Positions 1 through 64,000 of a DNA stretch of 64,000 nt are shown piece after piece. Numbering within the stretch: the first letter of the stretch is position 1; each line of letters begins with the position of its first letter. The DNA is from a bacterium. GTDB taxonomy: Bacteria; RBG-13-61-14; DATKZS01. The position numbers and the translations under genes were made by a program. The stretch covers positions 160,001 through 224,000 of the forward strand of contig CAXXFL010000003.1 of assembly GCA_963674965.2 (NCBI GenBank), read 5' to 3'. Below the pieces are notes generated by a model. The model was not told the DNA's origin. It ran no database searches and saw only the letters and a program-made list of their open reading frames with translations.

Positions 1-679
1 GGACGTGACGCTTTACTACCGGCGCGAGGAAAAAGAGATGCCGGCGCTTCAGGAGGAGATCGACGCGGCCCGCGAGGAGGGCGTCAAGTTCGAGTTCCTG
101 TCCAGTCCCACCAGGATCATCGAGGCGGGCGGCAAGGTCAAGGGCCTCGAGCTGGTCCGGATGAAGCTGGGCGAGGTTGACGGGAGCGCCAGGAAGCGGC
201 CCTTCCCGGTCGGCGGCTCGGAGTTCACCATCGAGGCCGACTCCATAATCTCGGCCATCGGGCAGGAGGCCGACCTCGAGTTCGGGCCCGGCAGGAGGCG
301 CATGGGCGTCGAGTTCGTGTCCAACCGAATCAAGGTGGACAAGAAGGGAAGGAGCCAGAGCACCAAGGTGTGGGCCGGAGGCGACGTGGTCACCGGTCCG
401 GCCATGGTTATCGACGCCATCCAGGGAGGAAGGGACGCCGCCATGGCCATCGACGAGTCCATTCGGGACCAGAACGGGGAAGAGCTGTGGAGGGAGACCC
501 CCGACGGGATCGAGATACCCTACTTCGAGGCCGCCGGGGAGATGGAAATGGTCCGGATACCCATGGCCCCCGCCAAGGAGAGGGTCAAGGACTTCAGGGA
601 GGTCGAGAAGGGCTACTCCAAGGAAGAGGCCATGCTCGAGGCCTCCCGCTGCCTCCGCTGCGACTTCCGTGGAGAGTGA
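1..679 (+). CDS. C-terminal part of a GltD-like FAD/NAD(P)-dependent oxidoreductase (5' end outside window; possibly an StnB/NuoF-GltD type subunit)
   Basis: YRREEKEMPA, EEGVKFEFL, ISAIGQ, WAGGDVVTGP..IDAI and C-terminal EASRCLRC motifs. Confidence 0.8.
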   Translation, partial: DVTLYYRREEKEMPALQEEIDAAREEGVKFEFLSSPTRIIEAGGKVKGLELVRMKLGEVDGSARKRPFPVGGSEFTIEADSIISAIGQEADLEFGPGRRRMGVEFVSNRIKVDKKGRSQSTKVWAGGDVVTGPAMVIDAIQGGRDAAMAIDESIRDQNGEELWRETPDGIEIPYFEAAGEMEMVRIPMAPAKERVKDFREVEKGYSKEEAMLEASRCLRCDFRGE

Positions 680-703
680 TCCCAAAAAAGGAGCAATGAG
701 CAG

Positions 704-3226
704 ATGACGGAAATAACGCTCACCATAGACGGCCGGTCGGTAACGGTGGAAAAAGGCAAGACCGTTCTCGAGGCCGCCAGGTCCGCCGGCATAGAGATAC
801 CCACCATATGCGCCCATGAGGACCTGCCTCATTACGGCTCGTGCCGGATGTGCATCGTCAACATCGAGGGCGTAAGGGGATACCCGACCTCCTGCACCAC
901 GCCCGCCGAGGACGGCATGGTGGTAAGGACCCAGACCGAGGAACTGAGGAGCCTGCGGGCGCGTATTCTCGAGCTCATGCTCTCGGGCCATCCCAACTCC
1001 TGCCTGGTCTGCGACCACCGGGAGGACTGCGAAAGATTGAGGCCCAAGCCCACCAAGTCGGGACGCGCCACCAGGTGCGGGGTCTGCTCGAACCGGGACG
1101 AGTGCGAGATTCGAGGCATGACCTTCCAGCTCGAGCCAGAGTACGAGCTCGAGCTCGCCACCATATACAAGGAAAGGGCGGTCGAAAAGTACGACCCCTT
1201 CATGGACCGCGATTACAACCTCTGCGTCCTGTGCGGGAGGTGCTGGAGGATTTGCGAGAAAATTCACGGCAAGCCCGCCATCTTCATCATCAACCGGGGA
1301 AAGAACGCCAGGCCCGGGACTTATTTCAACAAGAGCCACGTCGAGTCGGGATGCACCTTCTGCGGCGCCTGCGTGGACATCTGTCCCACCGGGGCCCTGT
1401 CCGACCGCTACGCCAGGTGGTACGGCTTCCCCGACGAGGAGGTCAAGTCCACCTGCGTGCTCTGCGCCGAGGGATGCCCCATCTGGACCCAGGTCTCGGA
1501 GTTTAAGACCGTGGCCAACCGCATGACCGGCTTCAACCGCGAGAAGAGGCTCTGCGCCATGGGCAGGTTCGCCTACGCCCAGTTGGTCAACTCCCCCGAC
1601 CGCCTGCTTCGGCCGCTGGTCCGGGAGAACGGCGAGCTTATTTCCGTGGACTGGGACGAGGCGATAAAGCGGGCCGCCGAGCTTCTTACGGGATGCAGGG
1701 GAGACGGCTTCGCGGTCATCGTGAGCGCCTCCGAGACGCGCGAGACCCGTTTCCTTTACAAGCGCCTGGCCAGGGAAGTTATGAAGGGACACATGATCAA
1801 CGTTCCCTTTGGCGGCTGCCTCGACGACGCCGAGCCCCGCGAGCTGGTGGCCGACCTTAAGTCGGGCAAGATAAAGTCGGTCATCTGCGCGGGCAACTAT
1901 CTCGACCCCGAGACGATCTCCCTTATCGAGGCCCTGGTGGTGGTCGATTTCCTTCCCTCTCCCTTGCTCGAGGCCGCCCACGTGGCGCTGCCCGCGGCGG
2001 TCCTGTCGGAAGTGGAGGGGACCTTCAAGGACCATCTGGGAGAGATCAAGGCCGTCATCAAGTCCAGCGTGGCCCCCGGCCAGGCCCGGGGCGGATGGCG
2101 CGTGGCCAGGGACCTGGCCAGGGCGCTGGGCGGAAAAGGGTTCGACGACGAGTCCCCCCGCGCCGTGACTCCCGACGTGGAAAAGGACAGGCCGCCCAAG
2201 GCCCCGAAGGTCTCGCCCCGCGACGGCCTCGACGCCCTGCCCGTGAGGTTCAGGGGACATTACATCGCCGACGCGGTTTGCGCGCTCGAGTCCATGGGCC
2301 TTCCCACCGCCCCGAGGACCAAGGCGGACCAGGCTTCCGCCGGCGGCTTCCTGGTGGTCGAGAAGGAGGAGCCCATCCCCAACTTCCATTTCCTCAAGAT
2401 CGAGGCCCCGGCCGTTGCGTCCTACGCCAAGCCCGGCCAGTTCGTGATCGTCATGACCAGGGAAACCTCGGAGCGCGTTCCCTTTACCCTGGTGGACTGG
2501 GACGCCGGGGAGGGGACCATTACCCTCGTGGTCGAGGAAGTGGGACGCTCGAGCCGCGAGGTGGCGGCCCTGAAAAAGGGAGACCGGATCGCCCACGTCA
2601 CCGGTCCTCTCGGGCTTCCCTTCCCGATCGAGAAAAAGGGGACCGTGGCCCTGGGCGGCGGCTGTTACGGCATCGGCGCCATCTATCCTATCGCCAAGGC
2701 CCTCAAGGAGGCGGGCAACAAGGTTATTACGACCCTCGAGGCCTCGAGCCATTACCTTCTTTACTGGGCCGATAAAATAGCCGCGGTCAGCGACGAGTTC
2801 CACGTGGCCACCAAGGACGGAAGCGAGGGCAGGAAGGGCGGCGTGCAGGAGGTCTTCATGGACCTTATCGAGAGGGGCGAGAAAATCGACGCCTTCGTCG
2901 CCATTGGCTGCACCTTCATGATGCGCATGGTCAGCGAGAAAACCAGGGACTCCGGAGTGCCGACCTACGTGGCCCTCAACCCCATCATGGTCGATGGGAC
3001 GGGCATGTGCGGCGCCTGCAGGGTTTCCATCGCCGGCGATACCAAGTTCGCCTGCGTGGACGGCCCCATTTTCAACGGCCACGACGTGGACTGGGACGAG
3101 TTGTTCTCGAGGCGGGGCGCCTACGGCGTGGTCGAGATCGAGGCCCTGCCCCAGGACGCGAAAATCAAGGGAGAGGGCGGACACAAGTGTCACGGCTCCT
3201 GCTCCCGCGACGACCATCAACGCTAA
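704..3226 (+). CDS. Fusion of a NuoG/FdhA/StnC-like Fe-S region (aa 1-~545) and an NfnA/SudB-type FAD/NAD/2Fe-2S subunit (aa ~549-840)
   Basis: IPTIC..GSCRMC..TSC (2Fe-2S); HPNSCLVC; CVLCGRC and CTFCGACVDICP; CVLCAEGC..LC; then AKPGQFVIV..ERVPFTL, GPLG, GGGCYG, NPIMVDGTGMCGAC..CVDGP. Confidence 0.85.
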   Translation: MTEITLTIDGRSVTVEKGKTVLEAARSAGIEIPTICAHEDLPHYGSCRMCIVNIEGVRGYPTSCTTPAEDGMVVRTQTEELRSLRARILELMLSGHPNSCLVCDHREDCERLRPKPTKSGRATRCGVCSNRDECEIRGMTFQLEPEYELELATIYKERAVEKYDPFMDRDYNLCVLCGRCWRICEKIHGKPAIFIINRGKNARPGTYFNKSHVESGCTFCGACVDICPTGALSDRYARWYGFPDEEVKSTCVLCAEGCPIWTQVSEFKTVANRMTGFNREKRLCAMGRFAYAQLVNSPDRLLRPLVRENGELISVDWDEAIKRAAELLTGCRGDGFAVIVSASETRETRFLYKRLAREVMKGHMINVPFGGCLDDAEPRELVADLKSGKIKSVICAGNYLDPETISLIEALVVVDFLPSPLLEAAHVALPAAVLSEVEGTFKDHLGEIKAVIKSSVAPGQARGGWRVARDLARALGGKGFDDESPRAVTPDVEKDRPPKAPKVSPRDGLDALPVRFRGHYIADAVCALESMGLPTAPRTKADQASAGGFLVVEKEEPIPNFHFLKIEAPAVASYAKPGQFVIVMTRETSERVPFTLVDWDAGEGTITLVVEEVGRSSREVAALKKGDRIAHVTGPLGLPFPIEKKGTVALGGGCYGIGAIYPIAKALKEAGNKVITTLEASSHYLLYWADKIAAVSDEFHVATKDGSEGRKGGVQEVFMDLIERGEKIDAFVAIGCTFMMRMVSEKTRDSGVPTYVALNPIMVDGTGMCGACRVSIAGDTKFACVDGPIFNGHDVDWDELFSRRGAYGVVEIEALPQDAKIKGEGGHKCHGSCSRDDHQR

Positions 3227-3250
3227 CCTAACCTGGAAGCGAGCGAGAAC

Positions 3251-4726
3251 ATGAACGACGAGGATAAAAAGAAGAAAAAGGAAAGAGTTCCACGACAGCC
3301 CATGCCCGAGCAGGACCCCCGCAGCCGGCGCAACAACATGAGTGAGGTCCCCTACGGCTACTCGCCCGAGACGGCCATGCTCGAGGCCTCCCGCTGCCTC
3401 AACTGCAAGAAGCCCAAGTGCGTCGAGGGATGCCCGGTGAACATCAACATCCCCGGCTTCATCAGCCTCATCGCCGCGGGCAAGTTCATCGAGGCCGAGG
3501 CCAAGCTCAAGGAGCAGACGGCCCTGCCGGCGGTCTGCGGCCGGGTCTGCCCGCAGGAGTCCCAGTGCGAGTCGAGGTGCATCCTGGGCAAGAAGCAGGA
3601 ACCCGTGGCCATTGGCCGGCTCGAGCGCTTCGCGGCCGACTACGCCCGGGAAAAGGGCGAGTTCAAGAAGCCCGAGATGGCCCCTCCCACGGGGAAGAAG
3701 GTCGCCGTCGTCGGGGCCGGACCCGCCGGCATCACCGTGGCGGGCGACCTGGTCCGGTGGGGACACGAGGTGGTCATGTTCGAGGCCCTGCATCTGCCCG
3801 GCGGGGTCCTCATGTACGGCATACCCGAGTTCCGCCTGCCCAAGGCCATCGTCCAGCACGAGATCAATAACTTAAAGGCCCTGGGCGTGGCCATCCACGC
3901 CGACCACGTCATCGGCAAGACCGAGACCGTCGAGGAACTTTTCGACCTGGGCTACGACGCCATCTTCGTGGGATCGGGCGCCGGGCTTCCCATGTTCCTG
4001 AAAATCCCCGGGGAGAACGCCATCGGCGTTTACTCGGCCAACGAGTTTTTAACCAGAATAAATTTGATGAAGGCCTACGATTTCCCGCGTTACGCCACGG
4101 CCCCCGTCAGGGCGCGCCACGTGATCACCGTGGGCGGCGGCAACGTGGCCATGGACTCGGCTCGCAACTCGATCCGGCTGGGGGCGAAATCGACCATCGT
4201 TTACAGGAGGAGCCGCGAGGAGATGCCGGCCCGGGCCGAGGAAGTCCATCACGCCGAGCAGGAGGGCGTCGATTTCCACCTCCTTACCAACCCCGTCAGG
4301 ATACTAACCGACGACAAGAACCGGGTCACCGGAATGGAGTGCCTGAAAATGGAACTGGGTGAGCCGGACGACTCGGGCCGGAGAAGGCCGGTACCCGTCG
4401 AGGGCAGCAACTTCGTCATCGAGGCGGACACGGTGATCATCTCGATCGGCAACCGACCCAACCCCCTCATACCACAGACCACTCCCACCCTCGAGACCAC
4501 CAGGTGGGGAACCATCGTGGCGGACGAGGAATCCATGGCCACCTCCATGGAGGGCGTCTTCGCCGGAGGCGACGTGGTCTCGGGCGCGGCCACCGTCATC
4601 AGCGCCATGGGCCAGGGCAAAAAGGCGGCCCTCAGCATCCATCGCTACCTAATGGACGCCGACCCCCCCGGCTATGAAAAACCGGAAAAGGAAGAGGAGA
4701 AAAAAGAAGCCGCCGCCGGGGCCTGA
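3251..4726 (+). CDS. nfnB: NfnB/SudA/GltD-type NADPH-dependent flavo-Fe-S subunit
   Basis: EASRCLNCKKPKCVEGCP, CGRVCPQESQCE, GAGPAG, YGIPEFRLPK, GGGNVAMD, FAGGD; directly follows the NfnA domain. Confidence 0.85.
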   Translation: MNDEDKKKKKERVPRQPMPEQDPRSRRNNMSEVPYGYSPETAMLEASRCLNCKKPKCVEGCPVNINIPGFISLIAAGKFIEAEAKLKEQTALPAVCGRVCPQESQCESRCILGKKQEPVAIGRLERFAADYAREKGEFKKPEMAPPTGKKVAVVGAGPAGITVAGDLVRWGHEVVMFEALHLPGGVLMYGIPEFRLPKAIVQHEINNLKALGVAIHADHVIGKTETVEELFDLGYDAIFVGSGAGLPMFLKIPGENAIGVYSANEFLTRINLMKAYDFPRYATAPVRARHVITVGGGNVAMDSARNSIRLGAKSTIVYRRSREEMPARAEEVHHAEQEGVDFHLLTNPVRILTDDKNRVTGMECLKMELGEPDDSGRRRPVPVEGSNFVIEADTVIISIGNRPNPLIPQTTPTLETTRWGTIVADEESMATSMEGVFAGGDVVSGAATVISAMGQGKKAALSIHRYLMDADPPGYEKPEKEEEKKEAAAGA

Positions 4727-4739
4727 CTTGGATCGCCAT
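4711..4739. repeat. 29-bp direct repeat, copy 1 (spans the nfnB stop codon)
   Basis: CGCCGCCGGGGCCTGACTTGGATCGCCAT identical to 5196-5224. Confidence 0.95.
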
Positions 4740-4754
4740 TTTGGTTCCCCGATA

Positions 4755-5020
4755 AGTCCCGTAGGGACGGCGGTCTATAGCCCAGGGTGAAGGCCGCGAT
4801 TGGCGGCCGAAACCCTGGGAGAAGATGACGATAAACAAATGAGTCCAAAAGGGACGGCGAAAATGAGGAAAGGCCCGGTAAAATACGGCCATCTTCCTGG
4901 CTGGAAATTTTGCGCCGCGCCTTCAGCGCTCGGGTTCTTGCTTGATCTCATACCCAGGGTTACGGACGCGGAGCGCGTCCTCCACCCTGGGCTGTAGATC
5001 ATCGCCCCATCCGGGGCTTT
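4755..5020. repeat. REP-like nested fold-back element
   Basis: CTATAGCCCAGGGTG..AACCCTGGG (4775-4820) mirrored by ACCCAGGGTT..CACCCTGGGCTGTAG (4952-4997); terminal hairpins GTCCCGTAGGGAC and GCCCCATCCGGGGC. Confidence 0.6.
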
Positions 5021-5056
5021 AAAGGAGCGAAAAGAGAGCGGTGGCCCGGCAGGTTT

Positions 5057-6238
5057 TCAAGAAACCGAGCGTGGTACCTCGAATCGGGATGGGCTGCGGG
5101 CCCGGATAGCTTCGCAAGAAACCGTTCGGGGCTTTGCGGGAGCGACAAGGACGGGGCGCCATCGGTATTCAATTTTCAAAGAGCAAGGCGGGTCGCGCCG
5201 CCGGGGCCTGACTTGGATCGCCATGCCGTCATCGCGTGAAAGCCGCGGGACGCCGGGTGACCCGTCCGGTTTCGTAAGAAACCGCGCGGGTCCCGCGAAG
5301 CGGGATGGGTACGGGGCCGCGTATTTCTCGTTACCGCGTATTTCCCACCTGCCCATACACCTATCCGGCTCCACCGGCCCCGGGCGGTTTTTGGCAAAAC
5401 CGGCCGGGGCACCCCACCAAGGCGATCGTCCTTTGCCAAAGGCCAGACAAGGACCGTCACGGGGGCGGGCGCAGTCGGACTCGAGGAAGTCAGCGCGAAA
5501 GACCGGCCAGCCGGATTTTTCGATCATCGATGCCATCGCGGCAAGGCCGCCGTCGCTCTCGACTTCAGCCAGATAGGGATTGCCTTTGACAGGACTGTAA
5601 ACCGGGCCGCGTAAAAGATAGACCAGGAGCAGGAACTGGAAAGCCTCGAAATCTTCGTCGGCGTGGGCCCGGGCGTAATAAAAACCGTCGATCAAAAGGG
5701 CCGGGCCGAAGCTGAAGGCCAGGTCGAAGGCGCGCTCGCGAGGAACGAACATTTCATCAAGGCCGGCGATGACCTCGTCCGGCACGTCCACAAGATAGTC
5801 GGGAACTTTGGCGGTCCTTAGCCACGTCTGTATTTGATAGCCCACGTGCTCCGGCTCGGGCGGGGTCCCGAAAAATCCATGGTCGAACTCGTCAAGCTCC
5901 TTCAACCCGGCTTTCACCGCCGGGCACTCGGGGCAAGTCGAGAGCCAGCGGCGGCATTGTATGGTCATCTCGCCGGACCGGGTCTCGGATAGTTTGATGA
6001 GGAAATTGCGGGCCAGGACGCGAGCGATCCGCTTGAACTTCACCGTGGACAGGCCGCACCGCTTGGCCCAGGCCCCGGCGGGCAAAGTCAGGGCCCGGTT
6101 CTCCTCCCCCTCGGCCCGCTCGGCCAGAATCTCGATAAGATAATAGTAAAGCCCATAACCCTCGAGCCCGCACCTCTTCATCACCTCGCTCTTGGCCCAG
6201 TCCCGGCCCGCGTCCACCTCATGCTTGAACCATCGCAT
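5057..6238 (-). CDS. DUF4373/Lin1244-like N-terminal domain protein (phage replication-initiator-like); C-terminal third probably runs into repeat DNA
   Basis: MRWFKH..D..K....GLEGYGLYYYLIEILAE signature; GAGGAG RBS upstream. Confidence 0.6.
   Translation of the reverse strand: MRWFKHEVDAGRDWAKSEVMKRCGLEGYGLYYYLIEILAERAEGEENRALTLPAGAWAKRCGLSTVKFKRIARVLARNFLIKLSETRSGEMTIQCRRWLSTCPECPAVKAGLKELDEFDHGFFGTPPEPEHVGYQIQTWLRTAKVPDYLVDVPDEVIAGLDEMFVPRERAFDLAFSFGPALLIDGFYYARAHADEDFEAFQFLLLVYLLRGPVYSPVKGNPYLAEVESDGGLAAMASMIEKSGWPVFRADFLESDCARPRDGPCLAFGKGRSPWWGAPAGFAKNRPGPVEPDRCMGRWEIRGNEKYAAPYPSRFAGPARFLTKPDGSPGVPRLSRDDGMAIQVRPRRRDPPCSLKIEYRWRPVLVAPAKPRTVSCEAIRARSPSRFEVPRSVS
5196..5224. repeat. 29-bp direct repeat, copy 2
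   Basis: Identical to 4711-4739. Confidence 0.95.
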
Positions 6239-6960
6239 GTTCTCCTCCTCGCAAAAAATGCCCTTCTATATATGGCGAAACGGGTGCATTTTTGTGGAGC
6301 GCCGGTTGACGAAATGCTGGGTTTACGCGCCCGCGATTATATACCGTTATGGTTAATTACATAATTCCGGGAGGTAAGGGGCGCCGAAAAAAATATCGTC
6401 TATCCCTAATTTACGACTTCAATTCCATCTCCGCTCGACGGTAAAACCCGGCCGTATAATAAATCAGGGTCGCCCACGCGTTTTGCGTGGGTGAGCGCGG
6501 CGAACGGGCTGAGCGTATAAAGGTTGATCGCATGTTGATTATACTCCTAGTGGCCTCGACACGGAGAGGGATGAGGCCTGAAAAGTGGGAGGAACTCAGC
6601 CCGCGGCTTACGCCGCCCATGCAGCACGCATAGATGGGCCACCCTTCCCTTTATCGACCAGGGTATCTGGGGACAGCATACCTTCTTAATAGTGGTAACA
6701 ATAAATATGATTAAGCGCAACGGGTAGCACACACATAGCTTGTGTGTGTTCGTCCTCAGGGAGCAGGACAGCATGTAGAGCATATGCTTGCAAGCATCTT
6801 CATGGGATCAGGCTGAACGTTTCTGACGCCAATCGTATTTAACGGACCTTTTTCAAGTGGAGGAGCTAAAAACAATCCGTGCTTAAATAAAAAATCCGTG
6901 AGAACGGGACGTTATAATGTTATCAATCACAATAACCATCACTAAGGAGGTGAAACCATT

Positions 6961-7422
6961 ATGACACAAGGCGTTCTTCCTTTCCATTACGAGTAGGCAA
7001 AAGTTGACGAGGGCTCGACTTCCCATGCGGGGCTTCCGGTCTACCTTGATCTTTTCGAGGCGTTCGGCCTTCGCGAGTCTCTCGACCGTCACGTTGGCGC
7101 TCGAGGCGAGCAGGCGCGCTCGGTGATGAAAGGCGACCTGGCCGGGGGCAAACTCCCCTCCGGCGATTTCGGCGAGAACGCGGCCTGGTGGATGTTCATG
7201 ATCCTGGCCTACAACCTTAACGCGGCCATGAAGGGCCTGGCGCTCGGCCAAGGCTTTCGGCGCCGGCGGATGAAGGCCGTCCGCTTCCACCTGATCAACT
7301 TGCCCGGCCGGGTGGCGAGCGGCTCCCGCCGTCTGAAAGCGCGCCTGGCCGAGGGCCATCCTTCGTTTCCGTTACCTCTGTCGGCGAGGCTTAACATCCT
7401 CGAACTCGCGGCCCCGAGTTAG
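6961..7422 (+). pseudogene. IS1380-family transposase remnant (internal deletion plus nonsense codon)
   Basis: AAGGAGGTG RBS; MTQGVLPFHYE* (TAG 6994-6996)..HAGLPVYLDL joined in frame to the C-terminus MKGDLAGGKLPSGDFGENAAWW..LAYNL..RFHLINLPGRV; central DDE region absent. Confidence 0.7.
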
Positions 7423-7653
7423 CTCGACAACCCCTTCTCCGCCCGCCTTAATCGTCAACCTTTGGCCTGCCTACGTCGCCGGCCTCGGCCGAGTTAGCCC
7501 ATTCGGACATTTTCGGCCCCCATCTCGATTTTTTACGTGGAGGCGACAATTAAAATTCGTCTTCTTCGAGAAATTCGCGCCATCCTGGCCGCAACGCACG
7601 CCTCCGAAAGGTGGTGAAGGGATTAGGCGGTGGATTATGGACGAATATCAGTC

Positions 7654-7682
7654 TTGACGCCGCCGGAGAACGGATTTATACT
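7654..7682 (+). promoter_or_regulatory. sigma70 promoter of tRNA-Arg
   Basis: TTGACG-N17-TATACT, 20 nt before the tRNA. Confidence 0.7.
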
Positions 7683-7702
7683 GTTAACTGTACGTAATTT
7701 GC

Positions 7703-7779
7703 GCGCCCTTAGCTCAATTGGATAGAGCGTGTGGCTACGGACCACAAGGTTGGGGGTTCGAATCCCTTAGGGCGTGCCA
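7703..7779 (+). tRNA. tRNA-Arg(ACG)
   Basis: Acceptor GCGCCCT/AGGGCGT, D-arm AGCTCAATTGGATAGAGC, anticodon arm TGTGG-CTACGGA-CCACA, GGTTCGAATCC, encoded CCA. Confidence 0.97.
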
Positions 7780-7875
7780 TTTTTTTGTCCGCTTTCAAGT
7801 AGTTATAAAAAATCAAGGCCCCAGCGCGGCTGGCTTTCGGGATACATCTCCCGCGTTTTTCTCCGATCAAAGCCA

Positions 7876-8178
7876 TTATTTTTTCCTCAGTTCGTCCATG
7901 GCCTTCTTCTGCATCATCCAGATGAAGAAGTCCGGGCTTAACCTGTTGATGTACCACAAGAACTTAGCCATGCCCGTCACCACGATAGTGGCCTTGTTCG
8001 CCTCGACGCCTTTCAGTATCTGACGGGCGCATTCTTCCGGGGGGAGGGCGTTTGTAAAAGGCTCGAGCATCTTTTCGCGCTCGAGGTTTCGAAGCTCGGT
8101 GGTATGCTTGATGGTCGTGTCGATAATACCCGAGGCCGCGCCAGTGACGATAGCCGTCTTCTCCGCGAAATAATCCAT
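7876..8178 (-). pseudogene. Short-chain dehydrogenase (SDR) remnant with an in-frame internal deletion
   Basis: KTAIVTGAASGI joined directly to IDT..PEECARQILKGV (C-terminal part); NAG and YxxxK region missing. Confidence 0.7.
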
Positions 8179-9414
8179 TCAAGGGTTCACCCGAAAATTC
8201 CTCACCCGATGGAAAGTGAGAAAATTGGCGTCGTGAAAATCATGGGCGCCTCCCATCCCGTCGTCGAAGGCGGTGCGGGAGACGAGGATAATGTCGTTCC
8301 CCTCGAATACCCAGTCCACGTATTGAAAGGCGTGCCTTTTAACGTCCGGATGGTGAAGTATGGTCCGCTCGATCTTCCAGTTAACGAGGTCGCTCGAGCT
8401 TATAAGAGTCTGGGCGTTCCGGACCTTAAAGGGGTCGCGACCTCCGGAACAACTCTCCGGCCCGGCGTTGGCCATGGTCCAGTAGCGGTCCGTCCTGGGA
8501 TCATGGCGGATGGTGAACTTCTTGGCCCCTCCAGGAAACTCGATGAAGCCATTTGCAGGATCGAAGGACGCCTCCCGTCCGCCGGGTCCAATCCGAACTA
8601 TGGCCGCCAGTTCCTTTTCACCGCACTGGTCGATCCGAAGGACGTCGACTATTCCTCCATCCGGGGCCTCGACGGCGTTTCCCTCCAGCCACACGCGCGG
8701 CCAGTCGCAAAGGGGCGACCTTCCCACCAGCCATGCCTGGTCGAAAGCCAGCCGCTCGGAAAGGGTCCAGCTATCCGCCCGAAGAAGGTTCGCGTCCTCG
8801 GGCGCCGAGGCCATGAAGGCGCTGAACCTCCGGTCCCAGGGAAAGGGCCCGCTGGTCTTTTCCATGGCCCGCCATAGTCGGCCCTCGTGGACGACGACGG
8901 GCACGGGGGCCGTATGGCTCCAGTCCTTTATTATGAGGCCGCTCTTGTCGTCGCGAGGCGTGGACCAGGACTCGCCCCCGTCGTCGCTTTTCACGATCAC
9001 CGCGTGGCCCATGCACCTCGAGGTACCCATCATGTAGGTCGAGCCGCAATGATGAAAGATGGACGCCCAGAAGAGCCCCTTGACGCCGGACTTGAAACTC
9101 CAAGTATTCCCGCCGTCGATCGAGGAAAAAACCAGGGTGGTCGGGCGGACGTACTCGTTCGACGCGGGCCCGAACAGGTCGCACTTGGCCAGGTAAGTGC
9201 CGTCGGGCAAAATGACGATCCCCGGCGAACCCACGTATTTCATGGTCCGGGCCGGGACGTGATACACGATGGCGCCCGGAACGCCGCTCTCCTTCAAGTC
9301 CTTTGCCCAAGCGGGGTCCCACCGCGGCGTCCCGGCCCCGGCCGGCCCGGCCCACAACGGCAAGGACCCGCCAATCAAGGCGCCGCACGCCGCGAGCATG
9401 TCTCTTCTGTTCAT
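8179..9414 (-). CDS. Tat-exported sialidase-family/BNR-repeat beta-propeller protein
   Basis: MNRRDML twin-arginine signal; Asp-boxes SIDGGNTW, SDDGGESW; FQYVDW. Confidence 0.75.
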   Translation of the reverse strand: MNRRDMLAACGALIGGSLPLWAGPAGAGTPRWDPAWAKDLKESGVPGAIVYHVPARTMKYVGSPGIVILPDGTYLAKCDLFGPASNEYVRPTTLVFSSIDGGNTWSFKSGVKGLFWASIFHHCGSTYMMGTSRCMGHAVIVKSDDGGESWSTPRDDKSGLIIKDWSHTAPVPVVVHEGRLWRAMEKTSGPFPWDRRFSAFMASAPEDANLLRADSWTLSERLAFDQAWLVGRSPLCDWPRVWLEGNAVEAPDGGIVDVLRIDQCGEKELAAIVRIGPGGREASFDPANGFIEFPGGAKKFTIRHDPRTDRYWTMANAGPESCSGGRDPFKVRNAQTLISSSDLVNWKIERTILHHPDVKRHAFQYVDWVFEGNDIILVSRTAFDDGMGGAHDFHDANFLTFHRVRNFRVNP

Positions 9415-9461
9415 GACAACTTAGCTCCTGGCCGGCCCGGCGGCCGCCGCGCGGGAGGACC

Positions 9462-10043
9462 CTATCCGCGAGCCAGCTTCTCCCCCAGCGCCCTGGCCGC
9501 CTTCATCGCCTTGGGGTCCTTTTTCACCAGGGCCTTATCGAAAATCCCGAAGACCGGCAGCTCGCCTTTGACCCTGTATCCCAGGGCCTCGAGGGGCATG
9601 GTCATGGCCTCGAGGGTGAAGCCCATGTCCTTCCTGTTCGGCTGCTCGCATATGGCCGCGGCGACGGCCACGCGTCCCCCTCCAGCCAGCCGGCTCGAGT
9701 AGCCGCGAGGCCGGTCGTCGGTAAAGTCGTAATAACAATAGAGCCGGTCGATAAAGGCCTTCATCAGGGCCGACACGTTGTATTGATGAGTGGGAGAGAC
9801 CAGCGCCAGTGCCCCGGCCTCCTCGATCAAGGGATAGATCAGCTGCATGCCGTCCCTCACCCCCGTGCAGGCCTTGTCCTTGCGGCAACGCTCGCAGCCG
9901 ATGCAGCTCGAGAAATCGTAGTCGCGAAGATGGACCGCCATCACCTCCGCTCCCGCGCTTTTCGCGCCCGCCAGTATTTCCCGCAGGAGAGCGTCGCTGT
10001 TTCCTCCCCTCCGGGGACTTCCGTCAATTCCCAGGACCTTCAT
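9462..10043 (-). CDS. Flavodoxin-family iron-sulfur flavoprotein (NADPH-dependent FMN reductase family)
   Basis: MKVLGIDGSPRRGGNS, CIGCERC..C, MKAFIDRL; start moved to the ATG at 10043 behind GGAGG. Confidence 0.85.
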   Translation of the reverse strand: MKVLGIDGSPRRGGNSDALLREILAGAKSAGAEVMAVHLRDYDFSSCIGCERCRKDKACTGVRDGMQLIYPLIEEAGALALVSPTHQYNVSALMKAFIDRLYCYYDFTDDRPRGYSSRLAGGGRVAVAAAICEQPNRKDMGFTLEAMTMPLEALGYRVKGELPVFGIFDKALVKKDPKAMKAARALGEKLARG

Positions 10044-10137
10044 GATTTGGGCCTCCCTATACACTGGTTTATAATTGTTCCAAGATGATATCGCATCCGG
10101 CCGTGCATATAAAATCCAGACGTAAGGGAGATCGATC

Positions 10138-11346
10138 ATGAGAGTAACCAAACCCAAATTATGGCCAATTGCATTCTTTGCCTGTCTCGCGCTTTTTTCG
10201 GGAATGGCCCGAGCCGAGGCGCCGGCCACGGAGTTCGACGACATGTACGAGGCCGTGGCCGCCTACATGATGGACCCGGCCAACCACCCCGACCTGGCGG
10301 GCGGCGTGGTCAACGTCGAGTACGGGGACGCCAAGGTGTACGGCCCCGCCTGGATATATCTTCGGGACTCGAGCCCCTATTTCGAGGCCGGCCCCGAGGA
10401 ACTGGCCGTGGCCGACGCCATGATCGAGCGCTACCGCGAGTACTTCGACCGCTTCGAGGCCGCTCCGATCAAGTCCCTGACCGGCGACTTCGACGTCCTC
10501 ATGCACGTGGCCATCGGGATCGAGGGCGTGTTCAAGGCTTACGAGCACGACCCGCGTCCAGAGTACCGAGAGCTCATTATCCGTTACCTCGAGTTGGTCA
10601 AGCCCATCGCGAAACGTCCCTCCATCATTTACGACTATCACGTCGAGCCCTACGGCCCGATCACGGTGGTGGCGGGCGGGGCCTGGTTCTACCTTTCCTA
10701 TCCTCTCACCTTTGGAATGGACGACCCCAAAAGCGGGGAATACATGGAAATCGGTCTCGGTATAATCGCCAAGCTGGATAATAGGCTGTTCGACGAGAAG
10801 GAAAAGAAATACCTGTATTCCATCCGGCCCGGGTACGATTTCACCTACGCCTACACCAACATGGTCATGGCCCAGGCCCTGGTCAGGGCTTACGTTCTGA
10901 CCGGTGAAGAACGTTATTACCGGCGCGGCCTGGATATTCTGGAGACCATGGATCGAGACCTTTATCATCCCGGCTATAAGGGCTACATGGCGGCCGAGGA
11001 CCTGGGCAAATACTATCGGCGCTATCGAAAGATCGGGCCGCAATACAACCACGAGTACATGGCCCTTTCCGCCCACAACTACATCGCCTACGCCTGCTTC
11101 GCCTTTTACGAGGCCGGGGGCTTCAAGGACGAACGCCTGCTCGAGATGGCCCGGCGGGCCCTTTCCTTTCAAAAGGAGTGGCTCTGGGACGGGGCGGGAA
11201 GGATCGAGCACGACATCAAGCGCGGCGTGGTGACGGGGCCCGAGGACTACTGCGGCGGGTGCAACCTGCAAACCCTTTACAACGTGGTCCTATTAAAAAG
11301 CGCCATGATGAAGGAGCCGGCCCTAGGGTTGGCCGGACGTCGATAA
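10138..11346 (+). CDS. Secreted protein, probable (alpha/alpha)-barrel (AGE/glycoside-hydrolase-like)
   Basis: Signal peptide ending ARA; helical repeats N..MAQALVRAYVLTGEERY, LWD..G. Confidence 0.5.
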   Translation: MRVTKPKLWPIAFFACLALFSGMARAEAPATEFDDMYEAVAAYMMDPANHPDLAGGVVNVEYGDAKVYGPAWIYLRDSSPYFEAGPEELAVADAMIERYREYFDRFEAAPIKSLTGDFDVLMHVAIGIEGVFKAYEHDPRPEYRELIIRYLELVKPIAKRPSIIYDYHVEPYGPITVVAGGAWFYLSYPLTFGMDDPKSGEYMEIGLGIIAKLDNRLFDEKEKKYLYSIRPGYDFTYAYTNMVMAQALVRAYVLTGEERYYRRGLDILETMDRDLYHPGYKGYMAAEDLGKYYRRYRKIGPQYNHEYMALSAHNYIAYACFAFYEAGGFKDERLLEMARRALSFQKEWLWDGAGRIEHDIKRGVVTGPEDYCGGCNLQTLYNVVLLKSAMMKEPALGLAGRR

Positions 11347-11542
11347 TGGTATACTTTTCTTGACCATCTCCGGCCGCTTTGCTATGATCCAACCACGGTG
11401 GATCGGCATAGGCGATGGGGGAAAGCCGCTCAGGCTAAGCCGTTTCGATCCAATGATATTCCTTTACTAATTGACCGATATTTATCGCTCCGGCCAAGGC
11501 CCGCGAAACCGGGGCGCCATTTCACGGCAAGGAGACCGGGCA

Positions 11543-13663
11543 ATGTCCGCGATTCCCGAGGACTCGCGAGAGGGTAAAGGCATACTCTCCAACCAGGTGT
11601 TTCGAGACCTGGCGACGATAGTGGGCGTCCTTTTGTCCATCGAGGCGGGCGGCGTCCTCTACTCGATCTATATTCTCGGCCTTTACAAAGACGGCCGATG
11701 GTCCTGGTACATCGCGCTCGACGTTTTGCTTTTTATAGCCGTTATGGCGGTCGGAGCTTTCCTGGGAGTGCGGTGGGGAAAGGACGTAAATGTTTTCGGC
11801 GAGCTTGTAAGGGCGGGAGAGCCCACCACCGTCGAGCAGGCCAAAAAGGCGGCCAAGGCCATTTTCGAGTGGCCCAAAAAAGCCGCCATATTTTATTGCC
11901 TGGCTTACTCCGCGGCTTTTATCTTATGTCTCGCCGTTCTTACACGCCTGGGACACATATCGGCGCGGGAATCGGGCGGCCTTATCGCCTTTAAGCTCAT
12001 CGCCATCTTCAGCATGAGCGTGATCGTCTACAGCGCCTGTAAAATGGTCGAGCGTCCCATGCTGGGCGAGGCGGTGGCAAGGCTCTTCGCCGGACGAGTT
12101 TACTCCTGGCCCCATTCCAGGATCGAAATCAGGTATAAAATCTTCGGCGTGCTGGCCATGGTCGCGGCCTACCTGATGTGCGGTTCAGTGCTCATGGGTT
12201 TCAGCCAGGCCAGACGGGCCCGCGCCGCTCAGCTTGAAAGCGATCTGACCTTCTGGCTGGGCCAAGCCGAGGAGTCCCTGAAAAGGCGGGGGCAAAAACC
12301 GGATTTCTCCGGGCTACCCGACAAGATCGGATCGTCGTCAAACCTCGTGGCCGTCTCCTCCTCGGGCGAGATACTGGCCGGTGACGTTTGGGCCCTTACT
12401 CCAGATGAACTCGAGATGATCGTTACCTCCGACGCCAAGGGACCCGTCATCGACAATAAAAACGGCCGCGTGATTATTCTCGGGGACCCTCTCGAGTCGG
12501 GCCATCGCCTCGCGGCGGTGGGAAAGCTTGAAGCCGGCGGCCTTTCCGCCAGGGTCCGTAACGACCTTATCGCGCTTCTCCTGGCCAGCCTGCTGCTGCT
12601 GGCGGCGGCCACCTACATTCTGGTCAACGATATAAACGGTCCCCTTCAGAACGTGCTCGAGTTCCTCCGCGCCATAGCCGACAACGAGACGGGCAAAAAC
12701 CTCAGGGCCTATTCCGAGGACGAAATGGGCGACTTCGCCCGCGAGCTGGCCAGGACCACGGACCTGTTGCGCGACCGCAACCGGAGCATCGAGCTCCTCC
12801 ATCACATCGAGGCCCTGTCCGAGTCGATCGAGATCAACTGCTCCTTTACCAAGAGCGCCGTCGAGGAGCAGGCCGCGGGCGCGCTCGAGCAGGGCGAGGC
12901 CGTTCACGACGCCCTCCAGATTTCGGCGGAGCTGGCCATCACCGCGGGCAGCATCTCCAAAAACGCCAACTCCCTGCTGCGGGACGCGGAGGAAAACCTC
13001 TCCTTTTGCACCGAAAGCCGCGAGCGCCTGACGAGAGTGCTCGAGGATTTGCGGTCCATGGCCGACTTCGTTCACGAGCTGTCCGACGTGGTGGTTTATC
13101 TGGGGAGGAATATCGGCGACGTCACCCTGGGCATGGAGATGATCGAGGAAATCAACGAGCAGCTAAACCTGCTGGCGTTTAACGCCCAGCTCGAGGCGGC
13201 GGGGGCGGGCGAGGCCGGGTCCAGGTTCATGGTCGTGGCGGAGGAAACGGCCAGACTGTGCCGGCGGGCGTTCGTCTCCGCCGAGGCCATCGGCGAGATG
13301 ATCGAGCAAACCAGGGACGCCATGGAACGAGCGGCCGAAACCTCGATGAAGGGCATCGAGATCGTAACCAAAAACGAGGCCATGATCGACGAGATAACGG
13401 CGACGATCGTCGAAATCGACGGGAGGGCGAGAGACTCCGAGGAAACGGCCAGGGGTATAGCGGCCATCACCGCCCAACAGGAGGCGGCCTGCGGCGAAAT
13501 GAACGAAACCATCGAGGGACTGAGCGCGGCGGCCGCTCAGATAAAATCGAACGCGGACAACGTCCTGTCCGCCATCACCAAGCTCGCCACCATGACCGTC
13601 CAGTTGGAAAAAGAGTTGAACGTGGCCAACCGCGACGGGGCCCAAAAGCGGACGATCAACTGA
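11543..13663 (+). CDS. Methyl-accepting chemotaxis protein with a multi-TM N-terminus and HAMP domain
   Basis: EQLNLLAFNAQLEAAGAGEAGSRFMVVAEE hairpin; DEMGD HAMP; AAGGAG RBS before ATG 11543. Confidence 0.85.
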   Translation: MSAIPEDSREGKGILSNQVFRDLATIVGVLLSIEAGGVLYSIYILGLYKDGRWSWYIALDVLLFIAVMAVGAFLGVRWGKDVNVFGELVRAGEPTTVEQAKKAAKAIFEWPKKAAIFYCLAYSAAFILCLAVLTRLGHISARESGGLIAFKLIAIFSMSVIVYSACKMVERPMLGEAVARLFAGRVYSWPHSRIEIRYKIFGVLAMVAAYLMCGSVLMGFSQARRARAAQLESDLTFWLGQAEESLKRRGQKPDFSGLPDKIGSSSNLVAVSSSGEILAGDVWALTPDELEMIVTSDAKGPVIDNKNGRVIILGDPLESGHRLAAVGKLEAGGLSARVRNDLIALLLASLLLLAAATYILVNDINGPLQNVLEFLRAIADNETGKNLRAYSEDEMGDFARELARTTDLLRDRNRSIELLHHIEALSESIEINCSFTKSAVEEQAAGALEQGEAVHDALQISAELAITAGSISKNANSLLRDAEENLSFCTESRERLTRVLEDLRSMADFVHELSDVVVYLGRNIGDVTLGMEMIEEINEQLNLLAFNAQLEAAGAGEAGSRFMVVAEETARLCRRAFVSAEAIGEMIEQTRDAMERAAETSMKGIEIVTKNEAMIDEITATIVEIDGRARDSEETARGIAAITAQQEAACGEMNETIEGLSAAAAQIKSNADNVLSAITKLATMTVQLEKELNVANRDGAQKRTIN

Positions 13664-13831
13664 ACGATATCCCGAGTCGCCTCCCTCTCGCTCGCCTGGA
13701 CTTAAGTTTCGGGTTATGCCGCCACCCGGAAGTGGACTCGAGGATCGAGGCCATGATGATAAAAGAGGAAGAGGCGAAAAGACAAAACCCCGGCGGCTGG
13801 ACGTGAAATCGCGATCATTTAAGGCAAGGCC

Positions 13832-14716
13832 ATGGAAGATAAAAGCGGCGAGAAAAGGAATCTCAAGGATCGGATCAAGGAGCTTGTCAAAAAGTCCCTT
13901 AGAATTGCCGCGCTCGTTATCGCGGGCCTTTCGGTTTTCTTGTATTTTTTTCAGTCGATCTACATGTATCGCCCATTGCCGGACATTATCTTGACGCCGG
14001 ATAAGGTGGGCTTGGATTACGAGGACGTTACCTTCACCTCGGAGGACGGAGTGCGTCTTCATGGGTGGTTCTTTGCTCCGAAGAAGGACCCGGTCGTTAT
14101 CCTTTTTTGTCACTCCAACGCGGGTAATATCTCCTACTATCTTGAGACGATATCCATTCTGACCGACCTGGGGCGCGGCGTCTTCATCTTCGACTACCGC
14201 GGCTTCGGTCTCAGCGAGGGCAAGCCTGACGAGGAGGGAACGTACAAGGACGCCAAGGCGGCCTGGAAATATCTCACCCGAGAGCGGGGCCTCGACGAGA
14301 GCCTCATCGTGGTTCACGGCCGATCCCTTGGCGGGGCCGCGGCGGCCTATCTGGCGGCGCATAAAAACCCCAGGGCGCTTATCGTCGAGTCGTCCTTCTC
14401 CTCCTTTCCCGAAGTGGCCCGGGACTATTACCCATATCTGCCCGTGGGCCTCATCGCCAGGTATCAATACCCCACGGCCGAATACGTCTCCCGCTCCGCG
14501 TGTCCCAAACTGATCATGCACGGCCGCGACGACGAGGTCGTGCCCTTTTACCACGGCGAGAAAATATTCAAAGCCGCGAAGCCGCCCAAGCGCTTCGTCG
14601 AGCTGAAGGGAGACCACAACGACGGCTTCAGTCTCTCGGGAGACGTCTATAAAAATTCGATATCGGAGTTTCTTGATTCACTTTCCCCGTCAAAGGCGCG
14701 TATCCGTAACGAGTAA
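13832..14716 (+). CDS. Alpha/beta hydrolase (YfhR/ABHD-like)
   Basis: HSNAGNI, DYRGFGLSEG, GRSLGG nucleophile, HGRDDEVVP, GDHND. Confidence 0.9.
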   Translation: MEDKSGEKRNLKDRIKELVKKSLRIAALVIAGLSVFLYFFQSIYMYRPLPDIILTPDKVGLDYEDVTFTSEDGVRLHGWFFAPKKDPVVILFCHSNAGNISYYLETISILTDLGRGVFIFDYRGFGLSEGKPDEEGTYKDAKAAWKYLTRERGLDESLIVVHGRSLGGAAAAYLAAHKNPRALIVESSFSSFPEVARDYYPYLPVGLIARYQYPTAEYVSRSACPKLIMHGRDDEVVPFYHGEKIFKAAKPPKRFVELKGDHNDGFSLSGDVYKNSISEFLDSLSPSKARIRNE

Positions 14717-14753
14717 ATAGACTTATTCCGCCGCCCATGCTCGTTTCATTTAT

Positions 14754-16096
14754 GGTTCTACGTAATTTAGTGTGGGTGAATTGACCGCCCCCGTTCTCTT
14801 TGTCAGAGTAGTTTTAGCAAAAAGCACCAAAACAAGGAGGACGAGATGGCGGTCAAAAAGGATTATATCGATATTATGGTCAACATTCCAGGTTTTTCCG
14901 TTCATCGGGTCAGCACTCATACTTGGGAGGGAGATGAATTCCCCAGCCTGATGATCGAGCTTTCGCGCGATCGCAACGTTTACAAGTGCAGATGCGGCAG
15001 GGAGTTCAGCGCGTATTACGACTGCGACGAACGTTGCGTCCGTGATCTTTCCTACGGCGTCTTCAAGCGGAGTTACCTTTTTTTCTATCAGGTCCGCGTT
15101 GATTGCCCCGACCGCGGAGTGGTCACCGAGAGCCTCGAGTGGACGCTTCCCCGGGTCGAGTACTCGAAACGTCTTGCCGCCGAGGTGGCTTTGGCCTGCG
15201 AGGAGATTCGTAGCCTTAAGGCCGTTGCCGAGCAGTACGGCCTCCACGAGAAGACGGTCAAGGCCATAGACAAGGCCGCGCTGGATGAGCGAGTGCCCGA
15301 TCCGTCCGAGGCTTCTCCCACCGTCATCGGCGTGGACGAGTTTTCCATCCGCCGCCGCCATCGCTACGCCACGGCCGTGATCGACTTCAAGAGCGGTGAA
15401 ATCCCCTACATCGGCCTGGACCGGACCAAGGAGAGCCTGTCCTTTTTTTACGAGGCCCTGGGGCCGGAAAAGTGCGAGAAGATCGAGGCGGTGGCCATGG
15501 ACATGTGGAAGCCTTATGAGGAGGCCACTCGCGAGCATTGCCCTAACGCCGCGATAGTTTACGATCCCTTCCACGTCATTTCGGCTTACGGACGCGAGGT
15601 GGTGGACAAGGTCCGGGTCCAGGAATTCAGGATGGCCCGAGGCGAACGCAAGGAAGCCATCAAGGGCAGCCGCTACCTGCTTCTTAAAAACGCCTCGAAC
15701 CTTGACGTGGAAAGGGGCGAGCACGTTCGGTTGGCCGATCTCCTCCGGCTTAACCGCAAGCTTTTCAAAGTCTATGTTCTTAAGGACGACCTCAAGCAGA
15801 TCTGGAGGTATAAAAGCGAGGCTTGGTCGCGCAAGTGGCTGATGAACTGGTATCATCGAGCGATGAGATCGCGGATCGACGCTTTGAAGAAATTCGCCAA
15901 GAAGCTCAAGGATCACATGCCCGGTCTCATCTCTCATTGCCGTTATCCTATTCACACCAGCCTCATCGAGGGAGTGAACAACAAGATCAAGGTGATAAAG
16001 CGCATTGCCTTCGGCTTCAGGGACATGGAATACTTCTTCCTAAAGATAAGGGGCGCTTTCCATGCTAAATATACCCATACTTAAATACGTTGAACC
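14754..16096 (+). mobile_element. Complete ISL3-family insertion sequence
   Basis: IRs GGTTCTACGTAATTTAGTGTGGGT / GGTTCAACGTATTTAAGTATGGGT (20/24); 8-bp TSD TCATTTAT at 14746-14753 and 16097-16104. Confidence 0.95.
14846..16084 (+). CDS. ISL3 transposase
   Basis: IGVDEF, AMDMWKPY, YDPFHVI, IEGVNNKIKVIKRIAFGFR. Confidence 0.95.
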   Translation: MAVKKDYIDIMVNIPGFSVHRVSTHTWEGDEFPSLMIELSRDRNVYKCRCGREFSAYYDCDERCVRDLSYGVFKRSYLFFYQVRVDCPDRGVVTESLEWTLPRVEYSKRLAAEVALACEEIRSLKAVAEQYGLHEKTVKAIDKAALDERVPDPSEASPTVIGVDEFSIRRRHRYATAVIDFKSGEIPYIGLDRTKESLSFFYEALGPEKCEKIEAVAMDMWKPYEEATREHCPNAAIVYDPFHVISAYGREVVDKVRVQEFRMARGERKEAIKGSRYLLLKNASNLDVERGEHVRLADLLRLNRKLFKVYVLKDDLKQIWRYKSEAWSRKWLMNWYHRAMRSRIDALKKFAKKLKDHMPGLISHCRYPIHTSLIEGVNNKIKVIKRIAFGFRDMEYFFLKIRGAFHAKYTHT

Positions 16097-16261
16097 TCAT
16101 TTATATTCCTGAAAGCCATAGAGTCGCCATGACCTCTTTGCTCCTAGGCGCGATTATTCAGAGGCGCTTGGTTGTCGGCTTGGAAAATGTGGCTACTCTC
16201 CGTCCACTATGAAAAGAGTTCGAATGATTTTACCGTAGCTGGATTCTCTTCCTCGAAACGG

Positions 16262-19102
16262 CTAATGGGGCCGTACCGCGGCGCCGCGCCTCACTTTGGA
16301 AACCGCGCGAAAAACCACCGCGCTCGTGGTTAATGCAATGAGGCCCATCGACGAAAGAAAAGCGTAAAGCCCCACCCTGAATTGAATTGGAACGTACTTA
16401 AACGTGACGACGTGTCCGCCTTTTTCCAGGGCTACCGCCTTGGAAACCAGGTCCGCCCTGAATATCCTTAACTCCTCGCCGCTCTCGTTATAGGCCCTCC
16501 AGCCGGGATAATAGGCGTCGGACACCACGGCGTAGGCCCGGCTCGAGACCTCGGCCTTTATCTTGAACGCGTCGTCCGCGATCATCTCGATGGCGACGCT
16601 CTCTTTGCCGGACGTTACCCGGCCGGAAAGATCGGGGGCCCGGGGATCGAGGATTACGGTCTCGATCAGTGGATCGAACCTCGAGGCGTCGCGCATTATC
16701 GAGAGGGCCTCATCGTTATCCATGGCCTTTTTGGTCCGATGTACCAGGCGCGCCCTTTTTATGGCGTCCTTGTTTTCAAGGACCTGGACCCGGTCCCCCT
16801 CGAGGTATTGCAGGGTCTTGCCCCGTTTTTCGACGCGTGGGTCCCACCAGGCCAAAAGGCTTGCCTCTCCCGGCGAGTCCGAGAGCTTCTTGCCTCGTAA
16901 AAAGCCGGGCGGTATGAAAGAAAAATCAAGCGTCGCCGAGCCGGATGACGCCGGGCCAAACGAGCGCTCGACCCTCGTTGCTCCACTCTCTCCGCTCGAG
17001 ACCGCTCGGCTGAACCATAGTTCCGCTGAATCCTGACTTTTGCATATAAGCGAGGTCCAGGAGGTAGCGGACGAAATATGGGAAGGCCCCACCTGACGTT
17101 CCTTCCCGCCCGCTTCTTTCGATGTATCATCGAGTGGCCCAAACACAAGGTCGGCAACGAGTTGATCGCCCTCCGAGAACCTGCCCTCGTAGCCGAACGC
17201 GCCGGGACCGTCGGCTACAAGAGCCGGCCTCCTAATATTTTTCCCTTCTTCGTCTCCAGTTGGGCGATACGCCAGAAGCTCTCGGTCCCACGGCGAAAAG
17301 GGAGCGGGCCTTCTCGGATTGCCCACGTAATCGCTATCTGACAGGATCGGAAAAAGCGACGCCTCGGACAAGGCCATGTCCTGGAGAAAAAAATACTTGA
17401 TGCCCGCCAGGTTGAGGATATGCCTGTTCGTCGAATTGATATAATCCGTTGACTTGAGGTAGTAGGTAAACTTTGACCGCAGCGCCTTGCCGTTTTCAAT
17501 CCTGGCGGAATCTGGACAGAGGGCGGCCAGAAAATAGGCGTGGTTGGCCAGAGGATAGTCGAACCAGGTGTCGGCGCTATATTCTCCAAAGTAGCCCGAG
17601 TCGTGGGGAGGTAGGTCGTAATCCATGGTTGGAGCTATCATCGCGGTCCACGCGTACATCCCCTGTACCCGATAGTCGTTTCCCGCTTCCCTGATATATT
17701 TTTTATAAACCGGGTCCGGCTCGGGAAACTTCATAGTGTAGGAGGAAGAAAAAAGAGTGGCGCCAGAATCGACCGCCACGAGCAGGAAGAGCGCGAGCGG
17801 GCGATACCCGCGAAGGGACCCTATTTTAAGGCAGAGAATGAATCCAATGGATAAAACCAAAAGGATAAAAGCATATATAGGCCCCGGCGACACGACGAGC
17901 GACAGGGCCAGACAAATGGCCCCGAGCGCGATCCATCCGGGCTTTCTATTATCCAACGCCTCGATTAGCGAGTAAAATCCAACCGCCACCCCGAAATAAA
18001 CTGGACCCTGCAGTAACAGCCCCAATTTATAGTGGCGAAAAAAGCTACCGAACACGGGCAGATAATAGGGAATGGCGGCGGTCCCGAGACGTCCTCCCAA
18101 AACGATCGCCAGCACGGCCAGGGACAACCACAGAGCGCTCCGGAACAAAGGCGCTTCTCTTTTGCTCTTAAAGCCGGCGGCGATGAGAACGAGAATCGAG
18201 AAAGGTAGAAAAAGGTTCCTATAGGTCCGGAAAAAAAGACCCAGCGACGCGATGACCGTATCATGAGCTTGGGGAAAAGTCATGGCGTACTCGTTTAAAG
18301 TAAACGCGTCGAGTTTGATCATCCTGGTGGCCATGAGCAAAGTGGGAATAATCTGGAAAAGGCTTAGAATAATGGCCAGCGCCCCGGCCAGGACAAGGAC
18401 AATGAAGGTATTGGCGGATTCCCTTATGGTCATGCGCGCAAAAACCGTCCAAAGAAAAAACAAAGAACCGAACAGATAAGCCCCCTGCACGAGAACCGGC
18501 GGATCACCGGCGATAATGACTAGATATAAAGACACGGCGTTGATCAGGAAACGGCGCGCCGACGGTTTTTGCGCGATGCCAAGGGCCGACCAGAACCAGC
18601 AGAGCCACCAGGGAAGTTGAACGACGACTTGATATACGGACCCCGCCCAAGGCGTAAAACCCGTGGTGACGAGAAGAAACCCGGCCGCCGCCGAGCCCCA
18701 GCGCTCGGCCGTGCCTCTTCTGAAAATCAGATACGCGAAAAGGCCCATGAGGCACGCGTTTATCAAGGAGAACATGGGCATGGAGTCGTTCAAGCCAAGC
18801 GTAAAGGCGTAGAAAGTAACTGGATGCCCCAGGCATCCCAGGTAGAAGGCCAGCGCCGGGCTTCCCATGTGACCATATGGATACCACAATGGAAAGTGCC
18901 CATCCATGATGACGCCGTGGACCATTTTTATGGGCGATGGATACCCGGCCGGCATGTCGAAATGGAAGGCCGTCAGGTCGTGAAAAGACTCGTGAAGAAA
19001 AATCGGTTTTGCGTGAAGGAGCGCTATGCCGGCTATCATCAGCGCGAAGGCGACGTATCGCCCGCTTTCGAGCAACCCGGGCTCTTTAGTATTTTCTTGC
19101 AT
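16262..19102 (-). CDS. YfhO-family multi-pass membrane protein (GT-C-like glycosyltransferase)
   Basis: GHFPLWYPY..G.P N-terminus, many TM helices, C-terminal SDAYYPGWRA..GGHVVTFKYVP + TM. Confidence 0.8.
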   Translation of the reverse strand: MQENTKEPGLLESGRYVAFALMIAGIALLHAKPIFLHESFHDLTAFHFDMPAGYPSPIKMVHGVIMDGHFPLWYPYGHMGSPALAFYLGCLGHPVTFYAFTLGLNDSMPMFSLINACLMGLFAYLIFRRGTAERWGSAAAGFLLVTTGFTPWAGSVYQVVVQLPWWLCWFWSALGIAQKPSARRFLINAVSLYLVIIAGDPPVLVQGAYLFGSLFFLWTVFARMTIRESANTFIVLVLAGALAIILSLFQIIPTLLMATRMIKLDAFTLNEYAMTFPQAHDTVIASLGLFFRTYRNLFLPFSILVLIAAGFKSKREAPLFRSALWLSLAVLAIVLGGRLGTAAIPYYLPVFGSFFRHYKLGLLLQGPVYFGVAVGFYSLIEALDNRKPGWIALGAICLALSLVVSPGPIYAFILLVLSIGFILCLKIGSLRGYRPLALFLLVAVDSGATLFSSSYTMKFPEPDPVYKKYIREAGNDYRVQGMYAWTAMIAPTMDYDLPPHDSGYFGEYSADTWFDYPLANHAYFLAALCPDSARIENGKALRSKFTYYLKSTDYINSTNRHILNLAGIKYFFLQDMALSEASLFPILSDSDYVGNPRRPAPFSPWDRELLAYRPTGDEEGKNIRRPALVADGPGAFGYEGRFSEGDQLVADLVFGPLDDTSKEAGGKERQVGPSHISSATSWTSLICKSQDSAELWFSRAVSSGESGATRVERSFGPASSGSATLDFSFIPPGFLRGKKLSDSPGEASLLAWWDPRVEKRGKTLQYLEGDRVQVLENKDAIKRARLVHRTKKAMDNDEALSIMRDASRFDPLIETVILDPRAPDLSGRVTSGKESVAIEMIADDAFKIKAEVSSRAYAVVSDAYYPGWRAYNESGEELRIFRADLVSKAVALEKGGHVVTFKYVPIQFRVGLYAFLSSMGLIALTTSAVVFRAVSKVRRGAAVRPH

Positions 19103-19164
19103 ACGGAAATATGGTCGCGTTTCTCCGGAGAAGGCCCGGCTTCGGACGGACGGGGCCGGCCGCG

Positions 19165-20253
19165 TTACTTGTATTTATCGAATGGGACTCCTCTTTGCGC
19201 TCCCCTCTCCTCGAACCATTTGGCCTCGTTCTCCGGGGGCGCCACCAGGTCTTTCTCGTCCTTGCGGACCATTTTTATGGCGCCCGCGTCACACGTGCTG
19301 ACGCAAAGTCCGCAGCCGATGCATTTTTCCACGATCACCTTGAAGGCGTCCTCCCCGTCCTCGATGGCCCCAACCTGGCAACGCTCGTCCGCGCAAACGC
19401 CGCAGGAAACGCACTCGTCCGCGTCGATGACCGCGTAGTAATGGGAGTTTACCACCTTGGAAGCCGGTATGCCCATTTCGTTGATGCCGCGAAGCACGCC
19501 GCAACAACATCCGCAACAGTTGCAGATGAAGTAGTGCCCGTTTTGAACGTTCCAGGTCATATGGACCAGGGCCTCCTCCTCGGCCTTTTTCAGGATTTCA
19601 TAGGCCTCCTCCTTGGTTACCACCCGGCCCGTCCAGTCGCCCTTCTCGAAAATGCCCGGCACGGGAGCGAAGGCCATGCACACCTGCGTGGTCCGCTCGC
19701 ACGGATCGCCGAGTATCGCTTTCTCCTTTTTGCAGATGCATTCCATAACCCGGAAGGACTTCGACCTCTCCACTATATTCGAGACCTTCTCGAAGGGAAG
19801 GGCCTCGTGGACCGCGCTTATCTCTTGTTCCACCGGGACCACCTGCATGAGCTGGGGACCGTTGCCAAAGAACTGCTTGCCGAAGGCGTCGCCGTATTCC
19901 TCGACCAACTCGCAAAGCTCGCGGTCCAGGCGATCGAGTTGAAACTCGTAAATCCCGAACACCCAGGGAAGCATCTTGAATATCCTCGTGCCCCCCATGT
20001 CGATCACGAATATCTGACCCTTCTTGCCCATGGCCACGAGCCGCTCCTCGAGGCCCTCGAGCGGACGGCCGGTACGCTCGGCGATCTTTGCGGCCGTCTC
20101 GAAGGTAAGGCGGAGGTCGCAAAAAAGCTCGGCGTCCTCGGGCGAGAAAATCTTCTTTAAAATCTTGATCTCGATCCCGCTCTCGGTGGCGGGAAAACCG
20201 TTGGGCAGAGCGTCAAGAACCTTGGCCAACTCGCGGTAAACCTGATCGGACAT
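19165..20253 (-). CDS. 4Fe-4S dicluster domain protein
   Basis: CICK, ICNCCGCCCG, CVSCGVCADERCQ, CIGCGLCVSTC. Confidence 0.85.
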   Translation of the reverse strand: MSDQVYRELAKVLDALPNGFPATESGIEIKILKKIFSPEDAELFCDLRLTFETAAKIAERTGRPLEGLEERLVAMGKKGQIFVIDMGGTRIFKMLPWVFGIYEFQLDRLDRELCELVEEYGDAFGKQFFGNGPQLMQVVPVEQEISAVHEALPFEKVSNIVERSKSFRVMECICKKEKAILGDPCERTTQVCMAFAPVPGIFEKGDWTGRVVTKEEAYEILKKAEEEALVHMTWNVQNGHYFICNCCGCCCGVLRGINEMGIPASKVVNSHYYAVIDADECVSCGVCADERCQVGAIEDGEDAFKVIVEKCIGCGLCVSTCDAGAIKMVRKDEKDLVAPPENEAKWFEERGAQRGVPFDKYK

Positions 20254-20380
20254 TTTCTCATCCTTTCGCGAGAATACTCGCGTCAATTCATACAAAAGGC
20301 GTCTTTTAAAAATTCAGCTTTATCTTAATATTCAAGGCGGCCACTTTCAAGAGTAAATTCTCCCCCGGCCGCGAGGACCC

Positions 20381-21016
20381 CTAATAATGCTCGAGCATCG
20401 ACTTGTATCTCGTCACCATTTCCTCCACCGCCTTCGCCGAGTCCTCGGTGGCCTGGAAGGTCTTGAGACCGGCGGCGTTTACGATGATATCGGCGGCGTC
20501 CTCCACCGTGAGCTTGCCAACGTGGATTACCAGGTCGAAAAGCTCGGGGCTGGACACGTCGATCCCGTAAAGACTCATGCTCCATCTGGTCCGCTGCTCA
20601 TCGTCCTTCTTTATGTTCCTGAGCGCGTCCTCCCTCGATATCTTCTCACGCTCCATCTCCAGGGCAACCCTGTCGGCCATGTCCGAGATGATTCGCACTC
20701 GGAGGGCGTGACTTATCCCCTTCACGAAATACTGGCCGGCCAGGCCGTGATACACCACGTTGTCCCTGGCGAAACGCTTGAGCAGGGCGTACTGGACGTG
20801 AGCCACGTACTTTTCCTTCTTCTTGCTCACCTTGTCCAGGAAGGTGGGGGAGTCGTGCACGGCCCGGACCAGCTTATCCTCCGGTATGCCGAACTCCTTG
20901 CCCGCCTCCATAATTACCTCGCGAGCGATGCACTCGTATCCAAGACGGGAAGCGACCATTTCCGCCACTTCCTTGCCCCGTCCGTAAGACCCCCTGGATA
21001 TGGTTATTATGGGCAT
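20381..21016 (-). CDS. Cytidylate kinase-like family protein
   Basis: IITISRGSYGRGKEVA..LGY, DDEQR, FDLVIH. Confidence 0.85.
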   Translation of the reverse strand: MPIITISRGSYGRGKEVAEMVASRLGYECIAREVIMEAGKEFGIPEDKLVRAVHDSPTFLDKVSKKKEKYVAHVQYALLKRFARDNVVYHGLAGQYFVKGISHALRVRIISDMADRVALEMEREKISREDALRNIKKDDEQRTRWSMSLYGIDVSSPELFDLVIHVGKLTVEDAADIIVNAAGLKTFQATEDSAKAVEEMVTRYKSMLEHY

Positions 21017-21077
21017 GTCACTCTCCTATGATGGTTGTCTACCCAACCTTTTAAATTAGCTGAATTATTTTACAAAC

Positions 21078-22094
21078 TCAGCCTTTCGCTATTACTCCGT
21101 TCGGGAAGTCCTCCCAAATCAAGTTTTCCTGTAAAGTGATGTAAATGATCTTCAAAAATTTGCGAGCCAGTGCGATGATGGCCTTGCCCGCGCCGCGCCT
21201 GGCCTTGATACGCTCGTAGAAGCTCGACAAATAAGGGCTGTAACGCTTGGCGATGAGGGCGCATTGGACCAGGGTAGTGCGGCCGAGTTTGTTGCCCCGC
21301 TTCGTGATCCGGCCCGAGCGGCTGGTCTCGTTCGAGTTGCTAACCCGGGGGACGATGCCGAAGTAGGAGGCCAGCTTGCCCTCGTCGGGGAAGTCCTTGA
21401 CGTCAACGATCACCGACAAAAGTATGGCCGAGCCAAGGTCCCCGATACCCTTTATGCTCTTCAAATTCTTGTGACCGGGAAGCTGATTGCCCGAGTCCTT
21501 GATGGCGGCCTCAAGCTCCTTGACCCCGGCGTTCAAGCCCCGAATCTGCTCCACCAGGACGCGGACCTCGGTCTTGACCATGGGGTCGAAAGGTATCTCC
21601 TGCACCGTCTCAAGGCCCTTCTCGCTGGAAAGATATTCCTTCTTCAGGTTGATGCCGTGGGCCGAGCAGATGTTGTTGATCTTGTTCTTCAAGGCCGTGC
21701 GAAGCTTCACCAGCTTGTCCCGGCTTTGAGTGAGGCTTTTAACCTGAGCGTGTTCCTTGTTCGGCATCCTCACCTCCGGCAAAAGGCCCTTGGACAAAAA
21801 CAGGGCAAGGCGTCTGGCGTCGTTGCCGTCCGTTTTGTTGACCGACTCGCTGATGACCTTGAACTGGCGAGGGTTGACAACCACGACGCGGGAAACGAGG
21901 CCGCGAACGGCGTCGTAAAAAAGGCGGACGTTGCCCGTGACCTCAACCGCGATCTCGTCGGACTCGCGAAGCGTCGAGCAAAACTTCTCCAAATCCTCGA
22001 GACGCCAGTCCTTGAGATAGTTCCGTCCGTTCTCGGCCAGGACGCAAGAGGTGAAACAATTCCTGTGCAGATCGATTCCAATGTACCTTCCCAT
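21078..22094 (-). CDS. IS110 DEDD recombinase/transposase
   Basis: YIGIDLH, AVEVT, KTDGNDA, SIKGIG, SYFGIVP..SNS, GRITKRGN, ALARK. Confidence 0.95.
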   Translation of the reverse strand: MGRYIGIDLHRNCFTSCVLAENGRNYLKDWRLEDLEKFCSTLRESDEIAVEVTGNVRLFYDAVRGLVSRVVVVNPRQFKVISESVNKTDGNDARRLALFLSKGLLPEVRMPNKEHAQVKSLTQSRDKLVKLRTALKNKINNICSAHGINLKKEYLSSEKGLETVQEIPFDPMVKTEVRVLVEQIRGLNAGVKELEAAIKDSGNQLPGHKNLKSIKGIGDLGSAILLSVIVDVKDFPDEGKLASYFGIVPRVSNSNETSRSGRITKRGNKLGRTTLVQCALIAKRYSPYLSSFYERIKARRGAGKAIIALARKFLKIIYITLQENLIWEDFPNGVIAKG

Positions 22095-22122
22095 TTCCTT
22101 ACTCCTCCCTAGAAATAAATTT

Positions 22123-22283
22123 GATCTAAGGTCGGAGTAGACACGCTTTGAGGGGCCGCCAAACTCCTATACAAGGTCTAGCCTTACGGTGGCGCTCCAG
22201 TCGCGGGGCTGACTAATCTCCTTTACGAGGTCATAAGCCTCACGAAAACGATCCAGCCCACGACCCGCCTACTCCAATAGATC
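22123..22283 (-). ncRNA. Putative IS110 bridge RNA
   Basis: Closing stem GATCTA..GGAGTAG / CTACTCC..TAGATC; two internal hairpins each followed by an AGGAG-containing segment matching target or donor. Confidence 0.6.
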
Positions 22284-22444
22284 ATTCCTAACCTAGTTGA
22301 AGTATTTACCACCTCAAAACTCTTCATTCATACCATCTCCTTTCCCCTTCACGCCATAAGGTCCGAAATCAAGAATTCAAAGTATTCATTCGATTCGTTC
22401 AAGCTATCAAATCGGCGGCAAGGACACAAGGCAAGGCCGTAGAA

Positions 22445-24250
22445 TTATTCGTCCCTCGCCCTCGATCGGCCCTTCTTTTTGACCTGCTTGCCGGCTCGGC
22501 GTCCGCCGTTCTTTGTCTCCGGCGACAGCATCCCATGTTGTATAAGCCTTTCCTTGTCGGTCCTGGCCACGTGAATCTTTTTTCCCGCCAGGTCGGTCCC
22601 GGCGTGGTACATGGCCGAGGCCTCCGCGCCGGGAGTGGGGATGAAGCACTGGACCTGACGGGGCCGCCAGTTCCTCTTCCGGAGCCACGCCGCCAGCTCG
22701 AGCATGTCCTTTTCCTCGCATCCAGGAAAGGCGCTTATAAGATAGGGAACGACGAACTGTTTCTTGCCGGCCTTGTCGGAATACTTCTGGAACCTGGCCA
22801 GGAACTTCTCGAACGCCTCCGGCGCGGGTTTCCGCATCAGGGAAAGGACTTTGGGTGAGACGTGCTCGGGCGCGATCTTGAGCTGGCCGCCCACGAATTC
22901 CTCGACCAGGGCCTTGGTATAGGACTCGTCCCTGAGGGCCAGGTCGTAACGCACGCCGCTCGAGACCCGTACGTTCTTCACTCCCCTGATCTTCTTCACA
23001 GCTCTCAAAAGCCCGGCCAACTCGGGCTGGGCCGTTTGCAGGCTCGGGCATATCGAGGGGTGAAGACAACTGGGGCGCTTGCACGCGGTCCGGTCCTCCA
23101 GCTTGCAGGCGGCGCCCCACAAGTTGGCCGTGGGACCGCCCACGTCGCTTATGCTTCCCTTAAAGTCCGGACTTCCCGCCATGTCCTCGGCCTCTCGAAT
23201 AATCGAGTCCTTGCTCCGGGAGGATATGATCCTGCCCTGGTGAAGGGCGATCGAGCAGAAAGTGCAGCCGCCTCCGCACCCCCGGTGAGTGGTGATGGAA
23301 GTCTCGATCATCTTGGCCGCCGGGACCTCGGCGGCATATGAAGGATGGGGAAGCCGGGTGAAAGGAAGCGAATAAAGCTCGTCCATTTCCTCGCCGGTCA
23401 AGGGCGGGGAGGGAGGCGCGAAGTAAACCGTCCTGTCTCCCGAGCGCTGGCTGAGCCAGTGGTCGCCGTGATGAACGTGACGCGAAGTCGCCAGGGCCGA
23501 CGTTATAAGCGCGGCGGGGTCTTCTTCTATTTCCTCGTGAGAGGGAAGAACAACGAGACCGGAGCCGGGCAACGCCGCTTTTTCCACGGCGCTCGAGACA
23601 AACGCCGTTCCCGGAATACCGCGCAACGGGCGGCCGGCGTCGATGGACGGGTCCGCTTCCATGTCTTTTCGCGATAGAGACAACCGCCTCGCTATCTCGG
23701 CGACCGTCCTCTCTCCCATGCCGCAGACCAGGAGGTCGGCCTTGGCGTCGAGCAGGATGGAGCGGCGGACTCGGTCGGACCAGAAGTCGTAATGGCTCGC
23801 TCGCCGGAGCGAGGCCTCGACTCCACCGATGATAAGGGGAAGGCCGGGAAAGGCGGCCCTCGCCAAAGAGGAATATACTATGGTCGCCCGATTGGGCCTC
23901 CTGCCCGCCTTGCCGCCGGGAGAGTAAGCGTCGTCGCTCCGCTTCTTCCGAAAGGCCGTGTAATGGGCCAGCATCGAGTCCATGGCCCCCGCGGTTACGC
24001 CCACGAAAAGCCTGGGCCGGCCCATCGCCTCCAAGCCCGCCGGGCTTTTCCAATCCGGCTGAGCGATTATCCCCACCCGATAGCCCCGGCGCTCGAGCCA
24101 TCGCCCTATTATCGAGGCGCCGAAGGAGGGATGGTCCACGTAAGCGTCACCGGTTATCAGCAGAACGTCAAGTTCGTCCCACCCCAGGCGGTCCATCTCC
24201 CGCCTTGTAGTGGGAAGAAAAGCGGACGCTCCCTTTTTTCTCCCGCCCAT
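22445..24250 (-). CDS. YgiQ/UPF0313-family radical SAM protein
   Basis: GDAYVDHPSFG, GGVEASLRR, HRGCGGGCTFCSI, SDVGGPTAN, LKIAPEH, QVQCFIPTP. Confidence 0.92.
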   Translation of the reverse strand: MGGRKKGASAFLPTTRREMDRLGWDELDVLLITGDAYVDHPSFGASIIGRWLERRGYRVGIIAQPDWKSPAGLEAMGRPRLFVGVTAGAMDSMLAHYTAFRKKRSDDAYSPGGKAGRRPNRATIVYSSLARAAFPGLPLIIGGVEASLRRASHYDFWSDRVRRSILLDAKADLLVCGMGERTVAEIARRLSLSRKDMEADPSIDAGRPLRGIPGTAFVSSAVEKAALPGSGLVVLPSHEEIEEDPAALITSALATSRHVHHGDHWLSQRSGDRTVYFAPPSPPLTGEEMDELYSLPFTRLPHPSYAAEVPAAKMIETSITTHRGCGGGCTFCSIALHQGRIISSRSKDSIIREAEDMAGSPDFKGSISDVGGPTANLWGAACKLEDRTACKRPSCLHPSICPSLQTAQPELAGLLRAVKKIRGVKNVRVSSGVRYDLALRDESYTKALVEEFVGGQLKIAPEHVSPKVLSLMRKPAPEAFEKFLARFQKYSDKAGKKQFVVPYLISAFPGCEEKDMLELAAWLRKRNWRPRQVQCFIPTPGAEASAMYHAGTDLAGKKIHVARTDKERLIQHGMLSPETKNGGRRAGKQVKKKGRSRARDE

Positions 24251-24317
24251 CGGCAACCATGATATCATCAAAAAGCCCGAGCCGGATAGCTCGGGCCGCG
24301 GGCGTTATCTTCCGGGT

Positions 24318-25085
24318 TTAGAGATTTCTAATGGCGAACTTGCCGAAGTCCTTGATGGATTTTCGCATGACGATGGTGGAGAAGTACCTCACGATCCTGC
24401 TGGGCATGTAAAAATCAAAGGAAAGATTAAGGTCGTAGGTGGCGGCCGTCAATCCATCCGACCTGGTGTAAAAGGAATACCGACCCGAGTTTTCCAGGAA
24501 GTCCCCTCCCGCGCCCACCCATGAAAGGGTCAGGTTGGCGTCGTCATAGGAGTACTCGAGAGCGAAGGCAATTTTTCTAACGTAGGCGTTGGCCGTGAAC
24601 TCGACCAGGCGTCCCCTTCCGTTGGAGTACCTCTCCTTTACCGCGGCGCTCTCGTATATTTTCACCCACTCCGGGTATCTCTCGAACTCGGCTATCATGC
24701 GATAGAGGTGATCGGCCGGAGCGTCTATGCCCACCGTATGGGAGGCCTTGTACTTCATCACCGATCCCTGAATATCGAGAAAGGGGAAGTTTTCCTGTGT
24801 CTCCTCATCGAACTCGACCCCCACCAGATATGGCTCCGGGTTCAACGCCTTGCGGGGATTGGCGCTGCAATGGCGGACGGCCCCGCTCATGGTCAGGCTG
24901 GGCGCGCCGTTCTGGAGGACCACGTTGATGGACACGTCGCGCGAGGTATCCAGGGCCTCGGAGCTTAAAAGTCCGATGCCCCGCGAGGAAATATCCCGAC
25001 AGCGCGATGCCAGGGTCAGGCCGTTAAGGTTCATAAAAACCTCATAGTTAACGGCCATGCGGGGATGAGACCTTTTCTCCTCCAT
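24318..25085 (-). CDS. PilZ domain fused to an SRPBCC/START (cyclase) domain
   Basis: EKRSHPR and DISSRG (RxxxR / DxSxxG); then IDAPADHLYRMIAEFERYPEW..LSW..GRYSF. Confidence 0.75.
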   Translation of the reverse strand: MEEKRSHPRMAVNYEVFMNLNGLTLASRCRDISSRGIGLLSSEALDTSRDVSINVVLQNGAPSLTMSGAVRHCSANPRKALNPEPYLVGVEFDEETQENFPFLDIQGSVMKYKASHTVGIDAPADHLYRMIAEFERYPEWVKIYESAAVKERYSNGRGRLVEFTANAYVRKIAFALEYSYDDANLTLSWVGAGGDFLENSGRYSFYTRSDGLTAATYDLNLSFDFYMPSRIVRYFSTIVMRKSIKDFGKFAIRNL

Positions 25086-25240
25086 TTAATTGCCTCCTTG
25101 GAACGTTGTAAAGATGACTAAAAGGACCTGAAAGCGCGGTCTGGGGTCGGGGGCCCTTGCGATATTGTTCGGTGGCCGTCCATGGCTTCAATGTCTCTTA
25201 TTATAAATGACCTGGTTAAAGGCCGCAAGAAAAATCGTCT

Positions 25241-26527
25241 CTAGCCGTCGATTTTATCCATGGTCTCCTTGATGAAGAGGCTGGAAGCGACGGATACGAC
25301 CGATACTCCAAAGAGAATGAGGAAGGCCCTTTTAAAGCCCTCGGGCGCGTAATTGCCGTTCTCCAGTTTCCCCGTGACGTCCAGCACGTGACCCAGCAGG
25401 GGCTGAAGGATGGCCCCTCCCAGAAAGGGGAAAAGGTTGATCAGGCCGACCGAGGTGCCAGCGATCCGGACGGGAAACAATTCCTTGGCCGAGGTAAAGC
25501 CAATTACCACTATCCCGTTGGTAAACACCCCCATGGTGAAGCAAAGAAGATAGAGCTGAAGGGAGTTCATCTCCGTCGTCTTAAAAGCCAGAAAGCCCGC
25601 GCATGCCATGGTCATTATCGCCGCGAAGACCAGGACCGGCTTTCTTCCCTTCACCACCTTGTCCGAGATCAGGCTGAGCAGGGGACTGCCCACTATCATG
25701 CCGAAGGCGTGCATGTTGAGCACGGACGCCGCCCCGTCTCTCGAGTATCCGAATACCTGCATCAAATAGGGACCTCCCCACAGCCCGGCGAAGGCGAAGA
25801 AGATGGAGCAGCCGAAAAAGAACCACAGCGCCAGGGGCCAGAACCTGGGCGTGGTTACCACCACCCGGACCCCTTCCCATAGCCCCGTCTTTTCGGCTTC
25901 CGATCGGGGCGACTCGGGGACCGGCGAGGTCCAGCCCATGTCGGATGGGCGGTCCCTCACCACCAGCCAGATAAGGGCCGTAATCGCCGCGGTGATCCCA
26001 CCCACCAGGATAAAGGACTTCCTCCATCCCACCGCCCCGTTAAGCAGCGCCAGGGGAGTATAGGCCGTAAGGGAGCCGACCCCTCCCATGGCGATCATGA
26101 CGCCGGTCATGCGCGAGAACTCCCGCGCCCGAAACCAAACGGCCAGGGTCTTCATGGTGGGCACGAAAAGCATGGACACGCCCAGCCCCACCATTGTCCT
26201 GCCTATCACCGCCGAGGTCACGGAACCGGACAAGCCCAGTATGATCGAGCCCGCGCAGGCTAAAGTGAAAAAAGACGCGATGGTTTTCCGGGGACCCCAC
26301 GAGTCCGAAAGAAGACCCGCCGGTATCTGCATAAGGGCGTAAGGATAGAAATAAGCCGAGCCTAAAAGCCCGATAAGACCACCGGTGGTCTTAAGTTCCT
26401 TCATCATGTCCTCGGCCACCACCGCCGGGCATAGCCGATGGAAATATACCAGAAGGTACCCGGCGGCCAGCACGACGAAGATAAGCCACCTGTACTCAAG
26501 CGCTTTTTCCAGACCCCGATCTTCCAA
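25241..26527 (-). CDS. MFS transporter
   Basis: YFYPYALMQIPAGLLSDSWGPRK motif A, ~12 TM; probable TTG start behind GGAGG. Confidence 0.9.
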   Translation of the reverse strand: MEDRGLEKALEYRWLIFVVLAAGYLLVYFHRLCPAVVAEDMMKELKTTGGLIGLLGSAYFYPYALMQIPAGLLSDSWGPRKTIASFFTLACAGSIILGLSGSVTSAVIGRTMVGLGVSMLFVPTMKTLAVWFRAREFSRMTGVMIAMGGVGSLTAYTPLALLNGAVGWRKSFILVGGITAAITALIWLVVRDRPSDMGWTSPVPESPRSEAEKTGLWEGVRVVVTTPRFWPLALWFFFGCSIFFAFAGLWGGPYLMQVFGYSRDGAASVLNMHAFGMIVGSPLLSLISDKVVKGRKPVLVFAAIMTMACAGFLAFKTTEMNSLQLYLLCFTMGVFTNGIVVIGFTSAKELFPVRIAGTSVGLINLFPFLGGAILQPLLGHVLDVTGKLENGNYAPEGFKRAFLILFGVSVVSVASSLFIKETMDKIDG

Positions 26528-26647
26528 TTTTCCTCCCCCGGCGCTCCCGTTCATCTGCAACCCGGCCGCCGCGTCAAAGATGAATTGTACCTTTATCCAG
26601 GTGGGAATCAAAACTGAAGACTCGGCGGGCGAGTAAAGGCCCAGGGA

Positions 26648-27661
26648 CTAGATGGGGGCCTCCTCTTCCCTTACCGTGCCCCTTACCAGAAGCCACACGA
26701 AAAACGGGCCGCCCAGCATGGCGGTTATTACTCCCACCGGAATCTCGGCCGGCGCGATCAGGGTCCTGGCCAGGGCGTCGCAGGCGGTAAGGAAAGCCCC
26801 CCCGAAAAGCAGGGTGGCCATGGACAGGTACTTGTGGTCGGGACCGACCAGGAGGCGGCAGATGTGAGGCGCCATCATGCCCACGAAGCCGATGGGACCG
26901 CAGATGGCCACCACGCCGCCCACCATGAGGGACGAGGCGAAAAAAAGGACGTTCTTGACGAGCGTCACGTTGGCCCCCCTCCCGGCGGCTATTTCCTCGC
27001 CGGCCGTGAGCAGGTTGAGCTCCCGTCCCAGGGCCAGGACCGCCGCCCAACCCACCAGGGCGAAGGGAAGAAGGTTCAGGACCGAGTCGTATCCCACCAC
27101 TCGAAGCTCTCCCATCAGCCAGCGCACGATGCGGAAGGACTGGGTAAAGTCGCTTATATACTGCATGAAAAGGATGAGGCTCGAGAAAAAGAAACTGACC
27201 GCCACCCCCGCCAGAAGCATGGTGGCCGTGCTGAAACCCCGCTTGACTCGCGTAAGGCCGTACACCAGCAGGATCGAAAGGCCCGCCCCCACGAAGGCGA
27301 AGTAGCTCACGCCGCCGATTCCGAGAAGGGAAAAGGACAGGCCCATCCGCACGTATAGGGCCGCTCCCATGGACGCCCCCGACGACACGCCGAGGGTAAA
27401 GGGCGTGGCCAGCGGGTTCCGGAACATGGACTGGAAAGCCAGGCCGCTAAGCGCCAGAGAAGCCCCCGCCAGAAAGGCCGTGAGCGACCGGGGCACGCGG
27501 ATGTTCCAGAAGACGTCCGCGTCCAGGGCCGAGGACGAGAAGGAAAGTATCTCGGCCGGAGAGACGGACTTGAACCCGATAAAGGGAGTGGCCAGGAGCG
27601 CCGCCAGGGCCGCGAGGAAAATCACGGCCATCATGGCCGCCCGAGCTCCTCCCGGTCTCAC
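26648..27661 (-). CDS. btuC: Cobalamin/iron-chelate ABC permease (BtuC/FecCD)
   Basis: RVPR, FRNPLATPFTLGVSSGA, GPIGFVGMMAPH, EIPVG; under a B12 riboswitch. Confidence 0.85.
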   Translation of the reverse strand: MRPGGARAAMMAVIFLAALAALLATPFIGFKSVSPAEILSFSSSALDADVFWNIRVPRSLTAFLAGASLALSGLAFQSMFRNPLATPFTLGVSSGASMGAALYVRMGLSFSLLGIGGVSYFAFVGAGLSILLVYGLTRVKRGFSTATMLLAGVAVSFFFSSLILFMQYISDFTQSFRIVRWLMGELRVVGYDSVLNLLPFALVGWAAVLALGRELNLLTAGEEIAAGRGANVTLVKNVLFFASSLMVGGVVAICGPIGFVGMMAPHICRLLVGPDHKYLSMATLLFGGAFLTACDALARTLIAPAEIPVGVITAMLGGPFFVWLLVRGTVREEEAPI

Positions 27662-28443
27662 TTCCTCTCCATGGGCACGAGAAGCGGACGGTTCGAGGCC
27701 GGGTGAGGAGCGCGGATAAAGGGGACCCCGTATACTTCCTCGAGGGCAAGGCCGGCCGTCAGTTCCTCGATCGTTCCGTCGAATACCACTCTTCCCTCCT
27801 TAAGCGCCGCGGCCTTGGCCCCGTGCTGGACCGCCCCGTTGACGTCGTGGGTAACGGACACCACGGTCACCCCCTTTTCGCGGTTCAGCCGTCCCAGCGC
27901 CGAATGGACTTCCGCCTGGTGGCGGGGATCGAGGAAGGTGGTCGGCTCGTCAAGCAGCATGATCGGGGCCTCCTGTGCCATGGCGGCCGCGATGTATACC
28001 TTTTGCCTCTCCCCACCGCTCAAAGAGGAAAGAAGGCGTCGAGCCAGGTCCTCCGTGCCCGTAAGCGCCATGGCCTCCCCCGCGGCCCGCCTGTCCTCAC
28101 GGCTGAGCGAGGAAAATGGGCCACCGTAAGGATACCGGCTCATGAGAATGAACTCGAGAGCGCTGAAGGGACAATACTGCCCCTCAGACTGGGGAACGTA
28201 GCTGACCGTACGGGCCAGTTCCCTCCTCGAATAATCGAGCGAACGCCGTCCGTGGATCAGTATCTCGCCCGTCCAGCCCGAATGAAGGCGAAGAACGCAC
28301 TTGAGAAGGGTCGTCTTGCCGGCGCCGTTCGGTCCGATAATGGAAAGATAATCGCCCGACTCGGCGGAAAAGGAAACGCCCCGCAGGACGTCCTTGCCCC
28401 CCGTCCTGAAGGAAAGGTCCCGGACCTCGAGGGCCAGGCTCAT
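27658..28443 (-). CDS. btuD: Cobalamin/iron-chelate ABC ATPase (BtuD-like)
   Basis: GPNGAGKT, LSGGERQ, LLDEPT, THD; start MSLALE overlaps the upstream stop. Confidence 0.85.
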   Translation of the reverse strand: MSLALEVRDLSFRTGGKDVLRGVSFSAESGDYLSIIGPNGAGKTTLLKCVLRLHSGWTGEILIHGRRSLDYSRRELARTVSYVPQSEGQYCPFSALEFILMSRYPYGGPFSSLSREDRRAAGEAMALTGTEDLARRLLSSLSGGERQKVYIAAAMAQEAPIMLLDEPTTFLDPRHQAEVHSALGRLNREKGVTVVSVTHDVNGAVQHGAKAAALKEGRVVFDGTIEELTAGLALEEVYGVPFIRAPHPASNRPLLVPMERK

Positions 28444-29426
28444 ATCTTCTCCCAGTCGGCCTCGGGATGGATCGCCCGGGACATGTCCTCCACGATACGG
28501 GCGAAACGGGGACCCGGGATCACCGAGTAATCGCCCGACATGACGTAAACCCGGCCGTTCCTCACCGCGCTTACACGCGAGAGAACGTTCCACCCGGCCT
28601 TGACCTCATCGGCCGAAAGGCCCGACTCGGCGAGGTTCGCGCCGAAATCGACGATCACCTCCGGGTCCATCACCAGTATCCCCTCCAAGCCCACCTTGGG
28701 ATACTTGAGGCCGTCACCTTTATAGACGTTATCGCCGCCCGACATTGCGATCATCTCGTCGTAAAAGCCGCCCTTGCCCGCTATGTATACCTCCTCGGCC
28801 GACTCGGGAGTAAGCTCCCGGCTGACCACCACCATCACGCGGGGGCGGTCGAGTCCGGCCGTGAGCTTCCGGACGCGTGCTATCTCGTCCTTAATTCCCC
28901 CCACCAGGCGCGCGGCCTCGTCTTCACGGCCGCAGGCGCGGCCTATAGCGGCGATGGAATCATACACGTGCTCGGAGGACTCGTGCTCCAGGGCCAGGCT
29001 CTTTATGCCCCTCTTCGAGACGAACGAATCCAGGTCCTCCATCTCCGCCGTCATCACCACCAGGTCGGGACGAAGAGTGACGATGGCCTCGTAATTCGGA
29101 TCGATAAGGCCGCCCACCTTGGGCAGGGACTTGACCTCGGGAGGATACTCGCAATAGCTCGATACTCCCACTACGCGGTCGCCAAGACCAAGCGCGAACA
29201 CGACCTCCGTCAAATGGGGGGCGATGGAAACGATCCGGCGGCATTCCGTCTTTTCCGGCCGCGCCGGGTCCTCCTTGTCGGAGGCCAAAGCCTTGCCCCG
29301 GGCCTCGCCCACGCAGCCCGCGAGAAAACACGCCGACGCCGCTAAAAGGAGCGCCGGCCCAAGGCGATTATCGAGTGTCTTTTTCAAGCTTCCATCTCCC
29401 AGGGTCGTCCCGCCGGGCGAGGACAT
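28440..29426 (-). CDS. btuF: Cobalamin-binding lipoprotein (BtuF-like); true start may be slightly downstream
   Basis: Lipobox FLAGC; RIVSIAPHLTEVVFALG, PNYEAIV..PDLV, AVRNGRV, PGPR. Confidence 0.85.
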   Translation of the reverse strand: MSSPGGTTLGDGSLKKTLDNRLGPALLLAASACFLAGCVGEARGKALASDKEDPARPEKTECRRIVSIAPHLTEVVFALGLGDRVVGVSSYCEYPPEVKSLPKVGGLIDPNYEAIVTLRPDLVVMTAEMEDLDSFVSKRGIKSLALEHESSEHVYDSIAAIGRACGREDEAARLVGGIKDEIARVRKLTAGLDRPRVMVVVSRELTPESAEEVYIAGKGGFYDEMIAMSGGDNVYKGDGLKYPKVGLEGILVMDPEVIVDFGANLAESGLSADEVKAGWNVLSRVSAVRNGRVYVMSGDYSVIPGPRFARIVEDMSRAIHPEADWEKI

Positions 29427-29532
29427 AAGGAAGGCGAACGAAAAAATCCCCGAGTCTTAAAGACCCGGGGACGCCGTATTCCGTCCGCCTCGATAAATAA
29501 TCCCGCCCGTTTCCCGAGGCTTCCCGTGTTAT

Positions 29533-29692
29533 TTCGAGCAGGTCTTCTGGCTTCCGGCTCATCCTACCGGCCGCGCCTTCCCATCTTGATAGACAGTGGC
29601 CATCGCGGCTTTCGTCCCCGGTCACAGCGGCGGGTCCGCTACGGTTTCGCACCGTATTCCCTTTTAACGCCCAGCGGGCGACTCGCGTATAA
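29533..29692 (-). ncRNA. Cobalamin riboswitch
   Basis: Minus strand AAAAGGGAATACGGTGCGAAACCGTAGCGG..CCCGCCGCTGT..GCCACTG..GGGAAGGC..AGCCAGAAGACCTGC (B12 box) upstream of btuF. Confidence 0.92.
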
Positions 29693-29772
29693 ATTATATA
29701 ATAGGCCGTTAGGCCCGTTCAGTCAAGATGGCCCGACGCGAATTGTCGGGCCCAGCCGGACCCGCCTTCGCC

Positions 29773-30675
29773 TTAAATAAGGCTGGTCGAGAAATACCTC
29801 TCGGCCCTGTCGGGAAGGACCGTCACCACCCTGAGGCCGTTGCCTATCTTCTCGGCCAGACGGAGAGCGGCCCAGACGTTGGCGCCCGAGCTGGTCCCCG
29901 CCAGGATGCCCTCGAGGCGGGCTATGCGGCGGGCCTCGTCCACGGCGTCCTCATCGCTGACCGTGATCACCTCGTCGATCATCTCCACGTCGAGCACCGC
30001 GGGGATGAACCCGTCCCCTATGCCCTGAATCTGGTGCAGGCCCGGCTCCTGGCCGAGGATGGCCGCCGAGTTCCTCGGCTCCACCGCCACCACCAGGATT
30101 TTCGGGTCCTTTTCCTTGAGGAACCGGCCCACGCCCTGCAGGGTCCCGCCGCTGCCCACGCCCGCCACGAAGGCGTCGATTTCGCCCTCCATCTGCTCCC
30201 ATATCTCGGCGGCCGTCTGGCTGTAATGCGCGCGGGGGTTGCCCTCGTTCTCGAACTGCTGGGGCACCCAGACGTTGGGGTCGGCGTCCCGCATCTCGTA
30301 AACCTTTCTGAGGCAGCCCTCGAGGCTTTCCTCGGCCGGCGTCAGGATCATCTCCCCGCCAAGGGCGCGGATGATCTTCTTCCTCTCCTCGCTCATGTTC
30401 TCCGGCATCACGATGGCAACCCGGTAGCCCTTCTGTACGCCCACCAGCACCATGCCTATGCCCGTGTTGCCCGAGCTGGCCTCGACGATGACCGAGCCGG
30501 GACGCAGAGCGCCCGCCTCCTCGGCCTCCTCGATAAGCAGCTTGGCAACCCGGTCCTTGATCGACCCGCCCGGGTTTAGAAGCTCGAGCTTGGCGAAGAT
30601 GTTCTTATCCGACAGTCTTTTCAGTTTCACCATGGGCGTTTGGCCGATGGCGTCCAAAACGGATTCCAGGTACAT
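29773..30675 (-). CDS. cysK: Cysteine synthase A
   Basis: NPGGSIKDR (PLP Lys), SSGNTG, QQFEN, GVGSGGT, HQIQGIG, ERYFST. Confidence 0.9.
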   Translation of the reverse strand: MYLESVLDAIGQTPMVKLKRLSDKNIFAKLELLNPGGSIKDRVAKLLIEEAEEAGALRPGSVIVEASSGNTGIGMVLVGVQKGYRVAIVMPENMSEERKKIIRALGGEMILTPAEESLEGCLRKVYEMRDADPNVWVPQQFENEGNPRAHYSQTAAEIWEQMEGEIDAFVAGVGSGGTLQGVGRFLKEKDPKILVVAVEPRNSAAILGQEPGLHQIQGIGDGFIPAVLDVEMIDEVITVSDEDAVDEARRIARLEGILAGTSSGANVWAALRLAEKIGNGLRVVTVLPDRAERYFSTSLI

Positions 30676-30707
30676 CTGGGTCTCCTCGATAGGGGCGAAG
30701 GGGCGCC

Positions 30708-31487
30708 TCAGGATAGCTTGAGCCCGTCCTCCACGTATTTGCGGCCCTTGCTCGAGAGCTTGAAACGAACGGTCTTGCCCTGGTCGTGCTTGGCTATGAA
30801 GCCCGACCGCGTGGCGTGGTTGATCACCCGGTCGATGTTGTCGCCCGGGTCCTGGGACACGGCGCGGTAACATCTTTTGATCTCGGCCACGGTGAAGTCC
30901 GAGCCCTTGCCCTGGGTCTCCATGTAATGGCCGTAAACCATGACCCGGTCGTGATGGGTCCGGGGCTTAAGGTCCTCGTTGACCTTGCCCAGCTCCTCCG
31001 ACCGCACCCGGGGCGCGCGGCGCCGGGCGATAAACTCGGGCGGGGGCGGGGCCTTCTCGGCCGCTTCCCGCCTCGGTTCTCGAGGCGTCTCCTTTTCGTC
31101 GCAGATGGCCTCGGTGATGTCGTCAGGGCTCATCTGCCCTATCGAGTGCCGGGTGTATTCCTCGTGGACCTCGGTCGAGCTGAGGCTCGGCCGCTTGGGC
31201 TCCGAGAAAACGCGGGAGGGCGCGAACGGCCTGTCCATCCTTCCCGGCTGGGAAGGAGCGGAAGCGGGCTTGCCCTGAAACGAGCCGTTTTTCTGCTCCC
31301 TTGGGGGAGGGGCCGAAGGCGGACGAGGGGGAGGGGCGGGGGCCTTTTCGGCCGGGCCGGCCTCCTTGTCAAGACGAGCCAGGACCCGCATGATAAAGGG
31401 CTCGTATTGATGCATCTGTGACTCGACGAAACCCGGGTCGCCGGAAAACTCGACCGTGAACAATTCGCAGGAAAATTTGAACTCCAT
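30708..31487 (-). CDS. Hypothetical protein: short N-terminal domain, Pro-rich linker, C-terminal winged-helix-like domain
   Basis: FTVAEIKRCY..INHATRSGFI..FKLSSKGRKYVE resembles a wHTH. Confidence 0.55.
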   Translation of the reverse strand: MEFKFSCELFTVEFSGDPGFVESQMHQYEPFIMRVLARLDKEAGPAEKAPAPPPRPPSAPPPREQKNGSFQGKPASAPSQPGRMDRPFAPSRVFSEPKRPSLSSTEVHEEYTRHSIGQMSPDDITEAICDEKETPREPRREAAEKAPPPPEFIARRRAPRVRSEELGKVNEDLKPRTHHDRVMVYGHYMETQGKGSDFTVAEIKRCYRAVSQDPGDNIDRVINHATRSGFIAKHDQGKTVRFKLSSKGRKYVEDGLKLS

Positions 31488-31614
31488 TTCTGATTCCTTT
31501 TTCTGGGGGTGCGCCTCGGCCCGAAGGCGGACGGACGTCATTATACGCTTATAATTTATCATGTTACGGCGGACGTTACAAGGAGGACAAAAAAACCTTT
31601 AAATACGGCCAACC

Positions 31615-32529
31615 TCAGGGAGGAAATTTGGCGAGCCTCGAGCCGAACAAATGCGTAGACAAATATCGGTCTCCCCCGTCGGGAAAAACCAGGACCAGGG
31701 TCGAGCCGGCCGCGAGGTCACGGGCCGCCTCGAGAGCGCCCCACAAAGCAGCGCCGCTGGAAATGCCCACCAAAAGGCCCTCCTCCATGGCCAGCCGCCG
31801 GGCGTACTCGAAGGCGCCCTCGTCCCTTACCATGATGGTACGGTCGATACGGCCGTGGTAATACAAGCCGGGACACATCGACTCCTCCATGTTCTTAAGG
31901 CCCGGTATGTGATGGCCCTTAACCGGCTCGACGGCTATGGCACGGACCTTCGGCTCCTTTTCCTTCAAGTAGCGGCTAACGCCCATCAGAGTGCCCGACG
32001 TCCCGACGCCAGCGACGAAATGAGTCACCTCGCCGCCCGTCTGGTCCCATATCTCGGGACCGGTGGTCTCGTAGTGGACCAGGAAGTTGTAGGGGTTGTC
32101 GAACCGGTTGGGCATGAAGTATTTGTCCGGGTCGGACTCCATAATCCGGGCGGCCTCGCGGACGGCGCCGTCCGCGCCCTCGGAAGACGGCGTCAAAACT
32201 ATCGTCGCGCCCAGGGCCTGGAGAAGACTCCTTCGCTCGAGGCTCACGCTCTCGGGCATGGTCAGGGTGAGGCCAAACCCCATGGCCGCCGACGTCATGG
32301 CCAGGCCGATGCCGGCGTTGCCCGAGGTCGCCTCGAGCACGGTCTTGCCCAGAGTAAGGTCCCCCTTCTCCACCGCCATGAGCAACATCTTTTTAGCGAT
32401 CCTGTCCTTGACCGACCCGCAGGGGTTCGCGCCCTCGAGCTTGGCCAGCACCCTTACCTTGTCGCGAAAGGGATTAAGCTTCTCTATCTCCACCAGCGGG
32501 GTCCCGCCTATGGCCTCAAGCACGCCCAT
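31615..32529 (-). CDS. Second PLP-dependent cysteine synthase-family protein (CysM-like)
   Basis: NPCGSVKDR, TSGNAG, GVGTSGT, GISSG, DGGDRYLST. Confidence 0.85.
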   Translation of the reverse strand: MGVLEAIGGTPLVEIEKLNPFRDKVRVLAKLEGANPCGSVKDRIAKKMLLMAVEKGDLTLGKTVLEATSGNAGIGLAMTSAAMGFGLTLTMPESVSLERRSLLQALGATIVLTPSSEGADGAVREAARIMESDPDKYFMPNRFDNPYNFLVHYETTGPEIWDQTGGEVTHFVAGVGTSGTLMGVSRYLKEKEPKVRAIAVEPVKGHHIPGLKNMEESMCPGLYYHGRIDRTIMVRDEGAFEYARRLAMEEGLLVGISSGAALWGALEAARDLAAGSTLVLVFPDGGDRYLSTHLFGSRLAKFPP

Positions 32530-32727
32530 ATATTCTCCCAAACCGCCCGGAACGCTCCGGGCTATCATCGATCGTTTCCGCCCGCCTGAAATAAGGTGGC
32601 CCGGATAGCTTTGCTATCTGGGCGCCGACAGGCGGCGGAAAGTAAAGGCCGATGGATATCCGGCCATGGGTTCTTTACTTCCCAAGGTCTCGCGCCGCTC
32701 GGACGGCCGAGTTATCCGGACACGCTG

Positions 32728-32760
32728 AAAAAAAGCGGGGACGGAATAATCCGTCCCCGC
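32728..32760 (-). terminator. Intrinsic terminator closing the PqqD-lipoprotein-peptide unit
   Basis: Minus strand GCGGGGACGG-ATTATT-CCGTCCCCGC followed by T7. Confidence 0.9.
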
Positions 32761-32782
32761 CGGTTGGTTAGTGGTTTAAAAA

Positions 32783-32902
32783 TTATCCGAAGGCCGGGGC
32801 CGCGGTCCCGCCGGTGCCTGGAATCGAGGTGGCGCTGGCGAAAGTAATGTTAACGAGCGGCTCGTTCTTCTTAACCGAAGGCTTGGTGTATTTCTTCTTC
32901 AT
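32783..32902 (-). CDS. 39-aa RiPP-precursor-like peptide MKKKYTKPSVKKNEPLVNITFASATSIPGTGGTAAPAFG (absent from the ORF track)
   Basis: AAAGGAG RBS 6 nt before ATG; YxxP leader motif and Thr20; lies between the lipoprotein stop and the terminator. Confidence 0.8.
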   Translation of the reverse strand: MKKKYTKPSVKKNEPLVNITFASATSIPGTGGTAAPAFG

Positions 32903-32928
32903 GGATTTCTCCTTTCTGGCTTCCATCG

Positions 32929-34779
32929 TTACTGAACGCATACGTGCGACGGCCACTGCTGGTAACCGCCCTGGTTCGCGGCGGTGCCCACGTTCCTGGG
33001 GGTGGCCATACCGCTATGCTGGATGTTGTAGTTGGAAAGCTCGCCCTGGGCGCCTCTGAGGATGTAATCCATCTCGGGCACCGCCGGGTCGTTGCATCCC
33101 TGGTTGGCGTCGTTCAGGTAAGCGGCGCCGCCGAAGGGATAGCAGGGGTCGTTCCAGCCGTCACCCGCGAAGCCCTTGGCGTAGAAGGTGGCCGCGTCGG
33201 TGAAGCTCTTGGTCCAGGACTGCTTGATCGAGGTGTAGCCGGAGAAGGTGTCCAGGAAGAAACTGGCTCCCAGTCCGCTTTTCCCGGCCTGGACCTTGAA
33301 GAAGTAAAGGCACATGATCAGATCGAAATCGGCGTCCGCGCCCTGCTGGTTGATGTTGACGTTGTAATAGGTGTAAGTGGCGCTGGTGGTCATCCAGCGC
33401 TCCTCAGGCCAGTAAACGCTGACCACGCCGCTCTTGGGCACGATGAAGTTCGCGATGCCGTAGTCGCCGGCCCAGGCGGGCATGTAGCCGGCGCTCAACA
33501 TGCGCATCTCGCCGCCGTACAAGGTGTAGTAACGGCCGGCGGAACTTCCGGCGCTGATGAAGCCGTTAAAGGTCTCGAACTCGCCAGTGGCGGCGTACAT
33601 GGCCAGCCAGCCGGCACTGGTGTCGCCTGGCGTGTTGAGCGCGTTGGGCAGCTCGAACTGGGTGTAGGACGGATAGTGCTTGTTGCACATGGTGGCGTTT
33701 TCGCAGGGCATGACGGCCCTGGTGGAAGCGCCGCGCACTATGGTTCCGCCCTGGGAGTTGCCCTGAGAGGTGACCACGTTCAGCACGAAGGGATTGTACC
33801 TTAAAACGTAGGCGATCTGGTTGTAGTAGAAATATCCGGACTGCTGCCTGTAGTAGTTGCCCACTTCCTGGGCCTCGAGCCTGTCGGGATACTCGACGCC
33901 GACGGCCATGGCGAAGTACTGGCCCGGGCTGACCACGTTGGCCACGGACGCGCCGTAGCCGGACATGACGTTCGAGCGGCGAGGGTTACCAATGGCGTAA
34001 ATCCCTCTATTGGGGGCGCTGGACAGGTTGTCCGCCAGGTCGGTGGCCATCAGGTAGAAGGTGGTCCTGTCATAGAAGTCGTAGCGGGAGTCGGTGGTCG
34101 GGTCGTCCCAGGGGAAGTAGTCCGCCGTGACGGTGGCGCGGAACTCGTAGTTGCCGGCCTGGTTTCCGAAGTCCCAGATCGTGCTCCTGGAGCCGCACTC
34201 GGGATGGATGGCCTGGAAGGGCTTTTTCATGGTTACGACCGTCGATCCGGCGCAACCCATCTCGTTGAAGGGCTCGTAGCCCAGCGAGTAGTAGATGCCG
34301 TCCTCAACGTAGCAGTAGCCGCCGCCGTTGATGGACTGCTGGCAACCGGTGTCGCCCGCGCCCGGAAGGTGGCAGGTGGTACCGTCAAGGGCGATGAAGT
34401 CGGCGTTGTCGAACCTGGCGCTGACGCAGGTCTGGCAGGCCGAGGTGAACACGAAGGCGTTGGCCATGTACTCGTCGGAGTCCAGGTTGACGAGCCTGAC
34501 CCAGCCGGTCGACTCGGCGCCCACTCCGCTGGTCGGGGTGTCGCCCATCTCGAGCGCGACCGTATGGCCGCCGATAACCGCCGTGGCGGCGCCGGAGCCG
34601 TTTCCGATGATGATCTGTCCGTCCTGATAGGATATCGGGATGGACTCGAAGTTAGCCTGGTCGCCCGGGGTTACCGAATCCTCGGAACTCGAGGGCCCCA
34701 TGCATCCGGCAAACAAGAGCCCGGCGCATACCAGCGCGAGACCCATTAATTTGCCCGTCTTGAAAAACCTTTTCATCAT
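32929..34779 (-). CDS. Large Cys/Tyr/Gly-rich lipoprotein of unknown function
   Basis: Lipobox LLFAGC after a basic N-region; AAAGGAG RBS; possible cohesin-like segment. Confidence 0.75.
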   Translation of the reverse strand: MMKRFFKTGKLMGLALVCAGLLFAGCMGPSSSEDSVTPGDQANFESIPISYQDGQIIIGNGSGAATAVIGGHTVALEMGDTPTSGVGAESTGWVRLVNLDSDEYMANAFVFTSACQTCVSARFDNADFIALDGTTCHLPGAGDTGCQQSINGGGYCYVEDGIYYSLGYEPFNEMGCAGSTVVTMKKPFQAIHPECGSRSTIWDFGNQAGNYEFRATVTADYFPWDDPTTDSRYDFYDRTTFYLMATDLADNLSSAPNRGIYAIGNPRRSNVMSGYGASVANVVSPGQYFAMAVGVEYPDRLEAQEVGNYYRQQSGYFYYNQIAYVLRYNPFVLNVVTSQGNSQGGTIVRGASTRAVMPCENATMCNKHYPSYTQFELPNALNTPGDTSAGWLAMYAATGEFETFNGFISAGSSAGRYYTLYGGEMRMLSAGYMPAWAGDYGIANFIVPKSGVVSVYWPEERWMTTSATYTYYNVNINQQGADADFDLIMCLYFFKVQAGKSGLGASFFLDTFSGYTSIKQSWTKSFTDAATFYAKGFAGDGWNDPCYPFGGAAYLNDANQGCNDPAVPEMDYILRGAQGELSNYNIQHSGMATPRNVGTAANQGGYQQWPSHVCVQ

Positions 34780-34916
34780 TAAGTTCTCCTTTCAATAATG
34801 ACTTTAAGTTTCAAATCCTAAATCTCTTACGAAAAATCCCTTTCAAAACACGATTAAGCTTGTATCACCCCCTCTTCGATTTTCCTTAAATTCCAATACA
34901 TTGATTAAACCGATTA

Positions 34917-35186
34917 CTATTTTATAAGACCTTGTTCCCTTAAATCCGAAATAAACTCCTTAATGTCCCCCGCCGCCCGATTGGGCTCGACCTCGAAGGC
35001 CTCGCATAAAGATTTTACCATATCTTCCTCTTCGGCGCCGCCTTCTTTTTCGATCAGCTTCCACAGGAAACAGCCCGTCTCGTTCAGACTGAAATAAAAT
35101 TTGGTCTCGAGATGCAAAAGGACCGCGCTTCCGTCATCCAAATCCGTAAATACCACGTCTTCCCTTGCGCTATACTTCTTTCCCAA
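34917..35186 (-). CDS. PqqD-family RiPP recognition element (RRE)
   Basis: VVFTDLDDGSAVLLHLETKFYFSLNETGCFLWKLI..LCEAFEV..DIKEFISDLREQGLI. Confidence 0.9.
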   Translation of the reverse strand: MGKKYSAREDVVFTDLDDGSAVLLHLETKFYFSLNETGCFLWKLIEKEGGAEEEDMVKSLCEAFEVEPNRAAGDIKEFISDLREQGLIK

Positions 35187-35205
35187 TTTTATTTTCTCTC
35201 ACCCT

Positions 35206-35222
35206 TGCAATAATCGTTCCGG
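35206..35222 (-). promoter_or_regulatory. Possible sigma54 (-24/-12) promoter for the RRE gene
   Basis: Minus strand CCGGAACGATTATTGCA fits the GG-N10-GC spacing, but would leave a very short leader. Confidence 0.3.
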
Positions 35223-35804
35223 CTAGAGTATTCAAAACCGAAAACGTTTTAAAATCAATACTTTAGAAGCGCTACAACCCTATCGAAAAATGTCATATGT
35301 CCCGAAAATCATGTACTTTTTTCGAGATAAAGACATAAAAGTCTAACAATTTTGCGCACTTCATCCTTTTCTACGCGACTCTATTGATTTAGCATATACC
35401 CAAATAATTGTCAATAGAAAAATTAAAAATTTTCATCTAAACCTATCCGATGAATAATAGACGCGTAATTCCATAAAACGTCACCCCTGGTCATCTCCTC
35501 GCAAGGCCAGAGTTATGTCAAGGCAACCCATCCTTTTCTCATGATCCGGAAAGAAGCGTGCCGTCTCAAGCCGCATGGACCATGACGGGCATTCGAGCGA
35601 AATCTTACGACGTCGCCAAGAAACCCTCGAAATTTTTTCAACGACTTCGTCCGGCCGGGCGAAAAAGCCCTCTCGACCGTCGGTCCTACTTGCCCTTGGC
35701 GGCCGCGAGCTTACGGGCCGGTCCCGTCTCCGGATATTCCAAATCCGGCGCCATGCCTTGAAGTTCGATCCATATAATGGTAACATTTTTGCAAATTCCA
35801 GGAA

Positions 35805-37022
35805 TTGAAAGGAAAGGCGTTGAAAAAGGCATCTTTATTTATAGAGTTGATTTTGATTTTCTCCCTCTTCGCGGGCCTTGCGGGGGCCAAGTGCGGGGAC
35901 AAGGACAAGTCGCCGGCCAAGGACCCCCTTAAGGAAAAGGCCCTCGAGCACTACGCCGAGGGCAGGCGGCTTTTCTTAAGTTGCGATCCCAACGTTTACG
36001 CCAAGGCCAAGGACGAGTTCGACATGTCTCTTTCCTTCTGGGAGGACAACCCCGAGGCCCTGGCGGCCCGGGCGGAGACGATCTCGATGTGGTACGGCTT
36101 CATGCTCCCCGAGGAGGCCTTCCAGGCGGCTTACATGGACGCCCAGCGGGCGGTCAGGCTGGACCCCGATCTGGACATGGGCTACAGGGCCATGGCCGAC
36201 CTTTTCCGGCACCACCGCGACCCGGAAACGGGAGAGTTCGACGTGGAGTACGCCCTTTCCGTGATCGAGAGGGCCATGGGCAAGAACCCGGACTCGGCGG
36301 AGAACCTGTACGTGAAGGGCTCGATTTACCTTTCCCGGGACCCGGCGGCGGCCATCGAGATACTTCAGAAGGCGGTCTCGTTAAACCCTAACCTGGGCAA
36401 GTCATACTTTAACCTGGCCAGCGCGCGCCAGATGCTGGCCGACCGGATGAAACTCGAGCTGGCCAACGACCCGGAGAAGCTCGAGGAGGCCAGACAGGCC
36501 ATCGACGCCCATTACGCCGAGGCGGAAAGGTTGCTTGGCTCTTACGTGCGGATAGTTCCGGGAGACCTGGCGGGATACTGCTCGAGCGGCATCGTCAAGC
36601 AAAGGTTGGGAAAAACGGACGAGGCTGAAACCATGTTCCAGGAAACGGTCAAGATCAACCGGTCGCCGGACAAGTCCCAGGACGTCTGGAGGATACTGGC
36701 CTATTTGCAGCTCGCCTCGATCGCGGAGACGCGGGATTCCGACCTCGAGGCGGCCAGGCTCTACCTGGACGGGGCCTACAAGCTGGCGCCCATGAACCGG
36801 GAAACCCTTCTGCGGCTTATCGACTTAAGCGGCAAACAAAAAAACGAGGATGACGTAAAACGCTTCGCCGAGGAGCTTCAAAAGGCCCAAACCACCATGC
36901 GCGAAAGGCTGGCTCCCCAGGCGGGCGACACGGCCGGGACCGCCGCCGGCGACGCGGCGGCCCCGATGCCCGGCGGCGACGAAGCGGCCGAGGGGGGGGA
37001 CACGACCCGGCCCTCCCCCTGA
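35805..37022 (+). CDS. Exported TPR-repeat protein
   Basis: N-terminal hydrophobic segment + Cys; RAVRLDP, KAVSLNP..YFNLA, YKLAP. Confidence 0.75.
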   Translation: MKGKALKKASLFIELILIFSLFAGLAGAKCGDKDKSPAKDPLKEKALEHYAEGRRLFLSCDPNVYAKAKDEFDMSLSFWEDNPEALAARAETISMWYGFMLPEEAFQAAYMDAQRAVRLDPDLDMGYRAMADLFRHHRDPETGEFDVEYALSVIERAMGKNPDSAENLYVKGSIYLSRDPAAAIEILQKAVSLNPNLGKSYFNLASARQMLADRMKLELANDPEKLEEARQAIDAHYAEAERLLGSYVRIVPGDLAGYCSSGIVKQRLGKTDEAETMFQETVKINRSPDKSQDVWRILAYLQLASIAETRDSDLEAARLYLDGAYKLAPMNRETLLRLIDLSGKQKNEDDVKRFAEELQKAQTTMRERLAPQAGDTAGTAAGDAAAPMPGGDEAAEGGDTTRPSP

Positions 37023-37084
37023 CGGAAAGGCCGCCTCCTTGGGTCATGGGCCCGCTTCAGGGGCCTGAAAGGAGGACCGAAAAG

Positions 37085-37681
37085 ATGTTGAACTCGGGCG
37101 TCCTGGTACTGAACAAGTCGTTCATGCCGGTACACGTGACCACCGTTCGCCGCGCTCTCACGCTTCTTTACCAGGGCGTCGCCAAGGCCGTCAACGAGCA
37201 ATACGAGGTCTTCAACTTCGACGACTGGAGCCAGCTCAAGCCGCTGGAGGGCCAGCCGTCGATCGGGCTGGTGGGAGGCTCGATCCGGGTCCCTCGCGTC
37301 ATCCTTCTTACCACCTACAACCGCCTGCCCAAGCGGCACGTCAGGTTCTCTCGTCTCAATATATTCCTCAGGGACAAGAACACCTGCCAGTACTGCGGCC
37401 AGACCCTTCCCCGAAAGGAACTCAACATCGACCACGTGATCCCGCGCTCGAGGGGCGGGACCTCGGTATGGGACAACGTGGTCTGCTCCTGCTTCGAGTG
37501 CAACAGGAGAAAGGGGGGAAGAACGCCCGAGGAGGCGAGGATGCGCCTGATCCGCAAGCCGGCCCGGCCCAGGTGGACCCCCAGCTTCGGTTTCAGGTTC
37601 GATCCCCATAATTACAGGGAATGGGTGCCCTTCCTCGACTTCATAGACGCGTCCTATTGGCACGCGGAGCTTATGGAATGA
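37085..37681 (+). CDS. HNH endonuclease (McrA/HNH_5-like)
   Basis: VLVLN N-terminus; RDKNTCQYCG, IDHVIPRSRGG, WDNVVCSCFECNRRKG. Confidence 0.9.
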   Translation: MLNSGVLVLNKSFMPVHVTTVRRALTLLYQGVAKAVNEQYEVFNFDDWSQLKPLEGQPSIGLVGGSIRVPRVILLTTYNRLPKRHVRFSRLNIFLRDKNTCQYCGQTLPRKELNIDHVIPRSRGGTSVWDNVVCSCFECNRRKGGRTPEEARMRLIRKPARPRWTPSFGFRFDPHNYREWVPFLDFIDASYWHAELME

Positions 37682-38145
37682 AGAAAAAAATCGTCCTGGC
37701 CGTTATCGCCCTGGCCGCCGTCTCCTTTGGATGGTGCGCTACCAAGAGACTGTTCCAGGACGACGAGAAAAAAATCCTCGAAACCATCGAGCTCATGCGC
37801 CAGGCGGCCGAGGCCAAAAACACCGACGCCTTCATGGAGCACTTCTCGGGCGACTATTCAGACAATAGCGGAAACTCCAAGCTGATCGTCTACGGCATGG
37901 TCAAGAACATACTGGGCGGGCTGGAGAAATTAAACGTCACGGTCAAGGACGTGGACGTGCTCGTGACGGGAGACACCGCCTATGCCACCGTGACCGTGAC
38001 CGCGGACGCGGTAAAAAGAGGAAAACGGATCGAGCCCTTCGGGACCGAGCAAAACCCCGAGCGGCCTCGCGTGACCTTCCGTAAAAGCTCCATGGGCAAT
38101 TGGAAAATCGTCAAAGTGGACGACGTCAGAAGCAATTCATTTTAA
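37678..38145 (+). CDS. Membrane-anchored NTF2/SnoaL-like protein
   Basis: ATGA overlap with HNH; N-terminal TM; FMEHFSGDY, VTGDTA, WKIV. Confidence 0.6.
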   Translation: MKKKIVLAVIALAAVSFGWCATKRLFQDDEKKILETIELMRQAAEAKNTDAFMEHFSGDYSDNSGNSKLIVYGMVKNILGGLEKLNVTVKDVDVLVTGDTAYATVTVTADAVKRGKRIEPFGTEQNPERPRVTFRKSSMGNWKIVKVDDVRSNSF

Positions 38146-38380
38146 AATCATCAATTTATACGGCTCATTCCGCTCCGGAATGATTCCCGACTATTTAACG
38201 CCCACTTTATATGAGGGTAATACTGGATAGGGCCAATAAGCTCAACTATCCGTTATTAAAATATTATTCCCATTCCATAAGCGGGGACCCGGCTTTGTCT
38301 CGACTCGTTCCGCCGCCTTGGAAAAGACCGCCATCCAATAAAGTTCACCCTTTCAGGCCATGAATTTTTTCATGTTTGAG

Positions 38381-38566
38381 GAGCCTCTTGCAAAATTCCC
38401 GCTTTGGAGTGCGGCGGCTCGACGCCGCTTTTCTTCCGAGCGGCTTGACGCGAGGCAAGCAGGTGTATTAATAGGCCTTGTCAAGCCAAGGCCATCGAAA
38501 GCGGTCTCAAGCGACCGAACTCCAAAGCGGCTATGCCGCAAAGAAAAGTACTTTTGCAAGAAGCTC
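38381..38566 (+). mobile_element. 186-bp MITE, copy 1
   Basis: TIRs GAGCCTCTTGCAAAA / TTTTGCAAGAAGCTC; TSD TGAG. Confidence 0.92.
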
Positions 38567-38704
38567 TGAGAAAACAGAAAAAACGAAACCTCCCTTCCAT
38601 AGTTTTTGGTCTGGAAAAAACACGCGGTTATGTTAAATCGTCAATATCCGGTATATGAAGCCGATAACGTCAATATTCCTAAACAACCGTTATAAAATAA
38701 TAAT

Positions 38705-38736
38705 AATAAACAAAGCCCCGGAAATCCATCCGGGGC
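38705..38736 (-). terminator. Probable terminator after the FmdB-family gene
   Basis: GCCCCGGA-N6-TCCGGGGC hairpin followed by a T-rich run on the minus strand. Confidence 0.6.
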
Positions 38737-38758
38737 CCTTCGAGATCAAAAAAGACGG

Positions 38759-39082
38759 TCAGGAGGCGGTGGAGCCAGCCGTGGCTTTATTTTCCGGGGA
38801 CTTGGACGTGGGTTTGGTCTCGGTCTTAGGTTCGCTTTTAACCTCGGTTTTCGACTCGGTGGAAGGGGCTTCTTTTTCCTTGCCCGCCCCGTTGGCTTTC
38901 GTCTTCCCTCCATAGTCGGTTACGTACCATCCGCTGCCTTTCAGATGAAAGGAACTCTCGCTGATAATTTTCCTGACCTTTTTCTTTTTACAGATCGGGC
39001 ATCGCGTAAGCGGCTTGTCGTTTATCCCCTGCCATTCCTCGAATATACCGCATTCGGGACATTCGTACTCATAGATAGGCAT
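38759..39082 (-). CDS. FmdB-family zinc-ribbon protein
   Basis: MPIYEYECPECG..CPIC..FHLKGSGWYVTDY and a low-complexity tail. Confidence 0.92.
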   Translation of the reverse strand: MPIYEYECPECGIFEEWQGINDKPLTRCPICKKKKVRKIISESSFHLKGSGWYVTDYGGKTKANGAGKEKEAPSTESKTEVKSEPKTETKPTSKSPENKATAGSTAS

Positions 39083-39121
39083 TTTAACAACCCCCAGAAG
39101 ACCTGGATTTAATTAAATATT

Positions 39122-39148
39122 TTGGCACTCGCTCATTCCGAGTGCTAC
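39122..39148. promoter_or_regulatory. CIRCE element (HrcA operator)
   Basis: TTGGCACTC-N9-GAGTGCTAC versus consensus TTAGCACTC-N9-GAGTGCTAA. Confidence 0.85.
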
Positions 39149-39186
39149 ATAGCCGGTATTTAACGGCTTTTTTGCTCCCGTTCCTA

Positions 39187-39214
39187 ATTATAACCATACG
39201 GGCCGGTTTGTCAA
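39187..39214 (-). promoter_or_regulatory. sigma70 promoter of the FmdB-family gene
   Basis: TTGACA-N16-TATAAT on the minus strand. Confidence 0.75.
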
Positions 39215-39249
39215 GCCGCTCGAGGCGCCCGCGGAAAAATTTTACCGCC

Positions 39250-40284
39250 TCATTTGTAGAAGACCGGCTGGGTAAGGGCCACCTTGCCGTCCTCGTCGGT
39301 TACCTTCACCCTGACGTAAAGTTCGTCTCCCTTGACCCGGTATATGCCGTACAGGCCCTCGGCCGTCTCCAGGACCTCTCCCTTGGCCCCTATGAACTCG
39401 ATTCTGCACGGCTTTTCCGCCTCGACCCATACCTGGATCGACTCGGCCGTGACCTTGTATTGCTGCAGAAGCACTCCCGTGGAGCTGTAAAATTTCCCCT
39501 CCCTGATGGCCTGGAGAATTTTCTCCTGACTGCGATCGAGGGCGTCAACCATGATAAATCCACCGCCCGGCGGGTCCCCGATGAGGGGGTTTTTATGCAC
39601 GAACTTGTGGGCGTCGTCCGTGGCCATGCCGTAAAATACGTAGCCTTGGGTCAGAAGCTGGTCCCACAGGGGCTCGGCCAGGGCGTTGTAGGAACCCGGC
39701 TGGGCGTTGATGACCTCGAAATGGTGAATGTTCTCGAGGGCCTTGAAGTCATCGGCGGTGACGAAGGCCAGGGGCGTGATCGGGTGGTTGAGGACCGGCA
39801 CTCCTCCCTGGGCCAGGACGTCGTCTATGGCCCTCTGGTAGGCCGTGATTTTATCCTCCCCAAAGGCCGGGCGGATATAGCTTTTTATGCCCAGGCCGTT
39901 CACGTGCCATTTCATGGTGGTGATTTCCTCGCCCTTTATATATAGAAGCCCCTCCGGGGCCTCGAGTCCCTCGTGCCAGTAGTTGTGGTCGGTGAAGACG
40001 ATGAAATCGTAGTCGTGGTCCGCGTACCAGTTCAGCGTGTTCTCCGGCGGGCCGTCGCCGTGGCGCGGCATCCTCTCCCCGTCGGTGTCGGAGTGGCAGT
40101 GGGTGTTGCCCTTGTACCAGTTGGACGCGAAGTAAGGCTCGAAGGCCATCCCCTCCCGGTTGGCCGCGGCCGGCTCGGGCATCTCGAGATATTGCTTCTT
40201 TATCTCCGGCGGGACCGAGGTCTGGGAAAAAGAAGCCCCGGGTAAAAGCAGCAAAAAAGCGAAAAGGATAAGATACTTTTTCAT
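39250..40284 (-). CDS. Secreted PHP-domain (CehA/McbA-like) metallohydrolase
   Basis: Signal peptide; WYKGNTHCHS, TDHN, GEE, NHP, TDDAH. Confidence 0.85.
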   Translation of the reverse strand: MKKYLILFAFLLLLPGASFSQTSVPPEIKKQYLEMPEPAAANREGMAFEPYFASNWYKGNTHCHSDTDGERMPRHGDGPPENTLNWYADHDYDFIVFTDHNYWHEGLEAPEGLLYIKGEEITTMKWHVNGLGIKSYIRPAFGEDKITAYQRAIDDVLAQGGVPVLNHPITPLAFVTADDFKALENIHHFEVINAQPGSYNALAEPLWDQLLTQGYVFYGMATDDAHKFVHKNPLIGDPPGGGFIMVDALDRSQEKILQAIREGKFYSSTGVLLQQYKVTAESIQVWVEAEKPCRIEFIGAKGEVLETAEGLYGIYRVKGDELYVRVKVTDEDGKVALTQPVFYK

Positions 40285-40488
40285 GGCCGACTCCTTCGAA
40301 TTTTTCCCGGCGGCCCGAGGATGGGGACCCGACGCCGCCGGCCAGAATCTATTATAGTCTATTACGGCGAGAGGAAGTCCTCAAGCCAGGCCTCCGGGCG
40401 CGGCCGCGAGTCTTGCCCATGGAACGAGAGTGTTTTTCTTCCTTTCTTTTTTCTGGAATAGCATGGCGCGCCAAGCTACAATAGCCAT

Positions 40489-42498
40489 ATGCGTCTTCCA
40501 CTCCGGGCCAGGCTTTTGTTCGTCATCGTCATCGGGGTGTTCGTGCCGATGGCGGTGTGTCTGGTTTTCATGATACGGGCGCACCGGCAAAACCTCGAGT
40601 CGGCCTTCCTGCGCCAGGGCAGGACCTTGGCCAACCAGATAATCGTCACCCGGCGCTGGCTTTCCATGCACGGCGGCGTCTACGTTTTCAAGTCGCCGTC
40701 GGTGAGGCCCAGCCCATACATGGAAAACTCCGAGACCACGACCCGCTCGGGCGATCCCATCAGTCTCAGGTCCCCCTCCCTGGTTTCCCGGGAGCTTTCC
40801 GAGCTTAGCGAGAGGGAGGGTCTTTCCACCTTCCGCATCGTGAGCGACAAGCCCATCAACCCCGCCAACTCTCCCGACGACTGGGAGACGGCGTCTCTCG
40901 CCGCCTTCCGGGAAGGGTCCCCCGAAACCCACGACGCGCCGGCCGAGTCGGACCAGACCTGGTTCAGGTACATGGCCCCCCTCCGGACCGAGGCTTCCTG
41001 CCACAAGTGCCACCAGGAAAGCGGGTATCCCGTGGGCTCGGTCCGGGGCGGCGTGAGCGTGCGCTTCCCGGTGGGCGAAGTCCTGGCCGAGTCCCGGGAC
41101 AAGGAGAAAACCCTGGCCGCGATTATGGCCTTTATCGGTCTGGCCATGATGACGCTGGTGGCCGCCGGGACCAGGAGCGTGGTCTTGAAGCCGCTCTCCG
41201 CGATTTCCCGGGCGGTGGGCGGCGTCTCGGCGGGGGACTTCGAGAGCAACCTGAGAAGAGGGGCCAACGACGAGCTGGGGGACCTGGCCGAGGCGGTAAT
41301 CCGGATGCGGTCCATGGTCCGAGACTACGGCGCGAGGCTGGAAAAGGAGGTCCAGGCCCGAACCGCCGAGCTCGAGTCCCTCAAATCCAGGGCCCAGAAC
41401 GAAAGAGACTTCCTGATCAACCTTTTCGAGAAGATGGCCGACGGCATATGCGTCCTTTCCTCCGACGGCGAGAAAATAGAGTATATAAACCCCAGCCTGC
41501 GACGGACGCTCGGCCGCTCGGGCGACCTCGAGCGCGGAGATTTCCTGAGAGAGGCGGGCCTTACCGAGGCGGGCCTGGCCGGAGGATCGGGGGTCGAGTT
41601 TTTCAGGAGCGAGATCGCCGGGGCGGACGGCTCCCGGTTCTTCGACGTTCTGGCCACCTCCCTGGACGACTCGGACGGCGACTCGGGCAGGCTGCTGGTG
41701 TTCAGGGACATTACGGACAGGAAACGCCTCGAGGAAAAGCTTATCGAGGCTAACCGCGATCTCGAGATCAAGGTCCGGACCCAAACCGACGCCCTCCTCG
41801 AGCAAGAAAAGCTCGCCGCCCTGGGCGAGGTTTCCGCGGGCCTGGCTCACGAGATCAGGAACCCCCTCTCGGCCATCTTGAGCGGCATTGCCCTTATCGA
41901 GTCCAGGCGCCGCACGCCGGAGGAGGAGGACAGGATCATCAAGCTGATCAAAAAGGAGGCGAGGCGCCTCAATTCCTCCCTTACCGACTTTCTCCTCTTC
42001 GCCCGCCCGAGCCGTCCCAAGAAGGTCAGGCTCGACCTGGCCGGCTCGGTCAAGGAAATCGTCCAGCTTATCGAGGACGACGCCGAGATCAAGGGCGGGA
42101 TCGAGATAGTAACGGAGCTCGAGGACCTGCCGCCCGTTCTTTTCGACGCCGACTCTCTTCGCCAGGTTATCTGGAACCTTTCGATCAACGCCATGGAGTC
42201 CATGAACGGGGAAGGACGCCTGATCATACGCTCCCGTGACCCCGGCGGCGGCCGCTGGGTCCTGGAGTTGGAGGACCGGGGCCCGGGGATTCCTCCCGAG
42301 GTGTCCAGGAAAATGTTCGATCCTTTTTTCTCGACCAAGCGCTCGGGCGCCGGCCTTGGTCTGAGCATCGTGAGAAGGATCGTCCATTCCCACGGCGGGG
42401 AAATCACGCACCAAAACCTCGAAAATGGAGGGTCCAGGTTCACCATAACCGCGCCCGTCGAGGCCCCGGACGAGCCGGTGGAGGAAGAGGCTTTATAA
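40489..42498 (+). CDS. Sensor histidine kinase with DUF3365 haem-c domain, HAMP and PAS-like region
   Basis: INPANSPDDWE, CHKCH, DELGDL, AHEIRNPL, NLSINA, DRGPG, GAGLGL. Confidence 0.9.
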   Translation: MRLPLRARLLFVIVIGVFVPMAVCLVFMIRAHRQNLESAFLRQGRTLANQIIVTRRWLSMHGGVYVFKSPSVRPSPYMENSETTTRSGDPISLRSPSLVSRELSELSEREGLSTFRIVSDKPINPANSPDDWETASLAAFREGSPETHDAPAESDQTWFRYMAPLRTEASCHKCHQESGYPVGSVRGGVSVRFPVGEVLAESRDKEKTLAAIMAFIGLAMMTLVAAGTRSVVLKPLSAISRAVGGVSAGDFESNLRRGANDELGDLAEAVIRMRSMVRDYGARLEKEVQARTAELESLKSRAQNERDFLINLFEKMADGICVLSSDGEKIEYINPSLRRTLGRSGDLERGDFLREAGLTEAGLAGGSGVEFFRSEIAGADGSRFFDVLATSLDDSDGDSGRLLVFRDITDRKRLEEKLIEANRDLEIKVRTQTDALLEQEKLAALGEVSAGLAHEIRNPLSAILSGIALIESRRRTPEEEDRIIKLIKKEARRLNSSLTDFLLFARPSRPKKVRLDLAGSVKEIVQLIEDDAEIKGGIEIVTELEDLPPVLFDADSLRQVIWNLSINAMESMNGEGRLIIRSRDPGGGRWVLELEDRGPGIPPEVSRKMFDPFFSTKRSGAGLGLSIVRRIVHSHGGEITHQNLENGGSRFTITAPVEAPDEPVEEEAL

Positions 42499-42582
42499 AA
42501 ATGACTCCCGAACGTCGTTCGAGTTGTGGCCAAGACCGGCGCGATAGGCTATTATCTTTAACGCCCTTGAGGAGCGAGATCG

Positions 42583-43938
42583 ATGACGCGTGAAAACATA
42601 CTGCTTGTAGAAGACCAGGAAACCACCCGCGAGTTCGTGAGCATGATTCTCTCCGACGCGGACTATAACGTGGACGTCGCCGTCGACGGGACCGAGGCCA
42701 TCGAGCGCCTTGACGAGAAGGCCTACGACCTCGTGCTTACCGACCTGAAGCTGGGGGACATCTCCGGCATAGACGTGCTGAAAAGGGCCGCGGCCCTTCG
42801 CACCCCCCCCGCGGTCATCATCATTACCGCCCACGGGACCATCGAGAACGCGGTCGAGGCCATCAAGATCGGGGCCTACGATTACCTGACCAAGCCCGTC
42901 AGCTCGGACCAGCTCCTCCACAGCATCGGCCGGGGCATGGAGCACCACCGCCTCAAAACCAGGGTGAAAAAACTCGAGAGCCAGATCGAGCGCGTGTACA
43001 GGTTCGAGAACCTGGTGGCCAAAAGCCCCAAGACCAGGCAGCTTATCGAGACCATCAGCCAGGTGGCGGCCTCGGACGCGACCGTTTTGATCGAGGGCGA
43101 GTCGGGCACGGGCAAGGAACTGGTCGCCCGCGCCATCCACGCCAACTCGATGCGCAACGACCATTCCTTCGTGGCCATCAACTGCGGCGCCATGCCCGAG
43201 ACGTTGCTCGAGAGCGAGCTTTTCGGTTACACCCGGGGCGCCTTCACCGGGGCCAACGACAACCGGAAGGGACTCTTCGAGGAGGCCCACCTTGGCTCGC
43301 TCTTCCTGGACGAGATCAGCGAGACATCGCCCGCCTTCCAGGTCAAGCTCCTTCGCGCCCTCCAGGAGGGAGAAATAAGGCGCGTGGGCGACAACAAGCC
43401 CATCAAGGTCGACGCCAGGATCATCGCGGCCTCCAACCGGGACTTAAGGGCCCTGGTCGAGTCGGACCAGTTCAGAAAGGACCTGTATTACCGGATTAAC
43501 GTTATCCCCATCCGGATACCGCCGCTGCGCGAGAGGAAAGAGGACATTCCGCCACTGGCCGAGTTCTTCATCAACAAGTACGCCAATAAAAAAGGCGGCG
43601 ACCTGCCCGGCATCGACCACGAGACCATCGAGCTGCTCGAGAAACATTCATGGCCGGGAAACGTGCGCGAGCTGGAAAACGTGATCGAGCGGGCCCTGGT
43701 CCTTACCCGGACCGAAACCATATTGCCCAGGGACCTGCCTCCCGAGATTCAGGCGGCCAGCGCCGAGCCCGGCGCCGAGGAGGAGGCCCTGAGCATGAAA
43801 CAGGTCGAGAAGCTTCACATCCTCAAGGTCCTCGATATTACGGGCTGGAATCAGACCGAGGCCTCGAAAATACTCAACATCGGATACAACACCCTGTGGA
43901 GGAAAATGAAGGAGTACTCCATCAAGAAACCGAACTGA
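42583..43938 (+). CDS. NtrC-family sigma54-dependent response regulator
   Basis: Receiver (VED, TDLKL, TAHG, KP), GESGTGKE, GAFTGA, WPGNVRELEN, C-terminal HTH. Confidence 0.95.
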   Translation: MTRENILLVEDQETTREFVSMILSDADYNVDVAVDGTEAIERLDEKAYDLVLTDLKLGDISGIDVLKRAAALRTPPAVIIITAHGTIENAVEAIKIGAYDYLTKPVSSDQLLHSIGRGMEHHRLKTRVKKLESQIERVYRFENLVAKSPKTRQLIETISQVAASDATVLIEGESGTGKELVARAIHANSMRNDHSFVAINCGAMPETLLESELFGYTRGAFTGANDNRKGLFEEAHLGSLFLDEISETSPAFQVKLLRALQEGEIRRVGDNKPIKVDARIIAASNRDLRALVESDQFRKDLYYRINVIPIRIPPLRERKEDIPPLAEFFINKYANKKGGDLPGIDHETIELLEKHSWPGNVRELENVIERALVLTRTETILPRDLPPEIQAASAEPGAEEEALSMKQVEKLHILKVLDITGWNQTEASKILNIGYNTLWRKMKEYSIKKPN

Positions 43939-43994
43939 CCGCGTCCCGGCTGCCACGCCAAAGATCGGCCGCCCTCGGAGGCCGACGCCTCGAG

Positions 43995-44906
43995 CTAAAC
44001 CTTCAAGGCCCCCACCAGGTCCCTGACGTCGCTTATGCCCTTTCTTTCCATGTACCTCTCGATACCGCTTATGGCGTTAATCGGGGCCCTGGGGTCGATA
44101 AAGCTGGCCGTGCCTATCTGGACCGCGCTCGCGCCCGCGAGCATGAACTCGACGGCGTCCTCGGCCCCGCATATGCCCCCGATCCCCACGACCGGGATTT
44201 TCACCGCCCCGGCGACCTCGTACACCATGCGCAGGGCCACGGGCTTGATGGCCGGTCCCGAGAGCCCTCCCGTCACGACGCCCAATACCGGCCTCATGCT
44301 CTCGATATCGATGGCCATTCCCTTGATGGTGTTGATAAGGCTCACGGCGTCGGCCCCCGCCTCCTCGACGGCCAGCGCCATTTGTGCCACGTCTCCCACG
44401 TTGGGCGAAAGCTTGACCCAAAGGGGCAAATCCGTCTCCTGCCTGGCCCTGGCCACCAGCTCGGCGGCGGTCTCGGGCGCGCTTCCAAAGGCGATGCCGC
44501 CGGCCTTCACGTTGGGGCAGGATATGTTCAGCTCGAGTCCGTGGACCCCCTCGGCCCGGCTCAGTTTTTCCGCCAGAAGGCAATACTCCTCCGCGGTGTC
44601 ACCGAGGACGTTGACCACCACGGTGGCCCCGCTTTCCCTCAGCCAGGGCAGCTTCCTAGCGACGAAGGCCTCGAGGCCCACGTTCTCGAGGCCGATGGCG
44701 TTGAGCATGCCGCAGGGCGTCTCGGCCATGCGGGGAGGGACGTTGCCCCGCCTGGGCTCGAGGGATATCCCCTTTACCACCACGGCGCCAAGGGCGGAAA
44801 CCGGATAACTCGACGCGAAAACCTCGCCGTAGCCGCAGGTACCCGAGGCCGTGGCCACCGGGTTCTTCATCTTAACGCCGCCCACGTCGATCTTATACGC
44901 GGTCAT
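43995..44906 (-). CDS. pyrD: Dihydroorotate dehydrogenase 1B catalytic subunit
   Basis: ASGT, MLNAIGLEN, ELNISCPN, VKLSPN, INT, GGLSGPAIKP. Confidence 0.95.
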   Translation of the reverse strand: MTAYKIDVGGVKMKNPVATASGTCGYGEVFASSYPVSALGAVVVKGISLEPRRGNVPPRMAETPCGMLNAIGLENVGLEAFVARKLPWLRESGATVVVNVLGDTAEEYCLLAEKLSRAEGVHGLELNISCPNVKAGGIAFGSAPETAAELVARARQETDLPLWVKLSPNVGDVAQMALAVEEAGADAVSLINTIKGMAIDIESMRPVLGVVTGGLSGPAIKPVALRMVYEVAGAVKIPVVGIGGICGAEDAVEFMLAGASAVQIGTASFIDPRAPINAISGIERYMERKGISDVRDLVGALKV

Positions 44907-45708
44907 CCAAAGCCTCCCAGTCGATTTCAAGAGCGTCGAAAACCGGGCCGTCCTTGCAGACCCTCAAGTTGCCGCCGGAAGAGCCGGGGATCGAGCAGGT
45001 CATGCAGGCGCCCATGCCGCAGCCCATGCGGGCCTCGAGGCTGACCTGACAGGGAACGCCGCGGGCCTCGGCGATCCGGGCCGTCTTCCTCATCATGGCG
45101 CGGGGACCGCACGCCAGTATGACCGCCTTCCCCATGCCCGGCTTCTCAAGCAGCCTCTCGAGCAGGTCCGTGGTCAGTCCCTTCTCTCCCCGGCAGCCGT
45201 CGTCGGTGCACACGGCCGCGTTGGAAACGGTCTGGGCCACCTCGGGCTCCATCACCAGGCCCCTCTCGTCCCTCGACCCGTAGATGAAGTCCACCAGGGG
45301 CGGGGACTTGAGACGGGAGATATGCCTGGCCGCCGCGTAAAGGGGGACCACGCCAAGACCGCCCGCCACCATGACGTACCTGTCCGGGTAAGGCTCGAGG
45401 CCCCAGCCCGAGCCCAGAGGACCGATCATGTCTATCTCTTGAGGGGGCCTGAGGCGGGAAAGCGCCCTCGTGCCCCTGCCCCGGACCTCGAAGAGAAACT
45501 CGACCCATGGATTGCCCTCCCCGTCCTCGCCGGACTGGAGGAGCGAAAGGGGACGGCGAAGAAGAGGATCAAAGCCCGGTCCCGCGCCCACCATAAAGAA
45601 CCTTCCCGGCTCGATGAGCGTCGAGGGACCGTCCACCTCGAGCTTCAGCCTGTATATGCCGCGCGCCGCCCTGCGGTTCTCAACGACTCGAGCGACCACT
45701 GGATTCAT
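44893..45708 (-). CDS. pyrK: Dihydroorotate dehydrogenase electron-transfer subunit
   Basis: LRRPLS, GPLG, ACGP, EARMGCGMGACMTC..CKDGPVF. Confidence 0.92.
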   Translation of the reverse strand: MNPVVARVVENRRAARGIYRLKLEVDGPSTLIEPGRFFMVGAGPGFDPLLRRPLSLLQSGEDGEGNPWVEFLFEVRGRGTRALSRLRPPQEIDMIGPLGSGWGLEPYPDRYVMVAGGLGVVPLYAAARHISRLKSPPLVDFIYGSRDERGLVMEPEVAQTVSNAAVCTDDGCRGEKGLTTDLLERLLEKPGMGKAVILACGPRAMMRKTARIAEARGVPCQVSLEARMGCGMGACMTCSIPGSSGGNLRVCKDGPVFDALEIDWEALDDRV

Positions 45709-46199
45709 CCGTCTTCCTCCAATCTTTTGGCCATGACTATGGCGTCCTCCCCCGTGTCCGCGTAATACTTTTTTCTTACCGCCACCACCGCGAACCCCAG
45801 GCGCCGATAAAACTTTACCCCCGACTCGTTGCCATGCCTGACCTCGAGCCAGACAATGGCGCCGCCCCTCGCGGCCGACTCCACGCCAAGCCGGGACATT
45901 AACAAGGCGCCCACGCCCCGTCTTCGGTATTTCGGTTCCACCGCTATCTTCAAAAGGTGGACCTCGTCCAATACCAGGTACGAGCACGCGTAGCCCGCTA
46001 TTTTACCGTCCTTTTCCGCCACGAGAAAAACCACGTTGTCCTCGCCGAAATAGGGAAGGTACATCGATATGGGCCAGGGAGTGGGAAAAGAGACCTTCTC
46101 GATCCCCAGGATATCGATGAGGTCCTTCTCGCTCGCCCTTCTCGCGACGAATCCCGGGCCCATGACGCGCGCTCTTTTCGTTTTTCCCTCTCCTTGCAT
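45705..46199 (-). CDS. rimI: Ribosomal-protein-alanine N-acetyltransferase
   Basis: IEKVSFPTPW, IAVEPKYRRRGVG, LEVR..N, RKKYY..GEDAIVM. Confidence 0.88.
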   Translation of the reverse strand: MQGEGKTKRARVMGPGFVARRASEKDLIDILGIEKVSFPTPWPISMYLPYFGEDNVVFLVAEKDGKIAGYACSYLVLDEVHLLKIAVEPKYRRRGVGALLMSRLGVESAARGGAIVWLEVRHGNESGVKFYRRLGFAVVAVRKKYYADTGEDAIVMAKRLEEDG

Positions 46200-46235
46200 T
46201 TCGCCTTTTCCCGCGGCCGCCTTCTCCCCGCGCGG

Positions 46236-47249
46236 TCAGGCGATCCTGATAACGACCTTGCCCCGATGCCGGCCGGAGGCCATGTACTCCATCGCCTCCC
46301 TGGCCCGGCCGAAGGGAAAGACCTTATCCACCACCGGCCTCATCCCCGAGAGCGCGACGGCCCGGTTCATGTCCTCGAGGACCTTGCGCGGTCCCACGAA
46401 AATTCCCTGCACCGTAATGGCGTTCATCAGGATGAGCCTCACGTTAAGCTCGGAGGACGTCCCGGCCAGCACTCCTATTACGCTGACCCTTCCTCCCATC
46501 CGGCAGGCCTTGAGGGAACGCTCGAGCGTTCCCGCTCCTCCGACCTCGATCACGTGGTCCACGCCCTCGCCGCCGGTCATCTCCCTGACGATGCCGGGCC
46601 AATCGGGGTTTTGCTTGTAGTTGACGGTCTCGTCGGCCCCGAGTTCTCGCGCCCGGTCCAGCTTTTCGTCGCTCGAGGAGGTGGCGATGACCCTGGCGCC
46701 CGCCAGCTTGGCGAACTGGAGGGCGAAGGTCGAGACGCCCCCCGTGCCCAGGGTGAGGACCGCGTCTCCCGGCTTGACGCTTCCCCTGGCGACGAGCGCG
46801 TTCCAGGCGGTCACTCCCGCGCAGGGAAGGCAGGCCGCCTCCTCACAGGAAAGGTGATCGGGTATCCCGGCCACTCCCTCCTGGCCGAGCGTCACGTATT
46901 CCGCCAAGACCCCGTCGAGTGGGCCGCCCAGGGTGGACCGGGCCTCTTCCCGGCTTGGCTCCCCCTTGATCCATCTCTGGAAAAATGAGGTACAGACTCG
47001 GTCGCCCTCTTTCACCCGCGTCACTCCCTCCCCGGTTTTGACTACCTCGCCCGCCCCGTCGGACAGGGGAGTGAGTGGAAGGGGCTGCCTCGGATTGTAT
47101 AGGCCCTTCACGGTCATGAGGTCGCGAAAGTTGAGGGACGCCGCGAGCATTCTGACGACGACCTCGCCCGGCCCCGGCTTCGGCTCGGGGGCCTCGACGA
47201 CGGCCAGGTTGTCCAGCCCGAAGGAGTCGTTAATGACGTATTTCTTCAT
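46236..47249 (-). CDS. MDR-family NAD(P)-dependent oxidoreductase (zinc-independent)
   Basis: SLNFRD, SDGAGEV, LPCAGVTAW, GTGGVS, GKVVI. Confidence 0.88.
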   Translation of the reverse strand: MKKYVINDSFGLDNLAVVEAPEPKPGPGEVVVRMLAASLNFRDLMTVKGLYNPRQPLPLTPLSDGAGEVVKTGEGVTRVKEGDRVCTSFFQRWIKGEPSREEARSTLGGPLDGVLAEYVTLGQEGVAGIPDHLSCEEAACLPCAGVTAWNALVARGSVKPGDAVLTLGTGGVSTFALQFAKLAGARVIATSSSDEKLDRARELGADETVNYKQNPDWPGIVREMTGGEGVDHVIEVGGAGTLERSLKACRMGGRVSVIGVLAGTSSELNVRLILMNAITVQGIFVGPRKVLEDMNRAVALSGMRPVVDKVFPFGRAREAMEYMASGRHRGKVVIRIA

Positions 47250-47338
47250 CCAGGGCCTCCTCGCGATCGATTTCTTTCATGGAGCCGATATTACCCTTCA
47301 TCCGGTTTTTCGGCAAGACCGGGATTTTTCAGATAAGA

Positions 47339-47524
47339 AAGCTTCTTGCAAAAGTCCCTTTCTTGGCGGCATAGCCGCTTTGGAGTGCGGTCGCTTGAGA
47401 CCGCTTTCGATGGCCTTGGCTTGACAAGGCCTATTAATACAACGGCTTGCCTCGCGTCAAGCCGCTCGGAAGAAAAGCGGCGTCGAGCCGCCGCACTCCA
47501 AAGCGGGAATTTTGCAAGAGGCTC
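47339..47524 (-). mobile_element. 186-bp MITE, copy 2
   Basis: Near-identical reverse complement of copy 1; TSD AAGA. Confidence 0.9.
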
Positions 47525-47552
47525 AAGAGTCAAAATAATATCGAAAAACAGT

Positions 47553-47580
47553 TTGACATTGAATCGAGTTAATTTATAAT
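47553..47580 (+). promoter_or_regulatory. sigma70 promoter of the RRM gene
   Basis: TTGACA-N16-TATAAT. Confidence 0.75.
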
Positions 47581-47646
47581 ATTGCCGTTGGTTCGCCTTT
47601 TATTAAGGCGGGTTGGATTTTTTTCAAGGGATCAAAGAGGTTACAG

Positions 47647-47937
47647 ATGAACATTTACGTGGGAAATTTGAGCTACACGTCCACTGAGGACAGCATCCGT
47701 CAGCACTTCGAGCCGTTTGGAGAGGTGGCTTCGGTCAAGATCATCGAGGACCGGGAAACCGGCCGCTCGCGCGGTTTCGGTTTCGTCGAGATGCCCAACG
47801 ACTCCGAAGGCCAGGCCGCCATCGAGGCCTTGGACGGCAAGGACCTTGACGGCCGTCCCATCAGGGTCAATGAGGCTCGTCCGAAAACCGACCGCCGAGG
47901 AGCGGGATCGAGGGGACCTCGCAATCGCGCGTGGTAG
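47647..47937 (+). CDS. RRM RNA-binding protein
   Basis: IYVGNL (RNP2), RGFGFVEM (RNP1). Confidence 0.95.
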   Translation: MNIYVGNLSYTSTEDSIRQHFEPFGEVASVKIIEDRETGRSRGFGFVEMPNDSEGQAAIEALDGKDLDGRPIRVNEARPKTDRRGAGSRGPRNRAW

Positions 47938-48164
47938 CTCCCCAACCTCTTTGTGAGGCCCCAAGGCCCCGAGTTCAGTTTGAGTTCGCCAAGGCCAGCG
48001 TCATCCAGACCAAGCCGTAAAAGTGGAAAAGCCCAAAAGGCCTCCGCTTACCTGCCTTTGGCCGGCAGCCCCCATGAATGTTCGTTTCGATGGTGTGAGG
48101 AAAGACTCGTCTCTAAAGTTTTAGGCCCCGCGCCTTTCGACTTGTTCCAAATATTTGTGCTAGC

Positions 48165-50501
48165 ATGAAGGATATGCCTGAAAAATCGACGATCGCGGCG
48201 CCGGGGAAATGGGGATTGGCCGCGCTGATTTCGGTCCTCGCCGCGGGGATCGTGCTCGGCTACCTCATGGGCAAAGGCTCGGGAAAATCGAAGGCGTTGG
48301 CCAACTTGACGGGCCTTAAGGTCATACTCGTCGGCGTGGACGGGGCCGAGTGGAACATCCTGACCCCGATGATGGAAGCCGGACGCCTGCCCACCTTTTC
48401 GCGCCTGGCCAGGGAGGGCTCGAGCGGCAAGCTTCGCAGCTTAAAGCCCATCCTCAGTCCCATCATCTGGACCAGCATCGCCACGGGCAAGACCCCCGAG
48501 AAGCACGGCATTACCTGGTTCATGGTCAAGGACCCGGAGCATAGCCGGCGCATGCCCGTCCAGTCGACCATGCGAAGGTCCAAGGCCGTCTGGAACGTCC
48601 TTTCCGACAACGGGCTCACGGTGGGCGCCATCGGCTGGTGGGCCAGCTTTCCCGCCGAGAGGGTCAACGGCTTCGTTATCAGCGACTACGTGGCCTATCA
48701 CGCCTTCGGGCTCTCGGGCCAGGACGTTAAAACCAGCCTGGGCAAGACCCATCCCGCGGCGCTCTTCGACCTGGTTTCCTCGCGGCTCATCGATCCCCTG
48801 TCCATAAAGAGGGAAGAAGTCGAGCGCTTCATGCCCCTTACCGACCAGGAATGGGAGTTCAGCGTCAGCCAGCCCTTCGATTTCGGCAACCCCCTGCATC
48901 ACTTCATGTACGCCCTGGCCACGGCCAAGGCCTACCGGTCGGTGAGCCTCGAGCTTTACGGCGACTACGACCCGGCCTGGATGGGCGTGTACTTCGAGCA
49001 GGTGGACAGCCTCAGCCACCTGTTCATGAAATACACCGAGCCCAAAATGGACGGCATGAGCGACGAGTTCTTCGAAAAGTACAAGGACGTGATCGAGAAC
49101 TATTACGTCTACCAGGACGAGATACTGGCCGACTTCGTCAAGGCGGCCGACGAGAACACCATCATCATCGTCTGCAGCGACCACGGCTTCAAGACCGGCG
49201 ACCTCAGGCTGGCCGAGAACGAGGCCACCTCCGTGGCCAAGGCCCACTTGTGGCACGAGATGGACGGCGTGGTCTTCCTGTGGGGAAAGCCCTTCAAGGC
49301 CGGATACGAAATCGAGGGCGCCTCGGTGCTGGACATAACCCCCACCACCCTTTACGCCATGGGCATGCCCGTGGCCCGGGACATGGACGGAAAGCCCCTC
49401 CTCTCAGCGGTAAAGGCGGAGTTCCGCTCGGCCCATCCCGTCGCGTGGATCGAGACCTACGAGTCGGAAACCGAACCGGACGCGGACTACTCGGCGCCCC
49501 AGGACCCGGGCGTTGACGAGGAAGTGGCGGCCAAGCTCGAGGCCCTGGGCTATATCGGGTCCAACGTCAAGGACGACGAGATCAAGGCCAACCTGGTAAA
49601 GCAACTCCTGGATAAAGGAAACTACGCCAAGGCGGGGGAAGAGGTCGAGGCGGTCCTTGCCCGCGACCCGAAAACGCCCTGGGCCAGGGTCCTCAAGGCA
49701 AGGCTTCTCGAGCGCGAAAATAAAAGCCGGGAGGCCGAGGCCATTTTCAGGGAGATGGCCCGCGAGACCGAGGGCCAAATCGAGCCGGCCGACCGCGTCC
49801 ATTACGCGGAGTCCCTCCAGGCCCTGGCCGTTTACAACCATACCCGCGGCGACGCCGAGGAAGCGGCGAAAAACCTTGAAAAGTCGATCGAGCTGTTCCC
49901 TCAGGACCCGGACACGGCCTACAACCTGGGCGTGGTGAGGGAGGGCCAGGAAAATTACGCGGCCGCCATCGAGGCCTACCAGAAGGCGGTGGATTTATCG
50001 CCCTCTCATTTTCTGGCGCTTAACAACCTGGGCAACTGCTACCGCAACGTGGGAGAAATCCAGAAGAGTCTGGCCGTTTACAAGAAATGCATCGAGGCTA
50101 ACCCCAAACATCTCGAGTGCCATTTCAACCTCGGCGTCTATTATATCAATCTCGGCTCGCCCTCGGAGGCGGTGAAGGAGTTGGAGGAGGCCAAAAAGAT
50201 AGACGCGGACCACCTTCAAACCGCCATCGCGCTGACCGAGGCCTACATGCTAAATGGCGAAACGGAAAAGGCCCTGGCCTCGGCCGCCGATCTGTCAGGC
50301 GGCGACCCGGGCAACGTGGGCTACCTTCTCTTGAAAGCCAAGGCCCTCTCGCTGGCGGGGAAAAAAGATGAAGCCGCCGAGGCGATCTCCGAGGCCGGGC
50401 GGCTGGACCCGGAGGGAGTAAAACAAGCCGTGGAAAAGGACCCCGCCCTCTCGAGCCCGGCGACCGCCGGCGGGACTCGCCCGTCCGGCCCCAATAAATA
50501 G
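48165..50501 (+). CDS. Alkaline-phosphatase/nucleotide-pyrophosphatase family domain + TPR repeats
   Basis: GVDGA, SPIIWTSIATG, D..SH, SDHGF, LEALGYI; TPRs AYNLG, NNLGN, HFNLG. Confidence 0.85.
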   Translation: MKDMPEKSTIAAPGKWGLAALISVLAAGIVLGYLMGKGSGKSKALANLTGLKVILVGVDGAEWNILTPMMEAGRLPTFSRLAREGSSGKLRSLKPILSPIIWTSIATGKTPEKHGITWFMVKDPEHSRRMPVQSTMRRSKAVWNVLSDNGLTVGAIGWWASFPAERVNGFVISDYVAYHAFGLSGQDVKTSLGKTHPAALFDLVSSRLIDPLSIKREEVERFMPLTDQEWEFSVSQPFDFGNPLHHFMYALATAKAYRSVSLELYGDYDPAWMGVYFEQVDSLSHLFMKYTEPKMDGMSDEFFEKYKDVIENYYVYQDEILADFVKAADENTIIIVCSDHGFKTGDLRLAENEATSVAKAHLWHEMDGVVFLWGKPFKAGYEIEGASVLDITPTTLYAMGMPVARDMDGKPLLSAVKAEFRSAHPVAWIETYESETEPDADYSAPQDPGVDEEVAAKLEALGYIGSNVKDDEIKANLVKQLLDKGNYAKAGEEVEAVLARDPKTPWARVLKARLLERENKSREAEAIFREMARETEGQIEPADRVHYAESLQALAVYNHTRGDAEEAAKNLEKSIELFPQDPDTAYNLGVVREGQENYAAAIEAYQKAVDLSPSHFLALNNLGNCYRNVGEIQKSLAVYKKCIEANPKHLECHFNLGVYYINLGSPSEAVKELEEAKKIDADHLQTAIALTEAYMLNGETEKALASAADLSGGDPGNVGYLLLKAKALSLAGKKDEAAEAISEAGRLDPEGVKQAVEKDPALSSPATAGGTRPSGPNK

Positions 50502-50508
50502 CCGGTCT

Positions 50509-51375
50509 TTATAAAGAGGCGCCGTCGGGCACGATGGAAAAGGGCACGCCCGACTCTCTTACGGCCGCGATGAATTCCTCCGCCCATTTGAACCAGGTCG
50601 TTCCCGGATACTCCTTGAGCAAACGTCGGGCGATGACCACGGCCTTTCCCCTGCACAGCTCGGCCCGGGCCTCCGAGCGCCACGGCTCGGGCCGCTCGAA
50701 ATCGTCCGCCAGCTCGAGGTATCTCTCGGCCATCCTCTTCATTACCTCGGGAGCGTTCGCGGATTCGGGATACCTCTCGAGCCAGGACTCGTATCCCTCG
50801 ATCTCCAGCGCCTTGCACTCGGGATACCCGGCGCCGTCAAGGCAAAAGCCGTCCTCCACGAGCATGAGCGCCCCAAGGTCCGCCGGAGAGCCGCCCTTGC
50901 CCTCGGAAACCAGACGCTCCAAAAAATAGTGGCCCTCCTTGCGAAGACGGGCCTCGCCGACTCCTTCTTTGCGGGCCCGGCTTCGGCGGAGAAGGGCAAG
51001 GCGGTAAAGCGTCTCGCTCGCCGCGTCCTCCACGTCCCCGACCGGCCGAAGGGCCGGGTTTTGCCCGCAAGGCTTGACCGGAAGCCACTTGGTGTACCTC
51101 ATGTCGCGAAGAACGGAAAGGCATTGCCAATCCAGCCTCGAGGCCTCGATCAGATAATCGGCGGCCTCTTTATCCCTTCCCTGGTTGAAGGCCGACCGGC
51201 CGGCCAGGAAGAGATTCTCCGCCTCGGTATAAGTCTCTCCTTTTCCCGGGGCGGAATCTCCCGGAGAGTGGAAAGGCTTCCTGACCGGGCCGGCCTCGCT
51301 TACTCCTAAAAGAAGGAAACAGAAAATGAGCGAGACGACGATCGCGATAAAGGCCGCGTGGACTTTATCCTCCAT
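50509..51375 (-). CDS. Exported helical (TPR/BamD-like) hypothetical protein
   Basis: N-terminal TM/signal; LERYPES, LKEYPGT. Confidence 0.5.
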   Translation of the reverse strand: MEDKVHAAFIAIVVSLIFCFLLLGVSEAGPVRKPFHSPGDSAPGKGETYTEAENLFLAGRSAFNQGRDKEAADYLIEASRLDWQCLSVLRDMRYTKWLPVKPCGQNPALRPVGDVEDAASETLYRLALLRRSRARKEGVGEARLRKEGHYFLERLVSEGKGGSPADLGALMLVEDGFCLDGAGYPECKALEIEGYESWLERYPESANAPEVMKRMAERYLELADDFERPEPWRSEARAELCRGKAVVIARRLLKEYPGTTWFKWAEEFIAAVRESGVPFSIVPDGASL

Positions 51376-51583
51376 GATAATAGGAAGCCGCGTTTTACGA
51401 AACCAGTTCGATTTTTCCACCATCAAAGATAAATAGCACGGATAAAGGCTTAATTGAAACGGTTAGGATATTCTAGTAACATCCTTTCCAGGTTCATTGG
51501 CGCGCGGGCTCGACGGCCTTACGACCGGGCCCCTCGGACGGCTTGGGCGCGGCGCGTATATAACCGGGCCAAGAGGTTTTTTT

Positions 51584-53149
51584 ATGGCGAAAAGCGAAGG
51601 CAAATCCAGGACGTTAACTTTTTTGATCATCATCATTCTTTGCGTCTGGGCGGCGGTGGTGGGCGGCTACCTGGCCAATCAGAGGCGGGAAACCTCCGCT
51701 TCCCCCGCGGTCAAGCCCAAGTCCCCCCAAAAGCCGGGCATCGGCCAACGGGACGTCAAGTGGGACAAGGAGAGGTGGACGGGCATATATCAGGGCAACC
51801 AGAAGATAGGCTACGCCGTCTCGAGGGTCGCGGCCTTCGGTACCGGCTACAGGCTTTGGAACGTAAGCAGGATAAGGCTCGAGCTCCTTAACCAGACGCA
51901 GGATATCTCTTTGGACGTCCAGGCCAAGGTGGACGATCGATACTCGATCGACGAGGTAGAGTTCGAGGCCAAGTCCGGCTACATGGAGTTTCGCGCCCGC
52001 GGCGTAAGAGTCGGCAAGGACCTGGACCTGACCATTAACACGGGGGGAAAAGAGATCAACCATCGTCTCCACTTCGACGAGCCGCCCAAAATGGGTGAGG
52101 ACTGGATCATGCGCGAGAGCCTGGCGGACGCCGCGCCGGGGGACTCGATCCAGTTCAGCTTCTTCGAGCCCATGAGCCAGAAGAGCCTTCCCATGCGGGT
52201 GAAGGCGGTCGCGGAGGAGGAAGTCGAGATCGAGTCGAAAAAATACGACTGCCTCAAGCTGGAGATCACCATGGCGGGCCAGTCGCAGTGGGCCTGGATT
52301 TCCCGGGACGGCGAACTGGTTAAGGAATACCATCCCGGCACGGGCTTCACCACCTTGATGGAGGACAGGGACAAGGCGCTCGACGTGGACTGGGAGGCGG
52401 CCGGGCACGTGGACATTATCAGCCGGCTCATGGTCCCCTCCAGCTCGGTGATAAACAAGCCCCGCTCGGTCGGCCTGTTAAAGGTCGAGCTCCAGGAGGC
52501 CCCCCTCGAGGGACTCGAGCTATCGTTCCCGCCGAGACAGACCGTCGCGGGAAGAAAAGTCACCGTGACCATGGAGAGGGCCATACCCGCCATTGGATAC
52601 GCCCTGCCCATTGCCGAGTCCCTGCCCGACAAGGCGGAAAAGATGAAGAAGTGGCTCGAGCCCACGCCCTTTATTCAAAGCGGCGACGAGAAAATCATCG
52701 AGGCCGCCAGGGCCGCCGCGGGCCAAAGCCAGGACGCGGTGACGGCCGTGGACCAGATCATCCTCTGGATGGACCGGGAGATAGAGCCTTCCCTGGTGAC
52801 CAGCATCCCCTCGGCCCTCGAGGTCCTGGAACGGAAAAAGGGCGCCTGTAAGGAGCACTCAATATTATTCGTGGCCATGGCCCGCTCCCTCGGGATTCCC
52901 GCCAGGATGGCCGCCGGGATCGTTTACTCGGACGAGCAGATAATCGACGGGTTCTACTATCACGCCTGGGCCGAGGTATACCTGGCCGACGCCGACGGGC
53001 ACGGACAATGGGTGGCGGTGGACCCGACCTTCCACCAGAACCCGGCCGACGCCACGCACCTTCGGCTCATACTGGGGGACATGGAGGACATGATTTCCCT
53101 TATGAACGTGGTGGGCGTGCTCAAGGTGAAAGTGGAGGACTACAAATGA
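51584..53149 (+). CDS. Membrane-anchored transglutaminase-like protein
   Basis: GACKEHS (Cys), YHAWAEV (His), VDPT (Asp); N-terminal TM. Confidence 0.88.
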   Translation: MAKSEGKSRTLTFLIIIILCVWAAVVGGYLANQRRETSASPAVKPKSPQKPGIGQRDVKWDKERWTGIYQGNQKIGYAVSRVAAFGTGYRLWNVSRIRLELLNQTQDISLDVQAKVDDRYSIDEVEFEAKSGYMEFRARGVRVGKDLDLTINTGGKEINHRLHFDEPPKMGEDWIMRESLADAAPGDSIQFSFFEPMSQKSLPMRVKAVAEEEVEIESKKYDCLKLEITMAGQSQWAWISRDGELVKEYHPGTGFTTLMEDRDKALDVDWEAAGHVDIISRLMVPSSSVINKPRSVGLLKVELQEAPLEGLELSFPPRQTVAGRKVTVTMERAIPAIGYALPIAESLPDKAEKMKKWLEPTPFIQSGDEKIIEAARAAAGQSQDAVTAVDQIILWMDREIEPSLVTSIPSALEVLERKKGACKEHSILFVAMARSLGIPARMAAGIVYSDEQIIDGFYYHAWAEVYLADADGHGQWVAVDPTFHQNPADATHLRLILGDMEDMISLMNVVGVLKVKVEDYK

Positions 53150-53907
53150 TCCGGGCCGAGCGTCTTACCAAGGAATACTCCGGGTTCCGGGCCGTTGACC
53201 AGGTGAACCTTCACGTGGCCGGCGGCGAGATATTCGGTTTCCTCGGACCCAACGGAGCGGGAAAAACCACCACCATCAAGATGCTCATCGGCCTTCTGAA
53301 ACCCACGGAGGGCAAGGTCTTCATTGGCGGCCACGACCTCGAGACCGACCCGGTGGCCGCCAAGGGCATGGTCGGGTTCATTCCCGACCGTCCTTACCTG
53401 TACGAGAAGCTCACGGGCGAGGAGTTCCTCCGCTTTATGGCCGGGCTCTACGGCGTCGAGGGCGCCGAGGTGGGAAAAAGGATCGACGAGCTTCTGAGGT
53501 TTTTCGACCTCTCCGACTGGAAGAACGAGCTTATCGAGAGTTATTCCCACGGCATGAAGCAAAGGATCGTCATGGCCGGCGCCCTCATCCACAAGCCCAG
53601 GGTGATAATCGTGGACGAGCCCATGGTGGGGCTCGATCCCAAGGGGGCCCGGCTCCTTAAAGAGGCCTTCCGCCTCCTGGCCGACGAGGGGTGCGCCATC
53701 TTCATGAGCACCCATACCCTCGAGATAGCCGAGCAGATGTGCGACCGGCTGGCCATCATCAACGAGGGCAAGATCATCGCCGAGGGGACCATGGAGGAAC
53801 TCAGGAAAGCGGCCTCACGCTCGGAAGTGGACCACCTCGAGGACGTCTTCCTCTCCCTGGTGGGAAGCGAGGACATGAAGGACCTCATCGAAAGCCTTAA
53901 GCTTTAA
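53146..53907 (+). CDS. ABC-2-type ATPase
   Basis: GPNGAGKT, YSHGMKQR, VDEP, STH; overlaps the upstream stop. Confidence 0.92.
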   Translation: MIRAERLTKEYSGFRAVDQVNLHVAGGEIFGFLGPNGAGKTTTIKMLIGLLKPTEGKVFIGGHDLETDPVAAKGMVGFIPDRPYLYEKLTGEEFLRFMAGLYGVEGAEVGKRIDELLRFFDLSDWKNELIESYSHGMKQRIVMAGALIHKPRVIIVDEPMVGLDPKGARLLKEAFRLLADEGCAIFMSTHTLEIAEQMCDRLAIINEGKIIAEGTMEELRKAASRSEVDHLEDVFLSLVGSEDMKDLIESLKL

Positions 53908-53926
53908 ACCCGCCGAAAAAATTGAC

Positions 53927-54358
53927 ATGAAAAACGACCCCCGCCAGGAAGAGCCTCGCGAAAAAGAAACGGATATCTTAATGCCCAACGAGGACGGCTG
54001 CCTCATGTGCGGCTCCTGTTGCGGCCCGTATTTCTCGCTCTACGTGGGGGAAACCGACGAGGAGGCCTGGGCCGCGAGCGGCAGGCAAGACCTCCTCGAT
54101 ATCCTGGAGTGGGAAAGGGACCGCGTCGCCTGGGACGAGCGCGGTCCTTATGACTCGGAAACGGGTGAGCGTCTCGAGAAGTGTCGCTTCCTCGAGAAGC
54201 TTCCCGACGGACGGGCCCTTTGCGGCATCCATGAGGCCAAGCCCAAAATATGCCGCGATTATCCGCCCGGCTCCTCCGAGTTGTGCGCGTTGTTCGGGAA
54301 GCCGCCTCGCGGAGGAGGAGACTCGAGCGGCTCGGGAGGGGCCTCCGGCGGGGGCTGA
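53927..54358 (+). CDS. YkgJ-family cysteine-cluster protein
   Basis: CLMCGSCC..CRFL..CGIHEAKPKICRDYP. Confidence 0.8.
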   Translation: MKNDPRQEEPREKETDILMPNEDGCLMCGSCCGPYFSLYVGETDEEAWAASGRQDLLDILEWERDRVAWDERGPYDSETGERLEKCRFLEKLPDGRALCGIHEAKPKICRDYPPGSSELCALFGKPPRGGGDSSGSGGASGGG

Positions 54359-54882
54359 CCCGGACCGGGAAGGCCGCCGCCTCGCCAATCGCCGCCCGGA
54401 CCGTCCGGCCCATGGCCGCCGGGAAAGCCGCGGGGAGGGCCCATCGGACCCAGGACGTTCCTGAACTTGCGCAGGCGCTCGCAGCGCTCTCTCCAAAGTA
54501 TTTGTTGCTCCTCGCCGAGGATGGAGGCGACCTCATCCTCGAGCCCCTTAAGCTCCCCGTCCATCTCCTTTCGCTTCTCTTCCCTGATTTCGTTTATCTT
54601 GTCGAACTTGGCCTCGAGGATTTCCTCCACCTTCTCCGTCTGGTCCTTGGAAAGATCGAGGTCATCCGCGATGTGGCGGGCAAGGTCCCTCGGGTCCTTG
54701 AACGGTTTGTGCATGGCGTCGTGTATCATCTTTTGCCCCACGAATAAGGTTATGCCGGCCCCTATGGCGATCCCGCAGATAAGGATCGCGAGACCCATGA
54801 AGGCGGACCGCCACTTCCGGGCCAGGGCGCGGTAGTCGGCGTCGCCGGTTTTTTTGTCGCTTATGTTTTTTTCCGAGCTCAT
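54259..54882 (-). CDS. Periplasmic helical protein of an ECF/anti-sigma operon (Spy/heavy-metal-sensor-like)
   Basis: TM helix; LDLSKDQ; ILGEEQ. Confidence 0.6.
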   Translation of the reverse strand: MSSEKNISDKKTGDADYRALARKWRSAFMGLAILICGIAIGAGITLFVGQKMIHDAMHKPFKDPRDLARHIADDLDLSKDQTEKVEEILEAKFDKINEIREEKRKEMDGELKGLEDEVASILGEEQQILWRERCERLRKFRNVLGPMGPPRGFPGGHGPDGPGGDWRGGGLPGPGQPPPEAPPEPLESPPPRGGFPNNAHNSEEPGG

Positions 54883-55145
54883 AACGATCCCCAAAACGAG
54901 AAGTCCACGAAGGCGGTTAAAAGAGGGTCGGAAAAAGCCCGGAAAACCGACGCTATAACGTAAAGCGCCGGCGCCGAGGCCGCCGCCCCCATGGCCGCGA
55001 CCCAGGCGAGCTGAACGTCGGCCCGGATAGGTCCCCGCTCGATTTTCCCGATCCTTCTCATCACCCCGTCGGCCACGTCCACCCGGGGTGGCGGGAGGCC
55101 GTCGGCCCGGCGGGAAAGCTTCTCGATGTATTTTATCTCTTTCAT
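54879..55145 (-). CDS. Small membrane protein, probable anti-sigma factor
   Basis: PRVDVADGVMRRI + TM; directly after the ECF sigma gene. Confidence 0.6.
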   Translation of the reverse strand: MKEIKYIEKLSRRADGLPPPRVDVADGVMRRIGKIERGPIRADVQLAWVAAMGAAASAPALYVIASVFRAFSDPLLTAFVDFSFWGSL

Positions 55146-55150
55146 GGCCG

Positions 55151-55744
55151 CTATTCTCCCAGCCTCTCGTTTAAAAGTTTTCTGAGTTTGTTCTTGGCCC
55201 TCCAGCACTGGACCTTGACCATGGCGGGGGACCAGCCCGACATGTCGGCCGCCTCCTCGACGCTCAGCCCCTCCACGTAACGAAGGGTCACGATTAAGCG
55301 GTCGCGAGGGGGAAGCTGATCCAGCACGGCCTCGAGTATCTCGAGGGCCTCGTCGGGACTCATCTCCTCGACCGGGGCCGACAGGCGGTCGTGCATGTCC
55401 TCGATGGACACCGAGCGCCTCGAGCGCTCCCTTGCCAGCCGCTTCCAGTAGGCGTAGCCCACCCTGGTGGCGATACGGGAAAGCCAGTGCTCGAGAGGGG
55501 CCTTGCCCTTGTAAGTGGAAAGGCTGGTATAAGCCTCGACAAAGGCGTCCTGCACCAGTTCCTCGCGCGCGCCGGCGTCGGACGTGAACCGTCTCATGAT
55601 GGCGGCAATCCTGGACTGGTACCTCTCCACGACGATCCGGTAAGACTCGCCGTCTCCATCCAGGCACCGGCGAGCCAGGTCCAGGTCGGCCTCCAGGGCC
55701 GCGGAATCCAGCGCGGAATCCTCGACCGCCAACTCGTAGGCCAT
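55151..55744 (-). CDS. ECF RNA polymerase sigma factor
   Basis: EELVQDAF, WLSRIA, LRYVEGLSVEEAA, VK..RAK. Confidence 0.9.
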   Translation of the reverse strand: MAYELAVEDSALDSAALEADLDLARRCLDGDGESYRIVVERYQSRIAAIMRRFTSDAGAREELVQDAFVEAYTSLSTYKGKAPLEHWLSRIATRVGYAYWKRLARERSRRSVSIEDMHDRLSAPVEEMSPDEALEILEAVLDQLPPRDRLIVTLRYVEGLSVEEAADMSGWSPAMVKVQCWRAKNKLRKLLNERLGE

Positions 55745-55840
55745 GGGAACGGCCGGGGACCCGGCGAGAAATCCCGCCGGGCCCAAGGCCTGGAAGAAAG
55801 GGTGAAGGGTGGGTAAGCTCAACTTAAAACCTCTCCGTTT

Positions 55841-56590
55841 TTATTTGTCCGACCAGGGCCTCTTATGCTCGGGCCGAGACTTGTCCATGGCCTTTAAGGA
55901 CTCGATCTGTTCGTCCGTCAGGTTCAGATCGTGGACCAGGTCGCGCAGTTCCATCATTTTGTCCGGTCCGCCGCCCATTTCAGGACCGGGACCCCCGCGG
56001 CGATGGCCCTCATGGTTTTCCTTGAACCGCTTCATGATCTCGCTTTGCTCCGGGGTGAGGACCTTGCGGCACTCGGCTTGAATTTGCGTCTTAATCACCG
56101 CCGCCTCGCCGATGGACGCGCCCAAACCGGCGGCCGCCTCCCGGATGGAGGCCTCGTCCGGGACCTCGGCCTCGCTCTCCTCTCTAATGATATCATGCCA
56201 GGACTTCATTTCATCCATTACCGGCTCGAGCCTGGCCCTGGCGTTTTCTTGAATGGCGTCCAGTTGAGCCACCTGTTCGTCCGTGAGGTTAAGGTCCCGC
56301 TCGAGTTCGGCCAGTTCGGCGAGCATACCGATCATGCCCTTGTCGCCATGGCGGGGGTGCGGCCCTTCGCCGTCTGGACCCTCGCGGCGTTCATCCCTGA
56401 AGGCGCGAAGGGTCGCCATCTGCTCGTCCGTAAGTATCTTCTCCAATTCCGCGTGTTTAGCCTTCATATGACCCATCATGGGAAAGGCGCCGTCCTGGCC
56501 GTCTTCGCCCTGGCCCATGGCCGCGTATCCAAAGCCCATGAAAGCCAAGGTGATAAATATTACCATTCCAATTATCACTCTTTTATTCAT
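55841..56590 (-). CDS. Spy/CpxP-family periplasmic chaperone
   Basis: Signal peptide; repeated LTxEQ motifs. Confidence 0.8.
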   Translation of the reverse strand: MNKRVIIGMVIFITLAFMGFGYAAMGQGEDGQDGAFPMMGHMKAKHAELEKILTDEQMATLRAFRDERREGPDGEGPHPRHGDKGMIGMLAELAELERDLNLTDEQVAQLDAIQENARARLEPVMDEMKSWHDIIREESEAEVPDEASIREAAAGLGASIGEAAVIKTQIQAECRKVLTPEQSEIMKRFKENHEGHRRGGPGPEMGGGPDKMMELRDLVHDLNLTDEQIESLKAMDKSRPEHKRPWSDK

Positions 56591-56641
56591 ACGAATTACC
56601 TCCTGGTTTATTGTTCGGGTGAATCATTCTCCCTATGCCCC

Positions 56642-56671
56642 ATTAGTAAGGATCGGAACATGAAAGTTACA
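56642..56671 (-). promoter_or_regulatory. Possible ECF-type autoregulatory promoter
   Basis: Minus strand TGTAAC-N16-TTACT upstream of the spy-like gene. Confidence 0.35.
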
Positions 56672-56760
56672 CCAAAGGGCCGGATTTTTTTTAAAAGTAT
56701 CGCCCGGACGGGTAAAATTGAAATATCTATTTAATATCAGGTCTTTAGGCAAATATAAAA

Positions 56761-59700
56761 TTACGTGACCGGCCTTTGCCCGCAAAAAGAACCCGGCTTT
56801 TGCCGACCCGGCCGGCGCGTCGCGACCTCGCGAGAGGACAAGTCGGAAGACGCAGGCAGAGGCTTTATCGAGTCGACCCTTAGCGCCACCGCGCCGTGGT
56901 CCTCCATGACCTCGCCGATAAGAAGGAAAGCCCGGTCACGCCTCAACAGGTGGCAGTAACGCTCGTAAGCGGCCGGAAAAAAAACGCTCTCGTAAATATC
57001 GGACTCGTCCTCGAAGCTCACGAACTCCATGGCGTCCCCCTCCCGGGTGATGGCCAGCTTGGAGGTCAGCGCCCATCCGATCATCATGGTCCTTTTGCCC
57101 ACCTTGCCGCGCATGAGCCTGGCCGGCGTGAGGGGAAGGCCGGCCGCGCTTTCCTTATAAAAGACCAGGGGATGGCGCGAGGCGAGAAGTCCCAGGGCCT
57201 CCCGCTCCTGGGCCAGCAAGGTCCGCTCGGGAAGCACGCCGGCGTTTCGCGGGGGCCTAAGCTCCGGCCTGAAAAGCCCCATCTGGGCGCCTCGGCGCGA
57301 GCGGGACCAGGCGTTCAGTACCCACATGGTCTCGGCGCGCTTTTCCCGTCCCGCGAGGGCGTCGAAACACCCGGCCTTGACCATGAGCCGCGCTCCCTCC
57401 GGGTCCGGGTCCAGGCGGTGGAGGAAATCCTGGAAGCTCTCGTAATCTCCCGCTCTTTCCCGCTCCTCCACCACGCGCTCCATCAGCTTTCGCGAAAGCC
57501 CCTTGATCTGCATCAGACCGATCCTGATGGCCCTTCCCTCCGGGACGTAGGCCTCCTTGCTTTTGTTGACGTCGGGAAGCAGCACCTTGAGACCCATGCG
57601 GCGGGCCTCGGATAAGTAGGCGAAGGCCGAGTAGTAGCCCCCCTGGTTCGAGATCACCGCCGCCATGAACTCGGCGGGGTGGTAAGTCTTAAGCCAGGCG
57701 CTTTTAAAGGACACCAGGGCGTAGCTGGCCGAATGGGGCTTGCAGAAGCTGTAGCCGGAAAAGCTCATGATCATGTCCCATATCCGCCCGACCATGTCCG
57801 GGGTAAGGCCCCGAGCGGCCGCGCCCGAGGAGAATTTCTCCCTTAGCTCCATCAGCCGCTTTCGCTTGTGCTTCTTGGAGATGACCTTGCGAAGCTCCGA
57901 GCCCTCCTCAACCGTGAACCCACCAAGCTCGACCGCCACCTTCATCACGTCCTCCTGGTAGACCATGATCCCGTAGGTCTCGGAAAGAAGCTCCGAAAGA
58001 CGGGGATGGATCGGGTCCCAGGCCGCCCCGTGAAGACGCTCGACGTAGGCGTTGATAAAGCGGTGCGCCGCCGGACGGATGATCGAGCTGTGTATCACCA
58101 CGTGCTCGAAGTCCCCCCTTTTCGCCTTCTCCTGGAGTTGGCGCGTGGCGGGCGACTCGATGTAGAAAACCCCCATGGTTCGGCCCGAGGCGATCCGGGC
58201 CATGGTCGCCCGGTCGTTAAGAGGATCGAGAGCGGAGTAGACCGTCTCATCCGGCCCCCCGCTCTTTCCCTCCTTGCGGTTGACCTGGGCCAGCCCGTCC
58301 CGGATGACCGCCAGGGACCGGTTGCCTAGAAGGTCCATTTTGATAAGGCCCGCGTCCTCGGTCTGGTCCTTTTCCCATTGGATCAGCCTCACGCCCTTGC
58401 TCGCCCGCTGGAGGGGAACGCGGTCCTTTAAATTCTCCGCTATCACCACGCCGCCGCAGTGGGTGGAAAGGCCGAAGGGAACGCCCGTCAGCCTGAGCGC
58501 CGTCTCCACGATCCCGTCCCAGGGAGGGTCGAAGTGAAGCCCTCGAAAACGGGCGTCGCGCCTCAGTTCCTCCACCGGGGCCAGGGCGTTGAAGTAGCCG
58601 CGCATCCGCTTGGTGACGACCGAGGTCTCGGGCTCGGGAACGCCCAGGGCCCGGGCCACCTCCCGGACCGCGGCCTTGCTCTTGAAGGTCAGGTGGTTGC
58701 AGACCATGGCCGAGCGCTCGGGACCGTACTTGTCGAAAACGTAATCAAGGACCCCGTCCCGCTCGTCCCATGGAAAATCCACGTCAATGTCGGGCGGGTC
58801 CTTCCTGCCCATCGAGAGGAAGCGCTCGAACATGAGGTCGTGCCTGACGGGATCGACGTGGGTGATGAAAAGACAATAGGCCACCGCGCTCGCCGCCGCG
58901 CTGCCCCGGCCGCAGGTGATCGGGAAACGGCGCGTCACGTCCTCGATAATAAGGAAGTACGACGAGAAGCCGCGGTCGCGGATGAGGCGAAGCTCCTTTC
59001 CAAGACGCTCGCGGACCCGCGGGGTAAGGCGCCCGTAGCGCCTGGCCGCGCCCGCCTTAACCTTGCGGCAAAGGGCCGAAAAGGCGTCCTCCCCGCTCAC
59101 GCGCTCGAAGTCGAATAAGACCACATCCCCCCAGGGTGGAGCGTCCATGACCGAGCGCTCGGAAATCTCGTCAAGGTTCCAAAGGGCCTCGGGCAGGGCG
59201 GCGTACCAGCTTCTAAACTCGGTGGGCGAGGGCATCCAGGCCGGGTCGGGCGCGAGCTGGCTTGGCTCGACCCTCGAGACCGAGGTCTTGAGTTCCATGG
59301 CCCGGAGCAGGACGTGGAGGTCCCTGTCCTCCCGGGTCCGGTAGTAGACGGGGTTGGCCGCCAGTGGTTTCAGCCCGAGCCGGCGGGCGATCCGGCCGGC
59401 GCGGTGGACCGAGCGGGGGTGGACCAGGAGGTAAGGGTCCATGCCGCCCTCCTTGAGATGGAGCGCCATGTCCGGCCGGTCGGTAAGCGCGCAAAGGCCC
59501 TCGCGGTTGGCGAGTATGGCCTCCCGAGCCGCGAAGCCGGCGTCCAGGTGGCGCGAGGTAAGGAGCCGGCAAAGGCTCGCCCAGCCCGCGTGGCCCCGGG
59601 CCAGGACCACGGCCCGGTCGCCTCCGGTTTCATCGGCCCCCTCGTCGCGGACCTCGGCCCCCAGGATGGGCCCGATCCCGGCGTCCTTGCAGAACTGGTG

Positions 59701-59844
59701 GAACCACACGGCCCCGTAAACCCCGTTAAGGTCGGTAAGGGCCAGCGCGGTCCACCCGAGTTGGGCCGCGGCAAAGACCATCTCCTCGAGCCTCATGGCC
59801 CCGCGATGGAAAGAGTAGCCCGTATGGGTCCAGATCAAAGCCAT
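56761..59844 (-). CDS. dnaE2: Error-prone DNA polymerase III alpha
   Basis: PHP (HTGYS, LTD), GRGSAA, PPDIDVDF, KMDLLG, YSFCKPHS; follows imuB. Confidence 0.9.
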   Translation of the reverse strand: MALIWTHTGYSFHRGAMRLEEMVFAAAQLGWTALALTDLNGVYGAVWFHQFCKDAGIGPILGAEVRDEGADETGGDRAVVLARGHAGWASLCRLLTSRHLDAGFAAREAILANREGLCALTDRPDMALHLKEGGMDPYLLVHPRSVHRAGRIARRLGLKPLAANPVYYRTREDRDLHVLLRAMELKTSVSRVEPSQLAPDPAWMPSPTEFRSWYAALPEALWNLDEISERSVMDAPPWGDVVLFDFERVSGEDAFSALCRKVKAGAARRYGRLTPRVRERLGKELRLIRDRGFSSYFLIIEDVTRRFPITCGRGSAAASAVAYCLFITHVDPVRHDLMFERFLSMGRKDPPDIDVDFPWDERDGVLDYVFDKYGPERSAMVCNHLTFKSKAAVREVARALGVPEPETSVVTKRMRGYFNALAPVEELRRDARFRGLHFDPPWDGIVETALRLTGVPFGLSTHCGGVVIAENLKDRVPLQRASKGVRLIQWEKDQTEDAGLIKMDLLGNRSLAVIRDGLAQVNRKEGKSGGPDETVYSALDPLNDRATMARIASGRTMGVFYIESPATRQLQEKAKRGDFEHVVIHSSIIRPAAHRFINAYVERLHGAAWDPIHPRLSELLSETYGIMVYQEDVMKVAVELGGFTVEEGSELRKVISKKHKRKRLMELREKFSSGAAARGLTPDMVGRIWDMIMSFSGYSFCKPHSASYALVSFKSAWLKTYHPAEFMAAVISNQGGYYSAFAYLSEARRMGLKVLLPDVNKSKEAYVPEGRAIRIGLMQIKGLSRKLMERVVEERERAGDYESFQDFLHRLDPDPEGARLMVKAGCFDALAGREKRAETMWVLNAWSRSRRGAQMGLFRPELRPPRNAGVLPERTLLAQEREALGLLASRHPLVFYKESAAGLPLTPARLMRGKVGKRTMMIGWALTSKLAITREGDAMEFVSFEDESDIYESVFFPAAYERYCHLLRRDRAFLLIGEVMEDHGAVALRVDSIKPLPASSDLSSREVATRRPGRQKPGSFCGQRPVT

Positions 59845-59850
59845 GACGCT

Positions 59851-61020
59851 TCACTGCGCCGGGGCGGCGGGGAGTCGTCCGGTCCCGTTTCGAAGGGCGG
59901 CGGCGCCGAACTTTTGCCTGATCTCGTCGATGGCGCGGTAGAGCCTTTCCTTGCTCTCGCGCTCGCCGAAGAGGTCGGGCTGGGCGTCGGGCGCGAGCCG
60001 TGAGGCCCGAAGGCCCAGGTAGGTGACCTGCACCCTCCGCGTCATGGCGGCCTCGAGCATCTCCACGGCGTGGGCATGGACCTCGCGGTCAAAGGCCGTG
60101 GGACGCTTGAGGGTCTTTCGCCTCACCACCCTCTTCCCGTCCCGATACACGAGAAGGAGGCGGATCACGGCGGCCGCCGTCTTGCGCTCCCGCGTCTTTC
60201 TGCCCAGCCTCTCGGAGAGTTGCCACAGTATCTCGCCGAGCTCGTCCCGGTCGTTGGTGGGCGCGACCAGGGTCTCGCCCAGGTCCAGCTCCGGCAGTGA
60301 CTCGGTGGGGGTCACGGGCGCCAGGTCGATCCCCCGCGAGGTCTGGTAGAGCCTGTACCCGCCCGAGCCGAAGGCGTCGACCAGCTCGGCCAGGCTGAAG
60401 CGCTGGAGGTCCCACATCCTGGACACGCCGACCTCCTCGAGGCGCGCGCGCAGCCAGGGCTCGCCCGCCAGCATGCGGCCAACCGGGAAAGGCCCCAGGA
60501 AACCGGCCTCCTCGAAGTGCATCACCTGGGCCAGGCCCTGGCCCTGAACCACGCTCGAGGCCGCCCGTCCGATCAGCTTCGAGCCGCCCACGCCCCCGCG
60601 GGAGACGAGACCGAAGCGGGAGTCGAGCTCGCGCATGGCCCCCGCCGCCGCGTCGAGGGGAGGTCCCAGTAGACGCGTCGAGCCCGTAAGGTCGAGGTAA
60701 TAGCCGCCGCCGGTCCGCTCGACCGCGGGGCTCCAGTTCGAGAGCGCCGAGTGGACCGCGCGGTCGGCCCGGTGGAAAAGATCGGGACGGGGCGTGAAGA
60801 ACTCGAGACGGCGGCACCGCCTCGAGGCCTCGGCCCGCGACATGCCCCGGCGGACCCCCTCCGAAACCGCGCGGGGATTGACCGATAAAAGCCTCGCGTC
60901 CAAAGACGACGAGCCCAGAAGAGCGGCCGGACGATCGGCAAACCCGGACTTTTTCCCCATCAATACCTGGAGAGGAAGAGCGGGCAAATGAACGTGAAGT
61001 ATTTCCCTTTCCATAACCAC
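59851..61020 (-). CDS. imuB: ImuB-like inactive Y-family polymerase
   Basis: DinB-like fold, but catalytic DMD and SxDE replaced (HLPAL, RTGGG); clamp motif QPDLF. Confidence 0.8.
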   Translation of the reverse strand: MVMEREILHVHLPALPLQVLMGKKSGFADRPAALLGSSSLDARLLSVNPRAVSEGVRRGMSRAEASRRCRRLEFFTPRPDLFHRADRAVHSALSNWSPAVERTGGGYYLDLTGSTRLLGPPLDAAAGAMRELDSRFGLVSRGGVGGSKLIGRAASSVVQGQGLAQVMHFEEAGFLGPFPVGRMLAGEPWLRARLEEVGVSRMWDLQRFSLAELVDAFGSGGYRLYQTSRGIDLAPVTPTESLPELDLGETLVAPTNDRDELGEILWQLSERLGRKTRERKTAAAVIRLLLVYRDGKRVVRRKTLKRPTAFDREVHAHAVEMLEAAMTRRVQVTYLGLRASRLAPDAQPDLFGERESKERLYRAIDEIRQKFGAAALRNGTGRLPAAPAQ

Positions 61021-61381
61021 GCCCCCGAGGGACGGCGAAAAAATCGGCGGCCGCCGCCCCCTTTGGACCCTTGTTAATTAATCGATCCCCCGAAAAAGGC
61101 GGAAGGGGAACTAAAGACCTTGCCGGAACCGAACGCGGCCTCGCCCCGGGCGCTAAAAGAGGTTGAAGCCGGCGCTCGAGGGCGCTCTCTGGAAAGGGGA
61201 GACGCGTTGGGTAACCTTTTAAACCGGGACCGCTGGACGCCGTCCAGGCGCTCGTCTTGGGTCATGGCCTCGAGGCCTTGGGCCGTCCGGCCGGTCCCGA
61301 ACGGCGTCCGCTTGAATCGGTCCGCCGCCCGGCGGCCCCGGCATGGTAAACTTGAGCCGGAAAACAAATCTCATCTTTTGC

Positions 61382-61567
61382 GAGCTTCTTGCAAAAGTCC
61401 TTTTCTTGGCGGCCTAGCCGCTTTGGAGCGCGGCCGCTTGAGACCGCTTTCGATGGCCTTGGCTTGACAAGGCCGGACAATACAACTGATTGCCTCGCGT
61501 CAAGCCGCTCGGAAGAAAAGCGGCGTCGAGCCGCCGCACTCCAAAACGGGACTTTTGCAAGAGGCTC
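61382..61567 (-). mobile_element. 186-bp MITE, copy 3
   Basis: Same TIRs; TSD TTGC; between lexA and imuB. Confidence 0.92.
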
Positions 61568-61673
61568 TTGCGTTTTCATCCCGCCGCCCGGCTTTGAGCT
61601 CCCGCGCCGGCCCGCTCGGCCCATCCCGCCGCGACGCGCTGATCCAGGGGCCCGAATCGGTCGGGCCGGGCGC

Positions 61674-62261
61674 TCAATACTTTCTGAAAAGGGCCACCAC
61701 CACCCCCACGACGCGGACCGATTCCTCGGGCGCCACGATGACCTCGAAGTCAGGGTTGGCCGGGATAAGCTCGATGTTCGGGCCCCGGCGGCGGAAACGC
61801 TTGACCGTGGCCTCGCCGTCCACCATGGCCACCACCACCTGGGAGTCGCGGGCCGCGGGCGTTTTGCGCACGACCACCACGTCGCCGTCCATGATGCCCT
61901 CGTCCCGCATGGACTCGCCCCTCACGCGCAGGGCGAAGTGCTCCTCGGGCGCGCCGAAGAAACCGGGCGGAAGGTCGATCTCGTCGGGGACCTCGTAGGA
62001 CTCGACGGGGTAGCCGGCGCGGACCTCGCCCAAAAGGGGAAGACGAAGGGGCCGGGCCACCAGCTCGATGGCCCGCTTCCGGTTACCCCACGGGGATTCT
62101 ATGTACCCACTCTCGGCCAGGCGCTTGAGGTGGTAATGGACCGTGTTGAGGGAGGCCAGACCCAGCCCGTCCTTTATCTCATGGTAGGAGGGCGAAGTCC
62201 CCCTTTCGCTCACGTATTGCTCGATCCATTCATAGACCCTTTTTTGTTTGGGCGTCAGCAT
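61674..62261 (-). CDS. lexA: LexA repressor
   Basis: PSYHEI..LAESGYI wHTH; AG cleavage site (VRAGYP); GESM; TVK. Confidence 0.93.
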   Translation of the reverse strand: MLTPKQKRVYEWIEQYVSERGTSPSYHEIKDGLGLASLNTVHYHLKRLAESGYIESPWGNRKRAIELVARPLRLPLLGEVRAGYPVESYEVPDEIDLPPGFFGAPEEHFALRVRGESMRDEGIMDGDVVVVRKTPAARDSQVVVAMVDGEATVKRFRRRGPNIELIPANPDFEVIVAPEESVRVVGVVVALFRKY

Positions 62262-62267
62262 GAAACC

Positions 62268-62296
62268 ATGGTACTAGAAAGTTTATGGAAAGTCAA
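62268..62296 (-). promoter_or_regulatory. lexA promoter (leaderless) with an overlapping direct-repeat operator candidate
   Basis: TTGACT-N17-TACCAT, 6 nt before ATG; ACTTTC repeated at an 11-bp period. Confidence 0.6.
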
Positions 62297-62382
62297 GAGA
62301 AAAAATCAATATCCGTCAAAACCATCAACATATCCAATACTTGTAAAACGACTTTTCGGACGGATAAAATCCGGGACGCCGA

Positions 62383-62847
62383 TCAGTCCTTGTGATAGGG
62401 ACCGCCGGCCAGGATATCGAAGGCCCGGTAGATTTGTTCGGCCAGGATGGCCCGAACCATCTCGTGGGGAAAGGTAAGGGCCGAAAGGGACAAGGCCGCG
62501 TCGGCGCGTTTATAGACCTTTTTCGCCATTCCGTCGGCCCCTCCGATGATAAAGCAAAGGTCTTGTCCCGCGTCCCGGCGCTCGCCCATCCAACGGGCGA
62601 ACTCTCTCGAGTCCATCATTCTTCCCGTCTCGGTCAGGGCGATGGAATAGGCGCGGGGGGGAAGGGCCGCGATTATACGGTCTCCCTCCTTGTCCCTGGC
62701 CGGGTCCGGGTCCTTGCCGCGCTTCACGGCCGGGACCTCGATCCAGTTCAGCTTCACGCCGGCGGGAAGTCGTCTCGAGTAATTTTCGACCAGTTCCTTG
62801 ACGGGCTTTTCCCGGAGCTTGCCCGCGGCGACGACGTCAATCCTCAT
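62383..62847 (-). CDS. rlmH: 23S rRNA pseudouridine-1915 methyltransferase
   Basis: FIIGGADG, LSLSALTFPHEMVR..EQIYRA..GPYHK. Confidence 0.95.
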   Translation of the reverse strand: MRIDVVAAGKLREKPVKELVENYSRRLPAGVKLNWIEVPAVKRGKDPDPARDKEGDRIIAALPPRAYSIALTETGRMMDSREFARWMGERRDAGQDLCFIIGGADGMAKKVYKRADAALSLSALTFPHEMVRAILAEQIYRAFDILAGGPYHKD

Positions 62848-62871
62848 CCCGGCCCCCGCTTAGCGGCCCCG

Positions 62872-63339
62872 TCAGTACTCAACCTTGTCCTCCTTTTCCG
62901 CCCAGGCCCGAAAGGCCCGGAGCGCCTCCTCCCTCAGCAGGCGGCGGGACGGCAGGGCCCTCTCCTCCTCGGGCAGCGAAACCTGCTCGTAGAAAAAGGC
63001 GTCGTCGAACCCGGCGGCGGCCGCGTCCTGCCGGGTGGCCGCGTAGTAGAGCGCGTCCAGCCTGGCCCAGTAAAGGGCGATGAGACACATGGGGCAGGGC
63101 TCGCAGCTCGAGTAGATTTCGCAGCCCTCCAGGGAATAAGTCCCCAGGCTCCGGCAGGCGTCGCGAATGGCCGAGACCTCGGCGTGAGCGGTGGGATCGT
63201 TGGTCGAGGTGACCCGGTTCCATCCTCGGCCCACGATTTTGCCGTCCTTTACGATCACGGCCCCGAAGGGACCGCCCTCCCCCGCCTCCATTTTCTCGAC
63301 GGCCAGGCTTATCGCTTCCCGCATGAAAGACTCGTCCAA
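62872..63339 (-). CDS. Nucleoside/guanine deaminase (GuaD-like)
   Basis: GGPFGAVI, DPTAHAE, SCEPCPMC, AGFDD. Confidence 0.9.
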   Translation of the reverse strand: MDESFMREAISLAVEKMEAGEGGPFGAVIVKDGKIVGRGWNRVTSTNDPTAHAEVSAIRDACRSLGTYSLEGCEIYSSCEPCPMCLIALYWARLDALYYAATRQDAAAAGFDDAFFYEQVSLPEEERALPSRRLLREEALRAFRAWAEKEDKVEY

Positions 63340-63350
63340 TGTTTCCCCCT

Positions 63351-64000
63351 TTACCGGCTTTTTCCAAGCTCGAGCCTGTAAACCATGGCGTTCATGACCG
63401 CCTCACGGCTTTTGCGCCTTGGCGAGAGCCAGTTATAATCGGTCACCCTGTATACCCAGGGGAAGTTTTTCTCCGGCGCCGCCATTATAACGACGCTCTC
63501 TTTCCTTCCCCCGACTTCCGCGGTCCCGGGAAAGGCCATGGTCTCGAAGCCGGACAGTTCCTCCATTCGCCTGTCCACCGGGTAGAGGCTGGACCATATG
63601 ATATATCTGACCCCCTTTTCCAGGTAGAGCCGCGGAACATAAGAAGCCCAGTCATCCTCCGGGAGCCTGGCCGAGGGGAATGTCTCTTTTTTCGCGTGAT
63701 ACTCGACCATGAACACGTCGTAGGCCAGGATGGCAAAATCTCCCTTTTTCTCGCCGACATACTTGATGGCCTTGTAATAACCGAGGTTCCTCTCGGCCTC
63801 CTCCCTTATCATGCCCGGCGCGAAGCCCAAAAAGTGGGACAGGCCGGCGAGAAGGCCAAGCAGCGGGACCAGAAGAAGGACCCGCGGGAAGGGACGGGCC
63901 CGGACTCCCGCGTGGTCCTTCAGGTTATTGAGCCTTCCCGCGAAGGCCTTGCTGACCGCCAACCAAGCCCCCACCCCGGCCGCCACCATGACGGCGGGCG
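63351..64000 (-). CDS. C-terminal part of a membrane protein (5' end outside window)
   Basis: Open frame running off the window edge, with hydrophobic helices followed by a soluble domain. Confidence 0.5.
   Translation of the reverse strand, partial: PAVMVAAGVGAWLAVSKAFAGRLNNLKDHAGVRARPFPRVLLLVPLLGLLAGLSHFLGFAPGMIREEAERNLGYYKAIKYVGEKKGDFAILAYDVFMVEYHAKKETFPSARLPEDDWASYVPRLYLEKGVRYIIWSSLYPVDRRMEELSGFETMAFPGTAEVGGRKESVVIMAAPEKNFPWVYRVTDYNWLSPRRKSREAVMNAMVYRLELGKSR

Follow-up and report, generated by a model that had tools for sequence, protein, structure and literature searches.

A NuoG-like iron–sulfur connector fused to NfnA in a conserved operon: a candidate Bfu-family complex with NfnAB built in

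In a bacterium of the RBG-13-61-14 lineage, one uninterrupted gene joins a NuoG/FdhA-like iron–sulfur module to a complete NfnA domain. It is followed by nfnB and preceded by a NuoF-type flavoprotein gene which ends in a GltD cassette. The window, i.e. the whole stretch of DNA that was analysed, comprises 64,000 nucleotides, and all genes described here lie on its forward strand. Our preferred reading, to which we give a probability of roughly 55% on the basis of sequence comparison, is that the operon encodes one complex of the Bfu (HydBC-core) family in which NfnAB is hard-wired by the gene fusion and which contains two bifurcation sites. The gene content appears to fit Bfu Types 2 and 3, with a BfuBC core, a BfuA without catalytic site and extra substrate-binding subunits encoded in the operon.

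The fusion gene, bfuA~nfnA (704..3226), encodes 840 amino acids in a single open reading frame, which begins with ATG and is free of stops. The sequence AAGGAG (688–693) is found ten bases 5′ of the ATG, and the region around the fusion junction (2180–2420) is open throughout, without any stop. The frame call, Pfam and PRK06222 all agree with the original prediction of an Fe-S relay of the NuoG/FdhA type, a molybdopterin remnant and NfnA in one frame. At the N-terminus, residues 2–78 (707..937) form a [2Fe-2S] ferredoxin domain (Pfam Fer2_4, E 1.8e-23) whose C36, C47, C50 and C64 are invariant in the alignment of fusions. The His-ligated [4Fe-4S] motif follows (983..1033, S94-G-H96-PNS-C100-LV-C103-DHRED-C109-E), recognised from its sequence and from a Pfam match of residues 85–110 to positions 1–26 only of the 40 positions of NADH-G_4Fe-4S_3. 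Further downstream, a ferredoxin-like 2x[4Fe-4S] domain (residues 165–232, 1196..1399; Pfam Fer4_Nqo3) provides the cysteines C174/177/180/184 and C217/220/223/227. A [4Fe-4S] site of the molybdopterin-enzyme type (residues 246–293, 1439..1582) gives a weak Molybdop_Fe4S4 match below the cut-off (E 0.0075), and its C251, C254, C258 and C284 are invariant.

The His-ligated motif has a second copy, S119-G-R-ATR-C125-GV-C128-SNRDE-C134-E (1058..1108), in which the His is replaced by Arg. It had been predicted that an extra Cys-rich insert lies inside the His motif. The extra cysteines do exist, in each of the 23 Nfn-linked proteins whose N-terminus is intact (one from the window and 22 from loci), but the His motif itself is complete: C125-x2-C128-x5-C134 comes exactly 15 residues after H96-x3-C100-x2-C103-x5-C109, and this spacing is constant. 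All three cysteines are invariant in 21/21 aligned fusions. Copy 2 aligns with the canonical motif of 7t2r_A and with the post-GltD segment of 9bov_A, and its position is the site at which the GltD cassette is inserted in proteins of the StnC type.

Residues 300–480 (1601..2143) correspond to a remnant of the molybdopterin domain in which the Pfam profile is matched at its ends only and the dinucleotide-binding domain is missing. In the window protein, the Pfam Molybdopterin match covers residues 300–371 (profile positions 1–79 of 353, in two stretches), and in loci L008 and L009 profile positions ~242–352 are matched. Pfam finds neither Pyr_redox_2 nor Fer4_20 within the 840-aa protein. An assignment as formate dehydrogenase (Fdh-Bfu) was considered and rejected: only the ends of the molybdopterin profile are present, no Molydop_binding domain is found, and in L011, the sole long form examined, Pro-Leu replaces the catalytic Cys-His of FdsA. 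The BfuA connector thus appears to be a catalytically dead, NuoG/FdhA-like Fe-S module without a substrate site of its own.

The connector and NfnA are linked by a junction segment (residues 481–548, 2144..2347), which consists of a conserved block (P505-R506...R517-G518-H519..A522-D523) and a variable stretch. This segment, being partly poorly conserved, could be a mere flexible tether. The NfnA (NfnS) domain spans residues 549–816 (2348..3151). Its predicted start near nucleotide 2348 was accurate, as residue 549, encoded from nucleotide 2348, is the first one aligned to the P. furiosus NfnI small subunit (5jca_S). This alignment runs end to end, from residues 549–811 to residues 8–270 of 284 (E 2.7e-80). 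In addition, residues 551–816 match PRK06222 of NCBIfam with 333 bits against a cut-off of 220, and DHODB_Fe-S_bind of Pfam is found at residues 759–796. The ligands of the [2Fe-2S] cluster, D764, C769, C772 and C784 (DGTGMCGAC..C; nucleotides 2993–3055), are invariant in 21/21 aligned fusions. The same invariance holds for all cofactor motifs of NfnA, including the FAD motif ERVPFT and the nucleotide-binding loop GGGCYGIG.

The next gene, nfnB (NfnL; 3251..4726, 491 aa), has the GltD fold with two [4Fe-4S] sites and sites for FAD and NADPH. Its predicted identity is borne out by a TIGR01316 score of 604 bits (cut-off 472) and by the match to T. maritima NfnB (4ylf_B, E 6e-165); it scores 553 bits against T. 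maritima NfnB versus 299 bits against StnC. Glu125 occupies the position of the proximal-cluster ligand, where a Glu acts as ligand (Kumar 2023). This residue is invariant in 8/8 sequences, and counting over the alignment column gives Glu in 68/68 NfnB. In a quick tree, the NfnB of fused and short-split operons form one clade of 10 rows which spans phyla (SH-aLRT 99); L014 and L017 are labelled canonical in this tree, yet they are contig-truncated long forms.

Upstream of the fusion, the window holds the 3′ end of bfuB~gltD (2..679), that is the last 225 codons of a 1031-aa flavoprotein; NuoE and most of bfuB are known through the full-length protein P0121 and related loci. P0121 (1031 aa) is 100% identical to the cut frame over all 225 residues, at 100% coverage. 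The frame matches Pyr_redox_2 (profile 179–291) and, at residues 194–221, Fer4_20 (profile 1–28), as expected for the GltD-like C-terminus predicted before the fusion, and it aligns with the C-termini of the L007, L008 and L009 flavoproteins. The NuoF domain anticipated in the upstream gene is present as well: in P0121, Complex1_51K (181–351) and NADH_4Fe-4S (462–546) precede Fer4_20 and Pyr_redox_2. Residues 22–561 of P0121 match subunit B of the A. mobile NiFe hydrogenase (7t2r_B, E 1e-211) and StnB (8oh5_B, E 3e-203). The protein also carries the GGPSG loop, which is conserved in bifurcating enzymes (Xiao 2025). Judged by these matches, P0121 is a flavoprotein of the bifurcating kind, with a NuoF core of the HydB/StnB type.

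The C-terminal half of this flavoprotein is different in nature. Its GltD cassette occupies residues 554–1031, and the best PDB matches are the GltD cassettes of 9bov_A, 9n5u_A and 8oh5_C. Pfam finds no Fer4 dicluster in P0121, and the alignment to StnB stops at position 527 of 584. Stn and NfnABC reduce ferredoxin at the two-cluster domain located there (B3/B4; Kumar 2023), and relatives of the L001 type keep this C-terminal 2x[4Fe-4S] domain on the flavoprotein. In the window type, the ferredoxin-type two-cluster C-terminus therefore seems to have been swapped for a putatively non-bifurcating FAD/NADPH cassette of the Stn type. The segment RALKRF of P0121 aligns to AQLKSF of StnC and places a Lys at the position of StnC-K170; the numbering was cross-checked at C114, Y117 and R239. 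Lys is found at this position in 104/108 NuoF~GltD proteins, by alignment-column count. By these residue signatures, the two GltD modules of the operon differ in kind, NfnB being Nfn-type (Glu) and the NuoF-fused cassette Stn-type (Lys). The tail of P0121 (...EEAMLEASRCLRCDFRGE) is itself homologous to the NfnB N-terminus, with 21/41 identical residues between P0121 991–1026 and NfnB 12–52 (E 3e-7). Across loci, the C-terminus of the flavoprotein has been exchanged repeatedly between the ferredoxin-type domain and the NADP(H) cassette.

The Fer2_4 to DHODB_Fe-S architecture is not restricted to the window. All 120 clusters listed at 90% identity carry the fusion, with lengths of 789–861 aa, at least 92% query cover and 55–66% identity, and both PF13510 and PF10418 are present in every one of them. 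These clusters include cultured Desulfonatronum isolates with complete genomes. Single-frame fusions were also found in at least eight genome loci, in MAGs of Thermodesulfobacteriota, Planctomycetota, Hydrogenedentota and Nitrospirales. The carriers comprise sulfate reducers, Planctomycetota, Hydrogenedentota, Aminicenantes and others; judging from the names and titles of the listed matches, many are sulfate or sulfur reducers. In two proteins, P0248 (1079 aa) and P0250 (1023 aa), DHODB_Fe-S is attached to a molybdopterin-like domain of full length, so that by sequence the fusion recurs on a second, long-form scaffold. At the equivalent place, L007 and L009 have only one TAA stop and a GGAGG-led restart between the halves. 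A search for larger fusions (>1470 aa), a weak test, gave one unrelated 2549-aa match with 26% coverage and nothing else.

The surrounding operon is conserved too. The genome scan returned at least 601 stretches, mostly ordinary NfnA loci, and the 22 loci in which the connector lies beside nfnA are a sample rather than a census. Among these 22, NuoF is encoded directly upstream in 21/21 with upstream sequence, NuoE in 19/19 with enough sequence and NfnB in 21/21 with downstream sequence. A NuoE gene is also present in 4/4 related NuoF~GltD loci; at the window locus, it would fall outside the window. No shared flanking gene naming a further substrate was found with NCBIfam in 11 loci, for which 49 of 87 flanking ORFs, the proximal ones, were scanned, and three more flanking ORFs of L001 scanned in Pfam revealed no conserved neighbour. 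L061 has another arrangement of separate genes, canonical nfnAB with nuoE, nuoF and a gene of the true StnC type immediately after it.

From this gene content we derive the following picture. The operon would produce one soluble multi-subunit oxidoreductase into which a canonical NfnAB has been recruited and fixed by gene fusion. The flavoprotein of the HydB/StnB type would hold FMN and bind NAD(H), and a gene for a NuoE-like subunit should lie upstream. The C-terminus of BfuA would run directly into NfnA, with its FAD, NAD(H) site and [2Fe-2S] cluster, while NfnB would contribute the bifurcating FAD, an NADPH site and two [4Fe-4S] clusters. Two NADP(H)-type and two NAD(H) sites follow from the gene content, in keeping with the two NADP(H)-type and multiple NAD(H) sites originally proposed. 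Because no other substrate domain is present, the net reaction would involve nothing beyond NAD(H), NADP(H) and a carrier of low potential, and ferredoxin is probably the substrate beside the two pyridine nucleotides. The cluster chain of BfuA would conduct electrons between the flavin site of Nfn and the FMN/Fe-S site in the Bfu core. Both bifurcation centres would then operate in series and not independently, with an altered NADPH:NADH:ferredoxin stoichiometry compared with either enzyme alone. That NfnAB and the Bfu modules exchange electrons is deduced from their fusion and from the conservation of the operon; the assembly of the other subunits with the fused chain, the route and direction of the electrons and the stoichiometry are likewise proposals. 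Given a connector without substrate site, the common variant, if stripped of NfnAB, would lack a third substrate.

Several observations run counter to this picture. The window-type flavoprotein lacks the C-terminal ferredoxin-reducing two-cluster domain of Stn/NfnABC. The simple wirings of the window variant that were tried on paper lead either to a futile cycle or to mere transhydrogenation from NADPH to NADH, and they do not account for the second NADP(H) cassette. Moreover, NfnAB is fully competent alone, and the sequences do not require exchange with the Bfu core.

A more specific proposal, which we consider rather unlikely, is a two-stage bifurcation cascade within one complex. In the first stage, the NfnB flavin would split the electrons of NADPH, sending the high-potential one to NAD+ via NfnA and the low-potential one into the BfuA cluster chain instead of ferredoxin. 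In the second stage, the FMN/Fe-S site of Bfu would split the electrons arriving from BfuA again, between NAD+ and ferredoxin. The sum would be 4 NADPH + 3 NAD+ + 2 Fd(ox) = 4 NADP+ + 3 NADH + 2 Fd(red). With physiological potentials of −380 mV for NADPH, −280 mV for NADH and −500 mV for ferredoxin (Schut 2022), our own arithmetic indicates that such a cascade could drive the carrier to about −680 mV in the forward direction. In reverse, NADPH could be made to about −335 mV, with ferredoxin giving a quarter of the electrons and not half. The reverse mode would therefore be a low-gear, ferredoxin-sparing transhydrogenase, and the swaps at the flavoprotein C-terminus would amount to a switch of the final low-potential partner.

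The operon might also encode a functional analogue of Stn, in which NfnAB serves as an NADPH-oxidising input only, like the GltD of StnC, and the sole bifurcation occurs at the FMN/Fe-S site of Bfu. Both electrons would go down the BfuA chain, and the net reaction would not differ from the usual one of 2 NADPH + NAD+ + 2 Fd(ox). In Bfu enzymes of Types 2 and 3, extra subunits indeed merely feed BfuA (Schut 2022), and the flavin of a GltD fold can cease to bifurcate even though the sequence remains similar, R239 being conserved yet displaced (Kumar 2023). The common L001 type, with one NADP(H) site only and the ferredoxin-type C-terminus kept on BfuB, is also compatible with this scheme. We nevertheless find it improbable, since NfnB invariably has the Nfn-type Glu instead of the Stn-type Lys and is far closer to T. 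maritima NfnB than to StnC, and since an input module would have no need of an entire NfnA whose FAD, nucleotide and [2Fe-2S] motifs are invariant. Even less probable is a tether between two autonomous transhydrogenases, with a fusion that only co-localises or co-regulates them and no electron passage in between. The unfused nfnAB and Stn-type genes of L061 and the partly variable junction segment are in line with such a tether. Against it stand the fusion, which arose or persisted on two scaffolds, the separate clade of Nfn-linked NfnB across phyla and the [4Fe-4S] site beside the lost molybdopterin site, which is still invariant; in addition, the Bfu part of the common variant has no substrate-binding module besides NfnAB.

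Another physiological acceptor, such as sulfur/polysulfide, Fe(III) or some other oxidant, is suggested by the activities that were originally reported for the homologues SudAB, NsoABC and SfrAB. In the accessible portion of Kremp 2020, NsoABC (NADPH-dependent sulfur oxidoreductase), SudA and SfrAB are the nearest relatives of Stn subunits, and many carriers reduce sulfate or sulfur. This seems very unlikely, as Pfam reveals no extra substrate domain, no conserved neighbour gene was found in the 11 loci, and the SudAB-type PDB matches are deposited as Nfn-type NADH-dependent ferredoxin:NADP oxidoreductases. Lastly, the 840-aa frame could be a biologically meaningless assembly error or recently lost stop; the single in-frame stops in L007 and L009 imply that one mutation suffices. 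The uninterrupted frame is conserved in the 120 listed clusters and at least eight loci, complete genomes of cultured Desulfonatronum included, and both readings are therefore refuted, which leaves them a negligible probability.

Returning to the preferred reading of one Bfu-family complex with a built-in NfnAB, its interest lies in how the two systems have been viewed. NfnAB and Stn/NfnABC are treated in the literature consulted as unrelated, alternative solutions for redox balancing (Kumar 2023; Xiao 2025). A conserved operon in which both are covalently joined breaks this Nfn/Stn dichotomy, and, next to benzoyl-CoA reductase, it would give a second natural example of a machine that contains two unlike bifurcation modules. 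For the study of chained bifurcation sites it would be a tractable system, because its substrates would be limited to pyridine nucleotides and ferredoxin and Desulfonatronum hosts are in culture. In the literature searched, including the accessible parts of three genome papers, neither the fusion nor NuoF~GltD is described; Supplementary Table 1 of Schut 2022, which perhaps classifies them, lies outside this search. In NCBI, the name of the 840-aa protein reflects its C-terminal domain only, and the 1031-aa protein is called just NuoF, so that a metabolic reconstruction would record a common Nfn plus a stray piece of complex I.

Among characterised enzymes, StnABC / Nfn-BfuABC (S. ovata 8oh5; C. 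saccharolyticus 9bov; T. sibiricus 9n5u) share the HydB-type flavoprotein core with the window operon. Further likenesses are the NuoG-like connector with an apparently dead molybdopterin domain, the GltD cassette with Lys at the K170 position and the second Cys motif of the connector, which aligns to the post-GltD segment of 8oh5_C as it does to that of 9bov_A. The layout originally stated for Stn, with GltD on the NuoF-like subunit, needs correction. In S. ovata Stn, as described in the accessible parts of Kremp 2020 and Kumar 2023, GltD is inserted in the NuoG-like StnC and not in the NuoF-like StnB; the NuoF~GltD of the window is therefore a different topology. In the window, GltD forms the end of the flavoprotein, in place of the two-cluster domain that reduces ferredoxin, whereas in Stn it sits in the connector. 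Furthermore, the window connector is fused to a full NfnA with a full nfnB next to it, whereas Stn has no NfnA homologue and Nfn no HydBC homologue (Kumar 2023). Thermococcaceae carry either Nfn or the Stn-type enzyme (Xiao 2025).

NfnAB/NfnSL (T. maritima 4ylf, P. furiosus 5jca) resembles the window proteins in the Asp+3Cys [2Fe-2S] cluster, the proximal Glu and the FAD and NAD(P)H motifs. In contrast, NfnA is here the C-terminal domain after a 548-residue NuoG-like module and shares its operon with genes for homologues of HydBC. The window form is not among the four Nfn architectures given in the accessible part of Liang 2019. For the connector, FdsA of R. capsulatus (6tg9_A) is the best full-stretch PDB match, over the first 360 residues, where the alignment ends (E 2.4e-60 for the full-length query, E 6.7e-57 for residues 1–400). 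Both proteins display the same order of [2Fe-2S], His cluster, two [4Fe-4S] and molybdopterin-type [4Fe-4S]. The window protein differs in lacking most of the molybdopterin domain and in its extra CxxCx5C, at whose aligned position FdsA has no Cys. A precedent for the proposed combination is the class II benzoyl-CoA reductase Bam complex of G. metallireducens, which likewise combines a HydBC-type module with a second, unrelated flavin bifurcation module. According to a preprint abstract and section 5 of Schut 2022, HydBC-type confurcation is coupled there to HdrA-type bifurcation. In Bam, the second module is thus of the HdrA type and serves aromatic ring reduction at tungsten, whereas here it is of the Nfn type and no further catalytic subunit is encoded.

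Nucleotides 1–4726 of the window are occupied by three open reading frames, called on the same strand and spaced 24 nt apart. The first is truncated at its 5′ end (2–679, +), the second encodes 840 amino acids (704–3226, +) and the third 491 (3251–4726, +). The motif AAGGAG is located before the ATG at 704. When the sequence is read through the proposed fusion junction, the frame stays open and no stop codon is found. The observed fusion is confirmed: NfnA and the connector, the NuoG/FdhA-like Fe–S module BfuA, are one polypeptide. On the opposite strand, a 1286-aa open frame (2–3859, −) runs antisense to the three redox genes at a G+C content of 62–68% and is taken to be a by-product of base composition, not a gene.

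The 840-aa protein opens with a [2Fe–2S] domain (residues 2–78, Pfam here and for the following domains) and the NuoG His-cluster motif (85–110, profile positions 1–26 of 40). A two-cluster ferredoxin-like domain (165–232) and a weakly matching molybdopterin-type [4Fe–4S] region (246–293) follow. Of the molybdopterin domain, only profile positions 1–79 of 353 (residues 300–371) and a second short stretch remain, while the NfnA/PyrK [2Fe–2S] motif is found at residues 759–796. Rhodobacter capsulatus FdsA gives a single continuous alignment to the first 360 residues. At the other end, PRK06222 (NCBIfam) covers residues 551–816 with a score above the cut-off, residues 549–811 match the small subunit of P. 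furiosus NfnI end to end and residues 564–808 align with T. maritima NfnA. Across 21 aligned fusions all expected ligands are invariant, including D764, C769, C772 and C784 of the NfnA cluster and C251, C254, C258 and C284 of the molybdopterin-type site. In the sole connector with a full-length molybdopterin-like domain that was examined (locus L011), Pro-Leu replaces the catalytic Cys-His of FdsA.

The original prediction placed an extra Cys-rich insert inside the His-cluster motif. The insert is present, but the motif itself is complete (H96-x3-C100-x2-C103-x5-C109) and the additional cysteines lie downstream, as C125-x2-C128-x5-C134 starting exactly 15 residues past it. The window keeps this spacing, as do all 22 related loci whose N-terminus is intact, among them the long and split forms. 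SGHPNSCLVCDHREDCE and SGRATRCGVCSNRDECE are identical at 8 of 17 positions, with Arg in place of His, and their sequences read as a tandem duplication. FdsA, in contrast, has a loop of comparable length without cysteines at the position of the second motif. As a lone query, the second copy aligns to the canonical motif of the A. mobile NiFe-hydrogenase subunit A, and also to the part of S. ovata StnC and C. saccharolyticus NfnA that comes after the GltD cassette. The cassette of StnC-type proteins therefore lies between the two motif copies.

The truncated frame corresponds to the C-terminal portion of a GltD fold and closes with a stretch matching the beginning of the Fer4_20 profile (Pfam). 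Its complete counterpart is the database protein P0121 (1031 aa), which is 100% identical across all 225 residues of the cut frame and carries the NuoF domain expected upstream. The domain scan of P0121 returns the NuoF FMN domain (residues 181–351), the NuoF [4Fe–4S] region (462–546), Fer4_20 (554–638) and Pyr_redox_2 (653–949). Residues 22–561 match bifurcating BfuB subunits, StnB among them, with E values of 1e-211 to 1e-197; the alignment to StnB ends at position 527 of 584, which leaves P0121 without the terminal two-cluster domain. Residues 563–1027 score best against GltD cassettes (9bov_A, 395 bits; 9n5u_A, 372; 8oh5_C, 338) and lower against T. maritima NfnB (328 bits). Since the tail of P0121 (991–1026) is homologous to residues 12–52 of the window NfnB (21 of 41 identical), the cassette is permuted relative to NfnB, and the Stn-type cassette appears likewise permuted. 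The matches listed include at least 100 clusters of NuoF~GltD proteins of this kind, about 1030–1050 aa in length. A subset of about 1090–1240 aa (P0151, P0158, P0189, P0190, P0199, P0200 and others) is annotated with a PF00072 receiver domain in precomputed Pfam listings; if these listings are true, a redox enzyme subunit would carry a signalling domain.

The third frame encodes a canonical NfnB (491 aa; TIGR01316, 604 bits), which matches T. maritima NfnB with an E value of 6e-165 and the StnC cassette with only 9e-88. Kumar 2023 reports a Glu ligand at the flavin-proximal cluster of NfnB and, in StnC, which has lost bifurcation, Lys170 at this position. With StnC numbering verified in the alignment by C114, Y117 and R239, the residue is Lys in P0121 and Glu in both T. 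maritima NfnB and the window NfnB. Counts of the alignment column gave Glu in 68 of 68 NfnB-like sequences (the window and 67 locus matches) and Lys in 104 of 108 NuoF~GltD proteins, the others being Ser in L008, Glu in P0224 and two gapped rows. This signature distinguishes the two GltD modules.

The region downstream of nfnB is rich in repeats. The nfnB stop codon lies inside the first copy of an exact 29-nt direct repeat (4711–4739 and 5196–5224), which is followed by an 81-nt inverted repeat (4739–4819/4953–5033, 70% complementary), three copies of a 21-nt hairpin-like unit (at 4752, 4839 and 6361–6381) and several direct repeats of 20–30 nt at 5007–5318. Rfam places a sub-threshold match to Acido-Lenti-1 RNA at 4755–4787 (−), scoring 26 bits where the gathering score is 37. 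A 393-aa frame overlapping this region (5057–6238, −) has no match in Pfam. It adjoins a low-G+C patch at 6500–8000 (0.47–0.50 against about 0.62–0.68 around it), which contains a tRNA-Arg(ACG) at 7703–7779 and may mark where foreign or mobile DNA begins or ends. Farther on, a 730-aa frame (11471–13663, +) with a methyl-accepting chemotaxis signalling domain is unrelated to the fusion operon.

The fused architecture is conserved. At least 120 fusion clusters at 90% identity were listed (789–861 aa, query coverage of at least 92%, identity 55–66%), and both end domains are present in all 120 of those listed. Carriers include Desulfonatronum isolates, among them D. lacustre and D. thiodismutans, and metagenome-assembled genomes labelled Desulfobulbus, Phycisphaerales and Omnitrophica. 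In a library clustered at 50% identity, four representatives are full-length short fusions, and two (P0248 and P0250) are long fusions in which the NfnA motif is joined to a full molybdopterin-like domain. Another protein, P0255 (1405 aa), has two tandem NuoG/FdhA-like units, the first complete with Molydop_binding and the second opening with another Fer2_4 at residue 835.

A genome scan returned at least 76 loci, mostly ordinary nfnAB because one search pattern is NfnA-specific. The connector adjoins nfnA in 22 of the loci listed (tblastn with seven reference segments): eight are single-frame fusions, two have a single TAA between the halves, followed by a GGAGG-led restart, one is cut by a contig end and eleven have a connector of 755–893 aa and a separate nfnA. 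The gene immediately upstream encodes NuoF in 21 of 21 linked loci with sequence there, NuoE was found in 19 of 19 and NfnB follows downstream in 21 of 21; domain content was confirmed by Pfam in seven loci (21 proteins). Flanking genes vary between loci. They include an alanine dehydrogenase/PntA-like gene that overlaps nuoE at its end (L011, 6494–7606), acyl-CoA dehydrogenase and two CoA-transferase genes upstream of the operon (L001, 4223–7288) and a small HdrC/QmoC-like protein, also upstream (L009, 5048–5482, −); none of these neighbours is common to different loci. In a quick tree of 68 NfnB rows, with near-full-length NfnB from 64 of the 76 loci, the NfnB of fused and short-split operons form one 10-row clade (SH-aLRT 99) spanning several phyla. 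Those of long-form operons fall in three separate places elsewhere.

The C-terminal module of NuoF is less constant: loci L007–L010 carry the GltD cassette, the others a ferredoxin-type two-cluster C-terminus. In a quick tree of the NuoF core (24 rows), the proteins with GltD do not form a single group, three or more changes are required by well-supported branches, and L006 (ferredoxin-type) and L010 (GltD-type) are near-identical sisters. This module has therefore been exchanged repeatedly. The position of the cassette varies too, between the motif copies in L061 and after the ferredoxin-like domain in L065. Locus L061 (10001–19431) encodes a canonical nfnA-nfnB pair, after which nuoE, nuoF and a true StnC-type gene (1226 aa; Fer2_4, Fer4_20, Pyr_redox_2, Fer4_Nqo3 and a molybdopterin remnant) come in the same orientation, so that Nfn and Stn are co-encoded but unfused. 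The 743-aa protein of L065 (234–2465) has the N-terminal Fe–S modules of the connector, including the duplicated Cys motif, and a GltD cassette replacing the molybdopterin domain, a third cassette position.

Three observations argue for a single enzyme made of all four or five products: the occurrence of the same fusion on two scaffolds, the invariance of the operon and the separate grouping of NfnB in the tree. NfnAB is the only substrate module that the Bfu part (the HydBC-core flavin-bifurcating family) has in the common variant, and is therefore best read as a third-substrate module of the kind that Schut 2022 describes for Type 2 and 3 enzymes. The NfnAB module, unlike the StnC cassette, has lost none of the features of a bifurcating Nfn; the assembly is then predicted to have two bifurcation-competent sites. 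In the Stn structure described by Kumar 2023, the distal cluster of GltD hands electrons over to the cluster at the His-motif region. By analogy, NfnB, a GltD homologue, would most likely dock near the duplicated motif with NfnA carried along on its tether. Electrons could alternatively enter at the invariant C251–C284 site beside the lost molybdopterin site, which is equally possible. For the variant in the window, we found no wiring that accounts for a second, Stn-type NADP(H) cassette replacing the ferredoxin-reducing domain.

The NuoG~NfnA fusion, the Nfn-plus-HydBC operon and the NuoF~GltD fusion are undescribed in the literature found by full-text search, a corpus with most subscription journals outside it. 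The original prediction of a Stn–Nfn hybrid is supported by the genes, the fusions and the residue signatures, with one correction. In real Stn the GltD module is carried by StnC, whereas in the window it sits on the NuoF flavoprotein; the system is a variant within the Bfu family and not a separate kind of system.
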